Shown: positions 1-5,218 of the stretch, in pieces
Position numbering within the stretch: the stretch's first letter is position 1
Layout: each line of letters opens with the position of its first letter
Made by a program: the position numbers and the translations under genes
Origin: Candidatus Iainarchaeum sp.
GTDB lineage: Archaea > Iainarchaeota > Iainarchaeia > Iainarchaeales > CSSED10-239
Assembly (NCBI GenBank): GCA_937968065.1
Contig: CALBUD010000026.1
Coordinates: 1 to 5,218, forward strand
Reading direction: 5' to 3'
Length of the DNA stretch: 5,218 nt
The notes under the pieces: generated by a model
The model's database searches: none
Told to the model about the DNA's origin: nothing
The model's input: the letters and a program-made list of their open reading frames with translations, nothing else

Positions 1-296
1 TAACCGAAAAGAGAACCTAAACCTTCAGCAGCTGATTCTTCTGAAACTTCAACTTCTTCTTCTTTTTTCTCTTCAGCTTTTGTTTCTGTAGCACCTGTTG
101 CAGGTCCAGCAGCAACTGGCATTGATGCTTTTTCAATAGCTTCAGCAACATTTATATCTTTTAAAGAAGCTAAAAGACCTTTTAATTTTCCATCATCTAC
201 AGAAATTCCAGCAGAAGTTAAAACTTTTTTAACATTTTCTTCTGTTATTTCTTTTTTTGAATTGTGTAATAATAAAACTGCATATATATAATCCAT
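1..296 (-). CDS. rpl12: Archaeal ribosomal stalk protein P1 (aL12/L12e family). All 98 codons are present; only the last base of the stop codon falls outside the window.
   Basis: Manual translation from the ATG at 296..294 gives MDYIYAVLLLHNSKKEITEENVKKVLTSAGISVDDGKLKGLLASLKDINVAEAIEKASMPVAAGPATGATETKAEEKKEEEVEVSEESAAEGLGSLFG, followed by TA- at positions 2..1. The N-terminal M-[DE]-YIYA-x-LLLH motif, the Ala/Pro/Gly hinge, the acidic stretch and the GLG-x-LFG C-terminus are the hallmarks of archaeal P1. A GGTGA Shine-Dalgarno-like motif sits at 301..305, 4 nt upstream of the ATG. The gene follows uL10, as in the canonical operon. The ORF track omits it because the ORF is open at the window edge. 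Confidence 0.92.
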   Translation of the reverse strand, partial: MDYIYAVLLLHNSKKEITEENVKKVLTSAGISVDDGKLKGLLASLKDINVAEAIEKASMPVAAGPATGATETKAEEKKEEEVEVSEESAAEGLGSLFG

Positions 297-349
297 ATTT
301 TCACCTTTTTTTTATTTAATATATTTTTTTAAGAAAAAATCTCTAAAGA

Positions 350-1105
350 CTATTTAGAGACCTCCTTTTCTAAAGCTTTTGCTTTTAGTTCAGCCATTAT
401 AATCATTGGCTCAATTGTTAAACTATTTGCATAACCTACTTCAACGCCTAAATTAATAGCTTGTCTTACAGCCATAATAAAGTTATTGTAAATTTCTTCA
501 CTATCAACATCTAAAACTTCTTTAGAATAGATTGTTCCATTTTCTTTAATTAAAACAACATCTAAAATAAGTTCTACAGGTTTAATATCAAGCTTTGATA
601 AAGTATTTACAACATCTTCTGTTATAACATCTCCTTCTTTGGAAATAACAGTATCTTTTGTAACATGTATTGTTGCACCTTTAACTTGAGCTTTTATACC
701 AACCTTTTTAAGATCTGAAAGTGCAGGGCCAGGCGGTAAACCAGTATCTCCTTCAGAAATTACAATGTCTATTGGAGAAATCATTCCTGCCTTTGCTTTT
801 GATCTTGCTTTATTTTTCTTAATTGAAGAATAAATATCAAAAGCATTATTATCAGATAAAACTAATATTGGTTGATTTGGAAGTTTTTCAATAATTTCTT
901 TTTCTCCTATCTTTTCAAGAGCCATTCTTAAAATGTTTCTGTTTGTAACTTTAAAAGATATTTGTGGAGTGTTTTTTCTTAATTTATGTAAAAGAGCTGC
1001 AGGAAAATTATTTAAGTCACCAATACCAATGGTTTTATATTTTTTTAAAATATCTGTAATAATTCCAAGTTCTTTTAATCTCCATGCTTTAAGATGTTTT
1101 GCCAT
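350..1105 (-). CDS. rplP0: Ribosomal protein uL10 (archaeal P0), an unusually short form of about 251 aa
   Basis: Translation contains AKAGMISPIDIVISEGDTGLPPGPALSDLKKVGIKAQVKGATIHVTKDTVISKEGDVIT...LSKLDIKPVEL...IYSKEVLDVDSEE. This matches the conserved archaeal P0 core (GxIAPxDxxVxxGxTGxPPGP...LGIxxxIxKGKIxIxxDxxVxKxGExxS...LGIKPxxxGL). The track starts the ORF at a GTG (1117). I prefer the ATG at 1105..1103 (MAKHLKAW...), because GGAGGTG at 1115..1121 lies 9 nt upstream of it and the uL1 stop codon ends at 1107. The stop codon is TAG at 350..352. Confidence 0.9.
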   Translation of the reverse strand: MAKHLKAWRLKELGIITDILKKYKTIGIGDLNNFPAALLHKLRKNTPQISFKVTNRNILRMALEKIGEKEIIEKLPNQPILVLSDNNAFDIYSSIKKNKARSKAKAGMISPIDIVISEGDTGLPPGPALSDLKKVGIKAQVKGATIHVTKDTVISKEGDVITEDVVNTLSKLDIKPVELILDVVLIKENGTIYSKEVLDVDSEEIYNNFIMAVRQAINLGVEVGYANSLTIEPMIIMAELKAKALEKEVSK

Positions 1106-1106
1106 A

Positions 1107-1763
1107 TTATAAAGCACCTCCTACCTTAACAGGTGCACTCATTGTTGTTTTATAAATAACATCTTTTATGTTTTGTTTTCCGTTTGGAAGTTTTTCAAAA
1201 AGAGAATTATAAACAACAAGTGTGTTTTCTGCAATATCAGAAACACTTTGACTTTTCTTTCCAATTCTTATCATTAAAGAAACAGAAGATTTATTTTTTT
1301 TATTACTTATTTTTACTTTTGATAATTGAGAAGCAATTAGATTTTTAACAGCTTGTTCATTTGGTGGCATAACAACAGGCATCTTACCTCTTGGACTTAA
1401 GACTTGTCCTAAAAATTTACCCACTGTAAGCATTGCTTGACCTTCTGCTAAAATCAGATCATGTTCATTTGCAAGTTTCTTTGCATCTTTTTTTGAAATT
1501 TTTGAAATCTCATCATCAAATATTATTTTATCAACAATTCCTTTTAAAGATTCTAAGTATTGTTTGTTTTTAACAAATGCAAGACTCTTTATTTTTGTTA
1601 TAAAAGGATGAGGAAGATTTACAAAATATTCAAATCTATGATCTTTGTTTTTTATATTTAGATTTTTGAAAGTTATTATTAGATCTATTGATTCATCAAA
1701 ATTTCTTTTCTTTAGATTTGAGAAAAGACCTTGAAGAGTTGACTCTAAAGATTTTTTATCCAT
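1107..1763 (-). CDS. rpl1: Ribosomal protein uL1 (archaeal L1)
   Basis: The 218-aa product has KKRNFDESIDLII near the N-terminus, LSPRGKMP in the middle and KTTMSAPVKV near the C-terminus. These correspond to conserved archaeal L1 blocks (compare Methanocaldococcus L1: PRNFTQSFEF, LGPRGKMP, KLTMGPAVKV). The ATG at 1763 is preceded by GGAGGTG at 1774..1780. The stop codon is TAA at 1107..1109. Confidence 0.93.
   Translation of the reverse strand: MDKKSLESTLQGLFSNLKKRNFDESIDLIITFKNLNIKNKDHRFEYFVNLPHPFITKIKSLAFVKNKQYLESLKGIVDKIIFDDEISKISKKDAKKLANEHDLILAEGQAMLTVGKFLGQVLSPRGKMPVVMPPNEQAVKNLIASQLSKVKISNKKNKSSVSLMIRIGKKSQSVSDIAENTLVVYNSLFEKLPNGKQNIKDVIYKTTMSAPVKVGGAL
1115..1121 (-). promoter_or_regulatory. 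Shine-Dalgarno-like site (GGAGGTG) for uL10/P0, embedded in the 3' end of the uL1 coding sequence
   Basis: The plus strand reads cacctcc, which is GGAGGTG on the minus strand, 9 nt upstream of the ATG at 1105. The identical heptamer precedes uL1. Confidence 0.6.
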
Positions 1764-1773
1764 TTGTTTCTTA

Positions 1774-1780
1774 CACCTCC
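1774..1780 (-). promoter_or_regulatory. Shine-Dalgarno-like site (GGAGGTG) for uL1
   Basis: cacctcc on the plus strand, 10 nt upstream of the ATG at 1763. Confidence 0.6.
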
Positions 1781-1782
1781 TG

Positions 1783-1866
1783 CTATAAAGCAGTTATATC
1801 GGTTTTTTTTAAAAATAAAAAGTTAAAGTTTAACTTTTATTAATATATATTGTATATTAAGAAGTA
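1783..1866 (-). promoter_or_regulatory. Probable promoter region for the uL1-uL10-P1 operon, containing TATA-like A/T boxes. The exact box and transcription start are not resolved.
   Basis: This is part of the 145-nt non-coding gap between the surface-gene cluster and uL1. Minus-strand candidates are CTTTATAG (1783..1790), GATATAA (1794..1800) and TATATATTAATA further upstream. The sequence is so AT-rich that a TATA/BRE assignment from sequence alone is weak. Confidence 0.25.
1809..1838 (-). terminator. Terminator-like element: a perfect 10-bp A/T-rich palindrome followed by an oligo-T tract on the minus strand
   Basis: The arms aaaagttaaa (1818..1827) and tttaactttt (1829..1838) are perfect inverted repeats around g1828. 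On the minus strand the element is followed by TTATTTTT. It lies about 70 nt downstream of the stop codon of the last surface-cluster gene. The stem has only one G:C pair, so it is thermodynamically weak. Archaeal termination mainly needs the oligo-T run. Confidence 0.35.
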
Positions 1867-1908
1867 TTTTTAAATGTTTATTTTTTTACATAAAGGTTTA
1901 ATTATTTG

Positions 1909-2352
1909 TTAGTTAGGAATATAGTCTATTTTATCTATATATATATAATAGTCATCCTCTGTGAAAAGATGCATAAAAATACCAAAAGAAACATTGTAAT
2001 CAAAATTATAAAGTTCCATTATGTTTTCTCCACTTGATAGATATAAAGGATCTTTAAGAGTAAAAATACCACAAGTAACATTAATACCATAACTTGTTAT
2101 TTTTATTTCTTCTTGTGTTAAAGAAGGAGAATAGGTAAAAGTTAATTTATTGTCTTTGATATATGCATTTGAAATAAAAGTTCCTTCTTTAAACTCTAGT
2201 TCTTTATAATCATACTCATTTTGAAAATTAAGATTAGATAAAAATAGTTGGTTCCAAGAAACAATTACAAAAATAATCAAACCTAAAATAATAAAGTAAA
2301 CTATAAATAATAACATTGAAAATATTTTTGATTTTTTGTTTTTATTATTCAT
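1909..2352 (-). CDS. Hypothetical small protein with an N-terminal membrane anchor and a predicted extracytoplasmic beta-rich domain
   Basis: The ORF is open from 2367. I favour the ATG at 2352 (MNNKNKKSKIFSMLLFIVYFIILGLIIFVIVSW...), giving 147 aa. A basic N-terminus is followed by about 22 hydrophobic residues and then a Tyr/Asp/Asn-rich domain of about 110 aa. I recognise no family. The start overlaps the stop codon of the upstream gene (2345..2347) by 8 nt, or by 23 nt if the start is 2367, which suggests translational coupling. The choice of start is uncertain. Confidence 0.6.
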   Translation of the reverse strand: MNNKNKKSKIFSMLLFIVYFIILGLIIFVIVSWNQLFLSNLNFQNEYDYKELEFKEGTFISNAYIKDNKLTFTYSPSLTQEEIKITSYGINVTCGIFTLKDPLYLSSGENIMELYNFDYNVSFGIFMHLFTEDDYYIYIDKIDYIPN

Positions 2353-2956
2353 ATTTTTCCCAAACATATCTTGGAGTTTCTGTTACTCTATCAACACAGA
2401 TTAAATCAATATTTGTTTTAAAATCTTTTTCAATGTTATCTAAATTTTTAAAACCACATGCATTTCCTTCTTTTACTTCTGAGTTGTTTGGATTTAAGTT
2501 TAAAACTAAATCTCCATCAACAACCTGCCAACTAAACTTTGGTTCATTATCTTCTATATATGTACAGATTAATTGTTGATCTGGATTTTTAGGATCATCA
2601 ATAACATCTCCATCTCTTACATGTCCACATTTTTTTCCAGGTTCAAACTCTGATGGAACGTCATATTCTTTATTATCTTCTTTTACAATCCATACAAATC
2701 TAGGACAAGTATTTCCTATATATGTACAAATTAATTCTTGATTAGGGTTGTTTGGATCAGTTATTGTTTTTCCATCATCTCTGTGTCCACAACGACCATT
2801 TTCTCTTAGTTCTTCTGGGTTTTGTCCACTTTGATTTTGTAATAAAAAATTATTTGTATCTTTACCTATATTTATTTTTATAAAACCTGTTAATAAAGAG
2901 ATAATGACTAATATTATTAAAATTGAAATAATTATTATAAATATTTTATTTTTCAT
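2345..2956 (-). CDS. Hypothetical membrane-anchored protein with three tandem copies of a two-cysteine repeat domain
   Basis: The 203-aa product has the N-terminus MKNKIFIIIISILIILVIISLLTGFI (signal anchor). Three repeats follow: CGHRDDGKTITDPNNPNQELICTYIGNTCPRFVW (aa 56-89), CGHVRDGDVIDDPKNPDQQLICTYIEDNEPKFSW (aa 110-143) and CGFKNLDNIEKDFKTNIDLICVDRVTETPRYVW (aa 167-199). The ATG at 2956 is 3 nt after the stop codon of the upstream gene, and GAGG lies about 12 nt upstream. Confidence 0.8.
   Translation of the reverse strand: MKNKIFIIIISILIILVIISLLTGFIKINIGKDTNNFLLQNQSGQNPEELRENGRCGHRDDGKTITDPNNPNQELICTYIGNTCPRFVWIVKEDNKEYDVPSEFEPGKKCGHVRDGDVIDDPKNPDQQLICTYIEDNEPKFSWQVVDGDLVLNLNPNNSEVKEGNACGFKNLDNIEKDFKTNIDLICVDRVTETPRYVWEKYE
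2360..2458 (-). repeat. Cys-repeat copy 3 (aa 167-199), more diverged
   Basis: It retains CG at the start, LIC, and [FY]-V-W 12 residues after the second Cys. The Cys-Cys spacing is 20, and the DG/NP positions have degenerated. Confidence 0.6.
2528..2629 (-). repeat. Cys-repeat copy 2 (aa 110-143)
   Basis: It has the same motif and the same Cys-Cys spacing (21 residues) and Cys-Trp spacing (12 residues) as copy 1. Confidence 0.8.
2690..2791 (-). repeat. Cys-repeat copy 1 (aa 56-89 of the 203-aa protein)
   Basis: Motif C-G-x3-DG-x-x-I-x-D-P-x-NP-x3-LIC-x11-W. Similarity to copy 2 is also visible at the DNA level: tatatatgtacaaattaattcttgat at 2717 versus tatatatgtacagattaattgttgat at 2555, an offset of 162 nt (54 codons). 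Confidence 0.8.
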
Positions 2957-2959
2957 AAA

Positions 2960-3274
2960 CTATTCAGCCTCTTGCCAAATTCTTTGATTACCTGTGCCTG
3001 TAACTTTACAGATTAATGTTCTTTCTGGGTTTTGAGAGTCTTGTATAGTTTTACCTTCATCAACCCCTCTACAAAAAGAACCTAAAGTTGCATTAGAGAT
3101 AACAGGATGATTTTCATTTCCTAAAGGTTCTTGAGTATCAGGTTCTAATGATTCATCTGTTGGAAGAAAAGTATCTTCTTTAGATAAATTTGATTTTGTT
3201 GGTTTAAATATTAAAAATAAAATTAAACCTATTAATATTAAAATTAAAATTCCAAATATTATTTTTTTATTCAT
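2960..3274 (-). CDS. Hypothetical membrane-anchored protein with one copy of the same two-cysteine repeat domain. It is a paralog of the downstream 203-aa gene.
   Basis: The 104-aa product starts with MNKKIIFGILILILIGLILFLIF (signal anchor), followed by an acidic, Pro-rich linker. Then comes CRGVDEGKTIQDSQNPERTLICKVTGTGNQRIW (aa 68-100, nt 2975..3073), with a Cys-Cys spacing of 21. A partial SD (GTGA, 3281..3284) lies 6 nt upstream of the ATG at 3274. The gene starts 23 nt after the GLUG ORF stop codon. Confidence 0.78.
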   Translation of the reverse strand: MNKKIIFGILILILIGLILFLIFKPTKSNLSKEDTFLPTDESLEPDTQEPLGNENHPVISNATLGSFCRGVDEGKTIQDSQNPERTLICKVTGTGNQRIWQEAE

Positions 3275-3297
3275 ATTTTTTCACATTTTTATAAAAA

Positions 3298-4491
3298 TTA
3301 TTCTGGAAGAGGTGTTTGAACATTATTTCTTAAGTAAGGATAAGTTGTTCCCTCTGTGATATTCCAGATATCTGTAAAATTCCAATCAATAAAGGTTGAT
3401 TGTTGTTTCATTTCTATTGTTGTTTTTCCAGTTGCACCTAAAGCACTGGTTAATTGATTAGATGTTTCTGTATCCCAAAAATTGTTTGAAAAAATAGGAC
3501 CATCACTCACTGAAAACCCTTTATTAGTAGGATTTTCAGAATCTTGATAAATTACTTGACCAATTGAATATGAGTTGATTATATTTGAATTATTATTTGA
3601 ATGACTTTCAAAAGTAGTTACAAATCCACCTATATTATTACTATCTCCCGATAATCTTATAACATCACTTAAAGAATAACTATTGGTTATATTTGAAACT
3701 TTAGAAATTAATCCTCCAACATAATCAATTCCAGAAACAGTTCCTGTTGAATAACTTTCATATATAGGTGTATCAGAAGCACCGATTAATCCACCTACAT
3801 AAGCGTTACCTACAACGTTTGCATCTGCAAAACTATATTTAATGGAGATATCTTTTAAGATTCCAGTACCACCCCACCCGTTACCTACAAGACCTCCTAC
3901 CTTATTATTACCGGTTACAGAACCTATAAAATAATTATTTGAAAAATTTAAAGTTGACCATAGAGATCCAATTAAACCACCAACATTATTTTTACTACTG
4001 TTTACAACACCTGTTGCATAACAATTAGAAATCTCTGTGTATTTTGGGGTACCAACTAAAGAACCCACTGCTACATATTGTGCATTTGAATCTAAAATAG
4101 TTACATTTTCTAAACCTAAATTTGTAATTTTAGAATTTTGTGTAGTTCCAAATAAACCAACTGAAAACCCACCACCAATAGGTTCTGGATTTGTTATATT
4201 CAAATCTATAATTTTGTATCCAGCACCATCAAAAATACCTTTAAACGGAAACTCGTTACTACCTATTGGTTCAAAATTAATGCCAGACATATTAATATCT
4301 GAACCTAAAATATAACTACCGGTTAATCGATTTCTTACACAATCAAGTTTTGTGGGAGTATCAATAACATATCTATTTTGAGAATCTAAAGTAATTTCTT
4401 CTGAACAGAAAGGGGTGTAAATACCATTATAGAAGTGTTTTGCCAAGAAAAGAAAGGGTAACCATTGTTTATTGAAGAATCTTGCTTCCAA
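3298..4491 (-). CDS. GLUG-motif, beta-helix adhesin-like surface protein, C-terminal module. It is probably not an independent gene but the continuation of the upstream frame (4386..5218).
   Basis: The translation shows the typical module: YILGSDINMSG..FEPIG....FKGIFDGAGYKIIDLNI.....VGLFG....KITNLGLENVTI. Repeated turns of the Y-x-x-G-x-V-x-G-x-x-x-VGGL[IV]G type follow (NVGGLIGS, KVGGLVGN, YVGGLIGA, YVGGLISK, IGGFVTT). The module closes with FWDTETSNQ..S.G..GKTTIEMKQQSTFIDWNFTDIWNI.EG..YPYL, as in GLUG (PF07581-type) proteins. There are about 9 N-x-S/T sequons. The only start codon in this frame upstream of the module is a TTG at 4491 with no SD. There is no ATG before residue 68 and no signal peptide. 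Confidence 0.85.
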   Translation of the reverse strand: MEARFFNKQWLPFLFLAKHFYNGIYTPFCSEEITLDSQNRYVIDTPTKLDCVRNRLTGSYILGSDINMSGINFEPIGSNEFPFKGIFDGAGYKIIDLNITNPEPIGGGFSVGLFGTTQNSKITNLGLENVTILDSNAQYVAVGSLVGTPKYTEISNCYATGVVNSSKNNVGGLIGSLWSTLNFSNNYFIGSVTGNNKVGGLVGNGWGGTGILKDISIKYSFADANVVGNAYVGGLIGASDTPIYESYSTGTVSGIDYVGGLISKVSNITNSYSLSDVIRLSGDSNNIGGFVTTFESHSNNNSNIINSYSIGQVIYQDSENPTNKGFSVSDGPIFSNNFWDTETSNQLTSALGATGKTTIEMKQQSTFIDWNFTDIWNITEGTTYPYLRNNVQTPLPE

Positions 4492-5218
4492 ACACTACCA
4501 AAATCCCAGTTAGTAAAAGTATTTTCATCAGGAACAGAAGTTAATTGTAAAGTGGTTTTACCTTCAGCATTACCAAAACTGGTTAGTTGATTTGAAGAAT
4601 CTACATCCCAATAATTATTAGAATCAATATAACAAGTATCAGATCCATCTGAATCTGTAAAACCTAAAAAACCTTTATCTGTTGGGTTGGTCGCACCTTC
4701 AAAAATGACTTCTCCTTTTGAATAATTATAATTTAAAGAACCGCTATTATGATAACCTAGAAAACCACCTATGTTATTTGAATCTCCAGAAAGTCTTGTA
4801 ACAGAACCTAGAGAATAATTGTTTATAACTTCTCCTTCATAAAAATAACCAGAAAAACCACCAACATAATTATTTCCTGAAACAGAACCAGAAGAATAAT
4901 TACTATTTAGTTTACCTTTAATATCTCCTGAAAAACCACCAACATAATTGTTTCCTGAAACATCTCCTGTTGAATAATTAGAATATCGTTTTCCGCTACC
5001 TCTACCTAAAAAACCACCTACATAATCATTTCCTGAAACATCTCCTGTTGAATAATTAGAATATAGTTTTCCGCTACCTCTACCTGAAAAACCACCTACA
5101 TAATTATTTCCAGAAACAATAGAAGAAGAAGAGTTGTTTGAATAAGCCCCTCCTGATAAATATCCTGAAAAACCACCTACATAATTATTTCCAGAAACAA
5201 TAGAAGAAGAAGAGTTGT
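4386..5218 (-). CDS. GLUG-motif, beta-helix adhesin-like protein, upstream module. The 5' end is truncated by the window edge. The frame differs from 3298..4491 and overlaps it by 106 nt.
   Basis: Manual translation with codon 5216..5214 = AAC gives NSSSSIVSGNNYVGGFSGYLSGGAYSNNSSSSIVSGNNYVGGFSGRGSGKLYSNYSTGDVSGNDYVGGFLGRGSGKRYSNYSTGDVSGNNYVGGFSGDIKGKLNSNYSSGSVSGNNYVGGFSGYFYEGEVINNYSLGSVTRLSGDSNNIGGFLGYHNSGSLNYNYSKGEVIFEGATNPTDKGFLGFTDSDGSDTCYIDSNNYWDVDSSNQLTSFGNAEGKTTLQLTSVPDENTFTNWDFGSVWKQDSSINNGYPFFSWQNTSIMVFTPLSVQKKLL, ending at TAG (4388..4386). It has the same turn repeats of about 26 aa and the same closing motif (YWD..S.NQ..S.G...GKTT....TF.NWDF..VW......GYP) as the downstream module. 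The ORF track omits it because the ORF is open at the edge. Confidence 0.85.
   Translation of the reverse strand, partial: NSSSSIVSGNNYVGGFSGYLSGGAYSNNSSSSIVSGNNYVGGFSGRGSGKLYSNYSTGDVSGNDYVGGFLGRGSGKRYSNYSTGDVSGNNYVGGFSGDIKGKLNSNYSSGSVSGNNYVGGFSGYFYEGEVINNYSLGSVTRLSGDSNNIGGFLGYHNSGSLNYNYSKGEVIFEGATNPTDKGFLGFTDSDGSDTCYIDSNNYWDVDSSNQLTSFGNAEGKTTLQLTSVPDENTFTNWDFGSVWKQDSSINNGYPFFSWQNTSIMVFTPLSVQKKLL
4873..5218 (-). repeat. In-frame tandem DNA repeats encoding beta-helix turns, with periods of 78 nt and 81 nt
   Basis: 4951..5028 and 5029..5106 differ at only 3 of 78 positions. A more diverged copy lies at 4873..4950. 5083..5137 and 5164..5218 are an exact 55-nt direct repeat with an 81-nt offset, and this repeat reaches the window edge. 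Confidence 0.9.

Follow-up and report, generated by a model that had tools for sequence, protein, structure and literature searches.

A candidate family of Cys-Cys-Trp modules in small, predicted surface proteins of an archaeal gene cluster

The DNA analysed here (the window, a stretch of 5,218 nucleotides) contains two adjacent genes for small proteins in which a short unit with two cysteines and a tryptophan occurs once and three times, respectively. The locus raises the question whether this unit is a domain of its own, whether it belongs to a known family, and what it might do. Four copies had been described in an earlier note at nt 2690..2791, 2528..2629, 2360..2458 and 2975..3073, and all four mapped exactly to these positions by regular expression and position check. 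The features of the window are the following.

1909..2367, minus strand: fourth gene of the tight cluster, 147/152 aa, with the same tip and single anchor, without the module (ORF)
2345..2956, minus strand: three-module protein gene, 203 aa (ORF, orthologues, dN/dS, codon-position differences)
2348..2467, minus strand: module 3, residues 164-203 (Cys167, Cys187, Trp199), 58 bits, the most divergent copy
2519..2638, minus strand: module 2, residues 107-146 (Cys110, His112, Cys131, Glu138, Trp143; alignment, AlphaFold2)
2681..2800, minus strand: module 1, residues 53-92 (Cys56, His58, Cys77, extra Cys84, Trp89), 81 bits against the unit profile
2882..2956, minus strand: tip (MKNK) and hydrophobic anchor of the 203-aa protein, residues 1-25 (hydropathy)
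2960..3274, minus strand: single-module protein gene, 104 aa, with Lys-rich tip, anchor, stalk and one C-terminal module (ORF)
2963..3082, minus strand: Cys-Cys-Trp module of the 104-aa protein, residues 65-104 (Cys68, Cys89, Trp100), HMM domain score 58 bits
3206..3274, minus strand: tip (MNKK) and hydrophobic anchor of the 104-aa protein, residues 1-23 (hydropathy)
3298..4491, minus strand: GLUG-motif surface protein, C-terminal part (Pfam PF07581 Glug)
4384..5216, minus strand: GLUG-repeat reading frame further upstream, in another frame (26-aa GLUG units)

The repeated module and the genes that carry it

The module measures 37-40 residues and has two Cys and one Trp, at positions 56/77/89, 110/131/143 and 167/187/199 of the 203-aa protein and 68/89/100 of the 104-aa protein (regular expression and position check). 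In all four window units the two Cys are 20-21 residues apart, and the Trp follows the second Cys by 11-12. The longer motif proposed earlier was found in copies 1 and 2 and in the single copy, but not in copy 3, which keeps C-G...L-I-C...P-R-Y-V-W alone and has lost DG, I-x-D and NP. A third Cys is carried by module 1 and by P0006, a one-repeat relative from another locus (see below). In modules 1 and 2 and in P0006 the sequence C-G-H (His two residues past Cys1) co-occurs with a Cys or Glu seven residues past Cys2; neither is present in module 3 or in the single-copy type that adjoins GLUG genes. The position of the module is always C-terminal: 2-5 residues remain after the last Trp in every protein, four of them in the 104-aa and 203-aa proteins. 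An EF-hand or dockerin-like Ca loop in the stretch D-G-K-T-I-T-D-P-N-N was considered and rejected, the Gly and Ile being off the D-x-[DN]-x-[DN]-G-x-I register.

Cys, Cys and Trp were invariant in 12 of 12 distinct units from four loci. A profile made from the modules of three single-copy proteins found the three-repeat proteins at E=6.6e-16 and 2.5e-10 (Z=1e6), and a profile made from the units of three-repeat proteins alone found P0006 at 4e-12 and L001_145, the single-copy protein of locus L001, at 2e-5. Because the cross-validated profiles match each other's proteins, the unit pattern goes beyond chance; judged from these matches, the four units and their relatives are homologous. Taken together with purifying selection (see below), the invariant residues and the cross-validated HMMs bear out the proposal of a real repeat domain.

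Modules 1 and 2 share 72% DNA identity over 82 nt at a 162-nt offset, which agrees with the similarity described earlier, but the duplication was not recent as had been supposed. Across loci, first repeats are 79-82% identical to each other, second repeats 67-69% and third repeats 42%, against 54% between first and second repeats; module 1 of the window (residues 53-92) and its counterparts in the orthologues share 78-80% identity. The repeats are thus position-orthologous across loci, which implies that the triplication is older than the split of the lineages, between which protein identity is only about 55%. On these comparisons, the triplication is old.

The seven proteins of the group have a common layout, in which a Lys-rich tip (charge +1 to +5) is followed by one anchor, a fast-evolving low-complexity stalk and the module. 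The anchor is a single N-terminal hydrophobic segment in 7/7 proteins (mean Kyte-Doolittle value 3.0-3.8 over 19 residues), and hydropathy revealed no second hydrophobic segment in any of them. In both the 104-aa and the 203-aa protein the best 19-residue segment comprises residues 5-23 (mean values 3.49 and 3.42, respectively) and the tip has a charge of +2. The ectodomains of the seven proteins are acidic, as are the variable linkers between the units. The Lys-rich tip and the N-terminal anchor of the earlier description were recovered in this way, and the ectodomain is predicted to be outside the cell, the topology being taken solely from the positive-inside rule. Also in line with that description, the N-termini (MKNK-IFIII and MNKK-IIFGI) contain no archaeal class III signal, there being no Gly or Ala at -1.

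The 104-aa gene lies 23 nt from the end of the GLUG gene. The GLUG protein matches PF07581 in three stretches (E=6.9e-9, 36 bits, above the gathering cut-off of 20.5) and has no C-terminal hydrophobic segment. Further upstream, a 78-nt tandem repeat at 4848-5118 encodes 26-aa GLUG units; this reading frame (4384..5216) is either part of the same GLUG gene with a frame break or a separate gene running off the contig. GLUG proteins of host-associated archaea are putative adhesins (PMC9723798), and of the proposed adhesin neighbour the GLUG motif stands, but the adhesin label is itself only putative. On the other side, the three-module gene is followed by the gene of the 147/152-aa anchored protein, whose likely start is the ATG at 2352 (an 8-nt overlap with the stop of the 203-aa gene), and then by rpl1; there is no permease there. 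The 147/152-aa protein matched no family in Pfam, NCBIfam or PHROG.

Related loci and database searches

The 203-aa protein has two orthologues, P0002 (57% identity) and P0003 (54%), and orthologues of the 104-aa gene lie directly behind the GLUG gene in loci L001 (145 aa) and L002 (147 aa). The order GLUG gene, one-module gene, three-module gene is the same in the window, L001 and L002, with gaps of 3-23 nt or overlaps. The fourth locus, L003, codes for the one-repeat relative P0006 and has no GLUG gene beside it. The dN/dS ratio of the three-repeat gene was 0.30-0.39, and by this estimate the gene is under purifying selection. Differences between L001 and L002 are distributed over the three codon positions as 30/19/49, which favours the 203-aa reading frame.

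Between orthologues the modules are 44-100% identical and the stalks 16-27%. When L001 was compared with L002, nucleotide identity was 40-60% in the single-module gene and in the anchor and stalk of the three-module gene, and 87-100% in the modules; near-identity of the two loci starts at module 1 and continues past the gene end, whereas the sequence upstream of module 1 is divergent. A variable stalk combined with a conserved module is a pattern typical of exposed surface proteins.

Beyond the window, a second conserved neighbour was noticed in two related loci, a permease of the ArsP/SO_0444 type. In L001 a permease gene of Pfam PF03773 ArsP_1 starts 5 nt past the three-module gene, at the position corresponding to that of the 147/152-aa gene, which is absent from this place in L001; in L003 the P0006 and permease genes overlap by 8 nt. 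Identity between the permeases of the two loci is 67%. The permease matches to the NCBIfam models for SO_0444 Cu/Zn efflux (E=5e-19) and SaoE (3e-14) are both far below the equivalog cut-offs, and membership in PF03773 (ArsP/SO_0444/SaoE) holds, by these scores, at the family level only. The Cys-x-Cys motif, which is discussed as metal-binding in the permease family (bioRxiv 10.1101/2022.07.06.499078), is kept as PICAC in L001 and PICSC in L003.

A profile search with nine aligned units against 1.84 billion representative sequences yielded no other genuine relatives. It did find P0006 (E=8.3e-9), which was absent from the query profile, but missed the single-copy orthologues L001_145 and L002_147 at E<=0.001, so that divergent members probably exist. 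The search also returned large Ig, I-set and PKD repeat proteins (E=7e-9 to 1e-3), each brought up by numerous partial alignments that cover roughly positions 21-47 of the profile. In word-indexed searches the 203-aa and 104-aa queries found themselves and two orthologues only, and an 11-unit alignment gave no match, its units being too short for the word index. No further relatives were found in genome contigs with the three-repeat and permease alignments, in metagenome contigs with the alignment and the back-translated LICTY...P[KR][FY]xW pattern, or in viral contigs with two patterns; the contig scans turned up only unrelated sequences, namely a Treponema permease, an NHL-repeat gene and matches to the pattern alone. 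Neither tblastn against phages and plasmids nor Rfam produced a match.

Searches for known families were similarly negative. Pfam at E<=1 gave only weak matches, on the hydrophobic N-terminus, NCBIfam gave nothing relevant, PHROGs matched the repeat region only at E>=0.03, and the best E-values against PDB sequences (hmmsearch) were 0.45-1. Matches of the 147-aa protein of L002 to PHROG Rz-like spanin/holin (E=7e-4 and 2e-3) were treated as compositional, being confined to the anchor and the acidic stalk. Foldseek with the unit model of pLDDT 78 reached at best E=2.0 (PDB) and 0.74 (BFVD), values to be read with the low power of a 54-residue query in mind. The statement that the module matches no known family stood for Pfam, NCBIfam, PHROGs, PDB and Foldseek, with the exception of a local resemblance to the strand-B Cys and strand-C Trp of Ig domains. 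The exclusion of Kazal and ShK folds was sustained, and extended to knottins, by the two Cys per unit (three in module 1 and P0006) instead of six in three disulfides, and that of a zinc ribbon by the Cys spacing of 20-21 without CXXC. Restriction to one lineage, also claimed before, agrees with the homology and 1.84-billion profile searches, which placed relatives in four loci only. Because the latter search gave that family alone, the module appears to define a new but very narrow family: from sequence comparison it is a candidate new family, previously undescribed and seen in only four loci among billions of proteins.

Predicted fold and likely role

The AlphaFold2 model of module 2 (a 54-aa construct with ten aligned units) had a pLDDT of 78.4 and a pTM of 0.60, with strands at 16-18, 26-31 and 39-44 of the construct, and a single unit is predicted to fold alone as a three-stranded beta-sheet. 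If the ends of strands 26-31 and 39-44 pair, Cys29 faces Trp41; this register does not fix the position of Cys8. The model of the full 203-aa protein (three sequences) was uninformative, with a pLDDT of 40. A disulfide between the two Cys of a unit is plausible. The ectodomain Cys counts are odd, seven in the three-repeat protein and three in P0006, leaving one Cys unpaired. These counts, due to the third Cys of module 1 and P0006, speak against the disulfide.

Our preferred explanation, to which we assign a probability of about 0.45, is that the products are type-II anchored surface proteins whose disulfide-pinned module is a binding or docking knob working with the GLUG protein; of the roles that we can infer, a knob on a stalk acting with this surface protein is the most likely. 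In this view an AT-rich archaeon, probably DPANN-like, makes from the two genes small membrane-anchored surface proteins of type II (N-in, C-out), with the Lys-rich tip in the cytoplasm and the stalk keeping the module away from the membrane. The module would be an autonomous, three-stranded antiparallel beta-sheet of 37-40 residues, in which Cys1 of the N-terminal segment would bond Cys2 of the central strand and the invariant Trp of the last strand, opposite Cys2, would pack on the bond, comparable to the Cys-Cys-Trp "pin" of Ig domains. The partner would be the GLUG-repeat protein, secreted, co-transcribed with the module genes and lacking a C-terminal anchor, and the module would either tether it to the cell or bind the same external target. 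Tethering is made less attractive by the consideration that the GLUG protein may carry its own N-terminal anchor. The lack of a GLUG neighbour of P0006 in L003 counts against a GLUG partnership, and the tight coupling of the module gene to a permease gene in L001 and L003 points to another partner.

That other partner is the basis of an alternative in which the module is an extracytoplasmic thiol unit, binding soft metals or metalloids or acting in thiol redox, that would serve the ArsP/SO_0444/SaoE-type permease by receiving or buffering its export, in the manner of periplasmic metallochaperones such as CusF or CopZ. Besides the directly downstream, mutually similar permease genes of L001 and L003 with their SO_0444 and SaoE matches and conserved Cys-x-Cys (see above), it would account for the odd number of Cys, unusual in an ectodomain held by disulfides alone, and for the His and Cys/Glu that make up four possible ligands with the two Cys in modules 1, 2 and P0006. 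The near-identity of L001 and L002 from module 1 downstream, together with their divergence upstream, also suggests that the modules travel with the downstream side. However, the window has no permease behind its three-module gene, the universal residues are limited to Cys, Cys and Trp, of which the two Cys by themselves form a weak site, neither CxxC, MxCxxC or another known metal motif nor a Pfam HMA or CusF match was found, and the co-occurrence of His with Cys/Glu derives from at most three independent unit lineages. We consider this alternative unlikely. Distinctly less probable still is a combination of both roles, in which the module would be the recognition unit, in two specialised forms, of one undescribed surface system of DPANN-like archaea. 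The fast-evolving, GLUG-adjacent form would fasten the secreted GLUG adhesin to the membrane, serving as a minimal anchor of the cohesin-dockerin kind, and the permease-adjacent C-G-H...C...[C/E]...W form would offer soft metals a new extracytoplasmic site, made of Cys2-His-Cys/Glu and capped by the Trp, and receive cargo from the ArsP/SO_0444-type exporter; the switch from 40-60% to 87-100% identity at the stalk-module boundary would mark the recombining variable cassette.

The units could also be pieces of a larger known fold. This could be an Ig-like domain that has degenerated or been truncated, or a ricin-type (QxW)3 beta-trefoil, of which the units would be the three subdomains. The partial profile matches to Ig, I-set and PKD repeat proteins point in this direction, as does a local hhalign match to Ig units (24 columns, probability 85%) that extends from the strand-B L-x-C to the strand-C W; for the trefoil, three C...C...W repeats and a "W-Q-V-V-D-G-D-L" tail behind module 2 give, by eye, a superficial ricin-B likeness. 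The 2-5 residues past the Trp leave no room for strands D to G or for a strand-F Cys, no unit has a Cys past its Trp, and the single-copy proteins would all be incomplete; the Ig reading is largely refuted. A Ricin-B/CBM13 trefoil was rejected as well, with no match to PF00652 or PF14200, with single-copy proteins in existence and with a unit model of three strands, not four. Taking into account that no Pfam Ig or Ricin model matched the 104-aa or 203-aa protein at E<=1, that one unit is confidently predicted to fold alone, that the linkers between units are variable and acidic, and that Foldseek gave no Ig or trefoil match at E<0.7, a larger fold is very unlikely. Unit size and Cys...Cys...Trp content recall disulfide-bonded class II bacteriocins, and the genes might be precursors of secreted, Cys-stabilised peptides of the archaeocin/bacteriocin type, from which the one or three units, each a mature peptide of about 37 aa, would be set free, with the N-terminal segment as signal or pro-region; the units are C-terminal with acidic spacers between them, and a transporter gene adjoins in two loci. 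But no double-glycine, dibasic or other consistent cleavage motif precedes the units, the hydrophobic segment, with 19-22 residues, is longer than would be expected of a cleaved signal peptide and lacks an A-x-A site, and the units are conserved position-specifically, being neither near-identical nor hypervariable. Genes for a protease, for immunity or for ABC export were not seen, and the adjacent transporter belongs to a metal/metalloid efflux family; we regard such precursors as highly improbable. The AT-rich genome and antisense ORFs of 149 and 169 aa opposite the orthologous genes could finally suggest that the ORFs are untranslated and the repeat a DNA-level or chance feature. This has next to no probability in view of the dN/dS ratio, the concentration of differences at third codon positions, the conservation of the ORFs and their order in three loci at about 55% protein identity, the invariant Cys/Cys/Trp, the tight operon-like spacing and the significant profile E-values, which contradict it.

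If the module is real, which the results support, the largely unannotated surface proteome of small-genome archaea, whose lifestyle depends on cell-cell contact, would gain a new extracellular fold unit that is autonomous and very small. Studies of structure and binding would have in it a defined target of 40 residues beside GLUG proteins. Its practical weight is limited by its occurrence in four loci only; it offers a lead on GLUG anchoring or on permease partners and no major surprise.

Comparison with known systems

The closest local likeness is to Ig domains (I-set PF07679, Ig_3 PF13927): their stretch between strand-B Cys and strand-C Trp lines up with the module sequence L-[IV]-C-x(6-7)-P-x-[FY]-x-W, the Trp follows the Cys by about 12 residues in both, and in both it is expected to pack beside the structural Cys. 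In contrast to Ig domains, where the partner of this Cys is about 55 residues downstream, the module has it 20 residues upstream, and its 37-40 residues with three predicted strands differ from the seven-strand sandwich of 70-110 aa with a strand-F Y-x-C. With fibronectin type I and CBM14/peritrophin-A domains (Blo t 12, Avr4) the module shares the size class of 35-70 aa and the small antiparallel sheet, and it can be likened to them in Cys-dependent stability and repeated extracellular binding use. Structures of such domains (2mfk, 4z4a, 1fbr and 3mql) were among the top Foldseek rows, but at non-significant values (E=3-9, TM-scores 0.27-0.32). These domains are eukaryotic and have two or three disulfides, whereas the module is archaeal, has one Cys pair and shows no sequence similarity to them.

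The two remaining likenesses are functional analogies. As in the cohesin-dockerin system, a small anchored protein with repeated modules is encoded beside the gene of a large secreted repeat protein with no hydrophobic segment at its C-terminus, but the module has neither sequence nor fold similarity to that system nor the dockerin Ca-loop motif, and the interaction is putative. As with CusF and CopZ-like metallochaperones, a small extracytoplasmic protein with Cys, His and Trp is found beside a soft-metal permease in L001 and L003, although the module has no HMA or CusF homology and no MxCxxC, and the window has no permease.

Layout of the window and plan of the module proteins

All genes of the window (5218 nt, GC about 27%) are on the minus strand. 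In order of transcription they are:

5216..4384 (-), GLUG-repeat reading frame, first in transcription order, running off the contig end
4491..3298 (-), second GLUG-motif frame, 397 aa (Pfam PF07581, E=6.9e-9)
3274..2960 (-), 104-aa gene, one Cys-Cys-Trp unit
2956..2345 (-), 203-aa gene, three units
2352 or 2367..1909 (-), 147/152-aa gene, after the 203-aa gene
145-nt AT-rich spacer between the 147/152-aa gene and rpl1
1763..1107 (-), rpl1
1117..350 (-), rpl10/P0
1-~300 (-), start of rpl12/P1 (MDYIYAVLLLHN…), running off the contig end

For L1 and L10 the matching models are the archaeal PRK04203 and PRK04019, at scores below the equivalog cut-offs, and P0 contains the archaeal/eukaryotic insertion domain PF17777. 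These matches indicate that the host is a divergent, AT-rich archaeon, for which the label 'DPANN' is a reasonable guess. The archaeal operon rpl1-rpl10-rpl12 is present at the end of the window. P0 (L10) has 255 aa and its match to the archaeal model reaches only about position 250-260 of 293-353, thus the usual C-terminal P1-binding/acidic tail region seems to be missing.

The four units lie where the earlier note had placed them, at Cys56/Cys77/Trp89, Cys110/Cys131/Trp143 and Cys167/Cys187/Trp199 of the 203-aa protein and at Cys68/Cys89/Trp100 of the 104-aa protein. The consensus it proposed holds for copy 3 only in part: C-G, L-I-C and P-R-Y-V-W are kept, but much of the remainder is lost. 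The N-terminal tip and hydrophobic anchor described for both proteins were found again (tip +2, one 19-residue window, mean KD 3.4-3.5); a second hydrophobic segment is absent, and the rest of the chain is acidic. All seven family proteins are built on a common plan: a tip rich in Lys/Arg, one hydrophobic anchor, a stalk of low complexity that is rich in N/E/D/P/T and highly variable in length, and then the module(s). Because the chain ends 2-5 residues past the last Trp in each of them, the C-terminal domain border is fixed, and folds needing chain beyond the Trp are excluded. At 19-22 residues the hydrophobic segment is long, and it has neither an A-x-A site nor a class III [KR]-G motif. We read it as an uncleaved signal-anchor; by the positive-inside rule the C-terminus would be expected outside.

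The 147/152-aa protein (1909-2367, -), for which no family match was obtained, has a Lys-rich tip and a single anchor as in the module proteins, and no Cys-Cys-Trp module. The probable ATG of its gene, at 2352, gives an 8-nt overlap with the stop of the 203-aa gene, which suggests translational coupling. The GLUG gene is broken at 4384-4491 (-): one open frame extends from 5216 until it is stopped by a TAG near 4384 (…GYPFFSWQNTSIMVFTPLSVQKKLL*), and the 397-aa frame starts at 4491 in another frame. A 1-nt shift near a C4/T3 run (…ACACCCCTTTCTG…) would join the two, and the break reflects either a frameshift or assembly error, or a pseudogene, or two GLUG genes lying side by side. A 78-nt tandem repeat at 4848-5118 (3.5 copies, 85% matches) codes for 26-aa GLUG units (…NYSTGDVSGNNYVGGFSG…), and the surface protein is likely to vary in repeat copy number here.

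Homologues, selection and history of the units

Word-indexed searches with the 203-aa protein yielded two orthologues, P0002 (57% identity) and P0003 (54%). The gene order in the orthologous loci L001 and L002 is as in the window: GLUG protein, one-unit anchored protein (145 and 147 aa) and three-unit protein. When 1.84 billion representatives were searched with a 9-unit profile, one further relative was found, P0006 (102 aa, one unit, E=8.3e-9), which had been left out of that profile. Two profiles were used for leave-out tests: one built from just the three single-copy modules retrieved the three-unit proteins (E=6.6e-16 and 2.5e-10, Z=1e6), and one built from just the modules of three-unit proteins retrieved P0006 at 4e-12 and the single-unit protein of L001 (L001_145) at 2e-5. 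Both Cys and the Trp are invariant in 12 of 12 distinct units, and Gly9, Leu22, Ile23 and Pro32 nearly so. Substitutions in the three-unit gene are concentrated at third codon positions (dN/dS 0.30-0.39), and identity between orthologues is 44-100% in the modules versus 16-27% in the stalk. Taken together, these observations indicate that the ORFs are translated and that the unit is the selected part.

Long antisense ORFs lie opposite the three-unit gene (L001 2356-2805 (-), 149 aa; L002 511-1020 (-), 169 aa; window 2316-2579 (+), 87 aa). They are probably by-products of codon usage, since the substitutions by codon position (30/19/49) favour the sense frame.

Beyond the four loci, no member was detected in GTDB representative genomes, JGI metagenomes, IMG/VR, phage or plasmid collections. 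Divergent single-unit members may be under-counted, because L001_145 and its L002 counterpart L002_147 were missed by the short profile at E<=0.001.

Copies 1 and 2 are indeed alike in DNA (72% identity over 82 nt, 162-nt offset), but the duplication cannot be called recent, as had been supposed. Units in the same position are 79-82% (r1), 67-69% (r2) and 42% (r3) identical across loci; inside one protein r1 and r2 share 54%, and r3 shares 21-29% with the others. The units are thus position-orthologous, hence the triplication is older than the divergence of these lineages, and the r1/r2 split is its youngest step, though not a recent one. The P0006 unit is 38-46% identical to r1 and r2 and 21-26% to the GLUG-adjacent single-copy type, and its gene occupies the same place as the L001 three-unit gene, immediately ahead of an orthologous permease gene. 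The modules seem to fall into two sub-types, one GLUG-adjacent and single-copy, the other permease-adjacent with one or three units. The former is fast-evolving (21-42% identity among members, dN/dS 0.5-0.9).

Comparison of L001 1801-3100 with L002 1-1193 revealed a mosaic: nucleotide identity is 40-60% in the single-unit gene and in the anchor/stalk part of its three-unit neighbour, then rises abruptly to 87-100% at the first module and stays there up to the contig end (protein identity 41% in the anchor, 21% in the stalk, 95-100% in the modules). Such a pattern points to the stalk-module boundary as the site of a recombination breakpoint or a hypervariable cassette.

Predicted fold and possible function

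AlphaFold2 gave a pLDDT of 40, too low to be informative, for the whole 203-aa protein with three sequences, and a pLDDT of 78.4 (pTM 0.60) for one unit (module 2 with flanks, 54 aa; ten aligned units). The single-unit model has three strands (residues 16-18, 26-31 and 39-44). In the 26-31/39-44 hairpin, pairing of the strand ends would place Cys29, the second Cys of the unit, straight across from Trp41; Cys8, the first, adjoins an isolated bridge residue.

The reading that we rank first, with a probability of roughly 0.45, is that the module would serve as a disulfide-stapled binding or docking knob, and that this knob would work with the GLUG protein; of the two halves of this proposal, the structural one is far better founded than the functional one. 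The order GLUG gene, single-unit gene, three-unit gene is kept in three loci with a spacing of 3-23 nt. A role as adhesin is considered possible for the GLUG proteins of host-associated archaea (PMC9723798). In the loci studied here, the GLUG proteins carry no hydrophobic segment at their C-terminal end. Both the design of a knob on a stalk and the high variability seen in the stalks and in the single-copy gene are in keeping with exposed binding proteins.

Ranked second, and unlikely in our estimate, is a role as thiol, metal or redox partner of the permease. A gene for a PF03773 permease of the ArsP/SO_0444/SaoE type is located 5 nt downstream of the module gene in L001 (3007-3993) and overlaps it by 8 nt in the fourth locus, L003 (10302-11291). 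The two permeases are 67% identical, are related to SO_0444 Cu/Zn efflux and SaoE, and carry, as PICAC or PICSC, the Cys-x-Cys motif of their family (bioRxiv 10.1101/2022.07.06.499078). Only the permease-adjacent unit types combine two features, a His at position Cys1+2 (C-G-H) and a Cys or Glu at position Cys2+7. In module 1 these are His58 (codon 2782-2784) and Cys84 (codon 2704-2706), and the same columns are occupied in module 2 and in P0006 (L003 10001-10309), the surrounding residues being N-T-C-P-R, D-N-E-P-K and D-S-C-P-K, respectively. Judged from the sequences, modules 1 and 2 and P0006 would each have four potential metal ligands; both the C-G-H His and the Cys/Glu are absent from module 3 and from the single-copy proteins next to GLUG genes. 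The extra Cys leaves an odd number of ectodomain cysteines, 7 or 3. The partnership was not ranked higher because the window itself is without a permease, its position being taken by the 147/152-aa anchored protein.

The stretch of L003 that holds P0006 and the permease (8000-20309) has a GC content of 23-25%, versus 29-30% upstream, and also holds Bro-N, ORF6N, AAA_14 and AlbA_2/HATPase genes. Such a stretch possibly represents a mobile or defence island.

Comparison with known families

The repeat had no match in Pfam, NCBIfam or PHROGs, nor did the unit in PDB sequence searches. With the unit model the best Foldseek values were E=2 against PDB and E=0.74 against BFVD; the top rows included the small Cys-rich modules CBM14 and fibronectin type I, at non-significant scores. 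A ricin-type trefoil, considered on account of the three C...C...W repeats, was rejected: single-copy proteins exist, the unit is predicted to fold alone, and there was no match to a Ricin model or trefoil structure.

The 1.84-billion profile search also picked up, via many short partial matches, eleven large proteins; seven of the eight scanned were Ig, I-set or PKD repeat proteins, and P0016 was a Flg_new_2 repeat protein. Module positions 22-45 align with the segment from the strand-B Cys to the strand-C Trp of the Ig domain (hhalign, 24 columns, probability 85%). The likeness is genuine but confined to this segment. With nothing past the Trp, no strand-F Cys and a proposed Cys partner 20 residues upstream, the module does not qualify as an Ig domain. 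The statement of the earlier note that it could match the motif to no family stands for Pfam, NCBIfam, PHROGs, PDB and BFVD, but has to be qualified by the local likeness to Ig strands B to C. Apart from this, the supposed recent duplication and the disulfide, which is putative, its interpretation was largely right. The Cys-Cys-Trp module is a genuine, undescribed and very narrowly distributed mini-domain, the function of which we only infer. It belongs to a familiar class, the small Cys-stabilised extracellular repeat modules.

What the first reader, a model, noticed from the sequence alone, without database searches (positions are those of the whole stretch)
1909..5218. Compact four-gene predicted cell-surface cluster inserted directly upstream of the ribosomal stalk operon
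The genes are a GLUG multi-module protein, then a 104-aa 1x Cys-repeat anchor protein, then a 203-aa 3x Cys-repeat anchor protein, then a roughly 147-152-aa anchored beta-rich protein. All are co-oriented, with gaps of 23 nt, 3 nt and an 8-23-nt overlap. This implies co-transcription and translational coupling. Only after the last gene is there a 145-nt gap with a terminator-like element. All four products are predicted to be extracytoplasmic: three have N-terminal anchors, and the GLUG protein is sequon-rich with an adhesin-type fold. In a small AT-rich archaeon, a large beta-helix adhesin-like protein co-expressed with three small anchored proteins is a plausible attachment or host-contact module. 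GLUG-type proteins are usually annotated singly, and I know of no described accessory trio like this. The functional link is inference from gene arrangement only.
Basis: inference. Interest (0 to 1): 0.6.

Follow-up and report, generated by a model that had tools for sequence, protein, structure and literature searches.

The report
Archaeal GLUG surface-protein gene cassette
A tiny AT-rich DPANN archaeon carries, just upstream of its ribosomal stalk genes, a lineage-specific run of genes for a large GLUG-repeat surface protein and small membrane-anchored proteins built from an undescribed 45-residue two-cysteine module; three of the four genes recur together in related contigs, but what they do is still only inferred.

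Summary
The GLUG "gene" lies in two reading frames. The "terminator-like element" belongs to the conserved L1 upstream region. Sequons are not enriched beyond what the amino-acid composition gives.

The organism is a Forterrea/Iainarchaeum-like DPANN archaeon (L1 82% identical). All ten related genomes have enolase, then a 281-285-aa anchored protein, then L1. Only this contig has the cassette at that position.

The order GLUG, 1x-Cys protein, 3x-Cys protein recurs in two other contigs (3x protein 54-57% identical). The fourth gene (152 aa) is a complete orphan and is not part of the conserved set. In those relatives, and in a more distant one that lacks GLUG, the Cys-module gene is followed directly by an ArsP_1-type permease. 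This gives a rival functional partner.

The Cys module (C-x20-C-x11-W, about 45 aa) has only about eight carriers among 15 billion proteins. It has no Pfam, NCBIfam, PDB or fold match, and a confident three-strand model.

The five distinct GLUG loci examined elsewhere (six contigs) have no such module. Tight gene spacing is normal in these genomes.

Verdict: a real, narrow-range cell-envelope cassette with a new small domain. The adhesion role and the GLUG link are plausible but unproven. Interest is modest.

The parts
4384..5216 (-). Upstream GLUG-repeat modules. The frame is open to the contig end, so the N-terminus is missing, and it stops at 4384-4386. It contains 78-nt (26-aa) tandem repeats at 4848-5118.
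   Evidence: Translation. tblastn to the L001 GLUG protein gives 40% identity over 5198-4449. Tandem repeats. The Pfam GLUG score is only 12.6 bits, below threshold.
4380..4449 (-). Zone in which the reading frame must shift by -1 (equivalent to a 1-nt deletion) to join the two GLUG parts. It could be an assembly error, a genuine frameshift (pseudogene) or two genes.
   Evidence: Homology to L001 ends at 4449 in one frame and starts at 4380 in the other. Both frames are open over 4384-4491. An in-frame CCCTTTC heptamer lies just upstream at 4458-4452, but such heptamers are expected about 0.5 times in this span by chance.
3298..4491 (-). Last GLUG module and C-terminus. The mechanical ORF is 397 aa from a TTG start, and the homologous part is 3298-4380. 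It ends ...TYPYLRNNVQTPLPE with no C-terminal hydrophobic anchor, and it has no signal peptide of its own.
   Evidence: Pfam GLUG at 36 bits, E 6.9e-9. Peptidase_M26_N scores 19.5 bits, below its cutoff. It is 38% identical to L001 GLUG. More than 2,681 homologues were found in bacteria and archaea, the best at 42% identity.
2960..3274 (-). 104-aa bitopic protein: an N-terminal signal-anchor, a linker, and one Cys module (2963-3094).
   Evidence: It was recovered as P0004 in the profile search (E 7e-14). Positional counterparts in L001 (145 aa) and L002 (147 aa) also carry one module.
2345..2956 (-). 203-aa bitopic protein: an N-terminal signal-anchor plus three Cys modules (2675-2815, 2513-2653, 2348-2482). 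Module 1 has a third Cys.
   Evidence: Homologues P0002 (57%) and P0003 (54%), aligned. The single-module AF2 model has pLDDT 89.8 and three strands.
1909..2367 (-). Orphan ORF of 152 aa (147 aa from the ATG at 2352) with one N-terminal hydrophobic helix. It overlaps the stop of the 203-aa gene by 23 or 8 nt. It is not part of the conserved gene string.
   Evidence: It matches only itself in 5.8 billion proteins. No family hits. It is unrelated to the ArsP_1 permease or to the 282-aa protein of relatives. The chance of an open 152-codon frame at this composition is about 4e-7.
1764..1887 (-). Conserved upstream region of the L1 operon, shared with relatives that lack the cassette. It contains a TATA-like block ACATTTAAAAAyACTTCT (1877-1860), a lineage-variable palindrome plus T-run (1836-1811), an A-run, and an invariant hairpin CUGC...GCAG abutting the Shine-Dalgarno GGAGGTG (about 1802-1774).
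   Evidence: Alignments. The hairpin stem is invariant in 10 of 10 sequences. Sequence specific to the cassette ends about 20-30 nt after the stop at 1909-1911, and there is no T-run in between.
3..1763 (-). Ribosomal stalk operon: L1 (1107-1763), L10/P0 (350-1117) and L12/P1 (3-296, stop codon cut off by the contig end). It is context and not part of the cassette.
   Evidence: NCBIfam and Pfam. L12 translation. L1 is 82% identical to Ca. Iainarchaeum and 81% to Ca. Forterrea.

Best explanation
This is a lineage-specific cell-envelope gene cassette in a Forterrea/Iainarchaeum-like DPANN archaeon. It occupies the position just upstream of the independently promoted L1-L10-L12 operon, where all sampled relatives carry enolase and a 281-285-aa anchored protein.

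Its conserved core has three genes:
1. A large multi-module GLUG-repeat protein of the kind annotated as surface or adhesin-like. Its N-terminus is off the contig, it has no C-terminal anchor, and it is frameshifted in this assembly.
2. A small bitopic protein displaying one copy of a new module of about 45 residues, with two cysteines and three strands (C-x20-C-x11-W).
3. A paralogue displaying three copies of that module.

A fourth gene is an orphan, strain-specific anchored protein.

Inferred mechanism: the genes are transcribed from a promoter upstream of GLUG, which lies off the contig. The two small proteins insert N-in/C-out through their signal-anchors, so the Cys modules sit just outside the membrane. 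There they act as tethered binding modules, most likely holding or cooperating with the anchor-less GLUG protein at the cell surface.

Shown: gene content, the domain family, the recurrence of the three-gene string, the synteny break, and a conserved TATA-like block and 5' region for L1 that relatives lacking the cassette also have.

Inferred: co-transcription, topology, disulfide formation, any physical GLUG-to-Cys-module contact, and the adhesion or host-contact role.
For: - The GLUG, 1x-Cys, 3x-Cys order is found in the window, in L001 and in L002. The L002 upstream fragment is a GLUG C-terminus.
- The Cys module is a real and very narrow family. The profile search found six hits among 1.84 billion representatives, four of them genuine.
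- The module has invariant C, C and W. Its model has pLDDT 89.8.
- Each small protein has a Lys-rich start followed by about 20 hydrophobic residues.
- L1 and L10 contain no Cys, whereas every module keeps two.
- GLUG membership is shown, and homologues are widespread. The literature describes the GLUG motif as of unknown function with a possible role in adhesion (PMC9723798).
- Ten of ten relatives have different genes upstream of L1.
- The L1 upstream region is conserved up to about 1887.
Against: - Only two lineages support the GLUG-to-Cys link, and L001 and L002 share a 93%-identical segment.
- L013 has a Cys-module gene without GLUG.
- The five distinct GLUG loci examined elsewhere (six contigs), including the closest homologues at 42% identity, lack Cys modules.
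- Cys-module genes are followed by an ArsP_1 permease in L001, L002 and L013.
- Close spacing is the default in these genomes.
- The GLUG gene is frameshifted here and the fourth gene is an orphan, so the cassette may be decaying.
- There are no transcript, localisation or interaction data.
Confidence: 0.45

Rival explanations
1. The Cys-module proteins are extracytoplasmic accessory subunits of an ArsP_1/COG0701-type permease, with a role in substrate or metal(loid) handling or in thiol chemistry. Their position next to GLUG would then be incidental. In the window's lineage the permease gene has been lost from this position or moved elsewhere.
For: - A Cys-module gene is followed directly by an ArsP_1 permease in L001 (5-nt gap) and in L013 (8-nt overlap).
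- The last 19 nt of L002 are identical to the L001 permease start region.
- L013 is the most distant family member with visible context, and it has no GLUG neighbour.
- The permeases keep the vicinal-Cys motif (LPICAC/LPICSC).
- From my own knowledge, ArsP_1-family permeases elsewhere pair with a small membrane-anchored partner (DUF1980/TIGR03943).
Against: - The window has the two Cys-module genes but no permease.
- The Cys-module proteins do not match DUF1980 or any other Pfam family.
- Only two or three partly related examples exist.
- Scans of JGI metagenomes and viral contigs for more permease loci found nothing.
Confidence: 0.25
2. There is no functional unit. This is a variable region of a compact genome where unrelated, fast-evolving envelope genes lie packed side by side. 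Some of them are decaying, namely the frameshifted GLUG gene and the orphan ORF. The recurrence in L001 and L002 reflects shared ancestry or recombination, not selection for linkage.
For: - Unrelated genes in L003 sit 2-30 nt apart on one strand.
- The GLUG gene is frameshifted.
- The 152-aa gene is an orphan.
- L001 and L002 form a mosaic: 93% DNA identity over the 3x ectodomain against 69-79% upstream.
- Ca. Forterrea populations are reported to be shaped by recombination and transposons (PMC5905446).
Against: - The three-gene order persists while the 3x protein has diverged to 54-57% identity and GLUG to 38%.
- Two paralogous module genes are kept in tandem in four of five contigs.
- The invariant Cys and Trp indicate purifying selection on the modules.
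Confidence: 0.25
3. The join between the cassette and the L1 operon is an assembly chimera formed in AT-rich low-complexity DNA. In that case the cassette is not really next to the stalk operon.
For: - The contig is a short 5.2-kb metagenome contig that ends in repeats.
- It is the only one of eleven related loci with this arrangement.
- The junction is an A/T-rich stretch.
- The database lists Logan as a source for the three small proteins but not for this L1 protein.
Against: - G+C content and amino-acid usage match on both sides.
- Homology to relatives stops cleanly at the edge of the conserved L1 upstream region, next to a complete ORF.
- No direct evidence of misassembly was found.
Confidence: 0.1

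Closest known systems
GLUG-motif proteins (Pfam PF07581), including the N-terminal region of streptococcal M26 IgA1 metalloproteases and the GLUG-containing putative adhesin-like membrane proteins of host-associated methanogens (PMC9723798)
   Same: - Repeated G-L-[IV]-G-type units. The Pfam GLUG score is above threshold.
- There is weak similarity to Peptidase_M26_N.
- Each module ends with the typical ...GKTT.EM..QSTF.DWDF..IW.I..G..YPYL motif.
- Thousands of homologues exist in bacteria and archaea, including 'GLUG motif-containing protein [Candidatus Diapherotrites archaeon]'.
   Different: - No peptidase domain is visible.
- The closest homologue is only 42% identical.
- The gene is multi-module, with near-identical 78-nt tandem repeats.
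- It is frameshifted in this assembly.
- It is followed by Cys-module genes, which the five other distinct GLUG loci examined (six contigs) lack.
ArsP_1/COG0701 permeases (the organoarsenical exporter ArsP family, PMC7176098) with a small membrane-anchored partner (DUF1980/TIGR03943 'two-component permease'; the partner is recalled from my own knowledge)
   Same: In L001, L002 and L013 a small N-terminally anchored extracytoplasmic protein is encoded immediately upstream of, and tightly coupled to, an ArsP_1 permease gene.
   Different: - The Cys-module proteins have no detectable similarity to DUF1980.
- The window itself has no permease.
- The substrate and any interaction are unknown.
Small disulfide-stabilised extracellular beta-modules, such as fibronectin type I and peritrophin-type chitin-binding modules
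   Same: The module is about 45 residues long, has a three-stranded sheet with conserved Cys and an aromatic residue, occurs in tandem copies and is extracellular. These were the top two Foldseek hits.
   Different: The hits are not significant (E 0.8 and 1.8, TM 0.36-0.37). The module has two Cys, not four to six, and shows no sequence similarity. This is a resemblance in type only, not membership.

Membership tests
GLUG-motif proteins (PF07581) | Whole-protein score above Pfam's gathering threshold (20.5 bits) with repeated GLUG units | tested here: met
   The last module (3298-4491) scores 36.0 bits, E 6.9e-9, over three stretches. The upstream part scores only 12.6 bits, but it aligns at 40% identity to the GLUG protein of L001.
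M26 IgA1-specific metalloprotease (ZmpA/B/C type) | Peptidase_M26_N above threshold plus an M26 catalytic domain | tested here: not met
   Peptidase_M26_N scores 19.5 bits against a cutoff of 27.7. No catalytic-domain hit was found in the visible 642 aa. The N-terminus is off the contig, so a domain further upstream cannot be excluded.
Archaeal type IV pilins / class III signal-peptide proteins | A short charged N-terminus ending in [KR]-[GA] directly before the hydrophobic stretch (the prepilin peptidase site) | tested here: not met
   The starts read MNKK-IIFG..., MKNK-IFII... and ...KKSK-IFSM.... None has Gly or Ala at the junction. This was checked by eye only, and no FlaFind-type predictor was run.
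DUF1980/TIGR03943 partner of ArsP_1 permeases | Match to the Pfam or NCBIfam model | tested here: not met
   No such hit was found for the 104-, 203- or 152-aa proteins at E up to 1.
Immunoglobulin-like (I-set/C2) domain | A sandwich of about 90-100 aa with a B-strand Cys, a C-strand Trp and an F-strand Cys | tested here: not met
   The profile hits to eukaryotic Ig-repeat proteins (P0008, P0010) cover only 19-21 residues of the L.C....P.F.W motif. The module is 45 aa and ends 3-5 residues after the Trp. The model has three strands.
Fibronectin type I / CBM14-like disulfide modules | Significant structural match and the family's pattern of 4-6 Cys | tested here: not met
   Foldseek E 0.81 and 1.8, TM 0.36-0.37. 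The module has only two invariant Cys.
Operon (a single transcription unit of the four genes) | One transcript with no internal promoter or terminator | not testable with these tools
   The only evidence is spacing (23 nt, 3 nt, overlap) and the absence of a T-run between the genes. Spacing is not discriminating in this clade.
Archaeal ribosomal stalk operon L1-L10-L12 (context) | The three genes in order, with family-level matches | tested here: met
   L1 E 1.8e-50, L10 E 7.7e-61. L12 translation. The same order is seen in ten relatives.

The most novel reading that the evidence does not exclude
The 45-residue two-Cys module defines a new family of membrane-tethered extracellular adaptors in Forterrea-like DPANN archaea. 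These adaptors would physically couple an anchor-less GLUG adhesin, and in sister lineages an ArsP-type permease, to the cell membrane. Together they would form a dedicated host-contact or uptake device for an organism with minimal metabolism.
Probability: 0.12. Interest if true: 0.6.

Novelty: new variant of a known kind. Interest (0 to 1): 0.3.

Why it matters
DPANN archaea are thought to depend on other cells, but the surface molecules that mediate contact are almost unknown. If the conserved string of GLUG protein plus two Cys-module proteins is a working unit, it gives a small, testable candidate for an attachment apparatus in Iainarchaeota, and it adds a new extracellular domain to catalogue.

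The value is limited by a very narrow distribution (five contigs), a frameshifted main gene in this copy, and an equally plausible link to a permease. The practical yield now is a module profile (C-x20-C-x11-W) and a clear neighbourhood hypothesis to test on complete genomes.

Tried and rejected
- **Full-length AF2 model of the 203-aa protein.** Run with three sequences, it gave pLDDT 40.6 and was unusable.
- **Fold and sequence searches with the module.** Nothing significant came from PDB (best E 0.81), BFVD (best E 0.71) or PDB sequences (E 1.1).
- **Ig-domain kinship.** Suggested by hits to eukaryotic Ig-repeat proteins, it was rejected as a 20-residue motif coincidence.
- **Family libraries.** PHROGs, PADLOC and NCBIfam gave nothing for the small proteins. 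Rfam found no RNA family in the window.
- **Programmed -1 frameshifting at CCCTTTC (4458-4452).** Rejected as evidence. In-frame slippery heptamers occur 24 times in 1,710 codons here, so about 0.5 are expected in the overlap. L001 has an uninterrupted gene.
- **Sequon enrichment.** Rejected.
- **The 152-aa ORF as a remnant of the permease or of the relatives' 282-aa gene.** Rejected.
- **Collection scans for more loci.** JGI metagenome contigs (two scans) and viral contigs (two scans) found nothing.
- **Exact look-ups of the window's own proteins.** These returned no second contig, so the junction could not be cross-checked.
- **The sigma-70 promoter and intrinsic-terminator scan.** It is uninformative for an archaeon.

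Full report
**What is in the window.** The window is an entire 5,218-nt contig, the longest on record for its proteins. It has 28% G+C and every gene is on the minus strand. In the direction of transcription the order is:
- GLUG-repeat coding sequence, from the contig end at 5216 down to 3298
- a 104-aa ORF (3274-2960)
- a 203-aa ORF (2956-2345)
- a 152-aa ORF (2367-1909), or 147 aa if it starts at the ATG at 2352
- a 145-nt spacer
- L1 (1763-1107), L10/P0 (1117-350) and L12/P1 (296-3)

These are shown.

**Corrections to the observation.**
1. The GLUG region is not one open frame. The upstream modules are read in one frame that stops at 4384-4386. The last module is read in the -1 frame, which is open only from 4491.
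   - Homology to the uninterrupted GLUG protein of L001 stops at 4449 in the first frame and resumes at 4380 in the second.
   - The second part has no signal peptide of its own. The simplest reading is therefore one gene with a 1-nt deletion, either real or an assembly error.
   - An in-frame CCCTTTC heptamer lies just upstream of the switch zone, but such heptamers are common here (24 in 1,710 codons, about 0.5 expected in the overlap). It is not evidence for programmed frameshifting.
2. It lies inside about 125 nt (1887-1764) that aligns with the L1 upstream regions of relatives lacking the cassette.
   - That region has a conserved TATA-like block (ACATTTAAAAAyACTTCT, 1877-1860) and a palindrome that differs in sequence between lineages but stays at the same place.
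   - It also has an A-run and an invariant CUGC...GCAG hairpin abutting the Shine-Dalgarno GGAGGTG.
   - So the L1 operon carries a conserved 5' region of its own, with a TATA-like block as its likely promoter. The cassette has no T-run of its own between its last stop codon and that block.
3. The GLUG parts carry 18 N-x-S/T sequons in 642 residues. This is what their N/S/T-rich composition gives by chance (shuffle means 7.5 and 8.1 against 9 and 9 observed).

**Organism and location.** L1 is 79-82% identical to L1 of Ca. Iainarchaeum MAGs and of the complete Ca. Forterrea multitransposorum genome. Forterrea is a DPANN archaeon of the Diapherotrites with minimal metabolism and a predicted symbiotic lifestyle (PMC5905446).

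In all ten related loci (L1 identity 56-82%) the gene order upstream of L1 is HAD-like gene, enolase, then a 281-285-aa N-terminally anchored protein. None of these loci holds a Cys-module ORF. The window is the only exception. The cassette therefore sits at a lineage-specific synteny break that ends about 20-30 nt before the conserved L1 upstream block. A chimeric join in this AT-rich stretch cannot be excluded, because no independent contig of the same sequence could be retrieved.

**The small proteins.** Each has a Lys-rich start followed by a single stretch of about 20 hydrophobic residues (mean hydropathy 3.3-3.5) and no other hydrophobic segment. This fits an N-in/C-out signal-anchor, which is inference.

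The 104-aa protein ends in one copy, and the 203-aa protein contains three copies, of a module of about 45 residues:
- consensus G..CG...DG..I.D..NP...LIC.......P+F.W
- two invariant Cys spaced 20 residues apart, and an invariant Trp 11 residues after the second Cys
- a third Cys in the first module of the 3x protein
- by contrast, L1 and L10 of this organism contain no Cys at all

No Pfam, NCBIfam, PHROG or PADLOC family matches.

A profile of the module was searched against 1.84 billion representative proteins. It found six proteins:
- the 3x family
- the window's 104-aa protein
- a 102-aa 1x protein (P0007)
- a 177-aa 2x protein (P0009)
- two eukaryotic Ig-repeat proteins, which match only a 20-residue L.C...P.P.F.W-type motif and are spurious

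An AF2 model of one module, built from a 12-sequence alignment, is confident (pLDDT 89.8). It shows three strands, with the second Cys in strand 2 and the Trp in strand 3. It has no significant neighbour in PDB or BFVD (best E 0.8 and 0.7). A disulfide is plausible, but the geometry could not be inspected.

The 152-aa protein matches nothing but itself among 5.8 billion proteins. It is unrelated to the genes that occupy its position in relatives. The frame is too long to be open by chance (about 4e-7).

Five contigs carry Cys-module genes.

| Contig | Source | Gene order |
|---|---|---|
| window | 5,218-nt contig | GLUG, 1x, 3x, orphan, L1 operon |
| L001 | 4.1 kb, Logan | GLUG (634 aa, cut at the contig end), 1x (145 aa), 3x (207 aa), ArsP_1 permease |
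| L002 | 1.2 kb | GLUG C-terminus, 1x (147 aa), 3x (203 aa). Its last 19 nt are identical to the L001 permease start region |
| L013 | 193-kb NCBI contig | two Lys-rich non-GLUG proteins, 1x (102 aa), ArsP_1 permease overlapping by 8 nt |
| L014 | 1.2 kb | a protein with at least four modules (cut at the contig end), then a 2x protein |

Two links therefore exist:
- GLUG lies upstream in three of the four contigs where the upstream side is informative.
- The permease lies downstream in three of the four contigs where the downstream side is visible.

The window has the first link only, and L013 has the second only.

L001 and L002 are not fully independent. Their DNA is 93% identical across the 3x ectodomain and into the permease, but only 69-79% identical upstream. 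This mosaic pattern fits recombination.

From the GLUG side, the last module has more than 2,681 homologues in bacteria and archaea, the best at 42% identity. Six contigs holding five distinct GLUG genes were examined, including the two closest homologues and three from archaeal MAGs. None has a Cys-module ORF.

Unrelated genes in these genomes are routinely 2-30 nt apart on one strand. The tight spacing is therefore weak evidence for a functional unit.

**Interpretation.** The best-supported reading is a lineage-specific cell-envelope cassette. Its conserved core is GLUG plus two paralogous Cys-module signal-anchored proteins, and the fourth gene is a strain-specific addition.

[quoted passage not shown] The visible GLUG C-terminus has no membrane anchor. 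A tethering or co-receptor role for the membrane-proximal Cys modules is therefore a reasonable mechanism, but it is inference.

The main rival is that the modules serve the ArsP_1-type permease. That family includes organoarsenical exporters (PMC7176098). From my own knowledge, it often pairs with a small anchored partner (DUF1980/TIGR03943), although the Cys-module proteins do not match that partner family.

A third reading is that nothing links these genes beyond packing in a variable, partly decaying region. The frameshifted GLUG gene and the orphan ORF would fit this.

**Novelty and score.** The GLUG protein is a new member of a known kind. The Cys module is an undescribed small domain with a very narrow distribution. 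The recurring GLUG-1x-3x string is a new variant of the familiar pattern of a surface-protein gene with accessory genes. Lineage-specific hypothetical envelope proteins are expected in DPANN genomes, so a specialist would not be very surprised. Interest is 0.3.

Noticed in passing
window 1774-1802 (minus strand); the same place in L003-L012, just upstream of position 10001: An invariant motif CCGwTAwwACUGCUU-loop-GCAGGAGGUG lies directly upstream of the L1 start. It is a 4-6-bp hairpin whose 3' arm runs into the Shine-Dalgarno sequence. It is conserved in all 11 sequences, although the L1 proteins are only 56-82% identical. It could be a site for L1 autoregulation or translational control. No Rfam family matches it.
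   Followed up: partly
window 1811-1836; the equivalent positions in L003-L006: Each lineage has a different palindrome followed by a T-run at the same place, between a conserved TATA-like block and the L1 leader. The structure is kept while the sequence changes. It is unclear whether this is an insulating terminator for upstream transcription or part of the L1 5' UTR.
   Followed up: partly
L001 2533-3017 against L002 709-1193: The two contigs are 93% identical in DNA across the 3x-Cys ectodomain and into the permease start. They are only 69-79% identical, or unalignable, in the signal-anchor, the 1x gene and the GLUG end. This looks like a recombination mosaic with a breakpoint inside the 3x gene.
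   Followed up: partly
L001 3007-3993; L013 10302-11291; L002 1183-1193: An ArsP_1 (PF03773) permease gene with a vicinal-Cys motif (LPICAC/LPICSC) directly follows a Cys-module gene in three contigs. The two full-length permeases are 67% identical.
   Followed up: partly
L003 8984-9832 and its counterparts in L004-L012: A conserved 281-285-aa protein with one N-terminal transmembrane helix and no Pfam match sits immediately upstream of L1 in all ten relatives. The window's cassette sits where this gene lies in the relatives. Its function is unknown.
   Followed up: no
window 4848-5118: There are 3.5 copies of a 78-nt (26-aa) tandem repeat, 85% identical, inside the GLUG gene near the contig end. 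This probably explains why the assembly stops here, and it is a likely site of length variation.
   Followed up: no
L014 2-697: A protein with at least four divergent Cys modules (C-x18-21-C-x9-11-W), cut off by the contig end, lies directly upstream of the 2x protein P0009. The family therefore ranges from one to at least four modules and tends to occur as tandem gene pairs.
   Followed up: partly
L020 116-2809: One of the two closest GLUG homologues (P0014, 42% identical) also lies directly upstream of ribosomal protein genes (S15 and S3Ae) in another archaeal contig. This is probably coincidence.
   Followed up: no
window 2675-2815 (module 1 of the 203-aa protein); also P0002, P0003 and P0007: A subtype of the module carries a third conserved Cys (..NTCPRF.. 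/ ..DSCPKF..) and a CGH motif at the first Cys. An odd Cys outside the cell could form an intermolecular disulfide or bind metal.
   Followed up: no

What the first reader, a model, noticed from the sequence alone, without database searches (positions are those of the whole stretch)
4386..4491. Frame break joining two GLUG modules, with an in-phase CCCUUUC slippery heptamer in the overlap
The upstream module is read with codon starts at 5216, 5213 and so on. It runs through its closing motif ...TFTNWDFGSVWKQDSSINNGYPFFSWQ and stops at TAG 4388..4386. The downstream 397-aa ORF is open from 4491 in the frame reached by a -1 shift. That ORF has only a TTG at its 5' end, no SD, no ATG for 67 codons and no signal peptide. 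Its first recognisable residues (YNGIYTPFCSEEITLDSQNRYVIDTPTKLDCVRNRLTGSYILGSDINMSG) look like the linker and start of a second GLUG module, not like a protein N-terminus. Both frames are open for 106 nt, so this is most simply one long multi-module surface protein interrupted by a -1 frame change. Inside the overlap, nt 4458..4452 on the minus strand read C CCT TTC, phased with the upstream frame as TA[C CCT TTC]. This fits the X XXY YYZ pattern of -1 programmed-frameshift sites. Slipping there would give ...NNGYPF-LFLAKHFYNGIYTPF..., which keeps a YPFL that mirrors the YPYL ending module 2. Other explanations are a 1-nt deletion or sequencing and assembly error (A4 run at 4438..4441, C4 run at 4412..4415), a decaying pseudogene, or an indel-based on/off switch of the distal module. 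The heptamer could be there by chance in such AT-rich sequence. I did not identify an obvious downstream stem-loop or pseudoknot.
Basis: partly seen in the sequence, partly recalled or inferred. Interest (0 to 1): 0.62.

Follow-up and report, generated by a model that had tools for sequence, protein, structure and literature searches.

The report
Ordinary frame break in surface-protein gene
A large repetitive surface-protein gene of a tiny AT-rich archaeon is split by a one-base frame break in the linker between two of its modules, and the "slippery" CCCTTTC nearby is most likely a coincidence, so this looks like an ordinary mutation or sequence error, not programmed frameshifting.

Summary
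On the minus strand, one frame is open from the contig edge to TAG 4388..4386. The -1 frame is open from 4491 to 3298. CCCTTTC (4458..4452) is in phase with the upstream frame.

Both halves are GLUG beta-helix modules. Homologues, including the only positional homologue found (L015), carry such modules in one continuous ORF. Part of module 2's confidently modelled fold lies upstream of its first ATG (4290). One interrupted multi-module gene is therefore supported.

Programmed slippage at the heptamer is not supported:
- Homology continues in the upstream frame for four to five codons past the heptamer. The window reads GYPFFSWQN and the homologue profile consensus reads gyPilswqn. Shifting at the heptamer costs 6-10 bits.
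- In-phase XXXYYYZ heptamers occur once per 67 codons in this contig, so about 0.5 are expected in the overlap.
- The RNA downstream folds no better than shuffled controls.
- L015 has neither a heptamer nor a frame break.

The break lies somewhere in 4441..4389, in the variable linker. I read it as an unprogrammed one-base indel, either a recent real mutation or a consensus error. Reads are needed to decide between those. Interest is low.

The parts
4386..5218 (-). Upstream reading frame (0 frame). It holds the C-terminal about 260 residues of a GLUG beta-helix module, truncated by the contig end, then a 16-17-residue out-of-family tail and stop TAG 4388..4386.
   Evidence: for the translation. 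for homology to GLUG proteins; 38% identity to the L015 GLUG protein.
4848..5118 (-). 78-nt tandem array (3.5 copies, 85% matches) encoding 26-residue GLUG coils (..NYSTGDVSGNNYVGGFSG..). Related 78-81-nt-spaced copies continue to 5199, close to the contig end.
4452..4458 (-). C CCT TTC heptamer, in phase with the 0 frame. It encodes the (Y)-P-F of the conserved GYP motif. I judge it a chance by-product of the Pro-Phe codons.
   Evidence: 24 in-phase heptamers per 1605 codons; product score 122.0 bits against 128-132; no downstream structure.
4437..4448 (-). TCT TGG CAA AAC = S-W-Q-N, the end of the module-closing motif GYP-x-L-x-W-Q-N. It is read in the 0 frame, downstream of the heptamer.
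   Evidence: among 106 homologue junctions, W 75, Q/E 72, N 31; profile consensus 'gyPilswqn'. P0003 has YPYLSWQN.
4389..4441 (-). Bracket within which the frame change must lie. It is the variable inter-module linker and contains the A4 run 4441..4438 and the C4 run 4415..4412. It holds no in-phase slippery heptamer and no long homopolymer.
   Evidence: score plateau of 128-132 bits for every shift point from 4442 to 4391.: -1-frame homology resumes at SQNRYVIDT, starting at 4383; the codon-usage scan peaks at 4406.
3298..4491 (-). The -1-frame ORF (397 codons plus stop). From about 4383 to 3301 it encodes a complete second GLUG beta-helix module ending ...GTTYPYLRNNVQTPLPE*. Codons 1 to about 17-35 are only an accidentally open stretch.
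   Evidence: Pfam Glug 36 bits (cut-off 20.5), Peptidase_M26_N weak. AF2 pLDDT 89.7; top Foldseek hits 3n6z and IgA1 protease.
4288..4290 (-). First ATG of the -1 ORF (codon 68). It lies inside the folded module and has no Shine-Dalgarno-like sequence.
   Evidence: upstream contexts; L1 has GGAGGTG, this ATG has none; residues encoded upstream of it form strand 21-23, helix 26-34 and strand 39-42, with block pLDDT of 94-96 over residues 21-40.

Best explanation
This is a non-programmed frame break. A net one-base deletion (or an equivalent 3n+2 insertion) lies in the variable linker between two GLUG beta-helix modules of one large surface-protein gene, somewhere in 4441..4389, downstream of the CCCTTTC heptamer.

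I commit to a genuine, recent mutation in this genome or population. The confidence of 0.5 is for that specific reading. The broader claim, an unprogrammed indel whether real or artefactual, I put at about 0.85.

As the sequence stands, translation (inferred) finishes module 1 through ...GYPFFSWQN. It then adds up to about 16 unrelated residues and stops at TAG 4388. Module 2 is left untranslated: it has no start codon, ribosome-binding site or signal sequence of its own.

The heptamer exists only because the conserved Gly-Tyr-Pro-Phe motif happens to be encoded ..TAC CCT TTC.

Shown: the frame geometry, the homology of both halves to single-ORF proteins, the bracket for the break, and the lack of frameshift signals. 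Inferred: that the change is a real mutation and not a consensus error, and the fate of the product.
For: One gene, not two:
- Homologues carry two or more such modules in one polypeptide, and alignments run straight across the junction. tblastn segments in L006, L001 and L010 all fall in one frame per locus.
- L015 is the only positional homologue found. A GLUG gene is followed by a small gene and then a 57%-identical homologue of the neighbouring 203-aa protein. It encodes module, chitobiase-like domain and module in one 634-aa ORF, with the same C-terminus GTTYPYLRNNIQSPLPE*.
- Module 2 begins upstream of its first ATG. The profile match to SQNRYVIDTPTKLDCVRNRLTGSYILGSDIN scores 11.2 bits, and that segment is a high-confidence structural cap.

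Position of the break:
- The 0 frame matches the closing motif through SWQN.
- The profile score of the conceptual product rises from 122.0 bits (shift at the heptamer) to 126-132 bits for any shift from 4445 to 4391.
- A codon-usage switch-point scan puts the heptamer 8.4 bits below the best point.

Real mutation over artefact:
- Ten A/T runs of 7-8 nt occur elsewhere in the contig. At least four lie inside the L1, L10 and 203-aa coding regions, and all are read in frame. The bracket has no run longer than 4.
- The related copies of the repeat array reach to within about 20 nt of the contig end. On my own knowledge, that is typical of short-read assemblies, which rarely make indel errors.
- The GLUG block is absent from the same position in relatives with 80-82% identical L1. 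It is therefore a variable, dispensable region.
Against: - Module 2 is perfectly open for about 365 codons after the break, in DNA where off-frame stops occur every 8-10 codons. The lesion is therefore very recent, or module 2 is still expressed, or the break is an artefact.
- No reads, coverage or second assembly were available. The contig's proteins are not indexed for context look-up.
- No true orthologue with a collinear junction exists in any collection searched. The ancestral sequence of the linker is therefore unknown, and the exact base cannot be named.
Confidence: 0.5

Rival explanations
1. Sequencing, assembly or consensus artefact. The real gene is one continuous ORF, and one base was lost (or two gained) in the linker when the contig consensus was made.
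For: - Module 2 shows no second lesion over 1.1 kb.
- The contig is short (5218 bp, the whole record), which may mean low coverage.
- The gene is internally repetitive, a setting in which assemblers and polishers make mistakes.
- Adding one A to the A4 run gives a natural ...GYPFFSWQKHFYNGIYTPF... junction, with a 22-residue linker inside the 15-25-residue range seen in homologues.
Against: - The 7-8-nt homopolymers checked in coding regions elsewhere in the contig are all in frame, so there is no sign of homopolymer-indel noise.
- The bracket contains only runs of 4 nt or fewer.
- The junction lies in unique linker sequence, not inside the repeats.
Confidence: 0.35
2. Programmed -1 ribosomal frameshifting at C CCU UUC (4458..4452). 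Most ribosomes would make a one-module protein ending at TAG 4388. A fraction would slip and make the two-module fusion ...GYPF-LFLAKHFYNGIYTPF...
For: - The heptamer is in phase and fits X XXY YYZ, with Y = U and Z not G. The rule is as stated in PMC8211752.
- The overlap geometry is right, and module 2 is intact.
- The 0-frame product would keep a complete closing motif, so retention of SWQN in the 0 frame does not by itself exclude this model.
- YPFL matches the commonest residue at that motif position (L in 88 of 106).
Against: - About 0.5 such heptamers are expected by chance in the overlap.
- There is no stimulatory structure. The MFE z-scores of the downstream 48-141 nt are +1.75, +1.40, -0.28, +0.69 and +0.50. 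Rfam finds nothing.
- The fusion made at the heptamer loses W-Q-N and scores 6-10 bits worse than later junctions.
- The -1-frame stretch LFLAKH has no counterpart in homologues.
- L015 has no heptamer at its YPYL (tat cct tat cta) and no frame break.
- Only one cellular -1 frameshift is established in Archaea (PMC8211752, PMC1616953).
Confidence: 0.05
3. Indel-based on/off switch (phase variation) of the distal module, through length changes in the A4 or C4 run or elsewhere in the linker. The population would then contain both one-module and two-module alleles.
For: - This is a surface-protein gene in a variable genomic block.
- Module 2 is kept intact.
- The break lies next to short homopolymers.
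Against: - Runs of 4 nt are far shorter than the tracts that give useful slippage rates in known contingency loci (my own knowledge).
- Much longer A/T runs in the same contig are stable and in frame.
- No population data are available.
Confidence: 0.05
4. Two separately translated genes. Module 2 would be initiated on its own at TTG 4491, TTG 4446 or ATG 4290, or by re-initiation after TAG 4388.
For: An ORF with a formal TTG start exists. Not every gene on the contig shows a Shine-Dalgarno sequence.
Against: - None of the three candidate starts has an SD-like sequence.
- There is no signal or anchor sequence, whereas archaeal homologues start with a pilin-like hydrophobic N-terminus (P0005, P0006).
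- The first 17-35 codons of the ORF match nothing.
- Starting at ATG 4290 would delete a structured cap of the module.
- Among the homologue N-termini inspected, none starts at this point of the module; they show the module start only after a signal sequence or an upstream module.
Confidence: 0.03

Closest known systems
Frameshift-interrupted coding sequence (pseudogene or 'frameshifted' CDS, as routinely flagged in prokaryotic genome annotation)
   Same: Two adjacent ORFs in frames 0 and -1 together match contiguous parts of single-ORF homologues. The downstream part has no start or signal of its own. The break lies in a poorly conserved linker.
   Different: Nothing substantive. Only the cause remains open: a real mutation or a consensus error.
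Sulfolobus/Saccharolobus solfataricus fucA1 alpha-L-fucosidase, the one established cellular -1 programmed frameshift in Archaea (PMC1616953, PMC8211752)
   Same: An archaeal gene split into two ORFs in 0 and -1 frames, with a short overlap that contains an in-phase X XXY YYZ heptamer.
   Different: - The fucA1 overlap also carries flanking rare codons and a putative stem-loop. In fucA1 the slippery sequence, rare codon and stem-loop region are 100% identical across Sulfolobales genes, and full-length homologues carry Lys or Asn at the junction, as in the shifted product.
- Here there is no structure and no conservation. Homology runs past the heptamer in the 0 frame, and no expression data exist.
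GLUG-motif beta-helix modules (Pfam PF07581 and the Peptidase_M26_N region; structures 3n6z BACOVA_03286 and the N-terminal domain of streptococcal/Gemella IgA1 proteases 6xja, 7uvk)
   Same: - Pfam GLUG hit above the cut-off.
- The predicted right-handed beta-helix superposes on 3n6z (Foldseek E 5e-9, TM 0.57-0.62).
- Same module boundaries: PY-x-I-x-T at the start and W-D-F...YP-x-L-x-W-Q at the end.
- Tandem modules within one protein.
   Different: - No M26 metalloprotease domain is present in the part seen.
- The host is an AT-rich DPANN-type archaeon.
- Sequence identity to any database protein is at most about 47% locally.
- The function of the modules is unknown. Adhesion or glycan binding is only inferred from the fold.

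Membership tests
-1 programmed ribosomal frameshift site | Slippery heptamer X XXY YYZ in phase with the upstream frame, inside the ORF overlap | tested here: met
   C CCT TTC lies at 4458..4452 in phase. It is not beyond chance: 24 in-phase heptamers per 1605 codons in this contig.
-1 programmed ribosomal frameshift site | Stimulatory RNA structure (stem-loop or pseudoknot) 5-9 nt downstream of the heptamer | tested here: not met
   MFE of 48, 63, 98, 82 and 141 nt downstream: z = +1.75, +1.40, -0.28, +0.69 and +0.50 against dinucleotide shuffles. No Rfam match. Pseudoknots were not explicitly modelled.
-1 programmed ribosomal frameshift site | Protein homology changes frame at the heptamer | tested here: not met
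   The 0 frame continues to match the motif (SWQN) after the heptamer. A shift at the heptamer scores 122.0 bits, against 126-132 bits for later shift points. For the tail alone the scores are 33.7 and 25.0 bits.
-1 programmed ribosomal frameshift site | Heptamer and two-frame layout conserved in related genomes | tested here: not met
   No close orthologue was found in four collections. The only positional homologue (L015) has one ORF and no heptamer. Its junction carries an extra domain, so the comparison is not base-for-base.
-1 programmed ribosomal frameshift site | Trans-frame protein product detected | not testable with these tools
   Needs proteomics, ribosome profiling or a reporter assay.
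Frameshift-interrupted CDS (mutation or sequence error) | Both ORFs match consecutive parts of uninterrupted homologues | tested here: met
   150 of 258 BLAST segments span the junction. See also the alignments, the consensus, and the L015 single ORF.
Frameshift-interrupted CDS (mutation or sequence error) | The downstream ORF lacks its own initiation and targeting signals, and homologous or structured sequence extends upstream of its first ATG | tested here: met
Frameshift-interrupted CDS (mutation or sequence error) | Read-level evidence separating a true mutation from a consensus error | not testable with these tools
   No reads were available, and the contig is not indexed for look-up.
GLUG-motif beta-helix module (PF07581 / Peptidase_M26_N-like) | Pfam GLUG match above the gathering score | tested here: met
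   Module 2 scores 36 bits against a cut-off of 20.5. The upstream fragment has no Pfam hit of its own, but it aligns to GLUG proteins.
GLUG-motif beta-helix module (PF07581 / Peptidase_M26_N-like) | Right-handed beta-helix fold like 3n6z and the IgA1 protease N-domain | tested here: met
   AF2 model with pLDDT 89.7 and pTM 0.90. Foldseek: 3n6z E 5.2e-9; 7uvk, 6xja and 6xjb at E 1e-5 to 1e-3.

The most novel reading that the evidence does not exclude
The CCCUUUC heptamer, or another site in the overlap, supports low-level -1 frameshifting in a DPANN-type archaeon. One gene would then yield a short one-module and a long two-module GLUG surface protein in a fixed ratio. That would be only the second cellular -1 programmed frameshift known in Archaea, and the first in a surface or adhesin gene.
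Probability: 0.04. Interest if true: 0.6.

Novelty: already known. Interest (0 to 1): 0.1.

Why it matters
It matters little as it stands. It is a routine interrupted gene, and annotation should mark it as frameshifted and not as two proteins or a recoding site.

The practical lesson is methodological. In AT-rich genomes, in-phase XXXYYYZ heptamers are frequent (about 1 per 67 codons here). The conserved Gly-Tyr-Pro-Phe motif itself can spell one. A heptamer inside an ORF overlap is therefore weak evidence unless protein homology switches frame exactly there and relatives conserve it.

If reads showed a stable frame break together with an expressed fusion, the case would become interesting, because only one cellular -1 frameshift is known in Archaea.

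Tried and rejected
- Exact look-ups of the contig's own proteins (L1, the 104-aa and 203-aa proteins, and their database ids) for genomic context found nothing on record. No longer source contig or second assembly could be fetched.
- Exact look-up of three possible gene calls of the GLUG ORFs in the protein collection found none. How the depositor annotated them is unknown.
- The search for orthologous loci with the repaired junction protein covered GTDB genomes, JGI metagenomes and viral contigs. It returned only distant (27-38% identical) GLUG genes plus a 29-residue, 66%-identical C-terminal match (L011).
- The synteny route through ribosomal protein L1 found relatives with 80-82% identical L1. 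They have enolase and a 282-aa gene upstream of L1 and no GLUG gene within 10 kb.
- I tried to pin the exact base of the indel. The profile scores are flat from 4442 to 4391. The codon-usage scan mildly prefers about 4406-4433. Resemblance of the -1-frame NGIYTPF/PFCSEEIT to homologue linkers (DGTPIGPF, PFSGGSGT) mildly prefers a break near the A4 run. This is unresolved.
- I considered codon reassignment after seeing internal TGA codons in three Logan gene calls of L012. The counterparts in L013 stop exactly there, so it is a gene-calling artefact and the standard code applies.
- I considered the second CCCTTTC at 4414..4408. It is in phase only with the -1 frame, so it is useless for a 0 to -1 shift.
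- PDB sequence search, NCBIfam, Rfam and the tRNA scan returned nothing relevant.
Full report
**Setting.** The window is an entire 5218-bp contig. The database copy of its L1 protein, P0121, is 100% identical and comes from a contig of exactly that length. GC content is about 21-32%. All genes are on the minus strand:
- a GLUG-repeat gene, 5218..3298;
- three small membrane or secreted proteins of 104, 203 and 152 aa;
- ribosomal proteins L1, L10/P0 (with the archaeal RL10P insertion domain) and L12/P1.

The nearest L1 relatives are 80-82% identical. They lie on 0.66-0.84-Mb contigs labelled only 'archaeon'. More distant ones are labelled Candidatus ainarchaeum or Diapherotrites. From this I infer a small-genome DPANN-type archaeon.

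**Observation.**
- The frame with codon starts at 5216, 5213 and so on runs from the contig edge through ...TFTNWDFGSVWKQDSSINNGYPFFSWQNTSIMVFTPLSVQKKLL to TAG 4388..4386.
- The -1 frame is open from TTG 4491 to 3298, 397 codons, and its first ATG is codon 68 at 4290.
- The overlap is 106 nt.
- CCCTTTC lies at 4458..4452, phased TA[C CCT TTC].
- The A4 run (4441..4438) and the C4 run (4415..4412) are present.

**What the two halves are.** I repaired the gene conceptually by adding one A to the A4 run. The repaired protein finds 4733 GLUG-motif proteins. The best hits have E 1.9e-91 to 1e-53, but identity is only 27-47%.

Module 2 has a Pfam GLUG hit of 36 bits against a cut-off of 20.5, and a sub-threshold Peptidase_M26_N hit. 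An AlphaFold2 model of the -1 ORF from residue 21, built with 40 homologues, is confident (pLDDT 89.7, pTM 0.90) and is a beta-helix. Its best structural matches are the Bacteroides ovatus 'putative IgA1 protease' 3n6z (E 5e-9) and the N-terminal domain of streptococcal and Gemella IgA1 proteases.

Module 1 contains a 78-nt tandem array, 3.5 copies at 85% matches, that encodes 26-residue coils.

**One gene or two.** The evidence points to one gene.
- In the homologues, modules are strung together in single polypeptides. Of 258 BLAST segments from the 120 listed hits, 150 run uninterrupted across the equivalent junction.
- The alignment consensus reads ...TFxxWDFxxxWxIxxxxxYPxLxW - about 20 residues - PYLIxTxxxLxxI...DIDL....
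- The archaeal-looking homologues P0005 and P0006 begin with a pilin-like hydrophobic N-terminus (..ALSPIIATILLV..) and end ...YPYLRNNT, like the window's ...YPYLRNNVQTPLPE.
- The -1-frame residues SQNRYVIDTPTKLDCVRNRLTGSYILGSDIN are all encoded upstream of the first ATG. They match the module start in a profile of 114 homologue junctions at 11.2 bits. In the model they form a strand-helix-strand cap, with block pLDDT of 94-96 over residues 21-40.
- None of the candidate starts (TTG 4491, TTG 4446, ATG 4290) has a Shine-Dalgarno-like sequence, whereas L1 has GGAGGTG. There is no signal sequence.

**Where the frame changes.** The family's closing motif is G-Y-P-x-L-x-W-[QE]-[N..]. Among 106 homologue junctions, the residues after YP are L in 88, W in 75, Q or E in 72 and N in 31. 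The HMM consensus is literally 'gyPilswqn'. P0003 has YPYLSWQN.

The window reads GYPFFSWQN in the upstream frame. S-W-Q-N (4448..4437) lies downstream of the heptamer, so homology continues in the 0 frame for four to five codons after CCCTTTC.

I built every possible -1 junction product and scored each against the junction profile:

| Shift point | Score (bits) |
|---|---|
| at the heptamer | 122.0 |
| after W | 126.0 |
| after Q | 128.1 |
| every later point down to 4391 | 129-132 |

For the tail alone, the 0-frame reading scores 33.7 bits and the heptamer-slip reading 25.0 bits. The -1-frame translation of the overlap matches nothing.

I also ran an independent codon-usage switch-point scan, trained on 12,706 codons from this contig and two relatives. 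It puts the heptamer 8.4 bits below the optimum near 4406.

Homology in the -1 frame resumes by 4383, and the 0 frame ends at 4388. The break is therefore bracketed to 4441..4389, in the variable linker. I could not narrow it further. The linker length after repair is about 21-22 residues, which fits the 15-25-residue range seen in homologues.

**Is anything programmed?** I tested four things.
- *Chance.* In-phase XXXYYYZ heptamers occur 24 times in 1605 codons of this contig's genes. Ribosomal protein genes carry AAAAAAA, TTTAAAA and AAAAAAC. About 0.5 are expected in a 34-codon overlap. The heptamer here is simply the codons for the conserved Tyr-Pro-Phe.
- *Structure.* RNA downstream of the heptamer folds no better than dinucleotide shuffles, with z = +1.75, +1.40 and -0.28 for 48, 63 and 98 nt and +0.69 and +0.50 for wider windows. 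Rfam finds nothing.
- *Signals within the bracket.* Reading the 0-frame codons from 4442 to 4386, I find no in-phase slippery heptamer. The longest homopolymer is 4 nt, too short for transcriptional slippage.
- *Conservation.* No close orthologue exists in the 5.8-billion-protein collection, GTDB genomes, JGI metagenomes or viral contigs. In relatives, the neighbourhood of L1 carries no GLUG gene.

A search with the neighbouring 203-aa protein found a 57%-identical homologue on a 4.1-kb contig, L015. There, a GLUG gene is followed by a small Cys-motif protein and then the 203-aa homologue, as in the window. That GLUG gene is a single 634-codon ORF running from a module end (..SYPYLKSNEQ..) through a chitobiase-like domain to a full module, ending ...GTTYPYLRNNIQSPLPE*. 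It is 38% identical to both window halves. Its YPYL is encoded tat cct tat cta, with no heptamer. The junction is not collinear, so this is supportive but not decisive.

Prior knowledge also weighs against a programmed event. Only one cellular -1 programmed frameshift is established in Archaea, fucA1 of S. solfataricus (PMC1616953; review PMC8211752).

One caveat applies. A frameshift model in which both products matter would also keep SWQN in the 0 frame, so the homology argument lowers that model but does not eliminate it. I put it at about 5%.

**Real mutation or artefact.** This cannot be settled without reads.

For a real change:
- The contig has ten 7-8-nt A/T runs. Those inside the L1, L10 and 203-aa coding regions are all in frame.
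- The bracket has no run longer than 4 nt and lies in unique sequence.
- Copies of the repeat array reach to within about 20 nt of the contig end. On my own knowledge, this is typical of short-read assemblies, which rarely introduce indels.
- The block is lineage-specific, and surface genes of this kind decay easily.

For an artefact:
- Module 2 is flawless for about 365 codons, although off-frame stops occur every 8-10 codons in this DNA.
- The contig is short.

I split the 'unprogrammed indel' explanation, about 0.85 in total, roughly 0.5 real to 0.35 artefact.

**Verdict.** The single-protein reading is supported. The slippery-heptamer reading is not supported. This is an ordinary frameshift-interrupted GLUG beta-helix surface-protein gene in a DPANN-type archaeon, of low interest unless read or proteomic data show otherwise.

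Noticed in passing
window 2960..3274 (-) and 2345..2956 (-); L015 1927..2364 and 2378..3001: Two adjacent small proteins (104 and 203 aa) each have an N-terminal hydrophobic helix. They carry one and three copies of a Cys-bracketed motif of about 30 residues, roughly C-G-x-x-D-x-G-x-x-I-x-D-x-x-N-P-x-x-x-L-I-C-x-Y. Neither has a Pfam or NCBIfam hit. Only two homologues (54-57% identity) were found among 5.8 billion proteins. In L015 the same gene pair again sits directly downstream of a GLUG gene, so the pairing may be functional.
   Followed up: partly
window 4848..5118, with related copies to 5199: A 78-nt tandem array (3.5 copies, 85% matches) encodes 26-residue GLUG coils. Related copies reach to within about 20 nt of the contig end, which probably explains why assembly stopped there. 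Copy number may be collapsed.
   Followed up: partly
window 1764..5218 compared with L012, L013, L014: In relatives with 80-82% identical L1, the genes upstream of L1 are a 282-aa protein and enolase. They are not the 152-, 203- and 104-aa genes and the GLUG gene seen here. The L1-L10-L12 genes themselves are conserved. The GLUG block is therefore a lineage-specific insertion or replacement next to the ribosomal operon.
   Followed up: partly
L012 3937..4383, 6695..7369, 13831..14322: Three gene calls in the Logan assembly run through an in-frame TGA near their 3' ends. The orthologues in L013 stop exactly at that codon. This looks like gene calling with a TGA-coding table and not real reassignment.
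   Followed up: yes
window 4408..4414 (-): A second CCCTTTC lies 44 nt downstream of the first, in phase with the -1 frame only (A[C CCT TTC] = T-P-F). It illustrates how easily Pro-Phe codons generate this heptamer.
   Followed up: yes
proteins P0005 and P0006 (homologues): The most similar archaeal-looking GLUG proteins start with a pilin-like hydrophobic N-terminus (MFLNKSKQKALSPIIATILLVVVAV..). They place a chitobiase/hexosaminidase C-terminal-like domain between GLUG modules and end ...YPYLRNNT, as the window protein does. The missing N-terminus of the window gene may be of this type.
   Followed up: no
window 1..300 (-): The ribosomal protein L12/P1 gene (MDYIYAVLLLHNSKKEI...EESAAEGLGSLFG) runs to the very start of the window. 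The listed 44-aa ORF at 17..151 is an off-frame artefact within it.
   Followed up: yes
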